Shown here: positions 1-64,000 of the stretch, one piece after another
How the letters are laid out: each line of letters begins with the position of its first letter
Position numbering within the stretch: the first letter of the stretch is position 1
Assembly (NCBI GenBank): GCA_050952645.1
Contig: JBMNLI010000010.1
Span: 192,001 to 256,000 of the forward strand
Source: Bdellovibrionota bacterium
GTDB taxonomy: Bacteria > Bdellovibrionota_C > UBA2361 > CAKMMH01
Reading direction: 5' to 3'
DNA length: 64,000 nucleotides
Made by a program: the position numbers and the translations under genes
The notes under the pieces: model-generated
Database searches by the model: none
Told to the model about the DNA's origin: nothing
Seen by the model: the letters and a program-made list of their open reading frames with translations, nothing else

Positions 1-1045
1 CATTAAATTCACTTAAAAAATTTAAGTTTCCACCATTTAAATCACGAATATCGGTTATGCCGTATTTCATCATAACTAGTCTATCTAGTCCTAAGCCAAA
101 AGCAAAACCTATATATTCTTCAGGGTCTATTCCTCCTTCTTTTAATACGTGCGGATGGATCATTCCACAAGGGCAAAGCTCGAGCCACCCTCCCCATTTA
201 CATGACGGGCACCCTTTCCCTTTGCAAATCCTACAACTACAGTCTAGCTCGAAGCCAGGTTCTACGAATGGGAAAAAGCCAGGACGAAGTCGGACTTTTA
301 AGTTTTTATCTTTAAACACTTCTACTAACATTACTTTCATAGAATATATTAAATTTGCGATTGAAATATTTTTTCCAAGCATCACTCCTTCCATTTGAAA
401 GAAAGTGTTTTCATGACAAGCATCTAAAGACTCATTTCTAAAGCAACGTCCTGGGAATATCGCTTTAATGGTTTTTCCCTCTCGCACTAAACTATCTCTA
501 TATTTTTTGTATACCGCATTTTGCCCAGCAGACGTGTGTGTTTTTAAGAGTTCTCCATTTTCTAAATAAAAAGTATCTTGCATATCTCTTGCTGGGTGAA
601 ACTCAGGAATATTCAAGGACTCGAAACACTCATAGTCAGATACTATTTCGCTGTAATCTTCGATAGTAAAGCCCATAGAGCGAAACACCTCTGTGCAATG
701 TCTTAGCACTAACGTTCTAGGGTGGTAGGAGCCTGATTTTATATTTGGAGGAAGTGAAATATCAAAATCTTTAGTTTCGTTTATTATTTTTTGCAACTCT
801 TTATTTTTTATTATCTCTTGTCTATCTGCGATAGTGCTAGTAGCGTAATTTTTAAGTTCGTGCACTTTGCTTCCAAAAGATTTTTTTTCTTCTATTGAAA
901 GTTTTTCCATATCTTTTAAAAGAGATGTTATTAAACCTTTCTTACCTAAATATTTTACTCTTAAATTTTCTAACTCCATTTCGCTAGAGGCTTTTAAGAT
1001 ATCGTCTTGTAATTTTTTTCTAATTTCACTAACGGAAGCGCACAT
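1..1045 (-). CDS. pheS: Phenylalanine--tRNA ligase alpha subunit (3' end runs off the window)
   Basis: Manual translation from ATG at 1045 (GGAGG RBS upstream): LENLRVKYLGKKG, HPARDMQDTFY, FPFVEPG, FAFGLGLDR. Missing from the ORF track because there is no stop in the window. Confidence 0.95.
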   Translation of the reverse strand, partial: MCASVSEIRKKLQDDILKASSEMELENLRVKYLGKKGLITSLLKDMEKLSIEEKKSFGSKVHELKNYATSTIADRQEIIKNKELQKIINETKDFDISLPPNIKSGSYHPRTLVLRHCTEVFRSMGFTIEDYSEIVSDYECFESLNIPEFHPARDMQDTFYLENGELLKTHTSAGQNAVYKKYRDSLVREGKTIKAIFPGRCFRNESLDACHENTFFQMEGVMLGKNISIANLIYSMKVMLVEVFKDKNLKVRLRPGFFPFVEPGFELDCSCRICKGKGCPSCKWGGWLELCPCGMIHPHVLKEGGIDPEEYIGFAFGLGLDRLVMMKYGITDIRDLNGGNLNFLSEFN

Positions 1046-1254
1046 TTTAGATATATCCTCCAAATAATTTGATATATATATTTTTGATATATTTTTATGT
1101 ATATATATGGAAAAGCGTTATAAATACGCTACAATCAAAACTATTTTAACATAAAAAAAAGATTATTGATATAATCAAAAAGTTTAAGGTTAGAGAAAGG
1201 ATAACAAAACTTTTGTAAAAATTTTTTAATAAGATTTAGTAAGAAAATTTAAAT

Positions 1255-1302
1255 AAAAAAGAGCTTCCTAAAATACTAATATAAATGCATCTTAAGAAGC
1301 TC
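1255..1302 (-). terminator. Probable intrinsic terminator of the 1351-2205 gene
   Basis: Inverted repeat GAGCTTC.TAA...TTA.GAAGCTC followed by T6 on the minus strand. Confidence 0.6.
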
Positions 1303-1350
1303 AAATATTGATCAATCACCGCTGACCACATCTACAGAATGTTGCCGTTA

Positions 1351-2205
1351 TTACGGTTGTCGTTTTGGCACTACTACTTTTGGTATTTCGTCAGTGCCAG
1401 CTGCCTTACCCATAACATAGGCTTTCTGTTCTCCATTTACTGACTTAAAGAAGACTGTTTCTGGCTTACCCATACCAAGCTTATTTTCCCAGTATTTTTT
1501 AATATGATCGGAAAATTGCATACAAATGCCAGTGCAGATATCTTTTATCTGCCCAAGTACTTTGTCCGCTTTATCTATCGGCTCTTTTATCTTATCTGCA
1601 GCTTTTCGCGAGTTCTCTTCTATTATTCCCAAACCCCAAACAGAGTCTTCGCAATGAAGCTTTATTTCTGCAACGATATACAGAATCTCAGGGTCGTTCC
1701 ACAAACTCGCTTCTAGTTGCTCCCTTGCAGACCGTCTTTTAGGCACGCCTTCAGACATTCTAATTTCAAGGCTCTCAGCAACTTTAAACAATTTCGATGA
1801 TTTCTCAGTCTCGCAATCTTTTTTTACTACGTTATCATCGTTCTCAATACCTATAGCTTGTATCTCATCTATCTTATCTCGATAGATGGCAATACCCTTT
1901 TGAATAAAGCCAAGCCTTTCAAGCAAAGACCTATCCAAATACATAGTATCCTTGATAGGCTCTCTCTTCACCATTCTAGCATAGATAAGCGTCAGATGAT
2001 TATAGTTAACTTGTTCTTGCGTCAGTGGAAAACCATCCGCTTGAGCATCAGCCTTATTATGAGCGTTATCCTGCGGGACAACTCTCTCTACCTTCTCTCC
2101 GCCTTTAGGGGCAGGATTTCCTTTTTGCCCAAAGCAAGTCTGCAAAGTGCCAAAGGAAATAATGCACACCCAAAACCAAACAGCAACATGTTTTTTTTTA
2201 CACAT
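1351..2205 (-). CDS. Hypothetical secreted protein
   Basis: 307-aa ORF; better start MCKKKHVAVWFWVCIISFG at 2205 behind a GAGGAGG RBS; signal-peptide-like N-terminus; no recognisable domain. Confidence 0.7.
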   Translation of the reverse strand: MCKKKHVAVWFWVCIISFGTLQTCFGQKGNPAPKGGEKVERVVPQDNAHNKADAQADGFPLTQEQVNYNHLTLIYARMVKREPIKDTMYLDRSLLERLGFIQKGIAIYRDKIDEIQAIGIENDDNVVKKDCETEKSSKLFKVAESLEIRMSEGVPKRRSAREQLEASLWNDPEILYIVAEIKLHCEDSVWGLGIIEENSRKAADKIKEPIDKADKVLGQIKDICTGICMQFSDHIKKYWENKLGMGKPETVFFKSVNGEQKAYVMGKAAGTDEIPKVVVPKRQP

Positions 2206-2417
2206 AACCTTCCTCCTCTCTTCTAGAAATTCCTTGAAAAAGAGAGCAGATGAAAACCATAAAAGAATTTGCAAGTCAATTAAATCTTAACTGTAAATCC
2301 TAAAAAAACCGTTCTTTAAAGAACACAACATAAATTTTATTATACTGAAAATAAGCTTTTTAGACAAGAAAAATATATAATAAGAACACTTAAAAATTAG
2401 CACTTAAAAACATCTTT

Positions 2418-5400
2418 CTATTTTCTTTGACAAGTCCTAGTAGCGCCATTGCAACTAGCCCCTACACATAATTCACAAGTTAGACCTTCACAACATATCG
2501 TACCGCCTTGAAAGTTATCTCCTTCATAAAAACAAGACATCCCTTCACTATAACAGGAGCCAAAGCCACAGCAATATTTATTATCGTACTGGCATAAATA
2601 ATACTTATATTGCGTATTATGCTTACTACAAGAATTAGCATCACAATCTTCTCTTATACACCCAGGATGTATATCTTCACAAACATTATTTTTACATTCT
2701 TTTCCATCTTCGCAACATACGCCATTACATAAATCTTGAGAGCAACAATATTGTTCGTTATTATAATTATATATTCTACCAGTTTTGCAACACGCTTTTT
2801 TACCGCTACTATCTGTATACTCTGTTTCATCACTAGAACAACCACACCTAGCGCCATCACCATCACCTATACATCTATTTACAGGACAACATTGCCCTTC
2901 ACCGCCACACATTATATCTAGCTCTCCAGGGCAACACACTCCATCAGCTCCATAATTGCTACCCTGATTTTTAGTTTCTGTATAATTTGGAGCATCTACA
3001 CTACAACATTGACCTAAATACTTATTATAATCTACATTTGTAGGGCAGCAAGCAAATATCTCTGTTTCCCAATTGCTATATGCGCAATACTCTCCAAGTT
3101 TACAACAAGAAGAGCCACACGATACAGCTGTATCATCTGTAAGTGGATCGCAACAAACTTCTATTAGTTCTCCTGTGAAACTATTCGTAACACTCCCAGC
3201 ATGATAATCGTTTGGCTTAGCACAACAACCCTCTGTTCCATCTTCATTTGTATATACACCACCATCACAACAAGCTTGAGTGCCATCGTCTTCTTTATTA
3301 TAAACTTTACCATCTCCACAGCATAAGTAAGCACTAGCTGCGAAATCGCTACTATAATTTCCCGGCTTCTCTTCTAGTTTAGGCACTAATCTTGCACATT
3401 TATTAGCATCACAACATGTGCCACCACAATGAACTTGCCCCTCTTTTCCGCAACACGTTTGTGCTGGCAACTCTTCAAATTCCACTATCCCAGTTTCTTC
3501 ATTTATTCCAACTTTAAAAGATCTTATTGTGCCTTTTATATCAGTGCAATATTGATTTTCTTCACAACACGCACTACGACAGAGAAGTTTTTCTTGGTCA
3601 TCGCAACAAACTTCATCACCTTGCATATCATAACCTGTAAACTTAGGAGCATCATCTGGGCAACAAACTGTCTTAGGATAACTTTCGCCTTCATCTTCTA
3701 CAATCTCTCCCGTTTCATTTCCGACACTACCTTCAGGGCATTCCGAATCACATACAAAAGATTTGTTATCATATACATCGATTACATACCCTGCCGTCTC
3801 TCCATCTTCACAGCATAATTTTTCATCATTATTTCCTTCAAAATAATTATCTTCTTTACAACAGCTATCTCCTGGTTCTCCATTTTCTTTATCACAACAC
3901 CCATTGTTTTCGCCACCACTAGGATCATTTTCTCCGCTAGGGTCTAACATGCACACATAACCGCTAGGACATAAACACCCAGACACACTTAATGACGAAC
4001 TACTAGAATATTCTTCAGGATTTTCTCTAGAACTAGAAGAAGATTTAGATGACTCTAAGCTAGATTGACTACTAATATAAAAATTACTTCGAGACGAACT
4101 ACTTTTACTAGATGACGCAGACACTCTACTTAACGAAGACGAAACACTTCCTAGAGATATAGAAAAACTACTAGGTGCCGAAGAATAATTGCTAGACTTA
4201 CTAGACAATGAAGAACCACTAAACAAAGAACCGCTAGATATACTAGATACAGATGATATAACACTACTTAAGCTACTAAAAGAACTACTACTAGGCGATA
4301 AGCTTTTACTACTTAAAGAACTAGATGAACTGCTACTAGGTGATGAACTCTTACTAGAAGAGCTAGACAAACTACTCTTACTACTAGATGATAAACTAGA
4401 ACTTAAAGAGCTAGATGAGCTACTTTTACTCGAACTAGATGAACTAGAACTGCTTTTACTAGAACTACTTAATGAACTAGATGAACTGCTCTTAATACTA
4501 GCTGATGAGCTCTTGCTAGATGAAGAGCTAGATGAACTACTACTACTTGGCGATGAACTAGAACTGATTTTACTAGAACTAGGACTTAAAGAACTACTAG
4601 AACTGCTAGGTGATGAACTCCTACTAGAACTCGAACTTAAAGAACTAGAAGAGCTACTTTTACTAGATGAACTTGATAAGCTACTTTTACTTGAACTAGA
4701 TGAACTACTCTTACTACTAGACGGACTACTACTAGATGAAGAACTCTTGCTAGATGAACTACTACTAGGCGAAGAGCTCCTACTAGAACTCGAACTTAAA
4801 GAACTAGAAGAGCTACTTTTACTAGCTGAACTTGATAAGCTACTTTTACTAGATGAACTTGATAAGCTACTTTTACTTGAACTAGATGAACTACTCTTAC
4901 TACTAGACGGACTACTACTAGATGAAGAACTCTTACTAGAACTGCTTGAACTAGGGCTACTAGAAGAACTTAATGAACTACTCTTGCTACTAGAAGATGA
5001 ACTCTTACTAGAAGAACTACTCTTGCTTGAACTAGGACTTAAAGAACTACTTGACGAAGAACTCTTACTAGAGCTACTTTTGCTACTAGAACTACTACTA
5101 CTTAATGAACTAGATGAATTGCTCTTGCTACTAGAAGAAGAACTAGAACTTAAAGAACTACTAGATAAACTTAACGAACTGCTACTACTAGAACTTAAAA
5201 AGCTACTAGAAGAACTTGGCGAACTACTCTTGCTAGAACTAGAACTTTTCTTACTAGAACTACTACTACTAAGCGAACTACTAGAACTGCTAGGCGATAA
5301 TGAACTACTACTGCTAGAAGAACTAGGAGATGAGCTACTACTACTAGATGCACTGCTACTAGATAAACTGCTCCTACTAGACGATGAACTGCTAAAAGAC

Positions 5401-6186
5401 GAACTGCTACTAGACGAACTCCCCTTAGGTGAACTAGATGTATCGAAAATTTGCGCAGTCCTAAAAAAACCTACATGAAACGAATCTGCTATGAGAGGCT
5501 CATCATCTAACAACTTAAATATATCTAATATTATACCAGACTTAATAAAAATCTTCCCTCCCTTCATTGTCCTAAGTTTTATCGTCTCACTTTCTTTATC
5601 AACGGGAACAAAATCTACATATTTTTCCTTCCTCCACAAACTCCCAGGGAGTTTAGTAGTCTTTATACTATCATTATCTAATTTTATACCAGGAATTAAA
5701 ATACCATACTTAGCTATACACGGCTCCCCTCTTAACTCAAAATATTTAAAGCCTAGTTGCTTAGGTGTCGCCACCTTTTTCGATAATGCTAAATTATAAG
5801 CCGTAATCCAAAATTTACATATAGTAGGACAATCTTTAGATAGAGCTTGCACCTCAGGCACTTCGCATACTTCATCTATTTCACTTCGAGTTTTCCCCCT
5901 TATAGACTCACAATTAGGAACGTCTTTCTCTCTTAAACCGTCTAGGCAATACTCTCTTAAAGCTACCATAAAATGAGGTGAAATATCGACTACAAATTGC
6001 ACTGGTCTATTTTCTACAGCTATTAATAATCTTAGATTCCTATCATCTAAACACATCATATGAAAAACAAATACGAAAACATTCGTCACTACCCATGTAA
6101 GTACAAAATAATAAAAACAAACTATAGCCTGTTTCTGTTAAAACGCTACCACGACTCGAATGGGACTTTTTATATTTATTTTTCAT
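2418..6186 (-). CDS. Giant surface protein: TadE/pilin-like leader (frameshifted near 6128), poly-Ser tract, Cys-rich C-terminal repeats
   Basis: 1223-aa ORF 2418-6089 with a very long Ser-rich tract and a CC/C-rich C-terminal half. An ATG at 6186 gives MKNKYKKSHSSRGSVLTET, which joins the long frame as AIVCFYYFVLTWVV if one base is removed. Confidence 0.75.
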
Positions 6187-6564
6187 CAAATTTTTATTTT
6201 GAAAGAAATTTTTAAAGAAATTTTTTAATCGACTGTTTGAGGTTAAAAGGAATTTTAACATAAGAAGATTTTTTACTTTTTTTATATATTATTTAATAAT
6301 TAAAATTCAAAAACGATGTATAGCAAACTTTCTATGATATATGCTCAAATATTTCTTAAGAAAAATCTGCTCTATAAAATTTGTCTAAAATATGAACTAA
6401 CAATATAAATTTATAATACTTACTTGCAAATAACAAGATTAACATTTTAAGAGTAAAGCAAGGCTTTTAAAAATAACCTTAAAAATACAAAGAACCAAAT
6501 TAAATAAAAATCCGATAAAATCTCTACCTTTTTAAAGATATTTTTTTAAGTTATATTTAGCTTT

Positions 6565-7800
6565 ATGGAAAATAATATACTAATTCGCAGAATAGAAAAA
6601 ATTAAAAAATCTTTAAGCAAGCTTTCTAGCAATGCTACTTTACTTTTATCGAGTGCCCCAGAAATCATAAAGTCTCGTGATATAACTTTTGATTTTAAAC
6701 AAGACACTAATTTTTATTATTTTACAAACTCACAAATAAAAAACGCTGTGCTTTTAATAAAATCAAATAGTGATGCTCCCATCTTGCTTTCACCTAGCCA
6801 AAGTAAAGAAGACATATTGTGGCATGGAGAAAGTGAGTCGGCAAAATCTTTAGCAAAAAAAATCGGTGCCGTTTACAAAGACTGTGAACTTAATGAGAAA
6901 GACATTATCTCTTATTTAAAAGAGTGCAATACTCTATGTTATAGCTCTTATAAATATTCTTTATCTAATAAAGTAGCTAAGTTTTTATTAAAAGAAAACA
7001 CTTCTACATTAGAGCGATTAAAGCTTCCATATAAATTTATAAATCAAGACTTTATAATATCACCGCTAAGACAAATAAAAGAAAAAGGCGAAATAGAAAA
7101 TATAAAAACCGCTGTAAAGATTACGCTCAATGCCATAGAGGAATTAAAAAACTTTTTACGCCCTGGGCTTACCGAACTCGAAGTTAAGCACTTTTTTGAA
7201 AATGAAATAAAAAAACAAGGAGCAAGCATAGCGTTTGATACTATTTGCGCAAGTGGTAAAAATGCAGCAACGCTTCATCACACTAGTTCTAATAAAGTGC
7301 TTAAAAAAGGAGAAATGCTTCTTATCGATTGTGGTGCTGAATATAATATGTATGCGGCAGATATTAGTAGAACGCTTCCAGTTTCTAGCACGTATTCTCC
7401 TATTCAAGAAATACTTATAAATGGAGTCAAAAAGGCTAAGCGTGATGCTATAAATAAGGCCGTTGTAGGTGCAAAATTTAAAGATGTGCAACAAGCTTCA
7501 GAGCTAGCTATTATAGAGTTATTAAAAGAGCTAAAAATTTTAAAAGGAAATAAGCTAAACATTTTAAAACAAAAATTACATAAAGAATTTTATCCTCACG
7601 GCGTTGGGCACTCTCTTGGGCTTGATACTCACGACTTAGGGAAACTTTTCGGCGATACTATTTTAAAAGAAAATATGGTTATTACGATAGAGCCCGGAGT
7701 TTATTTTAGTAAAAAGATTAACGATATCGTGCCGTGTGGAGTTAGGATAGAAGATGATATTATAATTAGAAAGAAAGAGTCTAAAGTGATAGAGTTTTAA
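6565..7800 (+). CDS. pepP: Xaa-Pro aminopeptidase (M24B)
   Basis: FKQDTNFYYFT N-domain, LIDCGAE, YAADISRT, HGVGHSLGLDTHD, TIEPGVY, GVRIEDD. Confidence 0.92.
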   Translation: MENNILIRRIEKIKKSLSKLSSNATLLLSSAPEIIKSRDITFDFKQDTNFYYFTNSQIKNAVLLIKSNSDAPILLSPSQSKEDILWHGESESAKSLAKKIGAVYKDCELNEKDIISYLKECNTLCYSSYKYSLSNKVAKFLLKENTSTLERLKLPYKFINQDFIISPLRQIKEKGEIENIKTAVKITLNAIEELKNFLRPGLTELEVKHFFENEIKKQGASIAFDTICASGKNAATLHHTSSNKVLKKGEMLLIDCGAEYNMYAADISRTLPVSSTYSPIQEILINGVKKAKRDAINKAVVGAKFKDVQQASELAIIELLKELKILKGNKLNILKQKLHKEFYPHGVGHSLGLDTHDLGKLFGDTILKENMVITIEPGVYFSKKINDIVPCGVRIEDDIIIRKKESKVIEF

Positions 7801-7807
7801 ATAAAAT

Positions 7808-7969
7808 GGTTCTTTGACGTTTTAAGAGGGCTTAGAAAAATTGTTTTTTTAGGGGTTAGCTTAAAAGAAAATCGGAGCTAGTTAAAGCTTGCGGAGATTT
7901 TCTTTTGGGCTTCGTCGGGGTGAGTGATACTTCTTAAGGTCTAAAACCTACCTTAAAACGTGAAGAGCC
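7808..7969. mobile_element. ISL3-type MITE, copy 1 (162 bp)
   Basis: Termini GGTTCTTTGACGTTTTAAG / CTTAAAACGTGAAGAGCC; internal hairpin AAAAGAAAATC...GATTTTCTTTT; left flank AATAAAAT. Confidence 0.8.
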
Positions 7970-8079
7970 AGTTTATTTTAGTAAAAAGATTAACGATATC
8001 GTGCCGTGTGGAGTTAGGATAGAAGATGATATTATAATTAGAAAGAAAGAGTCTAAAGTGATAGAGTTTTAAATAAAAT

Positions 8080-8241
8080 GGTTCTTTGACGTTTTAAGAG
8101 GGCTTAGAAAAATTGTTTTTTTAGGGGTTAGCTTAAAAGAAAATCGGAGCTAGTTAAAGCTTGCGGAGATTTTCTTTTGGGCTTCGTCGCTGAGTTATAC
8201 TAATCTTAAGGTCTAAAACCTACCTTAAAACGTGAAGAGCC
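8080..8241. mobile_element. ISL3-type MITE, copy 2 (162 bp)
   Basis: Same termini and hairpin as copy 1. Confidence 0.8.
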
Positions 8242-8351
8242 AGTTTATTTTAGTAAAAAGATTAACGATATCGTGCCGTGTGGAGTTAGGATAGAAGATG
8301 ATATTATAATTAGAAAGAAAGAGTCTAAAGTGATAGAGTTTTAAATAAAAT

Positions 8352-8457
8352 GGTTCTTTGACGTTTTAAGAGGGCTTAGAAAAATTGTTTTTAGGCTTCG
8401 TGGAGTTGGTGATACTAACTCTTAAGGTCTAAAACCTACCTTAAAACGTGAAGAGCC
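8352..8457. mobile_element. ISL3-type MITE, copy 3 (106 bp, internal hairpin deleted)
   Basis: Same termini; flanked on both sides by 8-bp AATAAAAT (8344-8351 and 8458-8465). Confidence 0.8.
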
Positions 8458-8520
8458 AATAAAATCAAGCCGTTAGAACTTTTCATAAAACTAAATAGAA
8501 TAAAATAGAAATACTATAAG

Positions 8521-8555
8521 GGCATTATTTTAAACTTGAACTTGAAAATAATGCC
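8521..8555. promoter_or_regulatory. Palindromic operator-like site upstream of the DUF4143 ATPase
   Basis: Perfect 11-bp inverted repeat GGCATTATTTT-N13-AAAATAATGCC, about 50 bp before the start. Confidence 0.5.
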
Positions 8556-8604
8556 ATTATTTAGTATTATAAGCTTAAATTTTATAAAGGAGAGTTTGAG
8601 TTAA

Positions 8605-9786
8605 ATGATAGAAAGGAATATTTCTAATAAATTAGTAGAGCTTGCTAACCTAGTGCCCGTCATAACTATTATTGGCCCTAGGCAATCTGGGAAAACGACT
8701 TTAGTAAAAAACTCTTTTCCAGAATACAATTACGTCAATTTAGAAGATCCTGCAAATAGGATGTTTGCAAAAGAAGATTATAGAGGTTTTTTTGAAACGT
8801 ATAAAGAGCCGATAATTATAGATGAAATTCAAAGAGTGCCAGAGCTTCTTTCCGCAATACAAGTTATGGTCGATAATGATAGAAAAAAAAATGGTCGCTT
8901 TATACTTACAGGAAGCCATCAACCTAGTTTGCAAAGAGGAATTGCGCAATCCCTAGCAGGTAGAACTAGCATCTTAACCCTACTTCCTTTAAGTATGAAT
9001 GAACTTGCTAAAGAAGGACTATTAGAGAAATTATCTATCGACAAATTACTTTTAAAAGGCTTTATGCCAGAACTTTATAGAAAAGGAGCTAGAACTCCCG
9101 TCGTTTATTATCGCGACTATTTAAATACTTATGTTGAAAAAGATTTGCGAGAAATGTTAGAGATTAAAAACTTAGATAAGTTTTTAAGATTTTTAACTTT
9201 ACTTGCAGGCAGAGTTGGGCAGGTAGTAAACTTATCTTCCATGTCTGGGGATGTAGGAGTTTCATCTACGACTTTATCCGATTGGCTATCTGTGCTTGAA
9301 GCCTCTTATATAGTTTATAAATTAAAACCATATTTTTCTAATATTACTAAACAACAAATTAAGTCGCCAAAAATTTATTTTACAGAAATTGGCTTAGCAA
9401 CGTATCTTTTAGGGATAGAAACTGAAAATCAGGCAACACGAGACCCGCTACGAGGAAATCTTTTTGAAAATTTAATCGTTTCAGATATTCTAAAGTCTAG
9501 GCTAAATGAAAATCTAGACCCGAACATCTATTACCTAAGAACTGCTAAGGGGACTGAGATAGATTTAATTTTGAAAAAAAATGAAAAACTTTATCCATTT
9601 GAAATAAAATCATCGATGACGCCTAATAAATCATTTTCAAGACATCTATCATCTTTTACTAAAACACATGAGAATGCTACAAACCCTAGAATCATTTACC
9701 AAGGACAATCTTATCCGCAATTTTGCGGTGTTGAATACGTTAATTATAAAGAATTAAATAAATTAGCATCACTGTTAGCATTATAA
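8605..9786 (+). CDS. AAA+ ATPase (AAA_14 + DUF4143 family)
   Basis: GPRQSGKT Walker A, IIIDEIQ Walker B, FILTGS, SLAGR, KSPKIYF, GNLFEN, EIDL...EIK C-terminal motif. Confidence 0.9.
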   Translation: MIERNISNKLVELANLVPVITIIGPRQSGKTTLVKNSFPEYNYVNLEDPANRMFAKEDYRGFFETYKEPIIIDEIQRVPELLSAIQVMVDNDRKKNGRFILTGSHQPSLQRGIAQSLAGRTSILTLLPLSMNELAKEGLLEKLSIDKLLLKGFMPELYRKGARTPVVYYRDYLNTYVEKDLREMLEIKNLDKFLRFLTLLAGRVGQVVNLSSMSGDVGVSSTTLSDWLSVLEASYIVYKLKPYFSNITKQQIKSPKIYFTEIGLATYLLGIETENQATRDPLRGNLFENLIVSDILKSRLNENLDPNIYYLRTAKGTEIDLILKKNEKLYPFEIKSSMTPNKSFSRHLSSFTKTHENATNPRIIYQGQSYPQFCGVEYVNYKELNKLASLLAL

Positions 9787-9851
9787 TTAGTGCTAATAGG
9801 AACAGCATCTTGCAATAATGGTATCGCCCCACTTTACACGTATAAGGGAGC

Positions 9852-9908
9852 AAAAAAAAAGCTGACTTAAAAACTTAACCTCGCTAAAAGTTTCATCTTA
9901 AGTCAGCT
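9852..9908 (-). terminator. Intrinsic terminator (minus strand)
   Basis: AGCTGACTTAA...TTAAGTCAGCT stem followed by a T-run on the minus strand. Confidence 0.7.
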
Positions 9909-10158
9909 CAGGCAAACAAAAGAAACTTGATTTACAAGTCCCTATTTTAACGGACGTTGCTTGCCCCGCCCTTTCTCTGTTTGTTTGTATCTGCACAATA
10001 GCTATGATGAAAAACATCTTAAAAAGGTTTCAATTATTATCGATTTTAATATTAAGCTAAAAGGTATGAATGTGTGTGTGCGGTAAATAGGAGGAAAACT
10101 TTTAGCTTTTAAATCGTATTAAAAGAAAAACCAAAATAACACGTGTGCATCTACTCGG
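9852..10158 (-). ncRNA. Candidate sigma54-dependent small RNA (~300 nt)
   Basis: Lies between a consensus -24/-12 promoter and an intrinsic terminator; three stem-loops; no RBS-led ORF. Confidence 0.5.
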
Positions 10159-10168
10159 TAGTAAAATA

Positions 10169-10184
10169 AGCAAGCATCGTGCCA
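10169..10184 (-). promoter_or_regulatory. Sigma54 (-24/-12) promoter
   Basis: Minus strand reads TGGCACGATGCTTGCT, matching TGGCACG-N4-TTGCW. Confidence 0.75.
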
Positions 10185-10310
10185 CAAGAAGATTTTTGAT
10201 GTAATATGCTGAAATTATTAAAGTTTTTATATTTTATTAAAGATTTTTAATTTATTTAAGTAAACAACGGCAAAAATTTCCCAAGTTTTTTTGACATATT
10301 AAAAGGGCAT

Positions 10311-10331
10311 AATGACGTATAAATGACGTAT
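10311..10331. promoter_or_regulatory. Tandem direct repeat, candidate enhancer-binding-protein site
   Basis: AATGACGTAT twice at 11-bp period, ~130 bp upstream of the sigma54 promoter, with an AT-rich stretch between. Confidence 0.4.
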
Positions 10332-10381
10332 GGCTTAAAAACATAATAAATAAATTTTTTCTTTTAACTTAAGCTTTCAAC

Positions 10382-11701
10382 CTAGCTCTCAAGTAGCCAA
10401 GTTATAATATTTAGAGATTTTATCCCATCATAGCAAGTCTCCATGCCTGTATTTAATGAGAGAACTATTTTTTCATGATTGTCGCTAATTTTTCGCAAAG
10501 GTGCTAACTCTCTCTTACGAACTCTTTCCTCTGCCATCGATTCCGTAACTTGAATATACTGCTTGCTATCTGCTTTAGTAGCTATAAAATCTACTTCAAA
10601 ATTATCTATTTTTCCGATCGCCACATCGAAACCACGCCTTAGCAATTCAAAATAAATTACATTTTCTAAAGAGCGACCACTATCTCTATCCCTAAATCCT
10701 AAAATGAAATTTCTTAATCCTATATCGACTATATAATATTTACCAAGAGTACGAAGAAAATCTTTTCCTTTAATGTCGAATCTTTTTATTTCATAAAAAA
10801 AATACGATTCTAATAATGCACTTACGTATGCCTGAACCGTGTGGGCACTCGGCGTTCCTTTTCTTTTACCATTTTCGAGCATACCTTCATTTACGAGAAC
10901 ATTCCCTATGGAAGAAACTGAAATATTACTACCGATATTATCCGCAAGAAACATTACTATCTTTTTAAATAAAAACCAATCTGTAATTTGCCTTTGCCCT
11001 CTTATCTTCTCTCTTTCTAAAATGTCTCTTACTATTACCGTAGAGTATATACCTTCTAATAAAACTAGCGCTTTTTCTTGATCTAATCCGACATCTACAA
11101 TTCCTGGCATTCCACCAAAACGCATATATGCTTTAAATAAATCTTTAAGTTCATAATGTTCTTTATTTTCATCATAAACTTGTTTTCTTATATCCCCTAA
11201 AGCACTCCTTGTTTCTCTCATTTCAAAACCATGAAAATATAAAAACTCGCTAAATGAAAGTGGAAACATTTTAATTTCTATGCATCTTCCAGATAAATAA
11301 GTTGCATACTCCGAGGAAAGTAGATATGCGTTAGAACCAGTAATGTAAATATCACAATTAAAATCCACTCTAAATGAGTTAATCGCATCTTCCCATTTTG
11401 GAACACGCTGAATCTCATCGAAAAACAAATACATTCTCTTATTTGGAACGATAAGTTTTTTCACGTATTCATAAAGCTCATCGCTATTCATTTTTTTAAA
11501 TACATAAGACTCAAAGTTCATCTTGACAATTTGTTTATCTGAAATGCCATTGTCTTTTAAATAAGAAATCATTAATTTAAGCAAGCTAGATTTTCCGCAT
11601 CTTCTTATACCAGTTATCACCTTTACTAGCTCTGTATCTTTAAAAGCTATTATCTTATTTAAGTATAAGTCTCTTTTTTTAAGTTTACGTGTATTATTCA
11701 T
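10382..11701 (-). CDS. AAA+ ATPase (AAA_14 + DUF4143 family)
   Basis: GIRRCGKS, LFFDEIQ, IYITGSNA, YLSGR, KYYIVDIGLRN, LENVIYFEL, EVDFIA. Confidence 0.9.
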   Translation of the reverse strand: MNNTRKLKKRDLYLNKIIAFKDTELVKVITGIRRCGKSSLLKLMISYLKDNGISDKQIVKMNFESYVFKKMNSDELYEYVKKLIVPNKRMYLFFDEIQRVPKWEDAINSFRVDFNCDIYITGSNAYLLSSEYATYLSGRCIEIKMFPLSFSEFLYFHGFEMRETRSALGDIRKQVYDENKEHYELKDLFKAYMRFGGMPGIVDVGLDQEKALVLLEGIYSTVIVRDILEREKIRGQRQITDWFLFKKIVMFLADNIGSNISVSSIGNVLVNEGMLENGKRKGTPSAHTVQAYVSALLESYFFYEIKRFDIKGKDFLRTLGKYYIVDIGLRNFILGFRDRDSGRSLENVIYFELLRRGFDVAIGKIDNFEVDFIATKADSKQYIQVTESMAEERVRKRELAPLRKISDNHEKIVLSLNTGMETCYDGIKSLNIITWLLES

Positions 11702-11730
11702 TGCCCTACAACCCCTTTTTAATATATATT

Positions 11731-11769
11731 TATAGCATAAACTTTTAAAATTAATAAGTTTTTGCTATA
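11731..11769. promoter_or_regulatory. Palindromic operator-like site upstream of the second DUF4143 ATPase
   Basis: TATAGCATAAACTT-N11-AAGTTTTTGCTATA (one mismatch), with a further degenerate half-site next to it. Confidence 0.45.
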
Positions 11770-12610
11770 AATAGCACAAACTTTTAATATTTTAACTTTT
11801 TTTCTATATAAATTTGCTCTATTTTTGTTCTATACTTTTTGCTCTATATTTCTTGCTCTATATTTTAATTTATATTTTAGCTTAGTAGTTTTTTTTAATC
11901 CTTTTTTTAAAAGCAAACCCTTTTTTAGCCTAGTAGCATCAAATATATTAAAGAGAACGTTATTTATAATACTTACATGATGTGTAAGTATTTACAAAAT
12001 ATAACTATTAAATTAAAATCTTAGAACAGATATTTTATTTTAGTTAGAAATTCTTAAATTTAGTGTAAAAGAATTTCTTTGAATTTGACTATTGTGGAAC
12101 TCTTGCAAAATATAAATGCGTAAGTTAAAGAGAGGCAAATATTTTTAAAAAATAATAAGCATTTAACCTACAGGAATTCCAATTTATAAAAAAGTTTTTA
12201 AACTTAAGTTTGTTCTTATAGATAATTTAGTTAGATAATTTAATTAAAGATTATTTTATTATAAATTATTTATAAAGTATTCGCTTAGAATTTTGTCTTA
12301 AGCTTTGCCTTAAGAGGCTATCTTAAGAGGCTTTTGTCTTATTTAGTTTTAGAGTTTAGTTTTAAAGTTTTAGTCTTAGGGCGTTTAAGACTTAGAAGCT
12401 AAGTGATTTTTAATAACAGATTTTAAATAACAGATTTTAAATAACAGATTTTAATGAGCATTTTTATTTAATAATTTATTTAATGATGATTTTAAAAGTA
12501 AAAAGAACATATATCAAAAAAACTGATAATAGAAAATTATCCTATACGAATTTTAGGCTAAAAACAAATAGATCAAATAGTCAAATTCCTATAATTATAG
12601 GAGCAAATTT

Positions 12611-14230
12611 ATGGAACGCTATATGCTTATCAATGCAGTTCATCCAGAAGAATGTAGAATTGCGATTATCGAGGGGAACAAGCCTATTGAGCTTGAAATA
12701 GAATCAAATGCTGGAAAAAAATTAAAAGGAAATATTTATAAGGCGAAAATCGCTAGAGTTGAGCCTAGTTTACAAGCGGCATTCGTAGATATAGGTGCTG
12801 AAAGAAATGGATTTTTGCAAATAAACGATATTCACCCATCGTATTTTAAAAAGGGTTATACTAAAAAGAAATCCGTTTCTCAAATAAAAATTCAAGATGT
12901 CGTTGAAACTGGACAAGAGGTAATAGTGCAAGTAGTAAAAGAAGAGCGAGATTTAAAGGGCGCTACATTAACTACCTATCTTTCACTCCCAGGAAGATAC
13001 ATCGTCTTAATGTTAGGAAATGATAAAGGCGGAGTTTCTAGAAAAGGAAGTGCAAACGAAAGAAGCAGGCTAAAAAAACTTACTCAAGAATTGAAACTTC
13101 CAGATGGAATGGGAATTATAATAAGAACCGCTGGGCTTGATAGATCTCATAGCGAACTTTCTAGAGACTTATCGATACAATTAGACCTATGGAACAAGAT
13201 TCAAAATAGAGCTAAAGAATCCTCAACCCCTACTATCCTTTATACAGATGGCGATTTTGCAACGAGAGTTATTAGAGACTACTTTACCCCAGCAGTAAGA
13301 GAGATAGTTATAGATAACCCTAGCACTTATGAGTTAGTAAAAGAGTTTGTGCAAGAGGTTATGCCACGCTATCGCTCTAGAGTAAAATTGTATAACCATC
13401 CAGAGCCTATTTTTACGCATTATAATATCGAAGATAGCGTAATTGAAACTTTTGAAAGAGAGGTAAAACTCCCTTCGGGTGGAGCTATCGTAATAGAACC
13501 AGTCGAAGCGTTAGTTGCTATCGATGTAAACTCTGGAAAGGGTACCGATGGCGAAGGAATTGAAGATACGGCCTTTAGAACTAACATGGAAGCTGCCGAG
13601 GTGATAGCATCCCAGCTTAGGCTAAGAGACTTAGGCGGACTTATAGTAATAGATTTTATAGATATGCTCGACAAAAAGCATCGCATAGAGCTTGAAAAAA
13701 AGATGCTAGAAGTTATAAAGGAAGACAAGGCGAGAATTGAAATAGGCACTCTTTCAAGATTTGGGCTTTTAGAAATGTCTCGCCAAAGGATACGTGCTTC
13801 TCTAGCTAGTCAAAGCCATATTACTTGTCAAAGTTGTAAAGGGCTAGGAAAAATAAGAAACCCAGAACTTATAGCGCTTGAGGTATTAAAGAAAATTCAA
13901 GCAGCCGTTATTTTAGGAAAAGTTTCTTTAGTGCAAGCTAGACTTTCGACTGCTCCTACGGTATTTCTTTTAAACAACAAAAAAAGAGAATTAACTAGAC
14001 TAGAAGCAGAATATGAGGTAAGAATTTTAATCGTTCCAGATGCGAGACTTCGAGTTGACGAGTACGAGTTAGTGCTAAAAGCTCATGAAGATGATGATAA
14101 TGGCAAAAAGCATTTAATCGATAGCAATAAAGCTAAAGAGTTAACGACAAAAAGCAAAAGCACATTTAAAAATAAAAGAAAAACACTTACTAAGAAAAGA
14201 CGTTTCCCCACTAAAAAGGCAGAAAAATAG
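12611..14230 (+). CDS. rne: Ribonuclease E/G family
   Basis: GNIYKAKIARVEPSLQAAFVDIG S1 domain, AIDVNSG, DLGGLIVIDFIDM, CQSCKG Zn link; short basic tail. Confidence 0.9.
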   Translation: MERYMLINAVHPEECRIAIIEGNKPIELEIESNAGKKLKGNIYKAKIARVEPSLQAAFVDIGAERNGFLQINDIHPSYFKKGYTKKKSVSQIKIQDVVETGQEVIVQVVKEERDLKGATLTTYLSLPGRYIVLMLGNDKGGVSRKGSANERSRLKKLTQELKLPDGMGIIIRTAGLDRSHSELSRDLSIQLDLWNKIQNRAKESSTPTILYTDGDFATRVIRDYFTPAVREIVIDNPSTYELVKEFVQEVMPRYRSRVKLYNHPEPIFTHYNIEDSVIETFEREVKLPSGGAIVIEPVEALVAIDVNSGKGTDGEGIEDTAFRTNMEAAEVIASQLRLRDLGGLIVIDFIDMLDKKHRIELEKKMLEVIKEDKARIEIGTLSRFGLLEMSRQRIRASLASQSHITCQSCKGLGKIRNPELIALEVLKKIQAAVILGKVSLVQARLSTAPTVFLLNNKKRELTRLEAEYEVRILIVPDARLRVDEYELVLKAHEDDDNGKKHLIDSNKAKELTTKSKSTFKNKRKTLTKKRRFPTKKAEK

Positions 14231-14233
14231 AGT

Positions 14234-16495
14234 ATGCATTGGGAGAATGAAAAAAATATAACTAAAAAAGAAGAGACCGTAGAAGGCTATATAAAAAGGA
14301 TTCGATTTCAAAACGAAGAAAACGGATTTAGTATTTTAGTAGTTGAAGACGAAGAAGCTTTTGAAGATGTGATAGTTACGGGAACTTCTTTTACAGTTTA
14401 TGAGGGTTGCTACATAGTAGCTTCGGGATATTACGTAGTGCATCCTAAATTTGGTAAACAATTAAAAGCTAGCTCAATTTTAGAAACCATTCCATCGGAT
14501 GTTAAAGGCGTAGAAAAATATTTATCTAGTGGAATTCTTCCTGGCGTTGGAGAAAAAACTGCTCAAAAAATCGTTGGATTACTAGGCAAAAATGCCGTTG
14601 AAAAAATCATAGAAGACCCTTTAGTTTTAAAAAACATAAAAGGGCTTTCAAAAAAAAAGATAGACAGTATTTACAATATTTTATTAAATGAGCAAAACGC
14701 TGGAAAAGCTCTAAGGTTTTTAATCGAGCATAATATAAGCACTGCTCTTGCAAATTTAATTTTTCAAAAGTATGGCGAGAAAAGCATCGAGATAGTTTCA
14801 AACGACCCTTACAGACTTTGCCTTGAAATTTCAGGAATTGGTTTTATAAAGGCGGACGATATAGCCTTTAAAATGGGCTTTGAGAAAAATGATAGACGAC
14901 GAATAAAAGCTGGCATTTCTTATACATTAGAAAAGGCTACGCAAGACGGGCATTGTTATTTAGAAGAAAGTGTTTTAAAAGAAAGAGCAAAACAGCTTTT
15001 AGAGTTAGACGAAGATATCGCTTCGATAGATGTTTTAATAGATGAGCTAACGCAGGAAGATATTTTAATAAGGCGAGATAAGAATATTTTATTAAAAGAG
15101 TTTGACGAAGCAGAAAATTTTATTTCAAAGTATATTATAGAAAAAAGTTTAGTAAAAGATTTAGATTCGCTCTCAGAAAAGTTTATAGACGCCGTTATTC
15201 CTAGAATTGAGCTTTCGCAAGATATAAAATATTCAGATGAGCAAGTAAACGCTATAAAGTCCGTAAATAAAAACAAGGTACTTCTTATAACGGGAGGTCC
15301 TGGGTCTGGAAAGACGACTATTATAAACGGTATTTCTAAAATCTTTTTAGCTGCAGGAAAAACCGTGAAGCTTGCAGCGCCTACGGGAAAGGCGGCACAA
15401 AGGCTAAGCTCTGTTTGTGGAATAAGTGCGCAAACGATACATAGACTATTAAGATACGATCCTATAAATCAAGTATTTTTGCATAATTTAGAAAAGCCGA
15501 TACAGGCCGACATATTTATTATCGACGAGTGTTCTATGATCGACATTCTTCTTGCTAAATCCTTACTAGAAGCCATTCCTAGAACTGCGACGCTAGTAAT
15601 GGTAGGAGACAAAGATCAGCTTCCGCCAGTAGGTCCAGGGAGAGTGTTTGCAGATTTATTAGAGTTAGAGAGCGTGCCTAGAATTTTTTTATCTCAAATT
15701 TTTAGACGAAGTGAAGCATCGAATATAAACCAAGTAGCCTTTAATATAAATAAGGGGCTAACTCCTAGCATTCCTATTCCTGATGGGAACACTAAGTCGG
15801 ACATATTTTTTATCCCTAAGGAGTCTCCTTTTGAGATATCTAATCTTATTGAAAAACTAGTTTCTTATCAGATACCTAATAAGTTCGGTTTTTCGCTAGA
15901 TGATATTATGGTTTTAACTCCTATGAACAAGGGGCCATTAGGAACTACAAGGCTTAACAATAGGCTTCAAAGCATTATAAACCCGATAGAGGCTTTAGGA
16001 AGTGAGCAAGAGATTTTAGTAAACGACACATCGTTTAGGTTAAATGATAGAGTTTGTCAAAGGGTAAATAATTATCAACTAGGAAAATCGGGGGTTTTTA
16101 ATGGCGACACTGGTATTATTACAAGAGTTAACTCTATCACTCAAACGCTTCGAGTGCGGCTTTGGGATGAAGAAGAGGTAGAGTATCAAAAAAACAACTT
16201 AGCACAATTGCAGTTAGCCTATGCGTTAAGCGTCCATCGTTCGCAGGGAAGTGAAATACCGTGTGTCGTTTTAGCACTTCATAGTTGTCATTATACGTTA
16301 TTAGAAAGACAACTTATTTACACTGCTATTACTCGTGCTAAAAATCTTTTAATTATCGTAGGGCAGATGAAAGCTTTAAATTACTCTATAAAAAACCAGC
16401 AAGCTATAAAAAGAAATAGCATGTTAATAGAAAAAACCAAAGCTTTAGCGATGAATACATCTTATGTGAAATTTAAAGAAGAAATAGCAGAATAA
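14234..16495 (+). CDS. recD2: RecD2-type ATP-dependent DNA helicase
   Basis: N-terminal OB/HhH region, GGPGSGKT, APTGKAA, DECSM, GDKDQL, FNGD, HRSQGSE, YTAITRAK. Confidence 0.92.
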   Translation: MHWENEKNITKKEETVEGYIKRIRFQNEENGFSILVVEDEEAFEDVIVTGTSFTVYEGCYIVASGYYVVHPKFGKQLKASSILETIPSDVKGVEKYLSSGILPGVGEKTAQKIVGLLGKNAVEKIIEDPLVLKNIKGLSKKKIDSIYNILLNEQNAGKALRFLIEHNISTALANLIFQKYGEKSIEIVSNDPYRLCLEISGIGFIKADDIAFKMGFEKNDRRRIKAGISYTLEKATQDGHCYLEESVLKERAKQLLELDEDIASIDVLIDELTQEDILIRRDKNILLKEFDEAENFISKYIIEKSLVKDLDSLSEKFIDAVIPRIELSQDIKYSDEQVNAIKSVNKNKVLLITGGPGSGKTTIINGISKIFLAAGKTVKLAAPTGKAAQRLSSVCGISAQTIHRLLRYDPINQVFLHNLEKPIQADIFIIDECSMIDILLAKSLLEAIPRTATLVMVGDKDQLPPVGPGRVFADLLELESVPRIFLSQIFRRSEASNINQVAFNINKGLTPSIPIPDGNTKSDIFFIPKESPFEISNLIEKLVSYQIPNKFGFSLDDIMVLTPMNKGPLGTTRLNNRLQSIINPIEALGSEQEILVNDTSFRLNDRVCQRVNNYQLGKSGVFNGDTGIITRVNSITQTLRVRLWDEEEVEYQKNNLAQLQLAYALSVHRSQGSEIPCVVLALHSCHYTLLERQLIYTAITRAKNLLIIVGQMKALNYSIKNQQAIKRNSMLIEKTKALAMNTSYVKFKEEIAE

Positions 16496-16696
16496 AAATA
16501 ACAAAATAAAAGTAGCAGAAATAGTAGAAATAAAAAAACACAAGCGATATCTCTTTTAGACGTTTACAATCCTTAGAGACATCTTTAGATTGCGTTTTGT
16601 ATGTGCGGAATTTTACGCAAATTGTAAGAGCAAAAAGCTTTCAATTTTTCGATACTCCCTCAGCGTGCTTCGACCAAGTTGCTTTGAATTGCTTAT

Positions 16697-16768
16697 CTAC
16701 CAACTCCTTCGGTATAATTCTTCCAAGTGTTCTCGGCTTGCTTCTTCCGCTTCCCAACTATTCATCAT
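16697..16768 (-). CDS. Candidate 23-aa small protein MMNSWEAEEASREHLEELYRRSW
   Basis: GGAGG at 16773-16777 just upstream of ATGATG; downstream hairpin and T-run near 16530-16585. Confidence 0.35.
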   Translation of the reverse strand: MMNSWEAEEASREHLEELYRRSW

Positions 16769-16936
16769 TAAACCTCCAAACGCATAATACGTAGTACTTT
16801 AGGAACAAACTATTAACCAGTGAAAAACGCTTATTATAACTACAACCTTATCATTATTTGCGTCTTTCGCACGAACTTTATACTAGTCGTGCAAATACAC
16901 AAAAATACTTCTTAAAAAAATTAATTTTAAAATCTC

Positions 16937-19153
16937 CTAAAACTTATCTACCCTACACCTAAACAAACTTAAAAAGATGATTGAAAACGCAGAAACCGCT
17001 ACCATTAAAAATATCGGATTGAATGATAAAGCTATAAAAACTAATAACGATATAACTAAATATATAAAAAAATGATTTAAAAACTTTTTATAAGATTTTA
17101 TATAACTAACTATCTTCTCAAAACTTAAAAGATTATCACCAAAAATAACTACACTTAAATTATCCGTCTCACAAATCAAAGGATCAAACACACCGATATT
17201 ATGACGAACCTTTCTCATAACTTGCCTATCAGTCTGTAAATTACTAAAAAATAGCCCCTCTCCTATCGCATCTAATTTATCAAAATAACTCTTTATAGTT
17301 AAACCACCAAAAATATTTGCTAAACCTATACCTGCTCTTTTTCCAAGCTCCTCAACCCTATCTTCCGTCTCAGTGCTAACTAAATAAAAATTATCGCCTT
17401 GCTCACTAACATCTTTTACAAGCTTTTCTAAAGCCAATGTAAACTCTTCTTTAAGATCGAAATACCCTATAACCACATCATTTAACGCTACATAAATCTT
17501 CTTACTTTCCTCTTCTTCAGGCATAAAGTCAGACTCTTGGGCTTGAACTTTCATCTCGATCATAAAAGACTCTTCACCAATAACAAAACGAGCCCCTGCT
17601 AATAGTGCCACTACATTATAATCACTATACTCCACGTAGTCTTCAATTTTATACGCTTTAATTATTTCTTGCTTCTTTGCGATAAATGTATTTAATTTTT
17701 TTAATAATGGATTATCTGATTTAGCAAAAATAGAAAATAAAGCTTCTAATAAATACGCCTCATCTATTCTTTCATCATATAGTCTAAACTTATTTACACG
17801 AAAATCTTTCGAGAAAACTCCATCTGAAAAATCAAATATATAATTTTTAAGCGTTAGAAATTTATCGAGCAAAGATCTTTTAGTTATAAGAATATTACTA
17901 GAAAATGCTTCCTTTAATAAAAATTTTGAAAACGCATTTTTTAAAATAAAAACTTTTAAAAATGAAAATAACACTAAACAAGAAACTAAATATAACAAAA
18001 TAGATTCAAATGAAATTTTAGAAATAAATAAAAAATTTATAGCAAAAGATATTAAACACGCTAAGAAAAAATAAAAATATACTTTCTTATTTAAAATTTG
18101 CTGTTTTTCACAAATAGCATTTTGACACTTAGATATATTATCATAGATGAACGTATCTTCCCACAAATTATCGACTTTAATTATAAGCTCGCCATTTAAA
18201 ATTTTACTTCCACCAAAAGCATAAAGCTTTTTAGTTAGCATATCAGCCTCTGCCTCTCCTGCGTAAATTCTCTTAGAAACTATGGCTTCACCATCTACAA
18301 CCTCGCCATCGAAAGGTAGCGTATCACCAATTTTTACGTATACTAAATCTCCACGCCTTAAATCTTTTAATAGCTTTTTTTGAACCGTTGCACTTTGTAA
18401 ATTATCCGTGCTAGTTATATACACATAATCATCTAGCAAATAATCTTTCTCTATATTTAAACTCTCTTTTACCTTTTTTAAACCTGCTGTAAAACATATA
18501 TTTTCAAATATAAAAACGATAGTACCCCAAAAAAAGAAATTTAAAAATATAGAACTAAAAGGCACAGACACGCTTTTTGTAGCTATTTGAAATGTGGCAT
18601 ATAGCCCAGAGATGATAATAGCTAAAATGGGTGCAAGGGAAATTTTATCTAAAACGCCTAACGTGCTATTTAAATATTTTTGGTATATAGGTTTAAGTAA
18701 ATAATAAGAATTTACTATAAGCACGACTACGCTTAACGCTACTAATCCATTATGCTTATAAGTTTGCGTTAACTCTACCTTACTTAAATAATTTGAAGTG
18801 ATATAAAAAAATAGATACGAAAAGAAAACTGCTAACAAATCGGCAAACGAATAATCACTATCTAAAAGACAACTTTTTTTGTTGTTTAGTTTTTTATTTT
18901 TTTTGTCTGAGAACTCATCATAATCACTCGCCTCTTTCTCTCCTAGTTTTTTACTAGTTTTCTTGCTAGCAAAAGAATTAGAAAAAAAATTAGAAAAAGG
19001 ACTAGCAAGAGGGTCTGTTAAAATACGCCTATCTCTACTTTTTGCACTACTAGCCTCACTGCTAGTTTTGCTTTTATTATTTTTGTTTAAATCATTTTTT
19101 CTTGAAAATTCATCTAAACTACTATCATCTAAACTACTATGATGAGTCCCCAT
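16937..19153 (-). CDS. Degenerate P1B-type (heavy-metal) P-type ATPase-like membrane protein
   Basis: Actuator domain (GDLVYVKIGDTLPFDGEVVDG), TM helices and HAD-like domain in P1B order, but DKTGT reads DFSDG and TGD/GDGxND are absent. Confidence 0.75.
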   Translation of the reverse strand: MGTHHSSLDDSSLDEFSRKNDLNKNNKSKTSSEASSAKSRDRRILTDPLASPFSNFFSNSFASKKTSKKLGEKEASDYDEFSDKKNKKLNNKKSCLLDSDYSFADLLAVFFSYLFFYITSNYLSKVELTQTYKHNGLVALSVVVLIVNSYYLLKPIYQKYLNSTLGVLDKISLAPILAIIISGLYATFQIATKSVSVPFSSIFLNFFFWGTIVFIFENICFTAGLKKVKESLNIEKDYLLDDYVYITSTDNLQSATVQKKLLKDLRRGDLVYVKIGDTLPFDGEVVDGEAIVSKRIYAGEAEADMLTKKLYAFGGSKILNGELIIKVDNLWEDTFIYDNISKCQNAICEKQQILNKKVYFYFFLACLISFAINFLFISKISFESILLYLVSCLVLFSFLKVFILKNAFSKFLLKEAFSSNILITKRSLLDKFLTLKNYIFDFSDGVFSKDFRVNKFRLYDERIDEAYLLEALFSIFAKSDNPLLKKLNTFIAKKQEIIKAYKIEDYVEYSDYNVVALLAGARFVIGEESFMIEMKVQAQESDFMPEEEESKKIYVALNDVVIGYFDLKEEFTLALEKLVKDVSEQGDNFYLVSTETEDRVEELGKRAGIGLANIFGGLTIKSYFDKLDAIGEGLFFSNLQTDRQVMRKVRHNIGVFDPLICETDNLSVVIFGDNLLSFEKIVSYIKSYKKFLNHFFIYLVISLLVFIALSFNPIFLMVAVSAFSIIFLSLFRCRVDKF

Positions 19154-19159
19154 GATACA

Positions 19160-19366
19160 CTACTCTCCACGAACAAATTTCTTTTTTGTTGGAACTAATT
19201 TTGATTTTTGTTCAAAAAGCACCCTTTTTCCTGCTACTGGATCGTATTTCATTAAAGAAAGTTTTTGTTCGCCTTTATTTTTTTTCTTATTTCTTCTAAC
19301 AGTATAAAAATATCCCGTATCTGCCGAAGACATTAAAAATATAGTTTCTTTTGCAATCTTAGCCAT
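19160..19366 (-). CDS. rpmG: 50S ribosomal protein L33 (Zn-free type)
   Basis: MAK...IFLMSSADTGYFYT...KLSLMKYDPVAGKRVLF; start moved to the ATG at 19366. Confidence 0.92.
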   Translation of the reverse strand: MAKIAKETIFLMSSADTGYFYTVRRNKKKNKGEQKLSLMKYDPVAGKRVLFEQKSKLVPTKKKFVRGE

Positions 19367-19583
19367 TTCTACCTTTATATATAAAAAAATCACGTAAACA
19401 ATTTATTTAACAATTTATTTACATTTATGTAATTACAATTATTATAATTAAAACTAAACTTAAATTAAAATTAAAAACGTATCTTACTAATATGCCTTAA
19501 TATTACTAAAGTATCAAGTTTTATAACTAAAAAAAATATATAAAATAACGAAAAAACAAGCTAAAAGGACGAGATAAATAAAT

Positions 19584-20051
19584 ATGTTTAAAGAAAATCA
19601 AATAGTATTCGTAAAAACATTTAGAAAAGAAGGACGAATCGTCAAATCATTAAATAATAACTATTATTTAGTTAATGTTGGGGAGATTTCCATAAAATTG
19701 CGTAGCGATGCACTAGAAAACACCCCGAAAAACATAAATGCAAAGAGCACCGAAACCATCTCAAAAAAGCAAAAAAATAGAAAGAAAGACTCTGAGATTA
19801 GTAAAGCTTACGCAAACTCGATAAAAGTAAAAACCATAGACTTACACGGCGTAAAGGCTAAAGATTTAGAAGAAATAATACTACGTGAAATTAGCAAAGC
19901 GATTCTAGAAGGCTACAAGCAAATAAATTTAATGCATGGAATAGGGCACGGAGTCTTAAAAAACTCACTCCCTAAAATTTTAGATAAAATTAGCGCAGTA
20001 AGCCACTATAGAGAAACGAACAACTTAGGAGTTATGGCAGTGTATCTATAA
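19584..20051 (+). CDS. Stand-alone Smr-domain protein with N-terminal KOW-like domain (MutS2 C-terminus-like)
   Basis: IDLHG, MHGIGHGVLK, N-terminal VFVK..RKEGRIV. Confidence 0.8.
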   Translation: MFKENQIVFVKTFRKEGRIVKSLNNNYYLVNVGEISIKLRSDALENTPKNINAKSTETISKKQKNRKKDSEISKAYANSIKVKTIDLHGVKAKDLEEIILREISKAILEGYKQINLMHGIGHGVLKNSLPKILDKISAVSHYRETNNLGVMAVYL

Positions 20052-20150
20052 CATATAGAACATATATAGCTAGAAAACGTGTATCTATAAATTTTGACGC
20101 TTTAAGCAAAAGATGGCATTTATTTATTATTCATCATTATTTACAATTAC

Positions 20151-21164
20151 TTATTTATTCATCATTTCCATTAAACTTTCATAAACTTTTATATGCGATA
20201 TTTTTTGACAAGCATTCGTACCCGTTTTGCAAACTTTCGTTCCGTGGCGTCCGCAAGGCCTACACTTTAAACTTTTATCCTCAACTACTACTGCCCTATC
20301 GTTTTGCCAAGGACCAAAACCAAACTCTGGCACAGTTGCACAAAAAACTACGACATTAGGAACTTTAAAAGCAGATGCTAAATGTAGCATCATGCTATCA
20401 TTACAAACTATCCCTTTAGCATTACTAGCTAGATACATCGTCTGCTCTAAAGATGTTTCGCCAGCTAAATTTAACGCCTTAGTATCCGAAGCTATATAAT
20501 CACAAAGCTCTCTTTCACCTTTTGAACCCGTAAGAACAACGGAAAAATTATTTTCTAATAATTTTTTTACTAATGCTTTATATTCATCTGCATCCCATCT
20601 TTTAGTATTCCAAACACTCCCTGGGGATAATAAAACATAACCACCTAAATTTTTTATTTTTTCTATAAACTCTTTACCTATAATATCATCTGAAGCGGGA
20701 TATAATTTTAAGTCTAATTTAAAATCATCTTTTATATTTAATCTTTCTTTTTCTTTTGAAAGTATAGATAAATTTCTTAGTGCATCGTGTCTCGATGTAT
20801 CCCTTAACACTCTATCGGTATGCAAAAAAGAAAACTTAGCACTTTTAAACCCGATTCGTCGCTTAATTCTAGATAAGAATAGCAGCACCGCCGTTCGATA
20901 AGATTTTTGTAATACAAATACCATATCGAAATTATAACTTTTTATCTCTTTTAATTTTTCTAAAAATGGTTTTAACCCCTTTTGTTTTTTATTATAAACT
21001 AGCGTCTTTGAAACATTAGGATTATACTTAAAAAACACCTCTGCTAGCGGAGTAGTCAAAGTGTAAATCTCTGCATCTTTATAAAGCATCTTTATATTTT
21101 CCACTACTGGTGTCGACAAAATTACATCGCCTAAAAAGGCTGTTTGAAATATTAAAATTCTCAT
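20151..21164 (-). CDS. waaF: GT9 lipopolysaccharide heptosyltransferase II
   Basis: MRILIFQTAFLGDVILSTP, PGSVWNTKRW, NDSMMLHLASA; start at 21164 overlaps the upstream stop (ATGA). Confidence 0.85.
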   Translation of the reverse strand: MRILIFQTAFLGDVILSTPVVENIKMLYKDAEIYTLTTPLAEVFFKYNPNVSKTLVYNKKQKGLKPFLEKLKEIKSYNFDMVFVLQKSYRTAVLLFLSRIKRRIGFKSAKFSFLHTDRVLRDTSRHDALRNLSILSKEKERLNIKDDFKLDLKLYPASDDIIGKEFIEKIKNLGGYVLLSPGSVWNTKRWDADEYKALVKKLLENNFSVVLTGSKGERELCDYIASDTKALNLAGETSLEQTMYLASNAKGIVCNDSMMLHLASAFKVPNVVVFCATVPEFGFGPWQNDRAVVVEDKSLKCRPCGRHGTKVCKTGTNACQKISHIKVYESLMEMMNK

Positions 21165-22108
21165 TTTACCATTACTAAATAAATTAATATAAAAAATAAC
21201 AATATTAAGCCAAAGGTCAACATTATCCAAAATAAATTTTTCTCTATTTTAGCATAATTGATTTTTTCCTCTTCTTCTTCCTGCTCTAAATCTGATAAAG
21301 AAAGAGGCTCTATCTTTTCAAAAACATCTTTCCTTTCCGCCATTTTACGCTTAAGAACATCCGTCGCATCAAAATCACTATCTTCCCAAGATTTTAGGCT
21401 TTTTATAATTTGCTTTGCATTCTTATTTCTAGTTATCTGCTCTACATCAGCTTCCTTTTCCTTAGTAGGTCTCTCTTGACAAACATTTTCTTTATAAAAT
21501 AAAACGTAAATAATGTAATCATCGATTGCAATTATATCTTTCGATATAACACTTTCCCTATCTGAAATTTCTTTATCATTTACGTAAATAGGAAGTTCTT
21601 TAGAAATACTATACACTAAAACTTGTGATTGACGAGACTCTATCACACACGCAGGCTTTTTGCTAGCACTATTAGCATTAAGATTTAACTGTCCGCCAAT
21701 GCCACCTATAACTAAAGATTTGCCTAATTTGTTTAAAGGAAAATGAGTGATAAAATTATCTTTTTCAAAAACTGCAAGCACTCCAAATACACCATCGGGG
21801 ACGTAATTTACATCTTGGGAAAAACCTATCACAACATTTGCTAACTGCAAAAACGTAGGATATGAAGCGATTTGCCACTTATTAGGCGTTGCCACTTCCC
21901 CCTCTACCCAAGAACCATTAGTGCTTTCTAAATCTTTATACATTAAAAATTCTTCAAACACCATCAACTTTCCGTGTTCACGAGAAATGCCAGACTCATT
22001 TTTTATTATATCGACATCCCCTTCCCTGCCTAACGTGTAATTGCCGACTGCTATCTCTTTTTCATTAGCAATCTTGCCCTCTTCTATTAATGAAATTTTT
22101 ACACTCAT
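21161..22108 (-). CDS. FHA-domain protein with C-terminal membrane anchor
   Basis: LGRE...ISREHG...DLESTNGSWV FHA motif; a possible second degenerate FHA; C-terminal hydrophobic helix. Confidence 0.8.
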   Translation of the reverse strand: MSVKISLIEEGKIANEKEIAVGNYTLGREGDVDIIKNESGISREHGKLMVFEEFLMYKDLESTNGSWVEGEVATPNKWQIASYPTFLQLANVVIGFSQDVNYVPDGVFGVLAVFEKDNFITHFPLNKLGKSLVIGGIGGQLNLNANSASKKPACVIESRQSQVLVYSISKELPIYVNDKEISDRESVISKDIIAIDDYIIYVLFYKENVCQERPTKEKEADVEQITRNKNAKQIIKSLKSWEDSDFDATDVLKRKMAERKDVFEKIEPLSLSDLEQEEEEEKINYAKIEKNLFWIMLTFGLILLFFILIYLVMVK

Positions 22109-22223
22109 CTATTATTTCCTAATATTATTTCCTAATATTATTTCCAAATATTATTTTTAAAAGTATAATTTATATTTTATATTTTATACGATCATTTTAC
22201 ACAATCTTAATTTCAAAAAAAAC

Positions 22224-22814
22224 TTAATTTCCAAATAAATCTTCAAAAATCCTAGCCTTATTTTTTTCATCTCCTTTAGCAGTTTCTGCAACGCTTTGAA
22301 CACCACCAAAACGTCTCATAAAAGGCTCTTTAATATATTGCGAAAGCATATCGAAATATTCTTTTTCCCCTTTAGACATTTGCGAAGAGTTTTTTAAAGA
22401 ATAAGATAGCATCATAGAAATTTTAGTTGCGCTATCGTAAATTTTTTCATCTGATGCAAGCTTATTAAAAAGATTTATAGTAGTGTAAATTGCGGTAAGA
22501 CTAGGTTCTCTTTGCACACGATTTTTTTTCTTTGCCACCTCGCCCATTTGGCAAAATATTCTAGTCTTTAAGAAAAAATCATTACATAAACTACAAGGCG
22601 ATCTTCTATCAAAATTACTACTAGCTATTTCACTTACTCTCCATGCACGTCCATCTTTTTTAATCTCTTTACAAAACTGCTTTATTAGCTTTACATAACT
22701 TTTATCAAGCTTTTCTCTTTTAAAAAGTTTCGTATTATCTGCTTCAGCATAAGCGCCACTTACAAAAATAGCTTGCAAAAAAACTATAAAAACGGCAAAC
22801 GAAACGGCAAGCAA
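22224..22814 (-). CDS. Hypothetical secreted protein with CxxC
   Basis: Signal peptide ending AYA; PCSLC. Confidence 0.65.
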   Translation of the reverse strand: MLAVSFAVFIVFLQAIFVSGAYAEADNTKLFKREKLDKSYVKLIKQFCKEIKKDGRAWRVSEIASSNFDRRSPCSLCNDFFLKTRIFCQMGEVAKKKNRVQREPSLTAIYTTINLFNKLASDEKIYDSATKISMMLSYSLKNSSQMSKGEKEYFDMLSQYIKEPFMRRFGGVQSVAETAKGDEKNKARIFEDLFGN

Positions 22815-22934
22815 AAGAAAAGAAACATCACTATGCGTGCGATATGTTAATTGGATCTTATCCTTTATATTTTCTATTATATTTTCTACGTTCTCGCCTC
22901 TATTTAAAACTAATAAAAAATTTTTTAAACTTAC

Positions 22935-23705
22935 TTAAAAAATTATTTTTTTAGACTTTGCATTATAAAAATCTATCTTACTTAATTTTTTAGCTGCCAC
23001 TTTATCTGCTATAATTTTTACGTGTGGGTGCATTTGCAAAATCGACGCTGGGCACATAGCACTAATAGAACCTTCTACACAACCTAGCACTGCATCTTGC
23101 TTGCTTTCCCCAAAAGCAAGTAGCACTATCTCTTTTGCTTCCATAATAGTCGCTATTCCCATAGTTATCGCATAATATGGCACTAAGTCTAGCGCACCGA
23201 AATCCGAAGTGTTAGCCTCCCTAGTATCTTCCATAAGGGCCTCTAGTCTAGTTCTTGAAGCGAGCGAACACGATGGCTCATTAAAACCTATATGAGCATC
23301 CCTTCCTATACCTAAAATTTGGATATCTACTCCACCTAATTTTTTTATTTTTTCTTCATACTCAGTGCATTCCTTTACTACATCTTCTGCCATACCATTT
23401 GGAATATTCGTATTTTCCTGCTTTATATTTACTTTTGAAAAAAGATGATGATTCATATAATAATGGTACGAGCCTTTATTCGTAGGAGGAACTTGGTAGT
23501 ATTCATCTAAGTTAAAAGTTTTTACATTTGAAAAATCTAACCCCTCTTCTTTATGTAGCCTTGCGAGCTCTTCATATAATGGAATTGGCGTTTTTCCCGT
23601 AGCAAGACCTAAAACCGCATCGTTTTTTCTCTTTATAAAATTAGAGATTATTTTAGCACCTAAATTACATCCCACTATATTATCATCAACTATTATTACG
23701 TCCAT
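22935..23705 (-). CDS. nagB: Glucosamine-6-phosphate deaminase
   Basis: VLGLATGKTP, TFNLDEY, LGIGRDAHIGFNEP, ITMGIATI, CPASILQMH. Confidence 0.95.
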   Translation of the reverse strand: MDVIIVDDNIVGCNLGAKIISNFIKRKNDAVLGLATGKTPIPLYEELARLHKEEGLDFSNVKTFNLDEYYQVPPTNKGSYHYYMNHHLFSKVNIKQENTNIPNGMAEDVVKECTEYEEKIKKLGGVDIQILGIGRDAHIGFNEPSCSLASRTRLEALMEDTREANTSDFGALDLVPYYAITMGIATIMEAKEIVLLAFGESKQDAVLGCVEGSISAMCPASILQMHPHVKIIADKVAAKKLSKIDFYNAKSKKIIF

Positions 23706-23758
23706 TTTAAAGCACCTTTTAAAAAATATTTTTTATTCGTTAATTTTTTAAACTAAAT

Positions 23759-24601
23759 TTACCAAGGCATTTTAACTATATTATCTCTTACTTCACTAGA
23801 AAAATTATTTAAAATTTTATCTACATAATCCTTAGTAGATATCTCTTTTAGTGCAACACTCGTTAAGTCTAAAAAGCAAGATACGTAATTGCTTTTATCT
23901 AGAGAATACGGGTCTGCATAAGTAGAGTTTGCCTGAAGTCTAGCGATGGCCGCCTTATCATACCTTTTGCCACTAGCTATCTGTGATTGGTAAGTTCCAA
24001 GTAAAATTTCTAATAAAGTAATATCATTGCCGATAGAAGCATTTTCCTTTATACCATCTGGAATCCAATCTAAATCTCTCCAACACTCACCACCTAAAAC
24101 TTTCGCTGGTTTATATTGGTCGCTTATATTATGCAAGGCTTTCATCGTTGCACAATATACCGCTAAGTGCGTTTTATGTTTATCAAATGGGTTGTGAGTA
24201 TAAATCTTTTTAGGGCGATATTTTAAAATCACCTGCTCGATATCTTTTGAAAGAAAATCGTTAGTTTCCTTAGCCATAGCTTCCCTGCTCGTGTAGCCTA
24301 GCTGTATTAGAAATGCGTAATCTCCAAGCTTTGCTGCATTTCTTTCTTCTTGTTTTCTACACTCTATCATTTCCTCTCTAGTATAACTCGCATAAGGACC
24401 CGAACTCGGGGAGCCTGCTCCATCCGTGCAAGTGATAGCTCCAAATTTTTTATCTGAATGGTAAGCTTCTAATATGGGCGGAAAGGACATTATCTCGATA
24501 TCATCTTGATGAGCACCAATGGCTAAAAAATCGACATCTATTATATCTTGCTCATTATTTTTAGGAAAAAAAACATCTACATTACTATTATGGAATTTCA
24601 T
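23759..24601 (-). CDS. PIG-L/LmbE family N-acetylhexosamine deacetylase
   Basis: AHQDDIE, TDG, R..EE..AA, THNPFDKHKTH. Confidence 0.85.
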   Translation of the reverse strand: MKFHNSNVDVFFPKNNEQDIIDVDFLAIGAHQDDIEIMSFPPILEAYHSDKKFGAITCTDGAGSPSSGPYASYTREEMIECRKQEERNAAKLGDYAFLIQLGYTSREAMAKETNDFLSKDIEQVILKYRPKKIYTHNPFDKHKTHLAVYCATMKALHNISDQYKPAKVLGGECWRDLDWIPDGIKENASIGNDITLLEILLGTYQSQIASGKRYDKAAIARLQANSTYADPYSLDKSNYVSCFLDLTSVALKEISTKDYVDKILNNFSSEVRDNIVKMPW

Positions 24602-24705
24602 AACTACACCTTTAAATTATAAAATATAAAAATATATATAATAATTTAATAGATTATTTAAATTATGTAAAGATGCTTTAAAATACTTTAAATTATAAAC
24701 TCTAA

Positions 24706-25533
24706 TTATAAACTCTTAATATCGATAGAACTTATGATTTTTAAAAACGTATCTTCCCACTGCTCGGACATTTTGAAAACCTCTTCTTTTGATTTGTCGT
24801 TTATCACGCCACAGCTAAGAAAAACCACCTTATCTTCTTTAAATGGAAAGCTTGCACCAGTATTAACGCCATATTTTTTCTCACCGCTACTTTTTTTCTC
24901 TAGCATTCTAAAAAAAGTGAGTTCTATGCCCTTATGGCCGTTATAATGGACTATTTTATAATCTAAAGCCTTATGAGTTTCTTTTTCGTACCAAAACTCT
25001 TCAGTTTTGTTCATTTCTGAAAATAATTTATCTTTATCTTTATCCGTTGCTGCAAGCATTTCTAAGTTGTGCTTCTTTGTAGATTCTTGAACAGATAAAC
25101 TACAGAAAACGTCTATATTAGAAGAAATAGCAAGGGAAGATGGAAAAAAATTAATTTCTACTAGATAAGGCTTCTTTTTGTCTTTTTTATTGTCTTTACT
25201 ACCGCCTTTATCGTCATCATAGCTATCGAAATCTTCTATATAAGATGCATACTCTGAGGCTTGCCAAACGGTTGGGATTTGCAATTTTACATCTATTCCA
25301 AGTATGTCTTTTGCTTTATCCGACAAGGAATAAGTTTTATAAACATACTCCTTAGTAGGTGTAGAAACAGTTTTAGTAGCATCTTTTTTAGCATCTTTTT
25401 TAGTAATATCTTTATCGTCTTTAGCAAATGCAATACTAATAGAAATAAATGCCATAAATATAAATATGGTAATAGTAAGAAACCAAGGTTTCATCGAAAC
25501 TAGCAAAGTAGAGTTTTTATTAAATATTTTCAT
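24706..25533 (-). CDS. Hypothetical secreted/periplasmic protein
   Basis: 275-aa ORF with signal peptide ending AFA. Confidence 0.7.
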   Translation of the reverse strand: MKIFNKNSTLLVSMKPWFLTITIFIFMAFISISIAFAKDDKDITKKDAKKDATKTVSTPTKEYVYKTYSLSDKAKDILGIDVKLQIPTVWQASEYASYIEDFDSYDDDKGGSKDNKKDKKKPYLVEINFFPSSLAISSNIDVFCSLSVQESTKKHNLEMLAATDKDKDKLFSEMNKTEEFWYEKETHKALDYKIVHYNGHKGIELTFFRMLEKKSSGEKKYGVNTGASFPFKEDKVVFLSCGVINDKSKEEVFKMSEQWEDTFLKIISSIDIKSL

Positions 25534-25682
25534 ACTAAAAAAATTATCAAATACTTATCTTTTTGTCTATAATATTTTACCTATAATATTTTACCTATAA
25601 TATTTTACCTGTGATATTTTACTTGTGATACTAAAAAATTACGCACTAAAGCTTTACACACTAAAGCTTAAAGTTATATAAT

Positions 25683-26285
25683 TTAAGATTGCTTAAAAAC
25701 CTTTCCAAGCGTTCCTTTAGCTAGGCTATAAGGAACGTCTACGACTTGCCAAGCATTGTTTTCATTTTTTTCTACCGTATAACTTTTACTATCGCTTTCA
25801 CTAAAATAGATGGTAAATTTTACCTTATCTTTTCTAATGTATTCTTTAGTTAGCTTAGTGCTTCTAAGCGATTTAGTAATGAAAAACTGCATTAACTCGC
25901 ATCTTGAAATATTTTGTAAAGCTTTATTGCCATATTTAAGTTCACTTTGAACGACATTTTCAAACTCTTTTCTTGCTATATCTCTAATTTCACTTGCGAC
26001 CTTGTCTGCGAGTGTTAGGATAAAGCTCTTTTCTTCTTTATTCGCTATCTTATTATCGTCTATTTTTTTCTCTTCTTTCTCTTTTTTCTCTTTTTTCTCT
26101 CCTAGGCTTCCTAATTTATTTTCTACAATTTTTTCAAGATTAATACTTAAAGAGGCTTTAGCTAAATTACCATTTTTTATATCTTTACATAAATTATAAG
26201 CAAACAGCTCTGGCGACTTTATTGTGCAAACGCGTAAATAGCATAGAAAGACTACAACTAGTAAATAAAAAATTTTCTTTAAGCA
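25683..26285 (-). CDS. Membrane-anchored hypothetical protein (DUF2939-like); start codon uncertain
   Basis: The frame of the 69-aa ORF is open ~130 codons further upstream (KKIFYLLVVVFL...SPELFAYNLCKDIKNGN) with no canonical in-frame start; a TTG lies one base out of frame. Confidence 0.55.
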   Translation of the reverse strand, partial: CLKKIFYLLVVVFLCYLRVCTIKSPELFAYNLCKDIKNGNLAKASLSINLEKIVENKLGSLGEKKEKKEKEEKKIDDNKIANKEEKSFILTLADKVASEIRDIARKEFENVVQSELKYGNKALQNISRCELMQFFITKSLRSTKLTKEYIRKDKVKFTIYFSESDSKSYTVEKNENNAWQVVDVPYSLAKGTLGKVFKQS

Positions 26286-26416
26286 AGCAATTAGATAAGC
26301 AAATAGATAAGCAAATAGATAAGCTTAATAAAAAATAAGCCTAATAAATAAACTTAAATTTAAATATTAAAAATAAGATTAAATCTTTAATGCAAGGATT
26401 AAAATGAATAAAAAAA

Positions 26417-26501
26417 TGCCGGGGGCGGGAATCGAACCCGCACGGGATAAAATCCCACAGGATTTTAAGTCCTGTGTGTCTACCTATTCCACCACCTCGG
26501 C
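26417..26501 (-). tRNA. tRNA-Leu(TAA)
   Basis: GCCGAGG...CAGGA-CTTAAAA-TCCTG, long variable arm, GGTTCGATTCC; no encoded CCA. Confidence 0.95.
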
Positions 26502-26610
26502 AAATTATGTCGACGATTATATAAAAAGAATAAAGAAAAATCAATATTAAGAAATTATGTTTTTTAGGAGGGCTTCCCTCTTTATCTATCTTCTTTACCT
26601 ATCTTCCTTT

Positions 26611-28479
26611 TTAATACCATTTTTTAACATCACATTCAATATCTTCTTTTATATCTTCTTTTATATCTTCTTTTATATCTTCTTTTACATCTTCTTTAAT
26701 ATCACTTTTATCTATAATTAAATGAAGTTCTTTTAATTGCGTCTTAGTTGGCTCTGAAGGAGCACCCATCATTAAGTCTTCAGCAGTTTGAGAAAGTGGA
26801 AACATTATTACATCTCGCACAGTTTCAACATTAGCAAGTAGCATTATAACTCTATCTATCCCAAAAGCCATTCCACCGTGAGGAGGAGCTCCATATCTAA
26901 AGGCTTTACACAAAGAAGAAAAACGTTGCTCTACTACTTCTTTATCGTATCCTACAACCTTAAAAGCCTTACAAAGCGACTCAAAATTATGGTTTCTTAT
27001 AGCACCACTTGCAAGCTCATTTCCATTTAAAACCAAGTCGAATTGATACGCTAAAATATCGTAAATATTTTCCCTTTCAAAATCCTTTTCTCCTCCTTTT
27101 GGCATAGAAAATGGATTATGGCAAAACTCTGGCTTTAAAGTCTCTTCATTTTCCTCATAAAGTGGAAAATCTACTACCCAGCAAAACTTGTATGTGTTTT
27201 TTTCTATTTTATCAAAATCTTTAGCTAGTTTTAATCTTAAATTTCCCATATATTTTAAAACTTGCTTTTTTGTTCCCATTGCAATAAACACTAGCGAAAC
27301 ATCGCTATTTTTAATCTCGCAAAGTTCCTTTATCTTACATGCTTCACGCTCGCTTACGACCTTGCTTAAACTTCCTTTCATTTCGCCACCTTGAAACGTA
27401 AGATATGAAAGTTTTTGACCTTTAGAAATTTTATCAAAATAAGCTAAAATCTCATCAAACATTTTTCTTGATGGACAGGTTTTTACATTAAACTCTAATG
27501 CTATAATTTCTAGATTATTTTTTACTCCGTCTGCAAAAATTTTAAACTCGCTATCTTCAAAAACGCTCGTTATATTTTTAAGTTTATTTTTAATTCTTAA
27601 ATCTGGTTTATCTGTGCCATAATCTCTTAAAGCATCTTTATAAGAAATCTTTGGAAACTCTGGTTTTGTAGTTTCATAATTAGAAAACTTAGAGAAAATC
27701 TCGTATGCTACTTTCTCACCTACTCTAAATATATCTTCCTGCTCACAAAATGCCATTTCTAAATCGAGCTGATAAAACTCCCCTGGCGACCTATCTGCCC
27801 GAGGGTCTTCATCTCTAAAGCAAGGTGCTATTTGAAAATAATTATCAAACCCAGAAACTACAATAAGCTCTTTAAAAATTTGTGGAGCTTGAGGTAGTGC
27901 GTAAAATTTCCCTGCGTGTAGTCTAGAGGGAACTAAGAAATCTCTTGCTCCTTCGGGAGATGAGCTAGTTAAAATAGGAGTGTGAAACTCTGTAAAACCT
28001 AAATCCCACATAATATCACGCATTTTTTTAGTAACGTAAGAACGCATTTTAATAATTTTTCTTACGCTCTCTTTCCTAAGTTCTAAAAATCTATACTCTA
28101 GTCTTATATTTTCTGGGGCGTTATCCTCCTTAGAAACTGTAAAAGGTAGCACATCACAAGCACTTAAAACCTTAAAACTTTCAACGCTTATTTCTATCTC
28201 ACCCGTTGCTCTTTCTTTATTAACGAGTTCACCCCTTGAAGCCACCACGCCTTTTACGTGAATAACCGCCTCTACTCTTACCTCGCAAATCTTTTCAATT
28301 AGTTCGTCGCTAAAAACTAATTGCGTAATGCCATAATCATCTCTTAAGTCTACGAAAACTAAATGGCCTAAATTTCTTAAACTATCTATCCAACCAGATA
28401 GTAAAACTTTCTCACCTATATTTTCTTTTCTTAATTCGCCGCAAGTGTGTGTTCTATATTTATTTTTAACGAAAGTCAT
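26611..28479 (-). CDS. aspS: Aspartate--tRNA ligase
   Basis: YRTHTCGEL, PEGARDFLVP, APCFRDED, APPHGGMAFGIDR; C-terminal EDIK repeats. Confidence 0.96.
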   Translation of the reverse strand: MTFVKNKYRTHTCGELRKENIGEKVLLSGWIDSLRNLGHLVFVDLRDDYGITQLVFSDELIEKICEVRVEAVIHVKGVVASRGELVNKERATGEIEISVESFKVLSACDVLPFTVSKEDNAPENIRLEYRFLELRKESVRKIIKMRSYVTKKMRDIMWDLGFTEFHTPILTSSSPEGARDFLVPSRLHAGKFYALPQAPQIFKELIVVSGFDNYFQIAPCFRDEDPRADRSPGEFYQLDLEMAFCEQEDIFRVGEKVAYEIFSKFSNYETTKPEFPKISYKDALRDYGTDKPDLRIKNKLKNITSVFEDSEFKIFADGVKNNLEIIALEFNVKTCPSRKMFDEILAYFDKISKGQKLSYLTFQGGEMKGSLSKVVSEREACKIKELCEIKNSDVSLVFIAMGTKKQVLKYMGNLRLKLAKDFDKIEKNTYKFCWVVDFPLYEENEETLKPEFCHNPFSMPKGGEKDFERENIYDILAYQFDLVLNGNELASGAIRNHNFESLCKAFKVVGYDKEVVEQRFSSLCKAFRYGAPPHGGMAFGIDRVIMLLANVETVRDVIMFPLSQTAEDLMMGAPSEPTKTQLKELHLIIDKSDIKEDVKEDIKEDIKEDIKEDIECDVKKWY

Positions 28480-28518
28480 TTTATATAATTTCCCTTAAGT
28501 CTTTTTTAAAATATTTTA

Positions 28519-29616
28519 TTATTTATCGATAAATTTTAGCACTTCATCTTTAATTTTTGAAGAGCCATCTAATATGACTCCACTAAATTTTGTATTAACT
28601 ATTTTTTCATAATATTCTTTATTAGATAATTTAATTATAATATCTTTTAACTTTTCTATGAACTCTTCATCGTCTTGTTTTACGATAAAAGCTTTATTAG
28701 CATCTGCTAAAAACATAGCGTTAGGGAGTTGGTGATTTCCAGCCCCAGGAAGTGGAATAAAAATAGCAGGCTTATTTACCGCTAAAACTTCCATCACACT
28801 AGATGCTCCTGCACGTGAAATAATAATATCGGCAAACTTATAGGCCTCTACCATATCATCTATAAAGCCTACGATTTTTCCTTTAAAGTCGAGTTTTTTA
28901 TATTCTTCTTTTATATCTTCTAGCGATTCTTTTCTACATTGATGATAAATAATAAAATTATTTTCTTTAAAAAATGGGATTAGTTCTAAAACCGTTTCAT
29001 CTAATTTTTTTGCACCTTGGGAACCACCTAAGATTAAAATATTTTTTATTTCATCTCTTATTTTAAAATCTCTTAACTCTAAAAGACCTTTTTTAAGAGT
29101 ATGGCCAGTATATACGGCTTTTTTAGATTTTCTTAATTCGCAATTAGGAAAAGCCACCATTACTACGTTTGCTATTTTTGAAAGCACTTTATTGCTTATC
29201 CCAGGGGATAAATCGAGTTCATATATAAATGTAGGCACTCCTTTTAATCTTCCTATTAAAACTGGCAAAAATGATACGTAGCCCCCGACGCCTATTACTA
29301 TATTTGGCTTATACTCTTTAAATATTTTTATCATTTGAAAAATCGCTTTAGGAAGCATTTTTAAAAATTTTAAAAAGCCTTTTATCCCTAGATTTCTAAT
29401 GCCTACTATTTCAACAACTTTTCTATTAAAACCAAAATCGTCTATCAATTTTTTTTCTAACGGGCGTCCTGCTCCTATGAATAAAATTTCTAGATTTTCT
29501 ATATTATTTTTTAACTCTTCTGCGATAATTCTTGCGGGGAATAAATGGCCTCCAGTGCCACTAGCCGCTATAATTACTTTCGTTATTTTTTTTGTATTTG
29601 AGATATCTCTTGACAT
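28519..29616 (-). CDS. murG: Undecaprenyl-PP-MurNAc-pentapeptide GlcNAc transferase
   Basis: SGTGGHLFP, GVGGYVS, GGSQGA, SRAGASS, HQLPNA. Confidence 0.93.
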   Translation of the reverse strand: MSRDISNTKKITKVIIAASGTGGHLFPARIIAEELKNNIENLEILFIGAGRPLEKKLIDDFGFNRKVVEIVGIRNLGIKGFLKFLKMLPKAIFQMIKIFKEYKPNIVIGVGGYVSFLPVLIGRLKGVPTFIYELDLSPGISNKVLSKIANVVMVAFPNCELRKSKKAVYTGHTLKKGLLELRDFKIRDEIKNILILGGSQGAKKLDETVLELIPFFKENNFIIYHQCRKESLEDIKEEYKKLDFKGKIVGFIDDMVEAYKFADIIISRAGASSVMEVLAVNKPAIFIPLPGAGNHQLPNAMFLADANKAFIVKQDDEEFIEKLKDIIIKLSNKEYYEKIVNTKFSGVILDGSSKIKDEVLKFIDK

Positions 29617-29638
29617 ATGAAAAACACGTTTGAAAGAA

Positions 29639-29711
<73 letters not shown>

Positions 29712-29753
29712 ATAAAAACTTTTTTATTTAAGCTTAGCTTAAAAAATTTAAAT

Positions 29754-29826
29754 AGCCTACAACGGGAATTGAACCCATAACCCCTTCATTACGAATGAAG
29801 TGCTCTACCAATTGAGCTATGTAGGC
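29754..29826 (-). tRNA. tRNA-Thr(CGT)
   Basis: GCCTACATAGCTCAATTGGTAGAGC, anticodon arm CTTCA-TTCGTAA-TGAAG, GGTTCAATTCC. Confidence 0.93.
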
Positions 29827-30009
29827 CTAAGCTAAAAATAAATAAAAAAAATAAATAAAATAAAAAACTATAAATATAAATTAAAAAAATATATATATAA
29901 ATATATGTATATAAATATATAAAGAACAATAAATACAATATATTTATTTAATAATATTTATTTAATAATATTTATTTAATAATATTTATCTAAATATTAA
30001 CTAGATATC

Positions 30010-30051
30010 AAAAAAGCTTCAATACACAATAAAGATACTGAAGCTTTTTTT
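30010..30051. terminator. Intrinsic terminator after rplM-rpsI
   Basis: AAAAAAGCTTCA...TGAAGCTTTTTTT. Confidence 0.7.
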
Positions 30052-30089
30052 ATAATAGTCTATACCATAAAATATATTTACGATGCGGA

Positions 30090-30485
30090 CTAACGTTTAG
30101 AAAATTGAGGACGTTTTCTAGCTTTATGTCTACCGTATTTTTTACGTTCTACCTCTCTTGCATCTCTAGTAAGGTATCCTTCTTTTTTAACCGCAGGGCG
30201 CAACTCTTCTTCCATCATAACTAGAGCTCTTGCGATACCGTGTCTTACAGCGCCAGCTTGTCCCGACTTTCCACCACCTTTTACGTTAACTAAAACATCA
30301 TATTTTTCTAGAGTATTAGTTAAAACTAAAGGTTGTTTTAAAATCATTTGCAGGGTTTCTCTCGGGAAATATTCGACTAATGGCATTCTATTAACTATGA
30401 TATTTCCGTTCCCGTTTCTTAAATATACTATAGCAACGGAGGTCTTTCTTTTTCCTACTGCTTGAATTCCTTCACCTTTGATCAT
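30090..30485 (-). CDS. rpsI: 30S ribosomal protein S9
   Basis: [30 protein letters not shown]...PQFSKR. Confidence 0.98.
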
Positions 30486-30514
30486 TTTTTAATTTTCCTT
30501 AAAAATAATTAAAT

Positions 30515-30973
30515 TTAATTTGAAACTTTCGCGCTTTTTACCACATACGTTTTAGGATTTTGAGCTATATGAGGATAATTAGCATCTTTATAAACTTTTA
30601 GTTTAGTCATAAGCTTACGACCAAGAGGACCTTTAGTTAGCATACCCTTAACTGCGCTAGTAATAATTCTTTCAGGGGTTTTTTCGAGCATTTTACTAGC
30701 GGTTTGTGATTTAATTCCCCCAACGTAGCCAGTGTAGCGATAGTAATTTTTATCTTGAAGTTTATTGCCAGTTAATTTTACTTTACTTGCGTTTATTACG
30801 ATAACGAAATCACCGCAATCAACGTGAGGGGTATAAGTAGGTTTGTGTTTTCCTCTAATTAAGGTAGCCACTTCAGAAGCTAATCTTCCAACGGGGATAT
30901 CCGTTGCATCTACTACATACCACTCTCTATTTTTCAAAGCTTCTTCTTTACTTAAAGATTTAGTCGTTTTCAT
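30515..30973 (-). CDS. rplM: 50S ribosomal protein L13
   Basis: [26 protein letters not shown]. Confidence 0.98.
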
Positions 30974-31209
30974 TTAGAGTAATCTTCCAAAAAAAATAAA
31001 TATCAAATTTTAAAAATAATAATAAATAAAAAATCTTAAACTTAATAATTTTAATTTACTTAAATAATTTACATTTAAATAACTTACACTTAAATAACTT
31101 ACATAGTAATTTATTTTATATAGATCTTTATCGCAGAGTAAGACTATAAACTAAAAAGCAATAATACTCAAGGACATCGAAAGAAATTTTTTTTCCTAGA
31201 ATTTTTAAA

Positions 31210-31283
31210 TGGCTATAAGTGGGCTTGAACCACTGACCTCGGAATTATGAGTTCCGCGCTCTAGCCAGCTGAGCTATATAGCC
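31210..31283 (-). tRNA. tRNA with CAT anticodon (elongator Met, or Ile2)
   Basis: GGCTATATAGCTCAGCTGGCTAGAGC, CGGAA-CTCATAA-TTCCG; paired position 1 and no GGG/CCC stem, so not initiator. Confidence 0.9.
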
Positions 31284-31573
31284 AAAATTTCCATAGCAAT
31301 AGTTTTAAAGAACTAAAAATTGCTTTGTTATTCTCACAGTATTTTTAATAAAAATCAAGACTTATAAATAAAAAAATTATTAGCCCCGATAGGTTAGCAA
31401 GGCGAGCCTTCAAAGTTTAAAAAGCTAAAAGTTATTTATCTTGCCTAAAATAATGCAAGATGATAGAAATATTTAGTAAATATAAATCAATCTCTGCAAA
31501 GGATTCTCTTTAAAAGGATTTTTAAAAGATATAAACAAGAAATAATAAGAAATAAATAAGATAGGTTTCAGTT

Positions 31574-32587
31574 ATGGCAGTAACGATATTTTTTTTTAAA
31601 CAAGATAGCACTTTTGAGGTTTCAAATAAAATTTCTAGTCTTTCAAATATGAAAGCCGATTACTATTGGGTAAACGTTCAGATAGAAGACACGGCAGAGC
31701 TTCCTCAAATTGCAAAGTTTTTCAAACTCCACGAATTATCTGTCGAAGACTGTATGACGCCTCGCCACTTTCCAAAGATTGAAGATCATGGAGCGTATAT
31801 TTTCGCTATATTTAGAGGATTAAAATCAAAACTAGATATTTGGGAAGATTTAGTAAAGTATGAAGATATAACTCGTGAAACAGAGGAAGAAAATTTAACT
31901 CACAAGCTTGCTTTATATTATTCTAAGAGTTTTTTAATAAGCGTGCAGACTATCCAAATTCCTTGGCTTGAGGCTCTTATAAGGCAGATAAAATCTCAAG
32001 ATAGCATCACATCTCAATTTACCCCTCCCCTTTATCTATTTTACAGACTAGTCGATGTGCTAGTAGATAGGTTTTCAAGAGGACTATCGGAATTTAATGA
32101 GGCTATCGATACGCTTGAAGATTTAGCTATTGAAGAAACTGAGGATTTTAAAATATCCTATATTTTACAGATAAAAAGGAAGCTTACTTATTTAAGACAG
32201 ATAAGTAAAGACCAAGAACTAGTTGCGCAAAAAATTGAATACACTACCGATATTACGCTAGATCATTCAATGAAAAAATATTTTAGAGATATTAGAGACC
32301 ACACAATCGATATTTCTAAAACCATAGATAAGCAAATTTCAGACGTGCTATCTATTCGAGATGCCTACTTAGCGTTAGTAAATGTAAAGTTAGGCGATAT
32401 TATGCGAATTTTAGCCATTATTACTACTATCGCCGTGCCACTAAATGTTATCGTTGGACTTTATGGAATGAACTTTGAGGTTATTCCACTACTACACAAC
32501 GAGTCTGGCTTTTGGATAGTATCGGTTTCGATGGTTATAATTTGTGTTTTAATGCTTTTATTTTTTAAAAAGGAGCGTTGGCTATAA
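31574..32587 (+). CDS. corA: CorA family Mg2+/Co2+ transporter
   Basis: LHELSVED, PKIE, YGMNF signature, two C-terminal TM helices. Confidence 0.92.
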   Translation: MAVTIFFFKQDSTFEVSNKISSLSNMKADYYWVNVQIEDTAELPQIAKFFKLHELSVEDCMTPRHFPKIEDHGAYIFAIFRGLKSKLDIWEDLVKYEDITRETEEENLTHKLALYYSKSFLISVQTIQIPWLEALIRQIKSQDSITSQFTPPLYLFYRLVDVLVDRFSRGLSEFNEAIDTLEDLAIEETEDFKISYILQIKRKLTYLRQISKDQELVAQKIEYTTDITLDHSMKKYFRDIRDHTIDISKTIDKQISDVLSIRDAYLALVNVKLGDIMRILAIITTIAVPLNVIVGLYGMNFEVIPLLHNESGFWIVSVSMVIICVLMLLFFKKERWL

Positions 32588-33599
32588 GGACTTTAACATT
32601 TTAAAACGTGAATAACTAAAATTATTTAAAACAAATTTTTGGAACTATTTTTTAAACTATTTTGGAAACTATTTTTTGAAACGATAAAGAATATTTTGAA
32701 TCTAAATAGATCCCCCCGCCCTTAGGAAAATCTTAGGAAAAATAGGTCTTACAAAAATTTAGTCAAGACTCTTTTTTCTGTGTGTTGTTTCTGTGTGCTA
32801 GGGGTGAGATTGTAGTATAAGAATTTATTTTAAAACGCTTGCACATTATTTGTGTATTAACTTATTTGCATTAACTTGCATTACGGTATATTACAATTTA
32901 CATATTACAAATACAAAGCGAGCTATCTTGACTAATAAATAAAATTAACATAAAATAGTCGTTATCTTAAGTGGCTTAGAGTTGATACTTGACTCAAGCA
33001 AAGTTGTAAATGAATTCCCCTTAAGCTGTTAAATATCTTAATCTTAAGGCTTAAAGGAAAGATAAGTAAAAATCTTTTTTCAAAGTATTTCGTATATAAT
33101 TTAAGATATAATTTAAGATTATTTAATTTTATTATTTTAAGCTTCCAATTAGTAATTAACAATTTCTATTAAAATTTTATACTTTAATGCAACATAAAAA
33201 ATGTAATATAAATATATAATTATCGTGCTAATTGCAATGCAAAATGTGCAATGTAAAATGTGCAATGCAAAATTTTATGTATTTTAAAGCTTAAGTTTAA
33301 AGTTTAATTTATTACTTTAATTTTATTACGTAAGAAGAATTATCTTAAAATAATATTTAATAAATTTTAGGTAAGCTTAAAGAAATTCTTTCTTGGAATA
33401 AGTTTTATCGCAAAAAAAATATTATAAATAAAAATATTATAAATATATAAGTGCGAGTAATATAACAAAAATAGCATAATGCATTTGCAGGCAAGCATAA
33501 GAGTTTAAAGCCATGCTATTTTGCAAAAACTTTATAAGAGAATTTCTTTAAAAGAGAATAAAAAATAATATAAAAAAACAAATAAAGGAAAAATTAATT

Positions 33600-34856
33600 A
33601 TGAATTTAAATGAATTAAAAAAGCTAAAAGCTGAGGATTTAATGAAACTCGTTGAAGAGTATGATATAGAAGGCGCAAACAATATGAGGCGTCAAGATTT
33701 AATTTTTAGTATCCTAACTGCTCGAGCAGAATCAAACGGAAACATTTATGGCTCTGGCGTTTTAGAATGTTTGCCCGATGGATTTGGATTTTTAAGAGCT
33801 CCCGATTATAACTATCTCCCAGGGTCGGATGATATCTACGTTTCTCCTGCTCAAATTAGAAGATTCGGATTAAAAACTGGAGATACCGTTGAGGGGCAAA
33901 TTCGCCCTCCAAGAGAAAAAGAGGGAGAGCGTTATTTTGCATTATTAAAAGTAAACTCCGTTAATGATGATAAGGTTGAGGTCTTAAAAAAGAAGACTCT
34001 TTTTGATAACTTAACCCCGATTTATCCCGAAGAAAAACTTAACCTAGAAAGTCAAAAAGGCGGATTTTCCCCTAGAATTATCGATTTATTTTCACCTATT
34101 GGAAAGGGACAACGTGCTTTAATAGTAGCACCTCCAAAAACTGGTAAAACCATATTGCTACAAAATATAGCAAATGCTATTACGGAGAACCACCCAGAGG
34201 TTGTTTTGATAGTGCTACTTATAGATGAACGCCCTGAAGAGGTTACGGATATGGAAAGGTCTGTAAAAGGCGAAGTTATAAGCTCAACGTTCGATGAGCC
34301 AGCACAACGCCACGTGCAAGTAGCGGAGATGGTAATTGAAAAGGCGAAAAGATTAGTAGAGCATAAAAAAGATGTAGTAATTTTATTAGACTCTATTACG
34401 AGGCTTGCGAGAGCTTACAACTCTGTGGTTCCACCTAGCGGAAAGGTGCTTTCAGGCGGTGTAGACTCGAATGCTCTTCAAAAGCCAAAAAGATTTTTTG
34501 GTGCCGCAAGAAATATTGAAGAGGGAGGAAGTTTAACTATTATTGGAACTGCTCTTATCGATACTGGTTCAAGAATGGATGAGGTTATTTTCGAGGAATT
34601 TAAGGGAACTGGTAATATGGAGCTAGTCTTAGATAGAAAACCTGTCGAGAAACGCATTTGGCCTGCTATCGATATCAATAAGTCGGGAACTAGAAAGGAA
34701 GAATTATTGATAGATGAAGAAACTCTACAAAAAATCTGGATATTAAGAAAAGTAATAAATCCTTTAAGCGTTGTAGAAGCTCTAGAATGGCTACTAGACA
34801 AGATGAAAGGCACTAAGAACAATAAAGAGTTTTTAGATATGATGAAAGGGGCATAA
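33600..34856 (+). CDS. rho: Transcription termination factor Rho
   Basis: [44 protein letters not shown]. Confidence 0.98.
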
Positions 34857-35026
34857 ACTTTAAGTTCTTTATATCTTTTTAGTTCTTCACATCTTTAAAG
34901 TGAAAGAGAAAAAGAAAAAGAAAGAGAAAAAGAAAGAGAAAAAGAAAAGAAAAAGAAGAAAAAAATAGAAAGCAAGAAAAAGAAGCGTTCTCTTTTTTTT
35001 TCTTACAACTTTTCTTATAACTTTTC

Positions 35027-35683
35027 TTACAGCCCTTGCACTATATACCAAAGGCCAAAAAATCCGATTATAGTTTTAAATATAAACAAGTCTGCGAATA
35101 TTTGCCATCTATTTAGAATCTTAGCTAAAAGGCATAGAGAAATATCGCAAAGTAAAAAAACGAATAAAAAAGGGATAGACTTTTCAAAAGCTATTTTTAA
35201 CGAACTTAATATAAAGGTAAATATTTCATTATTCGTAATATTTGCATCTAATGAAAAATAAGTCGCATCTATTATCGCTCTAAAACTTTCTTCAAAGCCC
35301 CCATAGAAAATCCAAACGAACCAAACATACTTGCTAACTAATGTTGAGAAGTAAGATTGCGTCTCTCCTAATATGGGATTTAACACATACGAGGTATTAG
35401 CTCCCCTACCTGCATCGAAAAGCTCCGCCATAACGCTAGCTATATAAACTTTCATAAAGACTTGAACTGAAAATAAAAAACCGATTAGAATTTCATAATA
35501 ATAATTTTGACTTTCTAAAGTATGACCTGCACAAAACACAACAAAGAAAGACATTAGAAACGACAGCACGCACTTAGTTACAGTCGAGGATATACCGCCA
35601 GCTATAGGAACTAAGATAAGGAATGATATAAATCTTAAAAAATAACTAAAAAAACTTGTTAAATAAACATCAAAAGCAATCAT
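35027..35683 (-). CDS. fliR: Type III export gate subunit FliR/SctT (divergent)
   Basis: FLRFISF...VP, EILIGF, AELFDAGRG, many TMs; follows fliQ/sctS. Confidence 0.8.
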   Translation of the reverse strand: MIAFDVYLTSFFSYFLRFISFLILVPIAGGISSTVTKCVLSFLMSFFVVFCAGHTLESQNYYYEILIGFLFSVQVFMKVYIASVMAELFDAGRGANTSYVLNPILGETQSYFSTLVSKYVWFVWIFYGGFEESFRAIIDATYFSLDANITNNEIFTFILSSLKIAFEKSIPFLFVFLLCDISLCLLAKILNRWQIFADLFIFKTIIGFFGLWYIVQGL

Positions 35684-35946
35684 ATACTTAGCGATCCATA
35701 TTTTATTATTTCTACAAATGCACTATTAAAATAGTTGATAACCAAAGTATAAAAATAATTAAAACAAAAATAAAAAGTAGCAAAAACTACGATACACTTA
35801 ACTATATAAGATAAACTTTGCTCTTGGATTTGCGTTATAGTTTGCAAAAATGCTATAAATATCGAGCATAGCCCACTTAGAAGCAATGGAAGCCCAGAAA
35901 CGATTAAAATGATAAGAACTCCTTGAACTAAAAAATTTGTATTCAT
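35680..35946 (-). CDS. fliQ: Type III export gate subunit FliQ/SctS
   Basis: FLQTITQIQEQSLSYIVK signature, 88 aa. Confidence 0.9.
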   Translation of the reverse strand: MNTNFLVQGVLIILIVSGLPLLLSGLCSIFIAFLQTITQIQEQSLSYIVKCIVVFATFYFCFNYFYTLVINYFNSAFVEIIKYGSLSI

Positions 35947-36030
35947 AAATCACCTTACCAAGCAAAAAAAAGGCTCTTCACGTTTTAAGTGGGTTAAGGA
36001 CCTTAAAATTAGTATCACGCACCCCACGAA

Positions 36031-37923
36031 ATAGGGTAGAGCGAGGGCTATACCCTCTCCCTCCCGTCGCACCGTACGTACGGGTCTCGTATACGGCGCT
36101 CCATTAATATAATATCAAGTAATACTCAGGTAATACGTCAAAGGGTCGATTAAACCAATTCGTTCCTTTGTTTTACGCCCCAATATTTTAGGGCTTAATG
36201 CATAATTCACTACGTACCACGAACTGCGTCTATACCAGCCGAGTCTGCTGTTAGCAACCTTATAGATTTCTTCATTTCTAAAATTGCAACCAAGCATTCG
36301 GTTCAATTTCTTAAGATTTAGATAGATTCGTCTCGGCAATTTCCACTGTTTAAGTATTATAACCCTCACTTTGTGTCTAAGCCATTGACCATATTTATCT
36401 ATAAAAGTCTTAAGAGTTCCTATCTTATAATAGTTTATCCAACCTTTAATTAACCAGCTTAGCTGTTGAAATGTCGAACCTAACGTTCGTGCCATTGCCT
36501 TCCGTCTACAAAGAATTTCTCTAGTTTTATCATAGAGTTTTCGTTTGCGATCTTCAGCAGGTTTACATTTCCAAGTTTTATACCCACTCTTCCAGTAGGT
36601 AAAGCCTAAGAAAGTGCTTTCCGTCGGCCTAGAGATTTTACTCTTACTTGAATTAATTTTAAGTCGTAGCTTACGCTCCAACCAACTCGCAACGGACTTC
36701 ATTACTCTATTAGCAGCCTTTTCACTTCTAACAAATATATTACAGTCATCGGCATATCTAACAAACTTAAGTCCTCTTGCTTCCAGTTCCTTGTCGAGCT
36801 TATCAAGGTATATGTTAGATAATACTGGGGATAATGGACCTCCTTGCGGAACTCCTTTCTCACTTACAGTAAACAATCCATCTTCCATTATACCAGCTCT
36901 TAAGAACTGTCTTATCAATCGTAGTGTCTTCGCATCTTTGATGCGTTCCCTGATTATCGAAATTAATTTGTCGTGATTAACAGTATCAAAATATTTCTCT
37001 ATGTCTAGGTCTATAACCCAATCATAGCCTCTTTTCAAGTACTCAAGAGTTCTATATACTGCTAGATGGCAATTCCTTCTAGGTCTAAAGCCATAGCTAC
37101 TATTACTAAAATACTTTTCGTATCCGCGTGCTAGTATTTGCGCTACCGCTTGTTGAATTACCCTATCTACTACTGTAGGTATTCCTAAAGGTCTCATCTT
37201 ACCATTAGCTTTAGGTATATACACTCTCTTAACTGGACTCGGCTTATAATTCCCTTCACGTATCTGAGATTTTATCTCTTCTCTGTGAACGGCAAAATAG
37301 TCTTCAAGCTCATCTACTGGCATATCATCTACACCAGATGCACCTTTATTTCGCTTAACAGCCTTTATAGCCTCATCTATATTTTTGTCTGATATAATTA
37401 GTTCAATCAATTCCACCTGTTGCTCCTCCCTCTGTTTGTAAAGCTACTAGAAAACACCCCCTCTATCTTCTGCCCCCACAGGTTACGTTCCTGTTTGTTA
37501 GGCATATCTTCAATTTCGGACTCTTCTAGCCTTGCTTACAGTGATTCACAATATATTAACGTTCAACCCTTCCTTGAGTGGTGTCTCAAGTACTATGGTA
37601 TCAACTGACTTCCAGATATAAGCTTTATATCGCACGTGCATAGCACGCTATCTGGACCTCCGGGGTAAGGCATAGTTCTTTCACCAGACAACCTCCAGAT
37701 TTACTCGTTTGGTTTTACGTTTGTCTTTAGGGCTTCGGTTTGTAGCGCAACCTCACCCACCATTTAGCCTTGTATCTGGTTTCTGTTCGTAGGCTCCTTG
37801 GTTTTGATCCGCCACTTCCTTCACTCTAACATTACTGCTTCGAGCTTGTGGCATCACTACACTTGGTGACAACTACCCGTGACGGGACTTTCACCCGCTA
37901 GAACTATGTCGTGCCCGGCACAC
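36031..37923 (-). mobile_element. Complete group IIC intron (1893 nt)
   Basis: 5' GTGTGCCGGGCAC; domain V GAGCGCCGTATACGAGACCCGTACGTACGGTGCG with CGC triad; 3' end CCCTAT; both boundaries fixed by empty-site copies reading GGGC|TTCGT. Confidence 0.93.
36115..37416 (-). CDS. ltrA: Group II intron reverse transcriptase/maturase (class C, no endonuclease domain)
   Basis: NKGASGVD, RPLGIPTVVDR, SYGFRP, GVPQGGPLSP, RYADD, maturase GWINYY; no HNH. Confidence 0.96.
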   Translation of the reverse strand: MELIELIISDKNIDEAIKAVKRNKGASGVDDMPVDELEDYFAVHREEIKSQIREGNYKPSPVKRVYIPKANGKMRPLGIPTVVDRVIQQAVAQILARGYEKYFSNSSYGFRPRRNCHLAVYRTLEYLKRGYDWVIDLDIEKYFDTVNHDKLISIIRERIKDAKTLRLIRQFLRAGIMEDGLFTVSEKGVPQGGPLSPVLSNIYLDKLDKELEARGLKFVRYADDCNIFVRSEKAANRVMKSVASWLERKLRLKINSSKSKISRPTESTFLGFTYWKSGYKTWKCKPAEDRKRKLYDKTREILCRRKAMARTLGSTFQQLSWLIKGWINYYKIGTLKTFIDKYGQWLRHKVRVIILKQWKLPRRIYLNLKKLNRMLGCNFRNEEIYKVANSRLGWYRRSSWYVVNYALSPKILGRKTKERIGLIDPLTYYLSIT

Positions 37924-38094
37924 GCCCAAAAGAAAATTGACTTTAAAGAAATTTGCATAAAATAAATTACTTTAAATATAGTTGTAATTTTTCTTTAAAC
38001 TATAGCTAGTTTTCTACAAAAGCCAATTTTCTTTTAAGCTAACCCAAAAAACAATTTTTCTAACCCACCTAAAACGTGAAGAACCAAAAAAAAA

Positions 38095-38970
38095 TCAATT
38101 TAGAAACGATAAAATTAAAGATTTCCCTAAAAGTAGCCACCCATCTATAAGCACAAAGATTAATATTTTTAATGGGAGAGATACTAAAGACGGCGTAAGC
38201 ATATACATTCCAAGCCCTACTAAAATATTTGCAACGATTATATCGATTATTAAAAATGGAATCAGTAAACTAACACTCATAGCAAAGGCCTCTTTTAGTT
38301 CTGAAAATAAAAAAGCTAAAAGCACTATAGGGAAACTTTCTTCATCTCTAGTTTTTAATTCTTCTTTTTGAACTTTTAAAGCTTCTAAATTTTTATTTAA
38401 AACTTCTTTGCCATCTTTAAAAACTATTTCTTTATTATTTTCTTTATTTTTTTCTTTGCTAATTTCTTTATTACTTACTTTATTACTTACTTTATAACTC
38501 TCATTATTGCTTTCATTATTGCTTTCTTTATTGCTCTCACTATTGCTTTCTTTACTTTTCTCAATATCGTGTTTTTTAACTATATCTTTTTTTATATCTA
38601 CTAAAAGAGCTAACTCTTTTTTCCCTGAATGCTTAAGCATAAAATTTTTCCAAGGAACTGAAATTTTTTTGAAAATATCCATAGCATCATTAAATTTAAA
38701 TTCTTGAAGCTTTACATTTTGAAAGCTTTTAGCGATATCATGCGATTCTTCATACACGGGGTACATTATAAATAGGCTCAAAGAAAATGATAAAACTAAA
38801 ATTAAGATATTCCCTGGGAATTGTTGCGTGCCGAACCCATTTCTTAAGAGCGTAAGCACTATGCTTATTTTTAAATACGATGTGCAAACTCCTAATATAA
38901 TAGGGATAAGCGATACTAATAAAGTTATAAAAATAAACCACATTGGATTTATAGCCATGCTCGTGTTCAT
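38095..38970 (-). CDS. fliP: Type III export gate subunit FliP/SctR with low-complexity insertion
   Basis: TSYLKISIVLTLLRNGFGTQQFP, SELKEAF, PFLIIDIIVANIL, SLPLKILIFVLIDGW; no N-terminal signal peptide. Confidence 0.93.
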   Translation of the reverse strand: MNTSMAINPMWFIFITLLVSLIPIILGVCTSYLKISIVLTLLRNGFGTQQFPGNILILVLSFSLSLFIMYPVYEESHDIAKSFQNVKLQEFKFNDAMDIFKKISVPWKNFMLKHSGKKELALLVDIKKDIVKKHDIEKSKESNSESNKESNNESNNESYKVSNKVSNKEISKEKNKENNKEIVFKDGKEVLNKNLEALKVQKEELKTRDEESFPIVLLAFLFSELKEAFAMSVSLLIPFLIIDIIVANILVGLGMYMLTPSLVSLPLKILIFVLIDGWLLLGKSLILSFLN

Positions 38971-39917
38971 ACAGATTGCCTTAAAATAATATTTCTAACG
39001 TTTAAGCCTTTGCTTTTTAAAGTCTCTAAAATTTTTGTTCTCTCTTTATGAAAATTTAAATAATCCTTGTAAGAATTTATAGAAATATTTATATCTACTA
39101 TATTTTGATTTTCTAAAAAATTTAAATTAAATAAGTTTCCAGCCTCTGAGGTATACTCTAAGGAAATACTCGAGCCATTTTCAAACTTTTGAACGCTAAG
39201 CTCATCAATCCTTTCTTGAAACTTTTCAAAGCTTAAGAAACTCTCCGATGCGTTCTTGTTTTTGCTTTGCTCTCCGTTAAACGATGTATCAAAAAAACTA
39301 TTATCATTATTTTGAACTATTACGCTTCTATTGTCGCACTCCTGTAAACTATCGCTTGTGCATTCTAAATTTGTGCTACGCTCGACATCACTTTCTATTT
39401 CTTCTATAAAAGATTTTTCTTTTTCTCCATCTAATTCTTTGACTTTAAGGCTTGCCTTATCTTTTTCAAATAAGTCCTTAAATCTTTTTGACACGATAAA
39501 AGTTTCAATATTTTCCGTCGTCTCTATATTTTCTTTCTTTATTTTTTGAGTTAATTTTATATCTTCTATTTTTTTATAAATAAACTCTAGCATCTTATTA
39601 GACTTATTTAATTTCTTGGTTAAGTCTTGAGTTTTAAGCTCTAGCTCGCTTGCGATCGCCTTGTTCTTTTCTAAATCTTTCGACTTTTCTACGATTCTCT
39701 TTTGCAAAAACTTTAAATTATTTTTTGCGTCTTTATCATCTTTAGTTTTTCTTTCTATAAAAGAGCTTCTTACTCTCTCAAAATCGCTATTTTTTTCCTG
39801 AATTCTCGTTTTTACTTCTTGAAACTTTACGTTTTCTTCTCTTAAGCGATTTTCAAGCTCAAGCTTTGATATAGTGTCGTATTCATATTTTTTTATTAGA
39901 AAATCTTTTTCTTGCAT
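38967..39917 (-). CDS. Possible SctO/FliJ-like coiled coil fused to an SctP/FliK-like C-terminal domain
   Basis: ~140-aa coiled coil, acidic linker, C-terminal beta-rich domain ending ILETLKSKGLNVRNIIL; stop overlaps the fliP/sctR start. Confidence 0.55.
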   Translation of the reverse strand: MQEKDFLIKKYEYDTISKLELENRLREENVKFQEVKTRIQEKNSDFERVRSSFIERKTKDDKDAKNNLKFLQKRIVEKSKDLEKNKAIASELELKTQDLTKKLNKSNKMLEFIYKKIEDIKLTQKIKKENIETTENIETFIVSKRFKDLFEKDKASLKVKELDGEKEKSFIEEIESDVERSTNLECTSDSLQECDNRSVIVQNNDNSFFDTSFNGEQSKNKNASESFLSFEKFQERIDELSVQKFENGSSISLEYTSEAGNLFNLNFLENQNIVDINISINSYKDYLNFHKERTKILETLKSKGLNVRNIILRQSV

Positions 39918-39942
39918 TTTTTAAAACTACGGCTTAAAAAAA

Positions 39943-40236
39943 TTAAATACCATTTTGAAGCTTTCTAACGCTTCCTACGCCTGCTTCTGCTACCCGAGAA
40001 ACGAGTTCGACTTTCATCGCTAAATTATTTACATTTATCTGACAACGCATTAAATCTTTTAACTCGTTCATAGAATTTTTTTGCGTCTCCGATACCTTAT
40101 CGGTTTTTATCGAATCGGTTTTTATCGATGTGAAATGTGATAGATAATCTTTAAAACTCTTATTCGATACAGCATTATTTAAAAGATTATCGTCTAGACC
40201 CATGTTTTTTAATGAATTTAAAAATGAAACTTTCAC
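39943..40236 (-). CDS. Small type III rod/needle-like protein (SctI/SctF/FliE-like)
   Basis: 97 aa; SFKDYL then C-terminal helical hairpin DLMRCQINVNNLAMKVELVSRVAEAGVGSVRKLQN. Confidence 0.6.
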   Translation of the reverse strand: MKVSFLNSLKNMGLDDNLLNNAVSNKSFKDYLSHFTSIKTDSIKTDKVSETQKNSMNELKDLMRCQINVNNLAMKVELVSRVAEAGVGSVRKLQNGI

Positions 40237-40407
40237 TTGCTTTTCTCCTATCTTTTTTAGTGGTTTAAAAAATTTTACTTTCCTAAATGCTCTCCTAAAT
40301 AAAGATATCGAAGAAAATTTTTAAAAATTTCAAAAAAATTAAAAAAGAATAAAAAAATAAAGAATAAAGAAAATAAAAGAAAAATATCTTAAAGTATATT
40401 AAAACTG

Positions 40408-41709
40408 CTATGCAGTTTTTTCATAGCTTAAAACATCCTTTAGTCCGACTAATAAAAGGAATACTAGCAATACCTCACTATCTCCAATATTATATTCGAC
40501 TAATCCTGCTAACTGAGACGATAAGATTGAAAGTCCGATAATATAGACGTAGTCTTTAGCTTTGCTTTTACCTTGGCTTTCACCTTTAAAAGAATTTTCA
40601 CCTTTAAAGGAGTTTTTAAGGAGCAAGAATATCCAAATTAGATATAAAAATAGATTAAACACACCAAACTCGACTATAATATTTAATAAATTATTATGAA
40701 AATGGTTTAAGTATGATGGAATATCGATAGAGTAGCTAGCAAGATTTCTACTAGCCTTATACCCAACGCCTAAGGGGTACCTAGTCATAAGTTCTCCTGC
40801 AACTTTCCACATTGAAGCACGCCCTCCAGATATAAAAAAATGGCTTTTCGAACTTAGCACTCTTTCTCTAATTGGGGTAAAACTAAAAAACAAGATTAAA
40901 AAACATACTATAACAGGCACTAAATGCTTTCTATTAAATTTAAAAAATAAAATTAGCGTGGCTACTATAACACCTATCCAAGGTCCTCTTTTTAAATTTA
41001 AAGCAAATGAGGCAAAACAAATCGGAGCATACAGCAAAACAAAATTCCTGATATCCGTAATATTCTTTTTCTTTATAACTACGCTTATAACAAAAACACT
41101 TAAAAGCAAAAACGATGCTAAGAGCAATATAGAATAGCTTTCAAAATATTTATGCGAGAACCCAAATAAAAGTCCTATTGTAAATAGACTCATTGAAAAC
41201 ACGCCTTCGCTAGTTTTTATATCGCCTTGACGTAAAAATATAATTCCAAAAATAAGCGGCAATGTTAGCGCAAGTTGCCCAGACTCGCTAAGCTTTCCTA
41301 CAAAAAAGTTCGGAACTAGCTCGCTTCCAAAAGCCTCTTGAAAAATAGTGTGAAATGAAGATATAGTTTGCCCTAAGGCTAGTAGCGAAATTAAAAGCAA
41401 GGCTTTCGATTTATCCGTATACTTAAAAACGGCAGGAATTAGCAAAAAGTAAAAACACAGCGTGCTTAAACTTTTTATACTTTTAAGTGGAGTTAGATAG
41501 CAAAATGAAAAAAGGAAAGCAAAGATAAAAAAATAACTAATATATTTACGTTCCTCAAAAAAGAGATCTTTTAGTTTAAAATCTCTAAGAAGATATATTA
41601 AAATTAGCGGTATTATAAACGCCAAGGCAAAAGATAGCTTAATAGGTATCATTAAAAACGATAAATAGACTAAATACTCTATCTTTCTTTCACTTAAATT
41701 CTTTAGCAT
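40408..41709 (-). CDS. O-antigen ligase family (Wzy_C/WaaL) membrane protein
   Basis: Multi-TM; KRGPWIG, R..MW....., PLGVG, HFHNNLLN. Confidence 0.85.
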   Translation of the reverse strand: MLKNLSERKIEYLVYLSFLMIPIKLSFALAFIIPLILIYLLRDFKLKDLFFEERKYISYFFIFAFLFSFCYLTPLKSIKSLSTLCFYFLLIPAVFKYTDKSKALLLISLLALGQTISSFHTIFQEAFGSELVPNFFVGKLSESGQLALTLPLIFGIIFLRQGDIKTSEGVFSMSLFTIGLLFGFSHKYFESYSILLLASFLLLSVFVISVVIKKKNITDIRNFVLLYAPICFASFALNLKRGPWIGVIVATLILFFKFNRKHLVPVIVCFLILFFSFTPIRERVLSSKSHFFISGGRASMWKVAGELMTRYPLGVGYKASRNLASYSIDIPSYLNHFHNNLLNIIVEFGVFNLFLYLIWIFLLLKNSFKGENSFKGESQGKSKAKDYVYIIGLSILSSQLAGLVEYNIGDSEVLLVFLLLVGLKDVLSYEKTA

Positions 41710-41881
41710 TTTTTAGAAGCCTTTAAAAAAGTAGTCTTTTAAAACTTATAATTTTTCAAATTTTTGAAACTTTTTTTATAATACCATAATCTTAATATAT
41801 TAGGAGTAGCTTTTTTAAAAAGAAATTAAACTTAAATTTTTTTTAAACCAGTTTTTTTAAACCTATTTAATAGAGAAAAAT

Positions 41882-42223
41882 ATGAGAGCTTTAAAATTAT
41901 TATTATTTTTACTAATTTTGCCATGCAGTATTTTACTAGGAAGCAGCGCCTTTTCAATAACATTAGATGATTCGTTTTTAGGAACGTCTAGCACTAAAAT
42001 AAGAGTTCTCCTTGGCGAGCCTCTAGAAAAAGTTGAGTACAAACTGCTTAACAAGTCTAGCTTTGTATACCCAGAGTACGTTCTATATTTTAAGGATGAG
42101 GCTTTACAAAAAATCGTATATAGGAATGAAGATGAGTTAGCGAAAAAAGATGTAGCTAAAACTCCAAGTGCAGAAAAAATAGATGACAATCCAAATTTAG
42201 TAAACGAAATGTTTTCAAATTAA
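41882..42223 (+). CDS. Small hypothetical secreted protein
   Basis: Signal peptide; LGTS...IRVLLGEP motif loosely like BLIP/SmpA-type folds. Confidence 0.6.
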   Translation: MRALKLLLFLLILPCSILLGSSAFSITLDDSFLGTSSTKIRVLLGEPLEKVEYKLLNKSSFVYPEYVLYFKDEALQKIVYRNEDELAKKDVAKTPSAEKIDDNPNLVNEMFSN

Positions 42224-42607
42224 AATTAAAAAAATAATTTTACAAAAATAAAAAAAACTAGAATGATAAAAATAAACACTTGTGTTTTTTGTAAAAAAGT
42301 TGTTTCATTATAGTTGTTGTAACCCGTTTTTATTTTATTTCTTAAAAGCAAATCTTTAGTTATGGATTTGCTTTTTTTTTGCTTAAAAAATAAAATTTTT
42401 ATTTTTATTTTTACACTATAAAAATAGGGGTATTTTCGCATCTAGCAATTTAAATTTATATCTAAATTTCTTGAAAATATTTTTATCAAAGTGAATCTAA
42501 GTAATAAGTAAGTAGTAAATAAGTAGTAAGCGAGTAATAAGCAAATAGTAAATAAATAATAAACGAGCAGTAAATTAAAATGGTTTTAATTTTAGGAACT
42601 ATAAAAA

Positions 42608-43606
42608 ATGGATTTTATAAACGCAAATTTTAATCTTCAAATTTTTGATTATATGATTTCTCACTACCAAGGAAAGTATGCTTTTACGACTATCCTTTCA
42701 ACATTAAATTCTACTCATTATAAATCTGGCGAGCAAATATTCGTTAAAAACGATCTTTTAAAATTTGAAAAGATGCGTAGCGAAGTTGTTCAAGAGCAAA
42801 AGGTATTTTTCGATAGAGGCAAATGTAGCAATGATGATGTAGAATACAGAACTTTAAAAAGTTCATTAGAGCAAATGTCCATGGACTTATTAAATCACGC
42901 TGAAAAAGTAGACCCGATAATCGATGCGACCGACTACTCTTCTGATCCTGAAAAAGTTAATTTTCTAGTAGCATCTTATGGTAGAGTTTGCTACCAGAGA
43001 ATGCACCAATTTAGCTTTAATTTAGACTCTGCTATTACTCTAAATCTTAGGCAAGAAGCTGCAGGATTGCAAAACTTAAGAAGCGTAGCTATTCAAAATA
43101 TGTCGAACTTTGATGGCTTCGTTCAAAATACTATGCTCTCAAAACAATTGATACCTAAAGAAACCTACATCGCATTTTGGGAAGATTGCGTTTCAATTGG
43201 TGCTACACTAAAAGCGGCTTGTCATGATATCGATATGTTTATTAAGCTAAGTGAAAAAGATGATTTTGAATACACAGATTATCCGTATATTCATCAAGAT
43301 GAAATGGCTAGCTGGCAACAATTAAACGTTATCCCACAAAGTATAGGCTACTGGAAAGCTTGCGACTTTACTCCATCGAAAGCCGCACCTTGGATAAGCG
43401 TAAATATAACGGATCCTTTTTTATGTCTTACTAGTTTAAAATATAAACTAACCGTAGATGATACATCTTTATGTATGCAACAAAATATTCCTTTAGTTTT
43501 AGCAAGACGTTGGATAGCCCTTGGCGTTCCGTTAGTAGAGGGAATAGAAAGAATGAAAAAAGGAGAAATGCCACCTCTAGTAAAGGAAGGTGAAAGAATG
43601 CTTTAA
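42608..43606 (+). CDS. Hypothetical protein with Trp-spaced C-terminal repeats
   Basis: 332-aa ORF with AGGA RBS; W..xF.P..A..W-like periodicity near the C-terminus. Confidence 0.7.
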   Translation: MDFINANFNLQIFDYMISHYQGKYAFTTILSTLNSTHYKSGEQIFVKNDLLKFEKMRSEVVQEQKVFFDRGKCSNDDVEYRTLKSSLEQMSMDLLNHAEKVDPIIDATDYSSDPEKVNFLVASYGRVCYQRMHQFSFNLDSAITLNLRQEAAGLQNLRSVAIQNMSNFDGFVQNTMLSKQLIPKETYIAFWEDCVSIGATLKAACHDIDMFIKLSEKDDFEYTDYPYIHQDEMASWQQLNVIPQSIGYWKACDFTPSKAAPWISVNITDPFLCLTSLKYKLTVDDTSLCMQQNIPLVLARRWIALGVPLVEGIERMKKGEMPPLVKEGERML

Positions 43607-43668
43607 AAAACTTAAAGCTTAAAAAAAACTTAAGGCTTTAAGAAAAAACCTAAAGCCTTAAAATTTTT

Positions 43669-44679
43669 TTATTTAGCGTATCCTTGATTTCTCGCTCTAT
43701 AAAAATCGGTTAGCTTTTGAAGCACACCTGCACAAACGCTTACGATTTTTCCCCACCCAGTAGGAATAAATGAGAAAACTTTTTTTGCTATACCTAACCC
43801 AGTAGATATTTTCTTTGCACATTTATCAAACCAGCCTTTAATTCCCGAGCGAAGCTTATAAGAGCGGCTAGCAAACATTCCAGTGTTGCCATCATATGCG
43901 ACTGTAAATCTTTGTTTCCCATATTTTACAGTAAAATCGTTTTGAGGGTCTTGCCTAAAGTTTGCTATCTTAGTTTCAAAATCAAGAATTTTATTATTTA
44001 ACTCTTCTTGTTTTACAGGATCTTCGATTATATTTTCTTCCATGTTGCTAGGCAAATCTTCGACTGGCCAACCAAACTCTAAGCTCATACTAGCAAGCTT
44101 TTGATTTTGCTCAGGCGTTATATTAGTATTTCTAAGCCTTACAAAATGCCCATCTTTGCTCCAAGCAAGAAAACCATCTTCGCTATTTCCTAAGCCTCCA
44201 TTCGATAAAATTGCTTGCTCAACTACCGCTCGCCACTCATTTACAGAAAAATTATTTGCATTAGCTTTAAATAGCTCTCCTGCAAGCTCGTTTACTTTAG
44301 GGTCGATAATAATTGCACCTAAAATATAATTCCTAGGATTTACGAGCGTTTCACCACTTATTAACGGTGCATTTCTAGCCGATGTATAAGGGTAGCCACT
44401 AAAAGCCGGAATTACATGGTTTAAGTTTGCTTGAGTAGATGATAAATATCTAAGCAAATTTTCATCAATGTTTTTCAATGCAACGTTTTGAGTTGCTATG
44501 TTTTGAGTTGCTATATTGTGAGAGGCGATATTTTGAGTTAACAAATTTTGGCTAGGCATAACATTTTGCATATTTGTTATATTATTACAATTAGCACTAG
44601 TTCCTGCACCCATATTTTGTGCTATTAAAAAATTGTAATAATCTGCTAATTGCCGATTATAAATATTATTAACTTCCAT
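43669..44679 (-). CDS. Hypothetical protein; candidate type III substrate
   Basis: AGGAG RBS; N/Q-rich N-terminus without signal peptide, QNIAT repeats; amphipathic C-terminal helices. Confidence 0.7.
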   Translation of the reverse strand: MEVNNIYNRQLADYYNFLIAQNMGAGTSANCNNITNMQNVMPSQNLLTQNIASHNIATQNIATQNVALKNIDENLLRYLSSTQANLNHVIPAFSGYPYTSARNAPLISGETLVNPRNYILGAIIIDPKVNELAGELFKANANNFSVNEWRAVVEQAILSNGGLGNSEDGFLAWSKDGHFVRLRNTNITPEQNQKLASMSLEFGWPVEDLPSNMEENIIEDPVKQEELNNKILDFETKIANFRQDPQNDFTVKYGKQRFTVAYDGNTGMFASRSYKLRSGIKGWFDKCAKKISTGLGIAKKVFSFIPTGWGKIVSVCAGVLQKLTDFYRARNQGYAK

Positions 44680-44838
44680 AAAATCTCCTTTTTTTTAAAT
44701 TTATAAAAAAACTCTTAAAAAACAAAGTTCTTACAAAAGAACTTTATTAAAAGTTTTTTCTCCTATTTAAGTAAGTCGAAGATTTACAGGAAAATGTTAT
44801 CGGTTTTAATTTTTAATTTTTTACACGATTAAAAAACT

Positions 44839-46260
44839 TTACCACTTGTCTTTCTTTCCATTAGCACTATTTATTACGCTCTGTCTTCCAAATAAGTTAA
44901 ATGTTTTTAAAAGTTCGTATGCTTTTTTAAGTTGTCCATCTCGCTCGAATATCTCATCGATAGTAGCTTTCTCAATATCGAAATCATCGAAAACATTTTC
45001 TACTTTTGGAGTGTTGTTTAACTTTCTCATAGTGTCTGCTCCATCATCACCTTCAGGGTTTTTAATCGCCCCAGGGAGATCTTTTTCTTTTATCTCTAAT
45101 GGCTCAGCCTCTTCTTGGTCGTTTATATTATTATGTACATACGTATTATCTTCTATAATAATATCTGGCTCAACGCCTTTAGCCTGAATGGAATTTTCGC
45201 TCTTAGTATAATATAGAGCCGTAGTTAATGTAATAGCTCCGCCATTTGAAAGAGGCGTTATAGTTTGCACCGAGCCTTTCCCAAAAGATTTCGTTCCTAA
45301 AATTAAAGCACGTCCGTGATCTTTTAGTGCCGCCGCTACGATTTCAGAAGCCGATGCAGAACCACCATTTATAAGCACCACTATCGGATAATCTGGCTCG
45401 GTATCTCTTTTAGTCGCATAGAATTTTTGTTTTTGATTTTTTACTCTACCATCCGTATAAACGATAACGCCATCATCTAAAAATAAATCGACTACGTTTA
45501 CCGCTTGTTCTAGAAGCCCTCCTGGGTTATTTCTTAAGTCTAAGATAAGCCCTTTTAATTTTTTGCTCTTATATTCTTTCTTAAAACTTGCGAGCGCCTC
45601 TTTTAAATCTTCCGTGGTTTTTTCCATAAATTGAGTTAAGCGAATATATCCAAAGCCATCGCCTAAATATAATGATTTAACGCTATCGACCGTAATAATT
45701 TCCCTTCTTACTTTTAAGTCTAACAATCTTTTTACGCCCTCTCTACTTACAGTTATTACTACGTAAGAGCCTTTAGGACCTCTAAGTTTTTTTACTGCAT
45801 CTATCAAGCTTAAATTTTTAGCAAACTCACCATCTATTTTTACTATTACATCTCCTGCCCTAACGCCAGCTTTTTTAGCTGGGGAATCGTCCATAGGGGA
45901 AACGACGTATAGAAGCCCGTCTTGAACTGTAATCTCTATTCCCAAACCACCAAACTCGCCTTTAGTTTTTACTTGTAAATCTTTATAGAAATCGGGATCT
46001 AGGTATCCACTATGAGGGTCGAGCGTAGAGAGCATGCCCTTTATCGCCCCTTCGATTACACTTTTAGCATCTATTTTTTGGACATAATCTTTTTTTATTA
46101 TAGAAAGGACATCGGTAAAAATCTTTAACTCGCCATATATATCTGCATCTTGCTCTTTATCTGCATAAGCATTAGGAGCATAAAAAAAAGCAAAACTAGC
46201 GATATAACCACTTAATATTAAACGAAAAATTATTTTTTTTGATAAAAACTTTCTAAACAT
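44839..46260 (-). CDS. ctpA: Carboxyl-terminal processing protease (S41A)
   Basis: LDPHS, GGLGIEI PDZ, DLRNNPGG, SASASEI, GKGSVQ. Confidence 0.93.
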   Translation of the reverse strand: MFRKFLSKKIIFRLILSGYIASFAFFYAPNAYADKEQDADIYGELKIFTDVLSIIKKDYVQKIDAKSVIEGAIKGMLSTLDPHSGYLDPDFYKDLQVKTKGEFGGLGIEITVQDGLLYVVSPMDDSPAKKAGVRAGDVIVKIDGEFAKNLSLIDAVKKLRGPKGSYVVITVSREGVKRLLDLKVRREIITVDSVKSLYLGDGFGYIRLTQFMEKTTEDLKEALASFKKEYKSKKLKGLILDLRNNPGGLLEQAVNVVDLFLDDGVIVYTDGRVKNQKQKFYATKRDTEPDYPIVVLINGGSASASEIVAAALKDHGRALILGTKSFGKGSVQTITPLSNGGAITLTTALYYTKSENSIQAKGVEPDIIIEDNTYVHNNINDQEEAEPLEIKEKDLPGAIKNPEGDDGADTMRKLNNTPKVENVFDDFDIEKATIDEIFERDGQLKKAYELLKTFNLFGRQSVINSANGKKDKW

Positions 46261-46411
46261 AACGGACCTTTAGGGAAAAATCTTAAAACTCATAAACAGA
46301 TTATACAAATAGTGAAATTTGAGCAAGGCAAATTATTAAATATTAAGAAAAATTTTTATTCTTTATATCTTTAAATCTCTAGCCTTAAAGTTTTGCTAAC
46401 TTTAACTAGCT

Positions 46412-47696
46412 TTAGCTAGCTAAGTACAATTTCGGGTCTACGGGTTTTCCATCTTTTCTTATTTCAAAGTAGAAATTATTATTTTGTTCTTTTACATCAC
46501 ATTCGCCCACTAAATCGCCAGCATCTAAAACATCGCCTAGTTTTGCACCGATATTTATAAGATGCGAATATATAGTGTAGTATCTTTCCCCATGGTCTAA
46601 AATAATCATAGAGCCATACCCTGGCATTTTACCATCGAATATCACTTTACCTTTAGCAACGGCGTGTGCTTGCGTTCCATTAGCCACGGCAAACTCTATC
46701 CCTTTAGTAATAACGAAATCTTTAAATTTCTTTACTTGATGTTTTCCAAAAGTTTTTACTATTTTTCCTTTAACTGGAAACGGCAATTTTCCTTTTAAAG
46801 CTAAAAGCCCTTTTCCTGTAAAAGGCTTAACGATTTTTCTTTTTAATTTATCCTTATCTTTTTCCTTATCTTTCTTTTCCTTATCTTTCTTTTTTATATC
46901 TTTAGTTTCTAAGAGCAGCTCTTTTCCGGTAGTAACGGATTTTAAAACTATCTCTATTCTTAAAGCTTGCACTCTTAACTCATTTAGCTCTTTTTCAACT
47001 TGTTTTTCTTTTCTAGTAAGTAAGGCGAGAGTCTCTTTTTTCTTTGCTATTTGTGCTTGTTCCTCGTTATGCATTCTGATAAGTTTATTTTCTAGCTCGA
47101 TATTGTTAGCTAATATTTCTCTTTGTTTATTTGCCTTTATCGCAAAATCTTGTCTAATAGCTAGAAGTCTTACCATTAGCTTTTTATCATATTTTCGTAT
47201 TTTAGAAACGTAAAATGCAACCCTACTTCCATTATTACTTTTATCTGAAAACAAGAATGATAGTAAATCTTGAATAGGTCTTTCCCTATATAATGCTCTT
47301 AATCTTCCTTTTGAACGATTAACTAAAACGACCGCCTCTTTTCTTAATTTCTCGATGCTTTCTTCTAAAGATTTTAACTCTGCCTCGTTTCGCATTCTAG
47401 TTTTCGTTGTTAAATCTTTTTCATTTTTTATTTTTCTTAATTCTTCATTAGATTTATTTATTTGAGCAGTTAAATTTTTTATTTCTATATCTAAATCTTC
47501 TAAGTTCTCTTCTGCTTCTTTAACTTTGATTTTTATTTTATCGAGGCTATTTATATTAAGATTATCTTTTGCGTATGAAAGACTAACGCTTCCTACTACT
47601 AAAAAAAACTACTAAAAAGGTTGCTACAAAGCTTCTTGCTAAAAATAAAAAAAATACGAACAACCAATTTTTTCTATATAGCAATCTTTTATACAT
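46412..47696 (-). CDS. envC: EnvC-like M23 murein hydrolase activator (frameshift in T8 run at 47601-47608)
   Basis: Coiled coil plus degenerate M23 domain (KGIEF, GYGSMIILDHG, FYFEIR), downstream of ftsEX; frame open upstream to the homopolymer, with signal-peptide start at 47696 one base out of frame. Confidence 0.85.
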
Positions 47697-47820
47697 AACT
47701 AAAATTTTTCCTAAATTTTATTCTATAATTTTTTTTCTATAAATTTTTTTATAAATTTTTCTAATTTTCCTAGGCTTCTTTTAAATTAACTTTTTAAATT
47801 AAATCTTTAAATTAAATTTT

Positions 47821-48813
47821 TTAAACCTCATCAAAATTTCTTACCGTAAAAAAGCTTGCTAACATTCCTATTAGTAAGCCTAAAAACAAGATAAGCACGC
47901 AATCTAAAAAAGTTAAAAACGAAATACTTTTTTCTACCCAAACTAAAAAATCCGATTTTAGGACTACATTTTTTATAACTGTAGAAACGAAACTTAAAAT
48001 AAAAATTGCAAGCACTCCTCCTAGCAAACCTTGAGTTCCGCCATTTATAATATAGGGCATTCTTAATTGATTATAATCTGCGCCTACTAGTTTCATTACC
48101 TCTATTTCTCTTTGCTGTGCCCATAAGCTTAGGCGTATCGTGCTAGAGATGATAAACCCTGAAACTATTAAAATTAAAATAAATCCTAAGATGGAAATTA
48201 TCCTAAATTCTTTTAACACATCTAAAATTTTTGAAGCGTATCCAAGGTCGTATTGTATTTCCTCTATATTGCGATTTCCTTTTAACATTTTTTTAAGTGC
48301 TACTAAGAAATGCTTCGTATCGCTTTTAGACTTTAAATATACCTCGAGCGAAGCAGGGAGTGGATTTATATCGCCTAAGCCATCTAGAATAGCGGAATTT
48401 TCAGGCATAATTTCTTTAAAATATATCATCGCATCTTTTTTAGAGAGGTACTCTATTCTTTCGACATCTTTTATGGCGCTAATATCCGATTTTAATTTTA
48501 CTAGCTCTTTGCCTTTTATCCTATCTTTTAGGTAAATACTTACTTGTAAATTAGAGTGTGAACTAGATAAAAAATTATCTAAATTATTAACTAGCATCAA
48601 GTAAGAAGAAAAAATAAATAGCGTAAATGAAATCGTTAAGATCGCCATAAGAAATATGACTGGAGTTTTTTTTGCTATTTCTACCGACTGCATAACCCAA
48701 TATAAAAACTTTTCTTTTTTAGTTATGGTAAATTTTTTTTCTAGATCTTTCCAAATATCTTTTAGCCCAAGGGTAAACTTTTCGTTGCTTTTTTGAAACT
48801 TTTCTTCTATCAT
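47821..48813 (-). CDS. ftsX: Cell division permease FtsX
   Basis: NPLPAS, TIRL...REIEVMKLVGA, 4 TMs; coupled to ftsE. Confidence 0.92.
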   Translation of the reverse strand: MIEEKFQKSNEKFTLGLKDIWKDLEKKFTITKKEKFLYWVMQSVEIAKKTPVIFLMAILTISFTLFIFSSYLMLVNNLDNFLSSSHSNLQVSIYLKDRIKGKELVKLKSDISAIKDVERIEYLSKKDAMIYFKEIMPENSAILDGLGDINPLPASLEVYLKSKSDTKHFLVALKKMLKGNRNIEEIQYDLGYASKILDVLKEFRIISILGFILILIVSGFIISSTIRLSLWAQQREIEVMKLVGADYNQLRMPYIINGGTQGLLGGVLAIFILSFVSTVIKNVVLKSDFLVWVEKSISFLTFLDCVLILFLGLLIGMLASFFTVRNFDEV

Positions 48814-49490
48814 TCGCTCCCCCTTGGATTATCGTAGTCGCCTATAATTTTTCCATGGTCTAAAACTATCGTTCTTAAATTTAACTCTTCTATAATAGAT
48901 AGATTGTGAGTTGCCACCACTACGGTTACTCCTGCGGCATTAGCCTCTAAAAGCAGGTCGAAAACGACGCTCGTCATCTGTGTATCTAAATTTCCAGTAG
49001 GCTCATCGGCTAAGATTAGCGATGGTTTATGAATAAGGGCTCGTGCTACGGCTATTCTTTGTTGTTCTCCACCAGAAAGCGTCAAGGGCATATCATAAGC
49101 TCTATCTTCTAGCTTTAAAGATTTTAAGATTTTTAGAGCCATCTCGTGTCTTTCTTTTTTAGGATATCCTTTGATTTCTAAACTATAACAAACATTATCT
49201 ATAATATTTTTATTTAGTAGCAATTTATAATCTTGAAAGACTATGCCAGTGTATCTTCTTAAAGTAATTAAATCTTTTGGAGTGAAATTTTTCATATTTA
49301 CATTATTTATAACCATTTCACCTTGAGTAAGTTTTTCTTGCCCAAGCATTAACTTTAAAAGAGTGCTTTTCCCAGCGCCAGACGCCCCTGCTATAAACAG
49401 AAAATCACCTTTTTTAACTCTTAAGCTTATCCCCCTAATGGCTTCTTGGTGTGGAGGATATGTTTTAAATAAATTTTTAATTCTTATCAT
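48810..49490 (-). CDS. ftsE: Cell division ATP-binding protein FtsE
   Basis: GASGAGKS, VFQDYKLL, LSGGEQQR, ADEPTGNLD. Confidence 0.93.
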   Translation of the reverse strand: MIRIKNLFKTYPPHQEAIRGISLRVKKGDFLFIAGASGAGKSTLLKLMLGQEKLTQGEMVINNVNMKNFTPKDLITLRRYTGIVFQDYKLLLNKNIIDNVCYSLEIKGYPKKERHEMALKILKSLKLEDRAYDMPLTLSGGEQQRIAVARALIHKPSLILADEPTGNLDTQMTSVVFDLLLEANAAGVTVVVATHNLSIIEELNLRTIVLDHGKIIGDYDNPRGSE

Positions 49491-49771
49491 ATAAATATAT
49501 TTTTTAATCTTTAAAAGGGGGACTCTTAATTGAGCCTAAGACTAGCACCTATAAAAAATATTTTAATATTAGAATTATTTTACTGCAAGATATCAAAAAC
49601 TAGCGCCATCTTCGCTATGCACGCCTTAAGAGAAAATTAAAAGAAAATTAATTTTAAGAAATTAAAAAATTTAGACGCCTAGCAATTAAAAACTAAAGGT
49701 CAAGCTGTCAGGCTGTGGATAATTTTCTTAAAGACCTTACTAGGCAAAAATAGCGTCTTATATCTCTCTAG

Positions 49772-49793
49772 CCCACTCAAAACGTGAAGAGCC
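49772..49793. mobile_element. Solo terminal inverted repeat of the ISL3-type MITE family
   Basis: CCCACTCAAAACGTGAAGAGCC; no matching left end seen nearby. Confidence 0.6.
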
Positions 49794-49836
49794 AAAATCT
49801 TTATATTTAATATATTATATTTAATAATCTTGATAT

Positions 49837-51150
49837 TTAATTAAAGTATACTTTAAGGAATATTTTTTTTCCTTTACGAAGCAGAACGAAATCTTTATCT
49901 ATTGGTTTTGTGATTATTGCGTTTATATCATTACATACTTTATCGTCTATATATGCGCCCTCTTGCATAATAAGTCTACGAGCTTCTCCTTTTGATGATA
50001 CTAAGCGAGAGTTATAAAATAAATCTAAAACATTTATGCTTTCTGAAATTTTATAATCGCTAGTAGGTATATCTTTACTAGTTAAGGTCTTAGTGCTAAA
50101 AAGATCTTTAGCAACGGCTAGTGCCTTATCTGCTTCTTCTTTACCGTGGACTAATTTAGTAATTTCAAATGCCATGGTGCGTTTTGCTTTTATTATGTCT
50201 GATGAGCATAATTCTTGTATTTCTTTTAGGGGGATAGTAGTAAATAATTTTAATAGCATTTCTACATCTCCATCATCGACATTATAAAAATACTGGTAAA
50301 AATCGAATGATGTAGTTTTATCTCGTGCCACCCAAAGCGTTCCTGAAGCGGTCTTTCCCATTTTTCTACCGTCTTTAGTTAGTAGTAGCGGGCAAGTTAA
50401 GCCAAATATTTCATTATCTATTTCGTTATCTATTTCACTATCTATCTTGCTAACTTCGCTATTCTCATTAGAGTTATTTTTAACTAGCGAGTTTTTTCCT
50501 GAATTTAGAAACTGCATTTTTCTATATAAAGATGTACCTGCGACTATGTTTCCCCATTGATCGCTTCCTCCTATTTGCAGAACACAACCGTATTCTTGAT
50601 TTAAGTATACGAAATCGTAAGCTTGCATTAGCATATAGCCCATTTCGAGGAAAGTTAGTCCGCCTTCTTTTAATCTATTAGCGTAAGACTCTGTTGCTAG
50701 CATTACATTTACATTAAAATGAACGCCTACTAATCTCATAAAATCGACGTAATTGTAAGAATTTATCCATGTAGAGTTATCGAGGATAATGGCAGGGTTT
50801 TCGCCATCGGTTTTAACAAAATTTTTTATAAGTTTTTTAACCTCTTCGATATTAGCTTTAACTTGCGTTGCTGTGAGCATTTTTCGCATATCGCTTCTTC
50901 CGCTTGGGTCGCCAACGAGTGCCGTAGCTCCACCTATTACGATAATTCCTCTATGCCCAGCATCTTGCAAGTATCTAAACATCATAAGCGCAAAGAAATG
51001 TCCTATATGCAAGCTATCTGCCGTAGGGTCTATTCCTAAATAAAATGTAAAACTTTTATCTTCTTCTAGTAGTTTTTGCACTTTATCCATGTTAGTGCAT
51101 TGGTATATATATCCTCTATTTTTAAGTATTGTGAATAACGTTTCTTCCAT
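49837..51150 (-). CDS. tyrS: Tyrosine--tRNA ligase
   Basis: GIDPTADSLHIGH, QIGGSDQWGNI, KMGKT, S4-like tail. Confidence 0.96.
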   Translation of the reverse strand: MEETLFTILKNRGYIYQCTNMDKVQKLLEEDKSFTFYLGIDPTADSLHIGHFFALMMFRYLQDAGHRGIIVIGGATALVGDPSGRSDMRKMLTATQVKANIEEVKKLIKNFVKTDGENPAIILDNSTWINSYNYVDFMRLVGVHFNVNVMLATESYANRLKEGGLTFLEMGYMLMQAYDFVYLNQEYGCVLQIGGSDQWGNIVAGTSLYRKMQFLNSGKNSLVKNNSNENSEVSKIDSEIDNEIDNEIFGLTCPLLLTKDGRKMGKTASGTLWVARDKTTSFDFYQYFYNVDDGDVEMLLKLFTTIPLKEIQELCSSDIIKAKRTMAFEITKLVHGKEEADKALAVAKDLFSTKTLTSKDIPTSDYKISESINVLDLFYNSRLVSSKGEARRLIMQEGAYIDDKVCNDINAIITKPIDKDFVLLRKGKKIFLKVYFN

Positions 51151-51386
51151 CTTCGTTTATTTATCCTTTTATTATTGTTTCTTTTTGTTATTATACCTTT
51201 TTATTATTTTGTATTTTTATTATTTTATATCTTTATTATTTTTTATCTTTTTAATTAAATTTATTTTTAATTATTTATTATTTTTATGCATTTAATTTGT
51301 ATACAGTATTTTTATTAAATATTCAAGCGAAAGGCTTTAATAGCTTTGAGTAGAGAGTAGTTATAATTATTTCTAGTCTAAATTTT

Positions 51387-52049
51387 CTAGTCTAAATTTT
51401 TAATATAGCTAACTATATCTTTAAGTGAGTGAAAAACTTTATAGCTAGAGGTTTCTAGGACATCTTTATGTTGTCCGCCACGTGCTACGAGAAAGCAATC
51501 TATATTTAAGTTTTTTGCGACTTCAGCATCGTGCAAGGTATCTCCTATCATTAGAACCTCGCTATCGTTAAAATCTTTTTTTTCAAACCATTTTAAGCCC
51601 TTTTCGATTTTACTACCTGCGCTATCGTTATCAGAACCTATGATATCTATAAAATAATCTGTTATATTTTTTTCTTTAACGCATTTTATAAGCATATTTT
51701 GTTCTAGTGCTGATAAGATTGACAAGCTTACATTGTAGTTTTTAAAAAATTCTAAAATTTCTATTACATCATCGAACAATTCGCATTCATCTAAGCGTTC
51801 AAAATATCGTTTATGGTATTTAGTAGATATTTTAGTGTAATCGTATTTTGTAGTATCGAAGCCGTATTTAATATAAAAATCTATAACGGGGTAAGAGAGA
51901 TTTTTTTTATATTCTTCAAATGTTATGTGCGGCATACCGAGTTCTTTAAAGATTTCGGCGCAAGGCTCATAACATATTCTAGCATCATTTAGCAGGGTGC
52001 CATTCCAATCGAAGATTACGTGTTTATATTTTAAATTTTTCATAAGCAT
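51387..52049 (-). CDS. HAD family phosphatase
   Basis: IFDWNGTL, LSA, MIGDTLHD. Confidence 0.88.
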   Translation of the reverse strand: MLMKNLKYKHVIFDWNGTLLNDARICYEPCAEIFKELGMPHITFEEYKKNLSYPVIDFYIKYGFDTTKYDYTKISTKYHKRYFERLDECELFDDVIEILEFFKNYNVSLSILSALEQNMLIKCVKEKNITDYFIDIIGSDNDSAGSKIEKGLKWFEKKDFNDSEVLMIGDTLHDAEVAKNLNIDCFLVARGGQHKDVLETSSYKVFHSLKDIVSYIKNLD

Positions 52050-52118
52050 AACTTTCTTTTGTTTTATTTTAAGTTTTTAAAATAAGCTATAAATAAATTT
52101 TTTAAAAGAGTTTTTTAT

Positions 52119-53693
52119 TTAATCATCTATTTTGAATACTTTAAATCCGACATCTAAGTTTTTTGTAGTTAAGGGATTTTCTTTTTTAATTTTTATTCCA
52201 GCTCTTTTGATGCGTTCTTTACCTATTTCGCAAATATTTTTAAATCCTTGCGTGTAAGCTTTACTTTTTTCGTCGCATTTTTCTGGGATTTGCACCATTA
52301 TAAATTTTCTATTTCCTTTATCTTTAGCGTTTAGTTCCATTGTAGCGTGTGCGGTAGTAGCTGAGCCTGAGAAGAAGTCGAGAACAGCACTATTTTTGCA
52401 ATTATATGTAGCCATATTTATTAAGTATGATATTAAGGAGATGGGTTTCGAGTAATCGAAGGGAACTCCTAAACTTTTCATTTCTTCGTTAGCGTCTGTA
52501 TTACATTTTACGCCGCATTCTTCGCTATTTATGATATCTGATGGTGCTATAAATTTATTTTCGTTATCTATATCTGTGTAGACTGTGGTGATATTTTTTT
52601 TAATCTCGAAAGTTTTCCCACTTTTTATGTATTGGTTAATTTTTTCTTGTCCCCAAGCTGAGTTTGCTATTATTCGCACTTGGTGTTTATTTAGGCCGTT
52701 TTCGCATATGATATCGTCTAGGAGTTCTACATTGTAGGTTCCGCCGTAGTATCCTTTTAGAAAATCTTTTTTTATTCTTATAGAGTTTTTAGCAAAAGTG
52801 AGTTCTTGTTTTTTATTTGGCAAGTGCCATAGTGGTGCTTGTTTATTGTATGAGGCTTTACCGTAGAGCTGTATTTTTATTTTATTATAGTATGCTAGGA
52901 TGTATTCGTATTTAGTGCGAACGCTTCCTGAGAGGCCTGGAGCTTTTTTTACTCTATTCCATTTAAATGTTGCTATAAATGAGTTAGCGCCGAAGATTTC
53001 GTCGCATATTTTTCTTAAGTTTGCCACTTCGTTATCGTCGATGCTTATAAATATTACTCCGTCATCGGTTAGTAATTTTTTTGCTAGGATTAGTCTAGGG
53101 GTTATCATTGAGCACCAGTTTGAGTGGTATCTTCCATCTAGGGTAGTATTTTCGTTATCGGCAAAATTTTTTATATAATCTTTTTTTGACTGAGTAAAGT
53201 TATCGTTATAGAGAAAATCGTTTCCTGTATTATATGGTGGGTCGATATAGATTACTTTTATTTTTCCTTTATAATTATTTTGCAATATTTTTAGTGCGTC
53301 TAGGTTATCGCCTTCGATGTATAAGTTTTCTGTGGCATTCCAATTTAAGCTTTCTTCTTTTTTAGGAATTAGTTTTTTTGTTGTTTTAGTATTTGCTTTT
53401 AAGATTGACGCTTTTTTCCCTACCCAATTAAAAGAATAGCTTTCGGTTTCTTTTTTAGTTTCATTTTTATTTTCATTTTTAGTTTCTTTAGCTAAATCAT
53501 TTAGAATCATTAGCTTTAGTGTTTCAAGTTCTACAACCTTTACCACCTTTCCATTTTTATCTTTTATCTCCGCTACAAAGCCAGCACAATCTGCAAAGCC
53601 AGTGCAATCTGCAAAGCCATCTAATGGCAAGGCAGTTAGTTTGTTAGAAGGCAAGGAACGCAGATTGTTTAGGTTAGGAGTTTTAGTTGTCAT
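52119..53693 (-). CDS. mod: Type III R-M Mod-like adenine DNA methyltransferase (short, no adjacent Res)
   Basis: NLYIEGDNL, IYIDPPYNTG, FISIDDNE, LDFFSGSATT, GFKVFK. Confidence 0.88.
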   Translation of the reverse strand: MTTKTPNLNNLRSLPSNKLTALPLDGFADCTGFADCAGFVAEIKDKNGKVVKVVELETLKLMILNDLAKETKNENKNETKKETESYSFNWVGKKASILKANTKTTKKLIPKKEESLNWNATENLYIEGDNLDALKILQNNYKGKIKVIYIDPPYNTGNDFLYNDNFTQSKKDYIKNFADNENTTLDGRYHSNWCSMITPRLILAKKLLTDDGVIFISIDDNEVANLRKICDEIFGANSFIATFKWNRVKKAPGLSGSVRTKYEYILAYYNKIKIQLYGKASYNKQAPLWHLPNKKQELTFAKNSIRIKKDFLKGYYGGTYNVELLDDIICENGLNKHQVRIIANSAWGQEKINQYIKSGKTFEIKKNITTVYTDIDNENKFIAPSDIINSEECGVKCNTDANEEMKSLGVPFDYSKPISLISYLINMATYNCKNSAVLDFFSGSATTAHATMELNAKDKGNRKFIMVQIPEKCDEKSKAYTQGFKNICEIGKERIKRAGIKIKKENPLTTKNLDVGFKVFKIDD

Positions 53694-53762
53694 AGGGGGG
53701 CTTCCTTTTTTTTTATAAAAACATTTTTTTTATTTATATTTAACATTTCTTTTTTATATACC

Positions 53763-55355
53763 TTATTTGCTTTGAAGTTCCTTAAAAATTCTTCTTAATT
53801 GCAAAATTGACTCTTTTAAATCATCTCTTGAATATTCTCTTTCAGAATTATTCTTCTTCATCTTATCTTCTGGGTGATGCATAATATTTCTAATGTAAGT
53901 AGGTAAAGTAGCAAGATAAGGGTTCTTCCCAGATTTTTTATATTTAGGCAACCCTTTTTCTTTCAACCAATTATCAAAATCTCTTATTGTCATATCACCT
54001 GCCTTAACATTCAACGCCCCATACAACTCATTATGATATTCTTCGCTTATTTCATCGAATGCTAAAAAATTAACTTCGTTTAATGATGGATACGCAAGAC
54101 TACCTTTTTCAACTTTTGAAATTCTCTCTTTGCCATCTTCTTTTTTATTTACGATTCTTATATTTGAAAAATCTAGCTGTTTTGCACCATCTTTAGCGGT
54201 TTTTTCTTTATCTAGTTTATCTAGCTGTTTTACTATAAAAGCACTATGAGTAGTTAATATCACTTGAATATTTTCATTGTCTGATAAACTCTTTAAAGCA
54301 TCTATTAAAATTTTTTGATTATTTGTATGTTGTGATGTTTCAGGTTCTTCTATGGCATATATAACGCCATTTTTTGTTTTTTTATTTTCTTGTGCTTGCC
54401 TTTCTGCCTCTGCTCTAAAGAAACTTAATAAAATAAGTCTTTTTACACCACTTCCTCTTTTATTAATTGGAATATTATCTCCAAAAATAGAAACTGATTT
54501 AAATACACTACTCCAAGCAAGTTTGTCTGTTGGTGGTATCACAGGCTTTAATTCTTCAGCTATTTTTTTATCAAAATCTTCTAACTTTTTTGATGTCCTA
54601 CTAGATACGTCTTCTAATCGCTCTTTAACTTCTTTAGCAATCTCATCTAATTTATTTATAATATTATCTTCTTTAAAAATCATATTTACCGCATTTTTTA
54701 ACGGATCTTGCACTTCTGAATCGCTATCGGTATTTTGTCTATCAGATTTAAATAATGAATACGCTGGTAAGCAAGCATTTATTTTTTCCCATATCTGTTT
54801 TGCGTCTTCCTTAGATACATCTATTTCTTTAATATCTAATTTAAGATCATCTTCATAATGCTTCCAAATGGCTTCACGCATCACGGAGTTAACTGACCGA
54901 TCTGAACAATCAATATTGTTATCTTCAATAATTTTTTTTAACTCATTTTGTTTTTTTAATAATAAGTCCGAACAATTAGGATTAGTAGGGTGATTGGCTC
55001 TAATCCAAATTTTCGGAGTACCTGCGTTTTTATATCTTTTAATTATCTCTAAAGATTTATCGTCATTTAACAAATACTCTTTTTCTAAAGGTACCGTTTC
55101 AATCGTCCCCTTCAAAACACTTACTTTCTTATCGTTTATATTATCTCTCAAAACTAAAAGCGCTTCGTCATATGGGTCAACACAAACTATTTCTTTACAA
55201 AATGGCAAAATCCTTTGTGTAAATCTCCCAGTTCCAGCTCCTACTTCAAGCACCTTTTTATCATGAAAGTCTATCCCAAGCTCAGCTAAAACTTGCATCT
55301 CTTTGTTTTTAGGGTCGTAGCACTTCGCCCATTTATCATATATAGTACAATCCAT
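53763..55355 (-). CDS. Chimera: class I SAM-methyltransferase N-terminus + OLD-like ABC ATPase C-half + RxxxxH (HEPN-like) tail
   Basis: VLEVGAGTG in the first 90 aa; RGSGVKR signature, IYAIEEPE Walker B, ILTTHS; YIRNIMHHPE; no Walker A. Confidence 0.75.
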   Translation of the reverse strand: MDCTIYDKWAKCYDPKNKEMQVLAELGIDFHDKKVLEVGAGTGRFTQRILPFCKEIVCVDPYDEALLVLRDNINDKKVSVLKGTIETVPLEKEYLLNDDKSLEIIKRYKNAGTPKIWIRANHPTNPNCSDLLLKKQNELKKIIEDNNIDCSDRSVNSVMREAIWKHYEDDLKLDIKEIDVSKEDAKQIWEKINACLPAYSLFKSDRQNTDSDSEVQDPLKNAVNMIFKEDNIINKLDEIAKEVKERLEDVSSRTSKKLEDFDKKIAEELKPVIPPTDKLAWSSVFKSVSIFGDNIPINKRGSGVKRLILLSFFRAEAERQAQENKKTKNGVIYAIEEPETSQHTNNQKILIDALKSLSDNENIQVILTTHSAFIVKQLDKLDKEKTAKDGAKQLDFSNIRIVNKKEDGKERISKVEKGSLAYPSLNEVNFLAFDEISEEYHNELYGALNVKAGDMTIRDFDNWLKEKGLPKYKKSGKNPYLATLPTYIRNIMHHPEDKMKKNNSEREYSRDDLKESILQLRRIFKELQSK

Positions 55356-55468
55356 ACCTGCTTAACCGTTTTAAATGTTTAGAATATAACGATTGTACAC
55401 CATTAGTGACCATTTTCGCCATTATCCTTATACCTCCCCCCTCCTCTCCTTAAAGCTTTCTTCTTAAA

Positions 55469-56300
55469 TCACAAAAACTTTAGTGCATCCTTAATCTTAT
55501 AACTATGCCTTTTTCTTTTACTAAAATAATTCACTTCTTCATAGCCTATGCTTAAAAGCTTTTCATAAGCCTCTTTAAATCCAGCTCCCACTCTATCTGG
55601 GGAATGAGCATCTGATGATACTACTACTGGAATTCCTCTCTCATACGCCATCTTTATTATAAAATCATCTGGATATAAAGAAGGAGGCGTAAATAAAAGC
55701 CCTGCCGTATTGACCTCCATGCATATCCCTTCACTCTGTATAGCATCTAAAAGTTCTTCTATCTCTTTTTCTAATAGCTCAGGTCTCCAATATTTATAAG
55801 GAATATGATACTTAATATAATCTAAATGGGCTATACAATCGAAAAGCCCACTAAGCGCACTATCAATTACATCTCTAAAAATCTTTTTTAACGTTTCTAA
55901 AATGTCCCCCTTGTAATAAATATTATCCCATAAATACTGCTTTGTAGCATGCACGCTCCCTAAAATATATATCATATGGTGCATAATTTATTATGCTTCT
56001 TAAATAATCCATGTCTTGATTATTATGCACAAAGTCTACCTCTACTCCTAACCTAATATCTAATGCATCGCCTATATATTCTTTAGTAAATTTTATTAGT
56101 GAAAAATATGAGTCAAAGATTCTTTCAGGAATCGTCCAAAAATCTTGCACCCAAGGATACTTCACTACTGGTGCATGGTCTGTAAAACAAATACCTTTAA
56201 AATTTTTCTCTATCGCTACTTTTGCATAATCTACAGGCCAGCCAGTAGAATGCATAGAAAGCGGCGTGTGCATATGTGAGTCGTATATTACTTTTTCCAT
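55469..56300 (-). pseudogene. PHP-family histidinol-phosphatase (HisJ-like), frameshifted near 55970
   Basis: DSHMHT, FTDH, GVEVD in ORF1; ILGSVH, AHLD, EVNTAG, SSDAH in ORF2; one extra base in the GATATATAT tract. Confidence 0.8.
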
Positions 56301-56510
56301 AAACTTATATCTTTACCTTATATCTTTAAGTTATATCTTTAATTAATATCTTTAATTAATATCTCTTAATATCTTAAGTGATATCTTAAGTCTAATTAAA
56401 ATTTAAAACATCATCACCTATAAATCGTTAAAAACAAATTATTTAAAATAGATTATTAGCACAGCTAAAATTTCTAATAAACGCTTATTAAAAAAAAATT
56501 AGAAACTTTT

Positions 56511-57039
56511 TTAAACCCAAAATACTCTATCTTCTTTTCTCTCTTGTCTAGCAGGTTTTTCTCCGTCTATATATCCTAAAACGCAATTTCCCACTCCCTC
56601 GTATTCTTCACTAATGCCTAGAGCCTTTAAAAACTCCTTTCCCGCTTTCGTTTCAAAACTTTCCTTTGCTCTATGTATCCAACAACTACCAATATTTAAA
56701 CTATCGGCTGCTAACATTAAATTTCCCATCACTAAGCTTCCATTATACCCTTTAGTCAAAGCATTTTTTTATCTAAAACCACAAGAACTACTGGGGCTCC
56801 ATAAAAAGGATCAAACCCATCAGGGAAGCCTCCAACTTTACCATTAAGTTTTGAAAGCGCATCACGTTTTTCTTTGTCAACTACTGCGATTATATCGATG
56901 ATTGTTCACCATGCCCACTAGGAGCATAAAGCCCAGCGGTTATTATTTTGTCTAATATTTCTTTTTGAAGCATCTCGGATTTATATTTACGAACACTTCT
57001 TCTTTCTATAAGTGCTTTAATTATATTATTGTTTTCCAT
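56511..57039 (-). pseudogene. Nitroreductase family, multiple frameshifts
   Basis: ERRSVRKYK...YAPSG at the 5' end; NLMLAA..LNIGSCWI at the 3' end; middle broken. Confidence 0.8.
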
Positions 57040-57107
57040 ATCAATTTCTTTTCATTCTAAAAAAAATAAAATCAAAATTTATAAATATACTATTTAAGTA
57101 TATCTTA

Positions 57108-58912
57108 TTATATTTTTCTAAATACCACTACTAATATAAAAGGTAGTGAGCAAAAAACGGCGTAATTATAACGAAACTCAGCAAAAACTGGCGTTGGCAA
57201 GTAAAAGTGAGCCTACTACCATAATAAGGGGAATGCAAAGCATCGCACCGAGATTATCTTTTCTTATTATCGCAAAAAATAATGATATTAGCAAAAGCCA
57301 ATTAAAAAAACCGATAGAGATTAAAGGTTGTAATAGTGGAAATTTTTCAAAACTCTTTAGATAATTATTAAATTTTGCTTCAAACCATTTAGAGTTTACG
57401 GTTTTTTTAATTCCTAAATCGTTTTTCTCTACACTCCCCCACCACTTCCAATAATGATAGCCCGAATTTAGGTAGCCTCTAGTTTGGTCTATCCAACCTT
57501 TAAAGTAAGATAAGGGGTGTTTTAAAAAGCGTGAAATATAAAACTTTAAAAACTCTGCTTTGTGATTCTTTATATAATTTTGATTTCCTTTTTTGTGAAT
57601 CATTACTTTAGTTTTACTAAATATGTAAGGTATATATTCGCTAGGCACTTTTTCTACATCTATAACGTTGCTTAAAAGTGCTATCTCATCTTTACTTAAG
57701 TCCCGATTGTCTTTTATATCTCTTGCTATCTGCTGGGCTGGAATGGCTATCGCTTCTATAAGTGCTGGCTGTTTAACGTTTAAAAATTTTAACACGGGAT
57801 ATTTTAAAATATAACTACTACACAATATAAAAATCATTAGAAAGATATTTTTTTATTTTTTATCTTCCACAAAATAAAAAAGAAAATCGTTGTAAAAAAG
57901 AAAATCGTTGTAAAGAAAAATGCGAAAAGCCCGTTGCTTCTAAAAAGGCAAAATCCAAACCCCGATAAAACAAAACCTATATAATTTAAAGATTGAAATT
58001 TTAAAATTTTTTATTATCCTAAAAAAGAATACTATAAAAAGTAAGACTAAAGCACCAAAGAGGACATCTTTCCACATCGTAAAGCTATACATAATATTAT
58101 AAGGCATAAGTAGGAAAAATACACAAACTAGCACTAAAATCCATTTAGGCGCGCGAATTCCAGAAAGCGTAGCGAGAGTAAAAGCAAAAGAAAACGCCAT
58201 AAATAACACTGAAAATACCGAGTAGACGCATACCGCTTTATTTATATCATTAAAAAAAGAAAGCCCCTGGAGTGATGAAAACTTTTATTATCATCGTATG
58301 GTAGAACGGATGGTGGTTTGTGTAGTAGCCTTTAAGGATTTGTCCTAATTGGTCTATGCTATCTAGTGAAAGATTCCCTGGGAATTCACATAAGAAAAGT
58401 ATCGATAAATTTAAGATTACCATACTTAAAAAAGAAATTAAGAAAACTTTTAAAGGCTTTGCTACATTTTCCGACTTATCCCAAAATATCTTTTCTTTAT
58501 AAAAAACCATCACTAGAAAAATATTTTTAAAAGCGAAAAATAAGCCTAAGAAAATAAGTAGCATTACAAGATTTTTATTTAACACGATTTCAGTAAATAG
58601 CTTATAATTTGAAAATGTAATCATTAATGAAAAGAGAATTGAAAAGATATTTATAATTATATTTTCAAATTTAGAAAAATTAGAAATGTGCAAAAAGTTT
58701 TTACTGTTTTTTATATAAAGGCATATAAATGATGCGATAAGCTATTAAAAAATAAGGCATAAAATAAGCATCTGATAGAGTTAGAATAGAAAAACTTCCT
58801 AACATACTTATCGTTTCAAAAATTATTTTCACTAGATTTTTATTAGACCTTTGATTCGTCTTTTGATTTACCTTTGATTTACCTTTTTATTTACTCTTTG
58901 ATTTACTTGCAT
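57108..58912 (-). pseudogene. Polytopic membrane protein (DUF6020-like / GT-C glycosyltransferase-like), fragmented
   Basis: Consecutive fragments with FPGNLSLDS..Q...NHHPFYH, MWKDVLF, IPAQQIAR, and PVFAEFRY in a shifted frame. Confidence 0.7.
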
Positions 58913-59247
58913 AAAAAAGAACCTATTTAAAAAAATTTATTTTCTTTTTGTTTTTTGAAAATAACAAGCAAATTAATATTATGATGCAAACGCTATATAA
59001 AAGCAATTAAGGACATTTATTTTATACTTTTAAAATCGTTTAACTTACCTAAATTTACAAAATAAAATTAAAGCAAAAAATAATTTTTCTTAAAAATACG
59101 ATTTGTTGTATAATAAAAAGTTGTTGTTTAAAAGAGCTTTGCCTTTTTAAAAAGTTTTTAAAAGGTCTTAGCTTTTTTAAAGTTAGTGAAACACTGATTA
59201 ATGTCTAAAATTTCTAAAAACTGATATAAGAAGCTAATTTTTTCAAG

Positions 59248-60393
59248 ATGTTTAAAAAAACTCTTGGAATTATGCTATTAATCAGTGTTTCCTTAGGTTC
59301 AATAAATTCCATAAACCCCTTTGTGGGTAGAATAGGAAGAAAGATGTCGGGAATAAATTCTACAAGTCGTCTAGCGGAATGTGCCACGGCTATAATGCGG
59401 GCTTTAGCTAATCACCCTACTTTTAGTTCGCTGTTCGATGAAAACTTCAACCCAACCTCTAAATTGAAAAAACTTACAGGAAAGTATCTTCCAAGCATAA
59501 AACTTGGAGAAAATGATGAAAGGCTTGGGGCTGTTTTAGAAGTTAACGGAGAAACGCTTGACACTATTTTAGTGTCTCACAAGGAAATGCTTGACACCAT
59601 TGACGGCATCAATGATATTTGGCAAGCTGTCTACAAACTAGGTCAAGGGCAATATCGATATGAAATAGCTAAAAGCGGAAACTGCACCTTTGAAGATGAA
59701 GATCTAAATGAGCTTCTCAAACTCACACTAGCAAAACAGCCATTCCTAGCTGAGATGCAAGGTGCTACAGTGTTGGCTTTAGGTTGCACAGTTAATGGCT
59801 TTGCAAGTCGCGTCTCCTTTCTCTTTAATGAGTTAGTAGAACAAGATGAAACCATTAAAGATCTCGTGCTATTAGCGGGGAATAGAAGTTTAGGCGAAAA
59901 AGAGTACGAACTCTTACGAGAACATTTCCCTAAAATTCATAAGAGCTCCACGACAGAGACTCAGGCGTTATGGGAAATAATAAGCGACGTAGACAACGTA
60001 AGAAGCTTGCTTAGATACTGTGGAAACAGCAAAGAAAGAGTCGAAGCTTGTCTAGAAATTTACGAGTCTCTTAAACATAATGGCAATATTCGTTTAGCCG
60101 TTGACGAAAAATCCCCAAAGCCAACCACAGAAAGCACGATGGATAAATTCATCGAAGGCAGAAAAAATTTATCCGAAGAAAAGCTAGTCGGCGTTTCATC
60201 GGGTATATACGGAGGTAGCCAACTTTTAGGATTAATTCATCCATGCTTAAAAAACAGCGTGATGCCTAAAGGTTTTTACATTATATCTAATGGCGCTAGT
60301 AATGTTGAGACAAAACAGTTTCTTCACGACTTGGCTATTACAATATACAGAACCAGATGTATCCGCAATGAATTAGAACGCATCTGCTCCTAA
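59248..60393 (+). CDS. Hypothetical secreted protein, possibly DUF218/HUP-fold-like
   Basis: Signal-like N-terminus; motif order VLALG, LLAGNRSL, TETQAL, PTTEST, VGVSSGIY. Confidence 0.7.
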   Translation: MFKKTLGIMLLISVSLGSINSINPFVGRIGRKMSGINSTSRLAECATAIMRALANHPTFSSLFDENFNPTSKLKKLTGKYLPSIKLGENDERLGAVLEVNGETLDTILVSHKEMLDTIDGINDIWQAVYKLGQGQYRYEIAKSGNCTFEDEDLNELLKLTLAKQPFLAEMQGATVLALGCTVNGFASRVSFLFNELVEQDETIKDLVLLAGNRSLGEKEYELLREHFPKIHKSSTTETQALWEIISDVDNVRSLLRYCGNSKERVEACLEIYESLKHNGNIRLAVDEKSPKPTTESTMDKFIEGRKNLSEEKLVGVSSGIYGGSQLLGLIHPCLKNSVMPKGFYIISNGASNVETKQFLHDLAITIYRTRCIRNELERICS

Positions 60394-60449
60394 ATTTTCT
60401 AGAAGGTTTTTTTAGCCTTTAGGAAAAGCTTGAGGCTTGCATTACATAA

Positions 60450-60524
60450 GGTTAGGGGGGAAAGGAGAGAGGAGAAAAAAAGATTTTAAAAATTTAAGTT
60501 TTTTCTTTCTTTCCCTCCCCTAAC
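60450..60524. terminator. Long imperfect inverted repeat between convergent genes
   Basis: GTTAGGGGGGAAAG...CTTTCCCTCCCCTAAC. Confidence 0.5.
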
Positions 60525-60768
60525 TCTTGCTTACTAGTGCTAAGCTTTATCCTTTTTATTTATATTCTAAATCTTTCTTTCTTTTACGTATAACTCGCTT
60601 AAAATAATTTTTAAAAAAAGTTTAAAAACACTCATATAAATTATTAAAGTATCAGACGCAAAGCAAAGAAAAGCTTTAAGATTTTAATTATCAAAATTAA
60701 CTACTAATTTATTAACTACTAATTTATCTATTAATTCTTATTTAATTTTTTCTTAAAAATAAATGATT

Positions 60769-63700
60769 TTAAGAAATTTTACAAACTTGAATAACCACAC
60801 TCCCCTCATTTACCTCTATAACATTTTCTCCTTCTACCACATCAAGCTTTTCTGTTAATGAAAGTGCTAACGTTTCAGACATAATCTTTTCTTTAAACTT
60901 ATCTACCGCTTCTTTTACTAGCTCTAAAGAAGATGATATCCCAACACTGATTTTTTGCTCTACTGCAAAACCACTATCCTTTCTTAATACTTGTAAATTT
61001 CTTATAATCTCTCTTACTATCCCCTCTAAAATTAAATCATGCGTTAAATAAGTGTTTAACGCCACATAGACACCATTTTCTTTGCCAGTTTTTATATTTT
61101 CTTTCTCACACGTAAGCTTAGTAAAAATTTCTTTTGAAAGCTCCTCTTTAAAGCCCTTTATAAACAAAGGCTTATCTTCGTTAAAATCCTTTACTAGCTT
61201 TTGCATATCTTCAAAAGTTAAACTACCTAATAAATCCTTTACCTTTTGAACATCTTTCTTTAAAACACTTCCTGCAACTTTAAAATTCAAAGTTAAATAC
61301 TCATCGACTAACGCACTCTCATCTCTTATAAACTCTATATCTTGAATATTAAGCTCCTCTAAAATTACAGACCTTTGACTATTTATAAAATCCTTATGTT
61401 CATTATTATCCGTTAAAATATATAGCTTACTTAGTGGCTGGCGAACCTTTAAATTAGCCTCATTTCTTACTCTTAAAGCTAGCGTGATAATATCTCTTAA
61501 AACTTTAGTATTATTTATGATTTCATCATTATCAAACTCGCTGTTTTCTTTTGGATACCCAAAAAGCAACACGGTTACTAAATCATTTTTTTCATATTTT
61601 TTTATAATATTTAAAAAGATATCTTCACACATAAACGGCACTATCGGAGCTAACACTCTAGTTATAGTTTTTATAACTTCAAACAAACAGTAATAGCCTA
61701 TTAGCTTATCTTCCGTATTAGATGATTTCCAAAATCTTCTCCTATTAATTCTTATATACCAATTAGAAACATCATCTATAAAAAACTCTAAATCTTTCAC
61801 CATCATATTAGATTGGTAATTGTCCATGTAATTCTTAGCATTTCTTATAAATTGATTGTTCCTAGCTAGAAGCCATAAATCGCTTACCGCAAACTTGCTT
61901 TTATCAATTTTAAAATTCTCTAAATCTGGCTTATCAAGCGAAGCATAAGTATCAAAAAATGTGCATATGTTATTAAACGACATTAATTTTCTTCTAGCCT
62001 CATCTAACAAGCCCCAACCAAACCTAATATCATTAGTGTAATTTGCCCCAGCATAAAGGTAGCGAATCGTATCGGAGCCTACCTTATCAGCAGCCTCATG
62101 AAACTTAATATTATCTTTACTAGTCTTAGAAAATTTAGAACCATCCTCTTTTACAAGAGCACTAAATCCTAACACTCTTTCATACGGCGCTTTGCCCTCT
62201 AAAACTACACTCATAAATAACAGTGAATAAAACCAAAGCCTAACCTGCTCTCTCATTTCAGTTATAAACTCTGCTGGAAAATACTTTTCCCACTCCTTTT
62301 TATTTGTAAAATATTCTTGCGTCGAAAAAGATACTATACCTGCATCGAGCCAAACATCTCCCGTATCTAACACTCTAGAAACCTCACTTTGACAATCTGG
62401 GCACAAAATATTTATTTTATCTATAAACGGTCTATGAAGCTCAGGAAGCTTGTCTACCATATCTTTATTTGTAGCTAGCGCTCTTAGCTCTTTTTTAGAA
62501 CCTATAACAGTTAATTTTCCACACTTATCACAAACGTAAAATGGAAGAGGTAGCCCGTAAAATCTTTTTCTTGAAATATTCCAATCTCCCATATTTGTAA
62601 GCCAATCTTGCATCCTTTTTCCTAAATATTCAGGCTCCCAATTAACCGTCTTTGAAGCATTTATTAAATCTTCCCTTATGTCATCTACCTTAATATACCA
62701 AGCATCTATAAGCCTAAAAATAATCTCCTCTTTGCATCTCCAACATATAGGATAAGGGTGAACTATTTCTTGAAGCTTATAAACCATATTCCTATTTTCT
62801 AAATCTTTAAAAATTATATCTCTTACATCCTTAACATTCTTTCCAGTTAAAAATCCAAACTTTTCTAAAAATATTCCGTTATCATCTACGGGCATTATCT
62901 TAGGAAGTCCAAGCTGCTCGCCTAGTTCAAAGTCTTCAGCACCACATCCAGGGGCGATATGCACAACGCCACTTCCCTCTTTTGCACTAACCTCATCCCA
63001 AGAAACTATTTTATGAACGAAGCCTTGCTGGGCTTCAAAATCTTCAAAACACGTAGTATATTCTTTTCCTATCAGCTCACTTCCTTTAAAAAATCTTACT
63101 ATCTCTACCCTATCATCACCTAAAACACCTAAAGCTTCTTTACCTAAAATTATATGCTCATTATCAGATTTTACCTTCACCTCGCAATAATCATTGTTTG
63201 GATTTACAGCAAGAGCCACATTGCTAGAAAGCGTCCAAGGAGTCGTAGTCCAAACTATAATCTTTTTGCTTTCTCCTTTTATAGGAAGTTTTAAAAATAT
63301 CGATGTGTGTACTACGTCCTTATATGAACCCGTCATCTCATGCTCCGATAGCGATGTTCCGCATCTTGGGCACCACATCATCGGACGATACGACTTGTCT
63401 ATCATTCCTTTTTCATTACATACTTTTAAAAAATGCCAAATAGCCTCTATGTTATAATCTTTGCCAGTATAATAAGAGTCGTCCCAATCGGCCCATTGAC
63501 CTAAGCGCTTAGATTGCTCGGTAATTATTGAAGTGTATTTTTCTACTCTTTCATTGCATCTTTTAGTAAACTCTTCTAACCCATAGTCCTCAATATCCTT
63601 CTTAGTTTTAAAGCCTAACTCTTTTTCTACTTCCACCTCTATCCAAAGCCCTTGAGTATCAAATCCATTTCTAAAACGAACATCATACCCATTCATCCAT

Positions 63701-63915
63701 TTGTATTTTAGAAAAATATCTTTTAACGTTCTTCCAAATGCGTGATGAATCCCCATTGCACTATTTGCAGTAATAGGTCCATCTAAAAATCTGTAAACCT
63801 TTCCGCCCTTAACGCTTTTTCTTAAAGCTTCATAACACTTATTATCTTCCCAATACTTTAGTATCTTTTTTTCGGTTTCTACTAAACTATTTTTTTCTTT
63901 TTGACTATCACACAT
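60769..63915 (-). CDS. ileS: Isoleucine--tRNA ligase, type 2
   Basis: FLDGPITAN, GIHH, WTTTPWTL, GVVHIAP, DWNISR, KFSKT, IleRS2-type C-terminus EGIVREIIRNLQVLRK. Confidence 0.95.
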   Translation of the reverse strand: MCDSQKEKNSLVETEKKILKYWEDNKCYEALRKSVKGGKVYRFLDGPITANSAMGIHHAFGRTLKDIFLKYKWMNGYDVRFRNGFDTQGLWIEVEVEKELGFKTKKDIEDYGLEEFTKRCNERVEKYTSIITEQSKRLGQWADWDDSYYTGKDYNIEAIWHFLKVCNEKGMIDKSYRPMMWCPRCGTSLSEHEMTGSYKDVVHTSIFLKLPIKGESKKIIVWTTTPWTLSSNVALAVNPNNDYCEVKVKSDNEHIILGKEALGVLGDDRVEIVRFFKGSELIGKEYTTCFEDFEAQQGFVHKIVSWDEVSAKEGSGVVHIAPGCGAEDFELGEQLGLPKIMPVDDNGIFLEKFGFLTGKNVKDVRDIIFKDLENRNMVYKLQEIVHPYPICWRCKEEIIFRLIDAWYIKVDDIREDLINASKTVNWEPEYLGKRMQDWLTNMGDWNISRKRFYGLPLPFYVCDKCGKLTVIGSKKELRALATNKDMVDKLPELHRPFIDKINILCPDCQSEVSRVLDTGDVWLDAGIVSFSTQEYFTNKKEWEKYFPAEFITEMREQVRLWFYSLLFMSVVLEGKAPYERVLGFSALVKEDGSKFSKTSKDNIKFHEAADKVGSDTIRYLYAGANYTNDIRFGWGLLDEARRKLMSFNNICTFFDTYASLDKPDLENFKIDKSKFAVSDLWLLARNNQFIRNAKNYMDNYQSNMMVKDLEFFIDDVSNWYIRINRRRFWKSSNTEDKLIGYYCLFEVIKTITRVLAPIVPFMCEDIFLNIIKKYEKNDLVTVLLFGYPKENSEFDNDEIINNTKVLRDIITLALRVRNEANLKVRQPLSKLYILTDNNEHKDFINSQRSVILEELNIQDIEFIRDESALVDEYLTLNFKVAGSVLKKDVQKVKDLLGSLTFEDMQKLVKDFNEDKPLFIKGFKEELSKEIFTKLTCEKENIKTGKENGVYVALNTYLTHDLILEGIVREIIRNLQVLRKDSGFAVEQKISVGISSSLELVKEAVDKFKEKIMSETLALSLTEKLDVVEGENVIEVNEGSVVIQVCKIS

Positions 63916-64000
63916 TTTATATATTTCTCCTTATATATTTCTCAGGTTATATTTATATAATTATATAAATATAATTTAGCTTTTTTAAACTTACGTTTTT

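Follow-up and report, generated by a model that had tools for sequence, protein, structure and literature searches.

What does the minus strand between two AAA_14/DUF4143 ATPase genes of this Bdellovibrionota genome encode, and on which transcripts could its product act? A first-pass annotation had read the locus as a small RNA gene with a sigma54 promoter and an exposed loop. The following features were assigned in the window, i.e., the whole stretch of 64,000 nt that was analysed:

9852..10158, minus strand: predicted RNA of about 306 nt, start predicted near 10158
10184-10169, minus strand: sigma54 -24/-12 promoter consensus TGGCACGATGCTTGCT (sequence match; rpoN in the genome)
9987..10151, minus strand: domain 1, a long interrupted stem bearing the loop
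10054..10108, minus strand: closing helix and open loop (stem 10108-10099 / 10063-10054)
10098-10064, minus strand: 35-nt loop with CCUCCU, (CA)n tract and 3' flank; seed 1, complementary to flagellin leaders
9913..9983, minus strand: domain 2 junction, with the second stem 9983-9972 / 9925-9913
9980-9971, minus strand: ACAGAGAAAG, invariant within the family and complementary to half of a flagellin 3'-UTR element
9879..9886, minus strand: seed 2, UAGCGAGG, complementary to CCUCGCUA of flagellin 3' UTRs
9852..9909, minus strand: intrinsic terminator hairpin and U tract
10311..10331 (copies 10311-10320 and 10322-10331), listed for the minus strand: tandem 10-nt repeat; AATGACGTAT is the plus strand reading
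10269..10296, minus strand: putative activator site, GTCAAAAA (kept in the family) plus an imperfect GG.AA..TT.CC palindrome
8605..9786, plus strand: AAA_14/DUF4143 ATPase, convergent neighbour (neighbourhood not conserved)
10382..11701, minus strand: second AAA_14/DUF4143 ATPase, upstream neighbour (neighbourhood not conserved)
12611..14230, plus strand: RNase E/G gene, near the RNA gene in 4/4 family genomes in either orientation

The promoter, the stems, the loop and the terminator proposed in the first-pass annotation were all recovered at these positions, and the two short ORFs of 13 and 39 codons indeed lacked a Shine-Dalgarno sequence. The main terminator was not called by a simple terminator scan, which flagged a weaker site at 9943-9921 instead, because the loop of the main terminator exceeds the 3-8 nt limit of the scan. 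Among homologues with a called terminator the RNA measured 169-306 nt.

The sigma54-type promoter, for which the presence of rpoN had been named as a check, found support. The genome encodes rpoN and three sigma54 activators, which received no name at NCBIfam cut-offs, as well as FliA, FliW and CsrA. The promoter was kept in four homologues that were found without requiring it (three family genomes and a metagenome contig), where it lay outside the matched sequence. A flagellin operon and a flgE-like gene of the same genome also carry a sigma54 promoter consensus; the assignment of the latter as a hook gene is a reading of its sequence. The tandem repeat, which had been taken as the enhancer, is present, but the sequence given for it was the plus strand reading. 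It is not retained in relatives, and without conservation it is unlikely to be an enhancer by itself. The GTCAAAAA motif and the imperfect palindrome, 40-130 nt upstream, appear to be better enhancer candidates. The palindrome occurred in 11 of 26 upstream regions versus a shuffle mean of 0.4, with a pattern that was tuned on these same regions. The activator-site pattern was absent upstream of all 18 sigma54 flagellins, so a timing shared with the RNA is at most presumed.

The predicted RNA folded with a z value of -3.5, none of 100 shuffled sequences was as stable, and the unpaired probability of the loop was about 1.0, in line with the exposed loop that had been proposed. In 20 of 24 homologues the strand read from the promoter folded more stably than the opposite strand. 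No ORF with a ribosome site was common to the homologues, 17 of 24 of which were devoid of any ORF of at least 10 codons; this favoured an RNA over an mRNA, as the first reading had it.

A BLASTN search with the window sequence in 40 relatives detected the RNA in all three genomes of the same family (E 1e-27 to 1e-36) and in none of the 37 others; it missed the distant homologues. A metagenome scan added one contig that carries the RNA. A pattern of promoter plus CACACAC matched 34 of 91 genomes of the order. When the pattern comprised promoter, (CA)n and GCGAGG, 28 of 124 genomes of the class were matched and a reversed control gave 0; 25 of these matches were true homologues and 3 were false on reading. 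None of the 33 class genomes outside the order matched this three-part pattern. A 16-nt loop pattern gave 93 stretches in a genome collection, 2 being family copies and the rest chance. Altogether homologues were present in 29 of 91 genomes and 12 of 21 families of the order, a total that includes G019, G050, G027 and G085 beyond the three-part pattern. Promoter and tract are conserved by construction in 27 of the 29, since the search patterns required both. The G027 homologue, found without the promoter requirement, has the promoter, and the G085 homologue has an intact -24 element and no canonical -12 element. Independently of the first pattern, GCGAGG followed the loop in 24 of 26 homologues, often in duplicate, and 20 of 26 had CCUCC ahead of the tract; terminators were called for 23 of 26. 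CCUCC was missing in six homologues, and those of G008, G018, G032 and family f12 are without it.

Matches in G023, G046, G049, G010, G057, G065, G067, G075, G077, G081, G012 and G039 were non-homologous on reading, as were second matches in G004, G009, G017, G030 and G050. Second matches in G014 and G045 were left out of the reading, and the loci of G019 and G048 are cut by contig ends. G088 was left out of the count as uncertain: its locus (L283, G088:C372) has a sigma54 promoter, TAGCGAGGTA including GCGAGG, a terminator and no (CA)n tract, and is possibly a divergent homologue. In locus L198 (G032:C56) the RNA gene is present in two tandem copies, each with promoter and terminator.

The window RNA matched no family of Rfam 15 (best E 0.73, all hits far below gathering), a check that the first-pass annotation had suggested, and for six homologue loci and two flagellin loci Rfam reported only a group II intron. 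Our literature search found no paper on such an RNA in Bdellovibrionota; the sRNA tables in the supplements of Bdellovibrio transcriptome papers lay outside this search and could bear on novelty. Judged from the sequences, the RNA is a real, undescribed family.

Besides a free-standing RNA gene, two other roles had to be weighed: the locus might act in cis on the downstream gene, as a leader or attenuator, or it might yield the mRNA of a small peptide. The terminator is followed within 100 nt, in many families, by the start of a co-oriented gene that is often NAGPA phosphodiester glycosidase-like, and one frame is free of stops in two homologues. The downstream gene, however, varies within the family and is convergent in G000, G009 and G038 (3 of 24), which argues against a cis leader. 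A coding function is opposed by the lack of a common ORF with a ribosome site, and the two copies in G032 each possess their own promoter and terminator. We give these readings next to no weight.

The helix encloses a tract-bearing open loop in 24 of 25 folded homologues, and the helix sequences are unrelated across families. Each of the eight innermost closing positions showed 4-6 standard pair types, with 4 of 192 cells unpaired; these pairs come from folds of single sequences, a procedure that favours paired columns. In the MAFFT/RNAalifold alignment domain 1 was misaligned and double changes appeared in only 2 of 41 pairs. Alignment A3 failed on the stems as well, which is why the pair types come from single-sequence folds. 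A promoter of its own, a terminator, the absence of a conserved ORF and an exposed conserved seed, the marks of a trans-acting base-pairing sRNA, were all found in the sequence. With a structure conserved without conservation of sequence and with no common ORF, the idea of a base-pairing sRNA with an exposed loop is well supported by these comparisons.

The first-pass annotation had suggested a target scan. The predicted targets are flagellin RNAs, and the RNA has a putative second seed. A self-search revealed that 18 nt of the loop are perfectly complementary to positions -21..-4 of the long flagellin G000:C14:66151. A perfect complement of 18 nt is expected 0.0005 times per genome. In relatives this site of the long flagellin is not kept. 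A duplex scan of 1539 called genes placed this flagellin at rank 2, a gene for an 80-aa protein at rank 3 and flagellin C7:33941 at rank 16; a ribosomal-protein region held rank 1, and the remaining three flagellins came only at ranks 802-1242. Outside the RNA gene the sole perfect TGTGTGCGGTAA lay in a flagellin leader in 3 of 4 family genomes. The C7-type flagellin has a sigma28-like promoter, a leader of 150-190 nt that starts with TGTGTG, and the ribosome site TCAAGGAGG. The conserved target is probably this C7-type flagellin.

Among the fetched flagellin loci, 14 of 19 genomes had TGTGTG at a distance of 134-179 nt upstream of a flagellin whose promoter is sigma28-like; of 18 sigma54 flagellins, none had it. 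Outside the family these counts cover part of the flagellin loci of each genome, so missing sites are not absences. A separate pattern for the leader layout matched 28 of 91 genomes, mostly of the same families as the RNA; it also picked up the G001 leader, located at the end of a contig. Co-occurrence of RNA and leader site is imperfect: the leader site was found without the RNA in G012, G029, G043, G046, G049 and G086 (genomes 70-94% complete), and several RNA-bearing genomes gave no leader site. In family f8 all 36 genomes have flagellins, and the patterns used gave no true match there for the RNA or the leader site, a joint lack that favours a link between the two.

The (CA)n tract with its flank is complementary to the first 5-40 nt of the sigma28-type flagellin leader, and CCUCC(UUGA) is complementary to the ribosome-binding site of the same flagellin, about 150 nt further on. 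The CCUCCU loop had been proposed as the seed that pairs with ribosome-binding sites. CCUCC is kept in 20 of 26 homologues, and the main seed appears to be the (CA)n tract. New beyond the first-pass annotation is this predicted complementarity of one loop to both the 5' end and the ribosome-binding site of a sigma28-like flagellin.

The 3' flank of the tract and the 5' flank of the leader site change together between families and remain complementary: UUCA/UGAA in family f1, UCAGC/GCUGA in f2, UGCUCA/UGAGCA in G008 and CUUCCA/UGGAAG in G030. After removal of the repeat tract, p was 0.0001-0.0016 by partner permutation and 0.00005-0.001 by composition shuffle for 15 pairs representing 10 families, ranges that span 18 one-per-family choices among families that are not fully independent. 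Four held-out flagellin pairs gave p 0.02, 0.03, 0.007 and 0.076, and 4/4 agreed in direction; G084:C165 was not part of this test as it has no flagellin downstream, and in the G084:C299 flagellin the site lies too near the promoter for the flank test. Individual pairs often gave a weak signal: those of G017, G018 and G040 had none in the flank, and of 15 whole-loop comparisons only 3 placed the cognate loop at the top. By these tests, loop and leader covary in their variable flanks, across 10 families. A loop that matches the leader of a late flagellin gene, and varies along with it, makes it likely that the RNA controls flagellin choice.

The same matches could arise if TGTGTG/CACACA and CCTCGCTA were operator sites in DNA common to the RNA gene and the flagellins, with no pairing of RNAs. 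A repressor could bind at the TGTGTG, which lies just downstream of the sigma28-like promoters, and the reverse orientation does occur in leaders. It was found, however, as CACACA in the sense orientation, in only 5 of 102 leaders versus 21 with TGTGTG, and the bias in 3' regions was 24 versus 2. In addition, the tract is held in a loop closed by compensating helices, and the lineage-specific flanks remain complementary. Shared operators are therefore a very improbable explanation.

Our preferred reading, to which we assign a probability of about two in three, is that a free-standing sigma54-type RNA gene encodes an RNA whose loop pairs with the leader of the late sigma28-type flagellin and holds back its translation. 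Its transcription would fall in the sigma54 (hook-stage) wave, at the same time as that of the sigma54 flagellin and the flgE-like gene. It would then clamp both leader sites, or the 5' site would serve as a toehold. The sigma28 flagellin would be delayed, and the filament would be built in order. A Watson-Crick run of 7-12 nt covered the ribosome-binding site in 12 of 15 pairs. In models of the free loop cofolded with the leader, which ignore the topological limit of a closed loop, occlusion of the ribosome site was at least 0.94 in 10 of 15 pairs. Three of the 15 pairs were without useful pairing at the ribosome site; with CCUCC missing in 6 of 26 homologues, this means that repression is not universal.

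The pairing could also have the opposite outcome, if binding at the 5' end stabilised the flagellin mRNA or opened a structure that hides its ribosome-binding site. The best conserved and covarying site is the 5' end of the transcript, about 150 nt from the start codon, the ribosome site was mostly paired in models of the free leader (unpaired probability <0.5 in 10 of 15), and the homologues without CCUCC would fit as well. An example of activation of some flagellins by 5'-end pairing is described for Vibrio FlaX (bioRxiv 10.64898/2026.08.28.747715). Against this, CCUCC is kept in most homologues and extended to CCUCCUUGA, matching UCAAGGAGG of the flagellin, in 11 of 26, and with the loop bound the modelled accessibility of the ribosome site was raised in only 1 of 15 pairs. 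We consider activation unlikely.

In 4/4 family genomes an invariant 20-nt element immediately precedes the terminator of flagellin G000:C17:270327, and two pieces of it are complementary to ACAGAGAAAG and UAGCGAGG in the RNA. Its core, CCTCGC(T/A)A, occurred in 24 of 78 flagellin 3' regions versus 2 in reverse. For the complement of the core the count was 10 of 102 flagellin leaders versus 0; the core also follows flagellins in four more genomes. Family f2 has switched both partners (UUGCGAGG in the RNA, CCUCGCAA in the 3' UTR), a single event from which G042 of f2 differs. Covariation at this second seed was not significant (p 0.03-0.77, median 0.15), and GCGAGG was only partly unpaired in the models (0.11-0.98). 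On the simplest reading, 3'-UTR RNAs set free from late flagellin mRNAs would act on the leaders of other flagellins and pair with the present RNA too. That the GCGAGG seed pairs with them, one RNA titrating the other as feedback, is less certain.

Long flagellin 3' UTRs that end in CCTCGC(T/A)ACT plus a terminator were observed order-wide (G000:C17:269170-269470, minus strand; L175-L178, L186-L188, L196). Probably they make up another undescribed family, this one of 3'-UTR RNAs, and leaders of other flagellins have sites complementary to them. The leaders of the second flagellin in G002 and G003 (L130, L129) carry ACACACATT in the same sense as the loop of the RNA, next to a GCGAGG hairpin that resembles domain 2; this leader and the RNA may share an origin.

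The RNA might instead act mainly as a decoy: with its GCGAGG hairpin it would mimic flagellin leaders and titrate either an RNA-binding protein or the 3'-UTR RNAs, the loop match being secondary. Within the family, domain 2 resembles the leader hairpin of flagellin G000:C17:270327, the two-piece complementarity to the 3'-UTR element of this flagellin had a modelled gain of -16 to -22 kcal/mol in 4/4, and GCGAGG is kept almost throughout. A decoy leaves the covariation of loop and leader unexplained, and we regard it as improbable. Sequestration of CsrA came into question as well, because the host has CsrA and FliW and the flagellin leaders have 2-3 ANGGA sites. RNAs of the CsrB/RsmY type, which sequester CsrA, carry many ANGGA motifs in loops. 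The present RNAs have only 0-4 such motifs each and 13 of 26 have none, so they are not CsrA sponges of that type.

Repression by loop pairing, the reading that we favour, would extend to further targets in this genome, likely the long flagellin and the conserved 80-aa gene. Within the family, the A/G change of the loop has its counterpart at the ribosome site of this 80-aa gene in G000, G001 and G002. The long flagellin (G000:C14:66151-68073, L132) has 640 aa with FG-GAP repeats in the middle of the protein, and similar long flagellins are numerous in relatives. The 80-aa protein (G000:C14:14317-14559; L169, L290-L319) is present in 81 of 91 genomes of the order and in none of the 4 genomes without flagellin. 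It has no Pfam family and no usable Atlas match, and the leader of its gene often contains GTGTGTG.

Bacteria with several flagellins must time the synthesis of each, and a solution by RNA was demonstrated in Vibrio. FlaX is described there as a sigma54-dependent RNA of about 265-400 nt, which arises by RNase E cleavage in the 3' UTR of the sigma54 flagellin, is stabilised by ProQ, and pairs at three sites of the sigma28 flagellin leader including the ribosome site, leading to repression (PMC11879080). It is also described to activate other flagellins and to pair with the 3'-UTR RNA FlaY, a proposed sponge; further RNAs arise in Vibrio from the 3' UTRs of late flagellins (bioRxiv 10.64898/2026.08.28.747715). 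The present RNA has a sigma54-type promoter consensus and, like FlaX, complementarity, here predicted, to several sites of a sigma28 flagellin 5' UTR. By prediction it works like FlaX, yet without the 3'-UTR origin and without ProQ. It has its own promoter and no adjacent flagellin gene in the loci examined, and Hfq (PF17209) was found in none of 4 genomes and ProQ (PF04352) in none of 5 (80-94% complete). As FlaX is described, the RNA is further set apart by one large loop that carries both sites and by a host from another phylum.

By analogy, FlaX would be a closer precedent than Pxr of Myxococcus xanthus, which the first-pass annotation had cited. Pxr remains a fitting example: it is encoded as a free-standing sRNA behind a predicted sigma54 promoter plus enhancer region, its first loop is functional, and its host lacks hfq (PMC5684412). 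Its description, with three simple stem-loops (SL1 and SL2 conserved), myxobacterial hosts, control of development and targets given as under investigation, differs from the present RNA in fold and host. FlmE (CJnc230) of Campylobacter jejuni is an RpoN-dependent sRNA that derives from the flgE mRNA by processing; the genes it represses are flgM and that of one more regulator (PMC11187230). It shares with FlmR (CJnc170), and by prediction with the RNA studied here, the position of an RpoN-type, base-pairing sRNA in the flagellar hierarchy; the action described for FlmE is not on flagellin leaders. In E. coli UhpU, MotR, FliX and FlgO are described as sigma28-driven, UTR-derived and Hfq-associated (PMC10578931). 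They likewise add an RNA layer to flagellar synthesis, and a 3'-UTR origin of the FliX type resembles that of the putative partner RNAs here.

A wider proposal is an order-wide circuit free of Hfq and ProQ that orders the flagellins independently of that of Vibrio, with one loop clamping a 5' end and a ribosome site 150 nt apart, and a second seed that titrates, or is titrated by, flagellin 3'-UTR RNAs targeting other flagellin leaders. We put this forward tentatively and consider it somewhat doubtful as a whole. If true, control of sigma28 flagellins by a sigma54 RNA with 3'-UTR feedback would have arisen more than once, in uncultured Bdellovibrionota as well as in Vibrio, and could operate without known chaperones. 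The family offers named targets, exact predicted pairing sites and natural compensatory variants, and can therefore be tested at once in an E. coli two-plasmid reporter.

Some other features were noted in the window and genome. At positions 7800-8460 of the window the end of the aminopeptidase P gene is repeated by a tandem duplication of about 270 nt, and a short dispersed repeat in this region is also present after other genes. The segment 2418-6089 encodes a protein of 1223 aa that contains a very long serine tract and ends in a cysteine-rich tail; it matched no Pfam family and has paralogues on other contigs. The upstream regions of G000:C7:135224 and G000:C17:144671 are near-identical, with a sigma54-like consensus followed by CCAA repeats. 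A group II intron with an ORF lies at 36031-37841 of the window, apparently inside a flagellar or type III export cluster, and its terminal motif recurs about 10 times in the genome.

Follow-up and report, generated by a model that had tools for sequence, protein, structure and literature searches.

On balance, we read the locus described here as part of a separate type III secretion system (T3SS) of non-flagellar kind, in which the stalk is likely fused to a T3S4 switch domain and sctU is divided into two genes. It lies in a 64,000-nucleotide window (the whole stretch of DNA that was analyzed) from a Bdellovibrionota bacterium (GCA_050952645.1, contig JBMNLI010000010.1, positions 192,001 to 256,000) with a genome of 1.95 Mb and a completeness of 93.75%. 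The minus strand of the window carries all five T3SS genes (35027..40236), and all are open. On either side lie rho and an O-antigen-ligase-like gene, neither of them flagellar, in agreement with the original prediction that flagellar neighbors are absent.

A five-gene secretion locus interrupted by a group II intron

The features of the locus, listed in operon order with their positions in the window, are as follows.

39943..40236, minus strand: SctI-like inner-rod protein, 97 aa (weak profile matches and conserved position)
38967..39917, minus strand: two-domain protein, 316 aa, likely SctO stalk plus T3S4 (FliK-C/SctP-type) domain (model, family, and position)
39444..39914, minus strand: SctO/FliJ-like two-helix hairpin, residues 2-158 (helices 2-58 and 64-158 in the AlphaFold2 model)
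39237..39440, minus strand: low-confidence linker, residues 160-227 (pLDDT < 50)
38976..39230, minus strand: T3S4 substrate-switch-type domain, residues 230-314 (fold and weak profile matches)
38095..38970, minus strand: SctR export-gate subunit, 291 aa (NF009438 over cut-off; Pfam FliP E 6.9e-54)
37924..38094, minus strand: upstream part of the dispersed, MITE-like repeat that hosts the intron (dozens of genome copies)
36031..37923, minus strand: group II intron, 1,893 bp, in operon-sense orientation (Rfam RF02001 at 37670-37841, RF00029 at 36031-36101)
36115..37416, minus strand: intact intron-encoded reverse transcriptase/maturase, 433 aa (TIGR04416 E 6.9e-123, over cut-off)
35947..36030, minus strand: downstream part of the repeat unit hosting the intron (repeat copies elsewhere in the genome)
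35680..35946, minus strand: SctS export-gate subunit, 88 aa (PF01313 E 1.3e-15, over cut-off)
35027..35683, minus strand: SctT export-gate subunit, 218 aa (PF01311 E 1.2e-14, over cut-off)

TIGR01403 outscores TIGR01402 for SctS, and TIGR01401 outscores TIGR01400 for SctT. SctR begins at its first membrane segment, and the genome's own FliP is ~60 residues longer at the N terminus; as predicted, the FliP-type leader is absent from the window SctR, and it is also absent from most of 24 aligned orthologs. The periplasmic part of SctR contains a low-complexity insert. The 97-aa protein, previously called rod- or needle-like, appears weakly SctI-like by sequence, since its matches to TIGR02497 (E 0.007), to PF17001 (10 of 12 tested homologs, best E 1.2e-5, none over cut-off), and to MxiI, the best among PDB profiles (E 0.084), are all weak.

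The gene set and order that had been proposed (97-aa gene, 316-aa gene, sctR, sctS, and sctT) hold, with the exception that sctR and sctS are not adjacent: 2,148 bases separate them, consisting of the 1,893-bp intron within a ~255-bp dispersed repeat. In its GUGUG start, AU end, domain V/VI, and reverse transcriptase/maturase, the intron resembles bacterial group II introns (TIGR04416; RF02001, RF00029); unlike those, its copies, found at 10 genome loci with at least 99.6% identity, are located at or beside a genome-wide dispersed repeat. A congener without the 2.1-kb insertion has a sctR-sctS spacer of 24 bp. The intron insertion is recent and is present in this genome alone; we rejected the intron as a component of the secretion system. 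Terminator calling on the operon strand gave no site inside the repeat; promoter and terminator scanning performed no better than chance.

A two-domain protein upstream of sctR

Of the order's 83 genomes, 28 carry the block sctI, fusion gene, (fliO), sctRST. A gene of the 316-aa family lies upstream of sctR in every one of these 28 loci, a SctI-like gene occupies the equivalent position in 27, and fliO is present in 8. Many families preserve both the gene order and the domain build, and 130 of 138 family representatives of the fusion protein are 256-442 aa long. In sister orders, 4/4 genomes have a 149-206-aa gene in the fusion slot, without a T3S4 domain.

The AlphaFold2 model of the 316-aa protein (pLDDT 76.8), together with fold and profile matches for its halves, confirms the proposed two-domain build. 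The N-terminal half aligns with CT670 (3k29; Z 12.2, rmsd 2.2 A, 156/162 aligned) and with FliJ (3ajw; Z 11.4, rmsd 2.1 A, 134/134 aligned), although a Z of ~12 is equalled by unrelated coiled coils (Smc, PspA, and others) and the fold match is therefore not specific. Likewise, the SctO/FliJ feature of a two-helix hairpin of ~140-160 residues with unequal arms is present, in a shape common to other coiled coils. The SctO/FliJ family is very divergent in sequence. An N-half profile did not resemble four SctO/FliJ references (E 0.57) or the stalk-sized genes of the sister orders (E 0.94), Pfam YscO weakly matched 1 of 24 homologs (E 0.064), and a full-length family profile retrieved only generic coiled coils from the PDB sequences. 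FliJ follows FliI in 6/6 flagellar loci, and a stalk-like gene is absent after the non-flagellar sctL-sctN in 13/13 loci of the order. Because sequence similarity was not found, we hold the N-terminal half to be a rather likely SctO-type stalk and go no further; the earlier assignment finds support in modeled fold, gene position, and the missing stalk gene after sctN, and not in sequence.

Residues 160-227 are probably a disordered linker, as judged from the model; linker length ranges from 36 to 130 residues (median, 82) in 28 homologs. Behind this flexible region, the protein ends in a small alpha/beta fold that is, with little doubt, a T3S4 domain, in line with the FliK/SctP-type C terminus of the original prediction. 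Among 48,161 structures searched, FliK-C (2rrl) ranked first (Z 6.6, 80/90 aligned, rmsd 3.7) and PscP (5cuk) ranked third (Z 5.2). Foldseek ranked 5cuk first (E 0.0033, rmsd 2.3); all of its E-values exceeded 0.001, and metallo-beta-lactamases ranked beside or above PscP. In a separate search, 2rrl was the best natural match (E 0.004). Of 28 members, 12 had a Pfam Flg_hook match in the domain (best E 7.8e-5, below the curated cut-off), none of 24 full-length homologs passed the family cut-off (all T3S4 matches being under curated cut-offs), and the T3S4 profile matched the C terminus of the genome's own FliK with an E of 1.4e-4. No longer proteins were found with the T3S4 profile, which returned only family members of 277-355 aa. 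The additional claim of a "short ruler" is doubtful, since a domain tied to a stalk would work as a cytoplasmic switch rather than as a secreted ruler.

SctU is encoded by two genes with a sensor kinase gene between them

In 30/30 loci, SctU ends at the NPTH self-cleavage position: its end lies 0-16 residues past the strand preceding NPTH, and NPxH is absent from all 30, whereas a full-length control does carry it. All 25 loci of sufficient length have, in one operon, the N-terminal piece (U_N), a gene of 852-1205 aa, and the C-terminal piece (U_C); the interposed genes encode GAF/PAS histidine kinases in 12/12 tested cases. This system does not have the one-chain SctU/FlhB with an NPTH site. 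A frameshift was rejected as the cause of either the fusion or the SctU split, because both recur across families. A pre-cleaved SpaS is described as fully functional (PMC4620466). The split SctU and the intron between sctR and sctS had both been missed by the original prediction.

When the T3S4 domain was modeled with the two SctU pieces, the binding score was 0.46, compared with 0.01 for the best of 3 controls. The mark for this score is reached by 116 of 157 solved pairs and 2 of 215 mismatched pairs, but values at the mark and no higher than 0.60 are seen in only 18 of the 157 solved pairs and in both mismatches. Model runs gave 0.46, 0.11, and 0.63, with agreement in at least 0% of contacts and partner pLDDT of at least 72. 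The models lend weak support to a predicted binding of the T3S4 domain to the two SctU pieces.

The system is separate from the flagellum, with probable further parts elsewhere

The genome encodes a full flagellum (fliLMNOPQR, flgBC-fliEF-fliHIJ, flhBA, fliK, fliG, and flgDE) with its own FliJ, FliK, and FliOPQR, as well as six flagellin-domain matches; there are two further type III sets besides, and the second non-flagellar T3SS is Tad-linked. The FliP clade (SH-aLRT 99) contains the genome's FliP and excludes the window SctR, and the FlhA clade (99), where the genome's flagellar copy falls, leaves out the short-SctV clade (100), in quick IQ-TREE trees of 52 and 60 rows made up of MAG rows only, with M. 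xanthus and Chlamydia absent. The original prediction had set a complete flagellar gene set with SctR inside FliP against its own reading; the gene set exists, and SctR lies outside the FliP clade. With SctR and its likely partner SctV outside the FliP/FlhA clades and separate copies in the flagellum, the predicted non-flagellar type is upheld, and a flagellar remnant was rejected. No rod/hook gene linkage was labeled in the loci of the order. Relative to Myxococcota systems, SctR and SctV fall in separate clades, with joins that are unresolved or long-branch; family f1 has long branches.

As measured by the core set of Abby and Rocha 2012, non-flagellar SctR, S, T, U, V, J, Q, and N are present apart from the flagellar copies, on four loci. 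The link of the window genes to sctV/J/Q and sctL/N therefore relies on elimination and phylogeny, not on synteny, and in this way we infer that V, J, Q, and N belong to the window system. Matching sctJ, Q, V, U, L, and N genes occur at other places in the genome, which leaves the description of a "reduced, compact system" without support. Across the order there is one non-flagellar ATPase for two systems. The SctV assigned to the system has 608 aa, and a short SctV is found across the order; a search with its C-terminal region returned close kin only.

A conserved, needle-sized helical protein of 96-115 aa adjoins sctV in 26 of 30 loci; the opposite side is occupied by a lipoprotein TPR gene. 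The 110-aa needle candidate had no needle-family match in Pfam or the PDB, a faint match to the SctI family (E 0.065), and atlas neighbors at 0.86 and 0.83 that serve as leads only. The genome, at 93.75% completeness, yielded two secretins, typed GspD and PilQ, and no dedicated SctC; the secretin may be borrowed from another system. Single-query genome searches gave nothing convincing for SctD, gatekeeper, tip, translocon, HrpA, HrpP, SctP, or SctO. SctD, gatekeeper, tip, and translocon parts diverge fast.

Alternative explanations

The 316-aa protein could instead be a short SctP that has a helical N-terminal region, works as a secreted ruler, and takes no part in the stalk, which would then be another, unrecognized gene or a borrowed one. 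SctP and FliK likewise carry a T3S4 domain at the C terminus behind a low-complexity linker of variable length, the named atlas neighbors (leads only) are Flg_hook/HpaP (0.87), SpaN (0.86), and FliK (0.86), the N-terminal half has no sequence link to SctO, and export of both YscO and YscP has been described for Yersinia (PMC3565153). Nevertheless, we consider this explanation rather unlikely: the N-terminal half is a confident 157-residue hairpin that matches CT670/FliJ end to end, the 13 order loci have no stalk gene after sctN, and the sister orders place a stalk-sized gene without T3S4 in the fusion slot.

Two further explanations concern the system as a whole. The fusion could be real and yet belong to an inner-membrane translocator without a needle, similar to the Myxococcus T3SS*, in which T3S4 and U_C dock or regulate, akin to fliK2-flhX, without substrate switching. 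The finding of GspD and PilQ as the only secretins would fit, as would the lack of tip/translocon matches in the single-query searches, the retention of FliO in relatives, as reported for Myxococcota systems (PMC12403147), and the fliK2-flhX pair known from Pseudomonas (10.1101/2021.08.29.457346). What makes it improbable is that the needle-sized protein stands next to sctV, with the lipoprotein TPR gene, that U_C shares an operon with the truncated SctU in 25/25 loci, and that the Tad-linked second system is closer to the Myxococcus arrangement. We give very little credence to a decaying remnant (of a second flagellar export system or an injectisome) inactivated by the sctR-sctS insertion: the five genes are all open, their order and domain build persist across many families, the short SctV occurs throughout the order, no terminator-like site was called in the repeat on the operon strand, and the intron is intact and in sense orientation. 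The long branches of family f1, the low-complexity inserts in SctR, the scattered operon, the absence of the 2.1-kb insertion from the congener, and FliO as a flagellar-type part would speak for such decay.

Proposed mechanism and significance

Under the preferred reading of a stalk fused to a switch domain, a gate built from SctRST, the SctU N-terminal piece, and SctV (608 aa) would sit inside the SctJ ring, and the central stalk within the SctN ATPase ring would be the helical hairpin of the 316-aa protein. A flexible tether of ~70-80 residues would keep the T3S4 domain beside the separately made SctU C-terminal domain, so that switching from early substrates (the SctI rod and the needle-like protein of 110 aa) to later ones would take place in the cytoplasm and require neither ruler secretion nor self-cleavage. 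An interaction of YscO with YscP has been reported as required for secretion (PMC9190107, PMC3565153). The GAF-PAS histidine kinase between the sctU halves may couple expression or switching to a signal, and the intron, inside its repeat, would be spliced out of the mRNA. The likeliest use would be contact-dependent export to prey or host cells.

In T3SS switching, the need for ruler secretion, the purpose of SctU self-cleavage, and the relation of stalk to ruler are disputed. This lineage offers natural versions of key experiments, with stalk and T3S4 joined, SctU in two pieces across the class, and sister orders without the fusion as controls; the system would be a natural test of how type III machines change exported substrates. 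A further non-flagellar family is added, one that has retained FliO and coexists with a flagellum and a Tad-linked system in genomes down to 1.9 Mb; this bears on the origin of injectisomes from flagella and on the ways in which these presumed predators or symbionts affect other cells. More tentatively, and as a possibility we would not favor, this uncultured Bdellovibrionota class might have its own deep injectisome-like family. In it, SctU would be two proteins controlled by a sensor kinase encoded between them, and the ruler would, in one order, be reduced to a switch domain on the ATPase stalk; switching would then follow a signal and the supply of free SctU C-terminal domain rather than filament length, and the machine, with its retained FliO, might link flagella, Myxococcus-type systems, and true injectisomes. 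In the literature covered, with subscription papers and supplements (e.g., FliO Dataset S2) outside it, we found no description of this system, of an SctO-SctP fusion, or of a split SctU.

Comparison with known systems

The Myxococcus xanthus T3SS* (mxan_2434-2464) and second "short" locus likewise have a non-flagellar gate with SctI, J, Q, L, and N, no dedicated secretin found, FliO in some members, and Tad/Kil genes in the host lineage (PMC3459982, PMC10433427, PMC12075869, PMC12403147). In contrast, a full flagellum and a second, Tad-linked T3SS coexist here, a single protein combines stalk and T3S4, a kinase gene divides SctU, and there is a needle-sized gene; SctR and SctV show no supported grouping with the Myxococcota rows, in a dataset that M. 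xanthus itself lies outside. A search of the family Myxococcaceae yielded just four genomes and gave no clear comparison with M. xanthus.

Ysc-type sctNOPQRSTU clusters (Aeromonas Asc, Yersinia) share the O slot and P-type domain followed by R, S, T, and U in one direction, and a YscO-YscP interaction has been reported for them. They differ in having O and P as separate genes, SctQ between P and R, a one-protein SctU with NPTH, and SctC, SctD, gatekeeper, tip, and translocon, none of which five was found in this genome. CT670 (CdsO; 3k29), Pseudomonas aeruginosa PscP (5cuk), and Salmonella FliK-C (2rrl) are the best secretion-protein structural matches for the two halves; unlike these halves, they are separate proteins, with 5-17% identity in the structural alignments. 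Flagellar FliJ, FliK, FliOPQR, and FlhB, together with FlhX (HP1575)/fliK2, have homologous folds, and FliO recurs in the 8/28 loci noted above. U_C resembles stand-alone FlhX, which is reported to partly replace the FlhB C terminus in Helicobacter (10.1101/2021.08.29.457346); FlhX, however, normally occurs beside an intact FlhB, whereas here its counterpart accompanies an SctU without the C-terminal domain.

The window operon and its intron

Five genes had been predicted in the window, and all five lie in their predicted places, on the minus strand, with family matches: a 97-amino-acid (aa) SctI-like gene, a gene for a 316-aa protein, sctR (291 aa), sctS (88 aa), and sctT (218 aa). SctR, as also predicted, lacks a FliP-type leader and starts at its first membrane segment, the genome's own FliP being about 60 residues longer N-terminally. 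Assignment to the non-flagellar type held as well: SctR falls outside the FliP clade in a quick tree (support 99), although the genome has a full flagellum.

The original prediction missed a group II intron, lying in a dispersed repeat, that separates sctR from sctS. The intron (1,893 bp, 36031-37923) has Rfam matches and an intact reverse transcriptase gene; the repeat, of ∼255 bp with dozens of copies in the genome, spans 35947-38094 together with it. The genome carries the intron at 10 loci, with copies ≥99.6% identical; the reverse transcriptase frame is broken in several, and one copy is itself interrupted. At least 7 other copies adjoin the same dispersed repeat, and this MITE-like repeat appears to serve the intron as a target site. 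In the congener G001 the sctR-sctS spacer is 24 bp. The insertion is recent, and the intron is not a component of the secretion system.

Expanded low-complexity tracts, shorter or absent in relatives, were seen in the SctR periplasmic loop, the AspRS tail, and a TPR lipoprotein tail. These and other features are given below, with C denoting contigs of this genome (G000) and L fetched loci.

Features in and around the operon
Window 38400-38560, window 26611-26700, and L019:7924-8400: low-complexity tracts
Window 42608-43606, plus strand: 332-aa protein, no Pfam match, 2-4 kb upstream of the operon
Window 43669-44679, minus strand: 336-aa protein, no Pfam match, 2-4 kb upstream of the operon
Window 34880-35020: purine-rich simple repeat after rho, facing the end of sctT
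G000 C6, C7, C10, C12, C15, and C17: intron copies elsewhere

A stalk-like hairpin joined to a probable T3S4 domain

AlphaFold2 modeling of the 316-aa protein confirmed the predicted two-domain build: two helices, at 2-58 and 64-158, form a hairpin, residues 160-227 are modeled with low confidence, and residues 230-314 fold as a C-terminal alpha/beta domain. Among 48,161 chains, the top fold match to the C-terminal domain alone was FliK-C (Z 6.6), with PscP in third place (Z 5.2). With the complete model as query, Foldseek placed PscP first (E 0.0033); the domain alone put it third, and unrelated beta-lactamases ranked beside it. The best natural match of the domain profile in the PDB was FliK-C (E 0.004), Pfam Flg_hook was matched by 12 of 28 family members, and the domain aligned to the genome's own FliK (E 1.4e-4). 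Because these separate lines of evidence, each modest, all agree, the predicted FliK/SctP-type domain is very probably a T3S4 domain.

The N-terminal half was predicted to be an SctO-type stalk, a reading supported by fold and context but not by sequence similarity. The hairpin superposes on CT670 with an rmsd of 2.2 over 156 of 162 residues and on FliJ with an rmsd of 2.1 over 134 of 134; Smc, PspA, and further coiled coils reach equal scores, and sequence tests of this half for SctO/FliJ kinship failed. FliJ follows FliI in 6/6 flagellar loci, whereas the non-flagellar sctN has no stalk-like gene behind it in 13/13 loci of the order, a count that leaves out one locus with a stop. In four sister-order genomes the same slot holds a gene of 149-206 aa without a T3S4 domain. 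Given this context, an absent stalk after sctN and a stalk-sized gene in the slot, we favor the stalk as the likelier identity of the hairpin.

A profile search found the 316-aa family in 28 of 83 genomes of the order. Its gene lies upstream of sctR in 28/28 loci, preceded in 27 by the SctI-like gene; in 8 of the 28 a small gene intervenes before sctR, and 6 of these exceed the Pfam FliO cutoff. In a large library, 130 of 138 representative homologues measured 256-442 aa. The T3S4 profile matched 42 of 73 order genomes versus 4 of 23 others, and all 4 outside matches fell in frames of 487-663 aa, a length that fits FliK. Since matches beyond the order occur only in such frames, the putative stalk-T3S4 fusion is confined to this order, through either gain here or loss elsewhere.

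Three type III systems in one genome

The 1.95-Mb genome (completeness, 93.75%) encodes three FHIPEP proteins, three FliF/SctJ, three FliP/SctR, and two export ATPases. At least half of its sampled words were contained in 4 sequencing runs from 4 studies, labeled anaerobic digester (2, one of them a possible source), bioreactor, and metagenome. All genomes recovered by a search at phylum level belonged to a single class, and the lineage is probably UBA2361-like, within Bdellovibrionota_B (a name used in PMC13200544).

The flagellum is complete: fliLMNOPQR, flgBC-fliEF-fliHIJ, flhBA, FliK (544 aa), fliG, flgDE, and six flagellin-domain matches. fliG is solitary elsewhere rather than between fliF and fliH, and the MotB-like gene ahead of fliL encodes just 191 aa. 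A second set, with its own sctJ, Q, R, S, T, U, and V, is linked to Tad genes. Its order is flp, cpaB, cpaF, tadB, tadC, sctV, and a kinase-like gene, and further an FHA protein, sctJ, a small coiled-coil gene, sctQ, R, S, T, a truncated sctU, and a TPR gene; in another genome (G095, L321) the Tad-linked sctV through sctU form a single cluster. The third set is taken to consist of the window's operon, an sctJ/sctQ/sctV cluster, and a split-sctU locus, and sctL-sctN probably belong to it.

Loci of the three sets
L023:10376-12858 and G000 C12:31516: fliG and MotB-like observations
L018:2546-13171 and L020:115-7530 (G000 C12 and C15): Tad-linked non-flagellar system
L019:7569-13885 (G000 C17, 277.5-283.9 kb): conserved third-set cluster of sigma-28-like gene, sctJ, sctQ, 110-aa gene, 608-aa sctV, TPR lipoprotein, and 100-aa gene
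L021:8470-10206 (G000): kinase between the sctU halves

The short SctV (608 aa) aligns over its entire length to profile NF004571, which we take to be a chlamydial FlhA-like family. In a quick tree its clade (support 100) lies outside the FlhA clade (support 99). The mutual branching of the short-SctV, Tad-linked, Myxococcota, and canonical injectisome groups had no resolution in the quick SctR and SctV trees, which contained long branches and were built without M. xanthus and Chlamydia. At least three FHIPEP paralogues occur in 53 of 60 order genomes. FliI/SctN paralogues number at most two per genome in the order (G000 and 13 others), for three systems, and three in sister orders (6 genomes); one ATPase may be shared between systems, or one system may have none.

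A needle-sized conserved gene adjoins sctV in 26 of 30 loci; the 110-aa protein had no needle-family match, with atlas leads at 0.86 and 0.83. The only secretins found in the genome, which is 93.75% complete, were GspD and PilQ, and single-query searches of it found no SctD, gatekeeper, tip, or translocon.

Split SctU and a model for switching

In most relatives sctT is followed in the same operon by sctU_N (∼260 aa), a large gene, and sctU_C (∼90 aa), encoding the N-terminal piece and C-terminal domain of SctU. The N-terminal piece is complete in 29 of 32 loci examined, and all 29 stop at the strand that precedes the NPTH self-cleavage site in FlhB. In a second, partly overlapping set, 30/30 top loci end 0-16 residues past that strand, without NPxH, which a full-length control does contain. 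A gene of 852-1205 aa and then sctU_C follow in 25/25 loci of sufficient length; the products of all 12 large genes tested are histidine kinases with GAF/PAS domains, and 4 of them also match a receiver domain weakly. The third set of G000 likewise has two sctU pieces around a kinase. This kinase is 579 aa, versus 852-1205 aa in relatives, and its only recognized domain is HATPase.

Four sister-order genomes have the same split layout, so the split is probably older than the fusion. FlhB/SctU genes that stop short of NPTH were also seen in two loci from Planctomycetia and in three related to Myxococcota, so other systems too have lost the C-terminal domain from the main chain. Stand-alone FlhX is already known (10.1101/2021.08.29.457346).

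Truncated FlhB/SctU elsewhere
L097:9700-10437 and L119:5351-6157: Planctomycetia MAGs
L355-L357: relatives of a Myxococcaceae MAG

NPTH cleavage is reported to be required for switching (PMC7064499), and precleaved SpaS to function normally (PMC4620466). A YscO-YscP interaction has been reported (PMC9190107, PMC3565153), and a title cited in PMC3565153 describes YscP secretion as necessary for length control and dispensable for switching. In the mechanism we propose, the fusion would fix the O-P contact, the tether would keep the switch domain on the cytoplasmic side, and this domain would there meet a SctU C-terminal domain for which cleavage is unnecessary. Complex modeling of T3S4 with the SctU pieces scored 0.46 versus 0.01 for the best control (runs 0.46, 0.11, and 0.63, with ≥0% of contacts in common and partner pLDDT ≥72); in calibration, 18 of 157 solved pairs passed with a score of ≤0.60, as did both of the mismatched pairs, out of 215, that passed at all. 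The model lends weak support to a predicted T3S4-SctU contact.

Comparison with known systems

In the literature searched we found no description of the system, the fusion, or the SctU split; supplements may list these genomes. The part of PMC10469934 cited here discusses T3SS for Myxococcota only, and FliO in non-flagellar systems has been reported (PMC12403147). A one-chain SctU with NPTH, a T3SS feature, is missing from the third set, which has the core genes and a needle-sized candidate and would work as a non-flagellar T3SS. Use in prey or host contact would follow by analogy to Myxococcus systems (PMC12075869, PMC10433427, PMC3459982). The Tad-linked second system, which resembles a joined Kil + T3SS* system, is closer to that analogy than the third set.

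What the first reader, a model, noticed from the sequence alone, without database searches (positions are those of the whole stretch)
35964..38094. Group IIC intron inserted in an ISL3-type MITE, with empty target copies in the same window
Seen: removing 36031-37923 restores ...TTTTCTTTTGGGC|TTCGT..., the junction present uninterrupted in MITE copies 1 and 2. The site lies a few nt 3' of the MITE's internal hairpin (AAAGAAAATTGGCTTT/AAAGTCAATTTTCTTT). Established: IIC introns insert after DNA stem-loops (terminators, attC sites); GG(C/T)TCTT ends with 8-bp AT-rich duplications typify ISL3. Inference: a nested parasite pair, where the MITE spreads landing pads and, with both ends intact, could carry the intron as cargo. 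The predicted EBS1 loop (CGCUA, 37743-37747) can pair with exon GGC.
Basis: partly seen in the sequence, partly recalled or inferred. Interest (0 to 1): 0.72.

Follow-up and report, generated by a model that had tools for sequence, protein, structure and literature searches.

The report
Intron homes into a mini-transposon hairpin
A mobile intron of a known class sits at the foot of a hairpin inside a small transposon in nine of its ten copies in this genome, likely because that transposon supplies most of the hairpin sites the intron is predicted to pair with; the sequences show no sign that the transposon has carried the intron around.

Summary
A 1,893-nt class C (IIC) group II intron (36031-37923) splits a 222-bp ISL3-type MITE; removing it restores the junction seen in window copies 1 and 2. 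Genome-wide, 9 of 10 intron copies lie in this MITE: 6 at this site, 3 at a mirror site on the other strand at the hairpin's other foot; the tenth follows an ordinary terminator-like hairpin. EBS1 (GCUA) is confirmed by covariation in 26 relatives, whose lineage otherwise inserts after ordinary, unrelated terminators (37 of 38 exons). The MITE is 1% of the genome but gives 95 hairpin-plus-IBS1 sites against 6-17 elsewhere; occupancy per site is alike (9/95 versus 1/17 to 1/6), so supply explains the enrichment. ISL3 type is supported by 8-bp duplications (11 of 24) and one ISL3 element with the same ends, whose transposase gene is frameshifted. Cargo transport is not supported: filled MITEs differ by 6-31 of about 175 bases and do not cluster, while their introns are 99.7-100% alike. 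The scan noted this pairing before on other DNA of this genome. Verdict: known mechanism, new kind of target supply.

The parts
36031..37923 (-). Group II intron, class C (IIC), 1,893 nt; one of 10 genomic copies
36115..37416 (-). Intron-encoded RT/maturase, 433 aa, no endonuclease domain, open frame
   Evidence: TIGR04416 410 bits; RVT_1 + GIIM only
37743..37746 (-). EBS1 (GCUA) within the loop CGCUA of the stem-loop 37737-37752
   Evidence: 78 of 104 Watson-Crick pairs with IBS1 in 26 relatives, shuffled mean 35.6, maximum 55
36069..36099 (-). Domain V with CGC triad; domain VI follows to 36031
   Evidence: (z = -3.6)
37924..37927 (-). IBS1 (GGGC), last four bases of the 5' exon
35972..38085 (-). 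Filled MITE (long form, 222 bp without the intron)
38062..38085 (-). MITE left terminal inverted repeat, 24 of 24 identical to the left end of the genome's ISL3 element
35972..35995 (-). MITE right terminal inverted repeat
38019..38035 (-). Hairpin 5' arm
37928..37944 (-). Hairpin 3' arm, ending 4 nt before the intron
38036..38043 (+). Mirror insertion site (AAGC|TAAC, junction 38039/38040), empty here, filled in three other MITE copies
35964..35971 (.). 8-bp target duplication, sctS side (poly-A/T)
38086..38093 (.). 8-bp target duplication, sctR side (poly-A/T)
7808..7969 (+). Empty MITE copy 1, medium form (162 bp), junction at 7910/7911
8080..8241 (+). Empty MITE copy 2, medium form, junction at 8182/8183; tandem duplicate of copy 1
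8352..8457 (+). Empty MITE copy 3, short form (106 bp) without the hairpin
38095..38970 (-). sctR/fliP-family gene upstream of the MITE; intron lies in the same orientation
35680..35946 (-). sctS/fliQ-family gene downstream of the MITE

Best explanation
This is a class C (IIC) group II intron that likely retrohomed, copy by copy, into a hairpin carried by an ISL3-type MITE already in place, because that MITE supplies most of the sites that fit the intron's predicted target rule. Shown: ten near-identical copies; all ten follow a predicted stem-loop and the bases TTT-N-R-G-C, with T (9) or A (1) next; the MITE hairpin has such a site at each foot, one per strand, and both are used (6 and 3 copies); the MITE offers 95 two-armed sites against 6-17 comparable sites elsewhere; filled MITEs are unrelated to each other. 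Inferred from known class C biology: the intron RNP would recognise the stem-loop in single-stranded DNA at the replication fork, pair EBS1 GCUA with RGC, reverse-splice, and be copied by its RT from a nascent-strand primer. Inferred: the lineage came from Bacillota, where relatives use U-rich terminators, and an EBS1 reading RGC fits few host terminators but fits the MITE. The benefit runs one way, from MITE to intron.
For: Copies and flanks. Class C protein: best solved-structure hits 7uim 361.6 bits and 6ar1 (GsI-IIC RT) 337.3 bits against LtrA 165.2 and 6me0 132.6; no En domain. EBS1 by covariation: 78 of 104 pairs, 0 of 10,000 shuffles reach it (kin are not independent). Hairpin before all ten sites. 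Supply: 40 sense + 55 mirror two-armed sites, 6 + 3 filled; non-MITE non-coding hairpin sites with the same IBS1: 6 of 109 terminator-like hairpins or 17 under a second rule, 1 filled in each; with stems of score 12 or more the MITE holds 91 of 115 non-coding candidates, P(9 or more of 10) = 0.35. Order of events: a paralogous gene family shows MITE-free alleles, MITE with 8-bp duplication (C12:89290) and MITE plus intron at the same spot (C6:23218); tandem empty and filled neighbours at C17:233760/234052 and C7:145k. Independent gains. Relatives after ordinary terminators: 37 of 38 readable exons pass a stem test, none resembles another or the MITE. Strand: 8 of 10 introns lie on the G-rich strand, the direction reported for class C (PMC8919778 section 10).
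Against: The enrichment stays significant if weak stems count as targets (stem score 8 or more, non-coding: 132 of 411, P = 0.0003), so the supply argument rests on where the stem threshold is set. The long MITE hairpin is AT-rich with an inner part of about 84 nt, unlike the short-loop hairpins used by relatives, and its predicted stem runs through IBS1. The natural no-hairpin control is too small: 0 of 12 short MITEs filled against 6 of 40 (P = 0.19; 0 of 21 with all other sites, P = 0.07). The strand bias is not significant (P = 0.055). The one intron substitution shared by several copies marks exactly the three mirror-site copies (1 in 120 by chance), which site-blind homing does not predict. 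No splicing or mobility was measured.
Confidence: 0.75

Rival explanations
1. The intron recognises this MITE specifically (arm sequence or shape read by the protein or RNA), beyond a generic stem-loop plus IBS1.
For: 9 of 10 copies in the MITE; enrichment significant at loose stem thresholds; the arms and IBS1 are the least variable part of the MITE (mean departure from consensus 0.024 and 0.033 against 0.068 for the loop and 0.144 for the 13 bases after the site, 30 copies).
Against: The C15:58210 copy follows an unrelated hairpin; occupancy per site is no higher in the MITE (9/95) than outside (1/17 to 1/6); long and medium forms with different loops are both used.
Confidence: 0.1
2. The intron inserts at many hairpins, and selection removes insertions everywhere except in the dispensable MITE.
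For: Most sequence-compatible sites outside the MITE are in coding DNA (3,052 sites, 794 non-coding or MITE). Targeting IS elements is discussed as a way to reach non-essential sites (PMC3522654, passages).
Against: Selection does not explain why all nine MITE insertions fall at just two base positions; the window copy sits inside an export-apparatus operon, not an obviously neutral place. It can act on top of the best explanation.
Confidence: 0.06
3. The ISL3 transposase has moved MITE plus intron as one 2.1-kb unit.
For: Filled copies at 35972-38085 and C6:23218-25333 have both ends and an exact 8-bp duplication; the size is close to the 1,860-bp ISL3 element; a chimeric MITE with extra sequence stands at two places with different duplications, so the ends tolerate added DNA.
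Against: No two filled MITEs are alike (6-31 changes in about 175 sites) while introns differ at 19 columns in all, 14 of them single-base gaps; filled label needs 8 changes for 8 rows; C6 has an empty twin at the same paralog site; the transposase gene is frameshifted, also in the contig of run X1.
Confidence: 0.05
4. The intron spreads between MITE copies by homologous recombination or gene conversion, keeping its position.
For: The shared substitution at 37399 marks the three mirror-site copies; MITE copies look mosaic.
Against: Flanks of those three copies differ as close as 17 bases upstream and 3-5 bases downstream, so no co-conversion is seen; a contig of run X4 joins the same allele to the sense-site 3' exon; the C15 copy has no MITE homology at its junctions.
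Confidence: 0.04

Closest known systems
Class C (IIC) group II introns that insert after intrinsic terminators (B.h.I1, GsI-IIC, the intron of PDB 7uim)
   Same: Protein similarity, no En domain, CGC triad, short EBS1-IBS1, stem-loop before the site; Toor et al. note 'terminator motifs or other inverted repeats' and splice sites 3-11 nt past the stem (PMC1702495, abstract start and passages); per-site occupancy of 4-11% reported for two class C introns (PMC3522654) is like the 9% here.
   Different: The stem-loop is the inner hairpin of a mobile repeat, AT-rich with a long inner part, and is used on both strands; EBS1 begins GC, seen in 1 of 26 relatives.
IIC-attC introns
   Same: A class C intron tied to one repeated, structured DNA family instead of terminators (PMC4424553, PMC7923331, passages).
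   Different: No integron integrase over the cut-off in this genome; the site is not TTGT/T; both strands are used; the repeat moves by ISL3-type transposition.
IS-homing group II introns (E.c.I4, c-Ha.de.I1 in ISPlu15-like elements; RmInt1 in ISRm2011-2 recalled)
   Same: An intron whose target supply is a transposon family (PMC3522654, passages).
   Different: Those are described as sequence homing sites within IS elements; here the target is a hairpin in a non-coding MITE read by a class C intron.
ISL3-mobilised MITE of Microcystis aeruginosa
   Same: Ends starting GGCTCTT, 8-nt direct repeats, matching ends on ISL3 transposase elements (PMC11448079, passages).
   Different: No intron in that MITE in the passages read; no sequence comparison was made.
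Thiomargarita 'MITEtron'
   Same: MITE and self-splicing intron nested together (PMC4853749, passages).
   Different: Reverse nesting: a MITE inside a group I intron.

Membership tests
Class C (IIC) group II intron | Intron-encoded protein of class C | tested here: met
   7uim 361.6, 6ar1 337.3, 5hhj 306.4 bits against LtrA 165.2 and 6me0 132.6; by best hits, no tree built
Class C (IIC) group II intron | No endonuclease domain | tested here: met
   RVT_1 and GIIM only, 433 aa
Class C (IIC) group II intron | GUGYG...AY ends, domain V with CGC triad, domain VI | tested here: met
   that CGC marks IIC is recalled (PMC4424553 says 'some introns')
Class C (IIC) group II intron | Short (3-4 bp) EBS1-IBS1 | tested here: met
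   GCUA against GGGC, AGGC, AAGC, TAGC
Class C (IIC) group II intron | EBS3-IBS3 pair; no EBS2-IBS2 | tested here: inconclusive
   first 3' exon base is T in 9 of 10 copies; EBS3 was not located and the lack of EBS2 was not examined
Class C (IIC) group II intron | Stem-loop just upstream of the insertion site | tested here: met
   predicted for all 10 sites
Class C (IIC) group II intron | Splicing and retrohoming activity | not testable with these tools
   no RNA holder listed
IIC-attC intron | Insertion in attC bottom strand at TTGT/T, integron context | tested here: not met
   sites are RGC/W on both strands; TIGR02249 best 22.8 bits against cut-off 265 (genome 93.75% complete)
ISL3-type MITE | Terminal inverted repeats beginning GG(C/T)TCTT | tested here: met
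   compare PMC11448079
ISL3-type MITE | 8-bp AT-rich target duplication | tested here: met
   exact 8-bp match in 11 of 24 elements with intact ends (of 56 paired), shuffled mean 0.13, maximum 2; 0-1 at every other length from 4 to 12; empty and filled alleles
ISL3-type MITE | An ISL3 transposase element with the same ends in the genome | tested here: met
   C10:339480-341339, NF033550 228.7 bits, left end 24/24, right end 23/25, own 8-bp duplication; gene frameshifted near codon 28
ISL3-type MITE | Short, non-coding, many copies | tested here: met
   102-225 bp forms; 139 segments, 19.2 kb
ISL3-type MITE | Interior derived from the ISL3 element by deletion | tested here: not met
   the ISL3 interior matches a second family of about 270 bp; the intron-target family shares only the ends, so its interior has another origin
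ISL3-type MITE | Mobilised by the ISL3 transposase | not testable with these tools
   inferred from shared ends and duplications
REP/REPIN with RAYT | Y1 (HUH) transposase in the genome | tested here: not met
   no PF01797 match (genome 93.75% complete)
Composite element carrying the intron as cargo | Near-identical filled copies at different target duplications | tested here: not met

The most novel reading that the evidence does not exclude
A lasting partnership: after entering a host with few fitting terminators, the intron's EBS1 was selected to read the two feet of the MITE palindrome, giving class C introns a third target kind beside terminators and attC sites. The intron has cycled in and out of the MITE for longer than its present copies show (two sister MITEs carry GGGC-GTGTG-GG, the join expected if an intron was lost by a 3-base microhomology, and the bases just after both sites are the most variable inner part of the MITE), while MITE transposition keeps making fresh sites and can now and then carry the intron.
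Probability: 0.15. Interest if true: 0.62.

Novelty: new variant of a known kind. Interest (0 to 1): 0.38.

Why it matters
Class C introns are usually described as hiding after terminators or in attC sites. Here one lineage member depends on a transposon-borne palindrome that offers a target on either strand, so its spread is set by a second parasite's copy number. The genome gives a ready natural series for testing what the stem-loop must look like: long-loop, medium-loop and hairpin-free forms with the same IBS1 and 3' exon, plus two mirror sites. The mechanism itself needs nothing new, and the cargo claim, which would have been the surprise, has no support.

Tried and rejected
Cargo transposition: rejected as history. 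attC/integron and REP/RAYT readings: no integrase over cut-off, no Y1 transposase. Assembly error as cause of the ISL3 frameshift: a contig of run X1 spans it with no difference. Link between the 37399 allele and the mirror site as a mechanism: the change is silent, and one X4 contig pairs it with the sense 3' exon; left unexplained. Hairpin-free MITEs as a negative control: right direction, not significant. Strand bias: 8 of 10, P = 0.055. Search for the system in kin: close intron relatives not found in the 40 relatives searched (3 had matches of 35-45% identity), ISL3 not found at E 1e-40 in 90 genomes of the order, MITE not found in the 3 genomes of the family beyond two weak AT-rich hits; these are fragmented assemblies in which repeats are often lost. 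Further intron remnants: motif search found only the two GTGTG copies inside MITEs. No RNA holder listed. PF14690 not matched. Folding domain I alone gave no significant z-score (-1.03). Papers not held: Mohr 2018 and Robart 2007, so they are cited second-hand; one search returned an unrelated paper. No supplements were read.

Full report
Observation. The element at 36031-37923 (minus strand) begins GUGUG and ends CCCUAU, matches Rfam RF02001 (106.7 bits) and RF00029 (42.1 bits) and encodes a 433-aa RT/maturase (TIGR04416, 410 bits; RVT_1 and GIIM only). Cutting it out leaves a 222-bp element, 35972-38085, with the junction TTTTGGGC|TTCGT, which stands intact at 7910/7911 and 8182/8183. Those two copies are a 162-bp form with a shorter loop and belong to one tandem array of 272-bp units. 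The filled MITE lies between sctR- and sctS-family genes, all on the minus strand. The window copy lacks one base near 37659 that the other nine copies and all four runs have, probably an assembly slip.

Intron class. Best solved-structure hits are 7uim (361.6 bits) and GsI-IIC RT (337.3), far above LtrA (165.2) and 6me0 (132.6). Domain V has a CGC triad and the 3' end folds well (z = -3.6). I aligned domain I of 26 relatives (of 38 with a readable 5' exon; 47 loci of 57% protein identity or more were examined out of 160 fetched). The four bases in the loop homologous to 37743-37746 pair with the last four exon bases in 78 of 104 positions; the mean of 10,000 shuffles is 35.6 and the maximum 55 (relatives are not independent). 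Only 1 of the 26 has an EBS1 starting GC.

Genomic copies. The genome (1.95 Mb, 17 contigs, 93.75% complete) holds 10 copies, 99.66-100% identical; the RVT_1 search found no other RT. Five have an intact frame, one is broken by an IS1634 element, four have frameshifts that may be assembly errors. Six sit at the window's site, three at the mirror site on the opposite strand (TTTTAAGC|TA) at the other foot of the same hairpin, and one (C15:58210) after an unrelated short-loop hairpin between converging genes. A stem-loop is predicted before all ten; in the MITE the stem extends through IBS1. No MITE has both sites filled.

The MITE. 198 end-like motifs were found against 1 in the reversed genome; 56 could be paired. 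Of 24 with intact ends, 11 have an exact 8-bp duplication (shuffled mean 0.13; 0-1 at other lengths). One ISL3 element (C10:339480-341339; NF033550) has the same ends and its own 8-bp duplication. Its gene is frameshifted near codon 28 (homologues are about 440-460 aa), and a contig of run X1 spans the spot without a difference. The ISL3 interior matches a second MITE family of about 270 bp; the intron-target family shares only the ends. It comes in long (about 223 bp), medium (about 160) and hairpin-free (about 104) forms. A paralogous gene family gives a three-state series at one position: five alleles without MITE (one at window 5404-5970), MITE with the 8-bp duplication (C12:89290), MITE plus intron (C6:23218). 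One contig of run X4, a strain with scattered differences in the flanks, joins 35970 to 38087 with six other letters, which reads as an allele without MITE or intron; its depth is 3.6, so this is weak.

Why the MITE? MITE-like sequence is 1.0% of the genome (19,210 bp). Of 3,052 sites of the form TTT-N-R-G-C|W, 165 are in it; with a stem score of 8, 10, 12 or 14 and counting only non-coding sites, its share is 132/411, 117/207, 91/115 and 76/89, and the chance of 9 or more of 10 is 0.0003, 0.03, 0.35 and 0.56. Counted directly, the MITE has 40 sense and 55 mirror sites with both arms, 6 and 3 filled. Outside it, 6 of 109 non-coding terminator-like hairpins have the right bases, or 17 under a second rule, four of them look-alikes of the MITE hairpin (29 if a G-T wobble is allowed); one is filled. 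Occupancy is thus about 9% inside and 6-17% outside, under rules that are not identical. Supply accounts for the pattern if a fairly long stem is needed; with weak stems allowed, an excess remains. Hairpin-free MITEs keep IBS1 and the 3' exon and are never filled (0 of 12), but this is not significant (P = 0.19).

Relatives. The closest proteins found are from Erysipelotrichaceae and Clostridia (57-77%). Of 38 readable 5' exons, 37 pass a simple stem test, most look like ordinary terminators, none resembles another (nine Lactimicrobium and six Allobaculum copies all differ) and none matches the MITE; one locus has an end-like motif somewhere in it. No close relative was found in 40 kin genomes. 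The lineage is therefore a normal terminator user, and arrival by horizontal transfer is the likely history. The host's phylum was not determined here; earlier scan notes call it Bdellovibrionota (unchecked).

Cargo test. 42 long-form copies were aligned; 41 went into a tree (one truncated copy left out; the ninth filled MITE is a medium-form array and is not in this set). The 8 filled rows need 8 changes (shuffled mean 7.5); pairwise they differ by 6-31 changes in about 175 sites, and each has an empty copy as nearest or joint-nearest neighbour (bootstrap not fully settled). The ten introns vary at 19 columns in about 1,900, 14 of them gaps. Introns are younger than the MITE insertions that hold them. 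Against simple site-blind homing: the only substitution shared by several copies (37399, silent) marks exactly the three mirror-site copies (1 in 120). Their flanks are not co-converted, and runs X3 and X4 carry the same allele, in X4 with the sense 3' exon, so chance or history is the likeliest cause, but it is unexplained.

Mechanism. Shown by sequence: target rule, two mirror sites, order MITE then intron, independent gains. From the literature: IIC introns use short IBS1 and IBS3 plus a DNA hairpin, and En-less introns prime on nascent strands (PMC3898094, passages); class C prefers the lagging-strand template (PMC8919778, section 10). Here 8 of 10 introns lie on the G-rich strand, as that predicts if G-rich marks the leading strand (recalled), P = 0.055; a two-sided target would give a site on the favoured strand whichever way the MITE points. 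The window copy would be transcribed with the export operon and could serve as a donor; this is untested.

Comparison and novelty. Terminators, attC sites and 'other inverted repeats' are the reported class C targets (PMC4424553, PMC1702495, PMC7923331, PMC7306698; passages), and IS-homing introns are known (PMC3522654, passages). Nine searches listed no paper on a class C intron homing to a MITE; searches returned none at all, I saw listings only for most hits, and two key papers (Robart 2007, Mohr 2018) are not held, so this is not proof of absence. The scan's earlier notes e1-737245 and e1-737246 describe the same pairing on other DNA of this genome. What this report adds is the full count, the EBS1 test, the supply calculation and the negative cargo test. 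Verdict: real, a new variant of a known kind, interest 0.38.

Noticed in passing
G000:C10:108923-110780 (L004): An IS1634-family element (562-aa transposase, open frame) has inserted into one intron copy, making a three-layer nest; a loose end in run X2 shows the same junction.
   Followed up: partly
G000:C10:95386-95608 and C12:229804-230028: Two sister MITEs (support 99/92, different flanks) read GGGC-GTGTG-GG at the insertion site, the join expected if an intron was deleted at a 3-base microhomology; two ordinary changes could also give it.
   Followed up: partly
window 36018-36030 and 38040-38050; all MITE copies: The bases just past both insertion sites vary much among copies (18 haplotypes in 30 copies for the windows past the sense site), while the hairpin arms and IBS1 hardly vary; cause unknown. 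Truncated copies inflate the figures for the ends.
   Followed up: partly
window 37399: A silent intron substitution marks exactly the three mirror-site copies in this genome; also present in runs X3 and X4.
   Followed up: partly
G000:C10:339480-341339 (L003): The only ISL3 transposase gene is frameshifted in an A-run near codon 28; a second MITE family of about 270 bp derives from this element.
   Followed up: yes
window 7698-8457: Three tandem 272-bp units of a gene end plus MITE; the duplicated gene end is identical while the MITE interiors differ.
   Followed up: partly
window 4270-5970 and paralogues on C6, C7, C10, C12, C14, C17: A family of near-identical genes with long serine-rich repeats; some alleles are broken by the MITE, two are cut off at a hairpin foot (C7:161k, C14:19k).
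   Followed up: partly
G000:C10:296781-297009, C7:50619-50671: Hairpin modules with the same arms and feet but other loops, outside the BLAST-defined MITE; the hairpin may be an older unit than the MITE.
   Followed up: no
G000:C7:31331-35066: The filled MITE at C7:31508 has lost its left part two bases after the intron; a second right end 1.6 kb on faces it, without a target duplication.
   Followed up: no
G000:C9:42962-43772, C10:108200-112600, C10:293800-294230: Tandem arrays of MITE inner units (196, 98 and 130 bp), each unit with a hairpin and both target sites.
   Followed up: partly
G000:C10:336129-336410 and C17:233760-234043: A chimeric MITE carrying an added right end of the second family stands at two places with different 8-bp duplications.
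   Followed up: no
window 35027-40236: sctT/S/R (or fliR/Q/P)-family cluster converging on rho; the 316-aa ORF at 38967-39917 matched no Pfam or NCBIfam family.
   Followed up: no
L036-L039 (Allobaculum): Copies of one intron in one genome carry different EBS1 words, each fitting its own exon, so EBS1 changes quickly in this lineage.
   Followed up: partly
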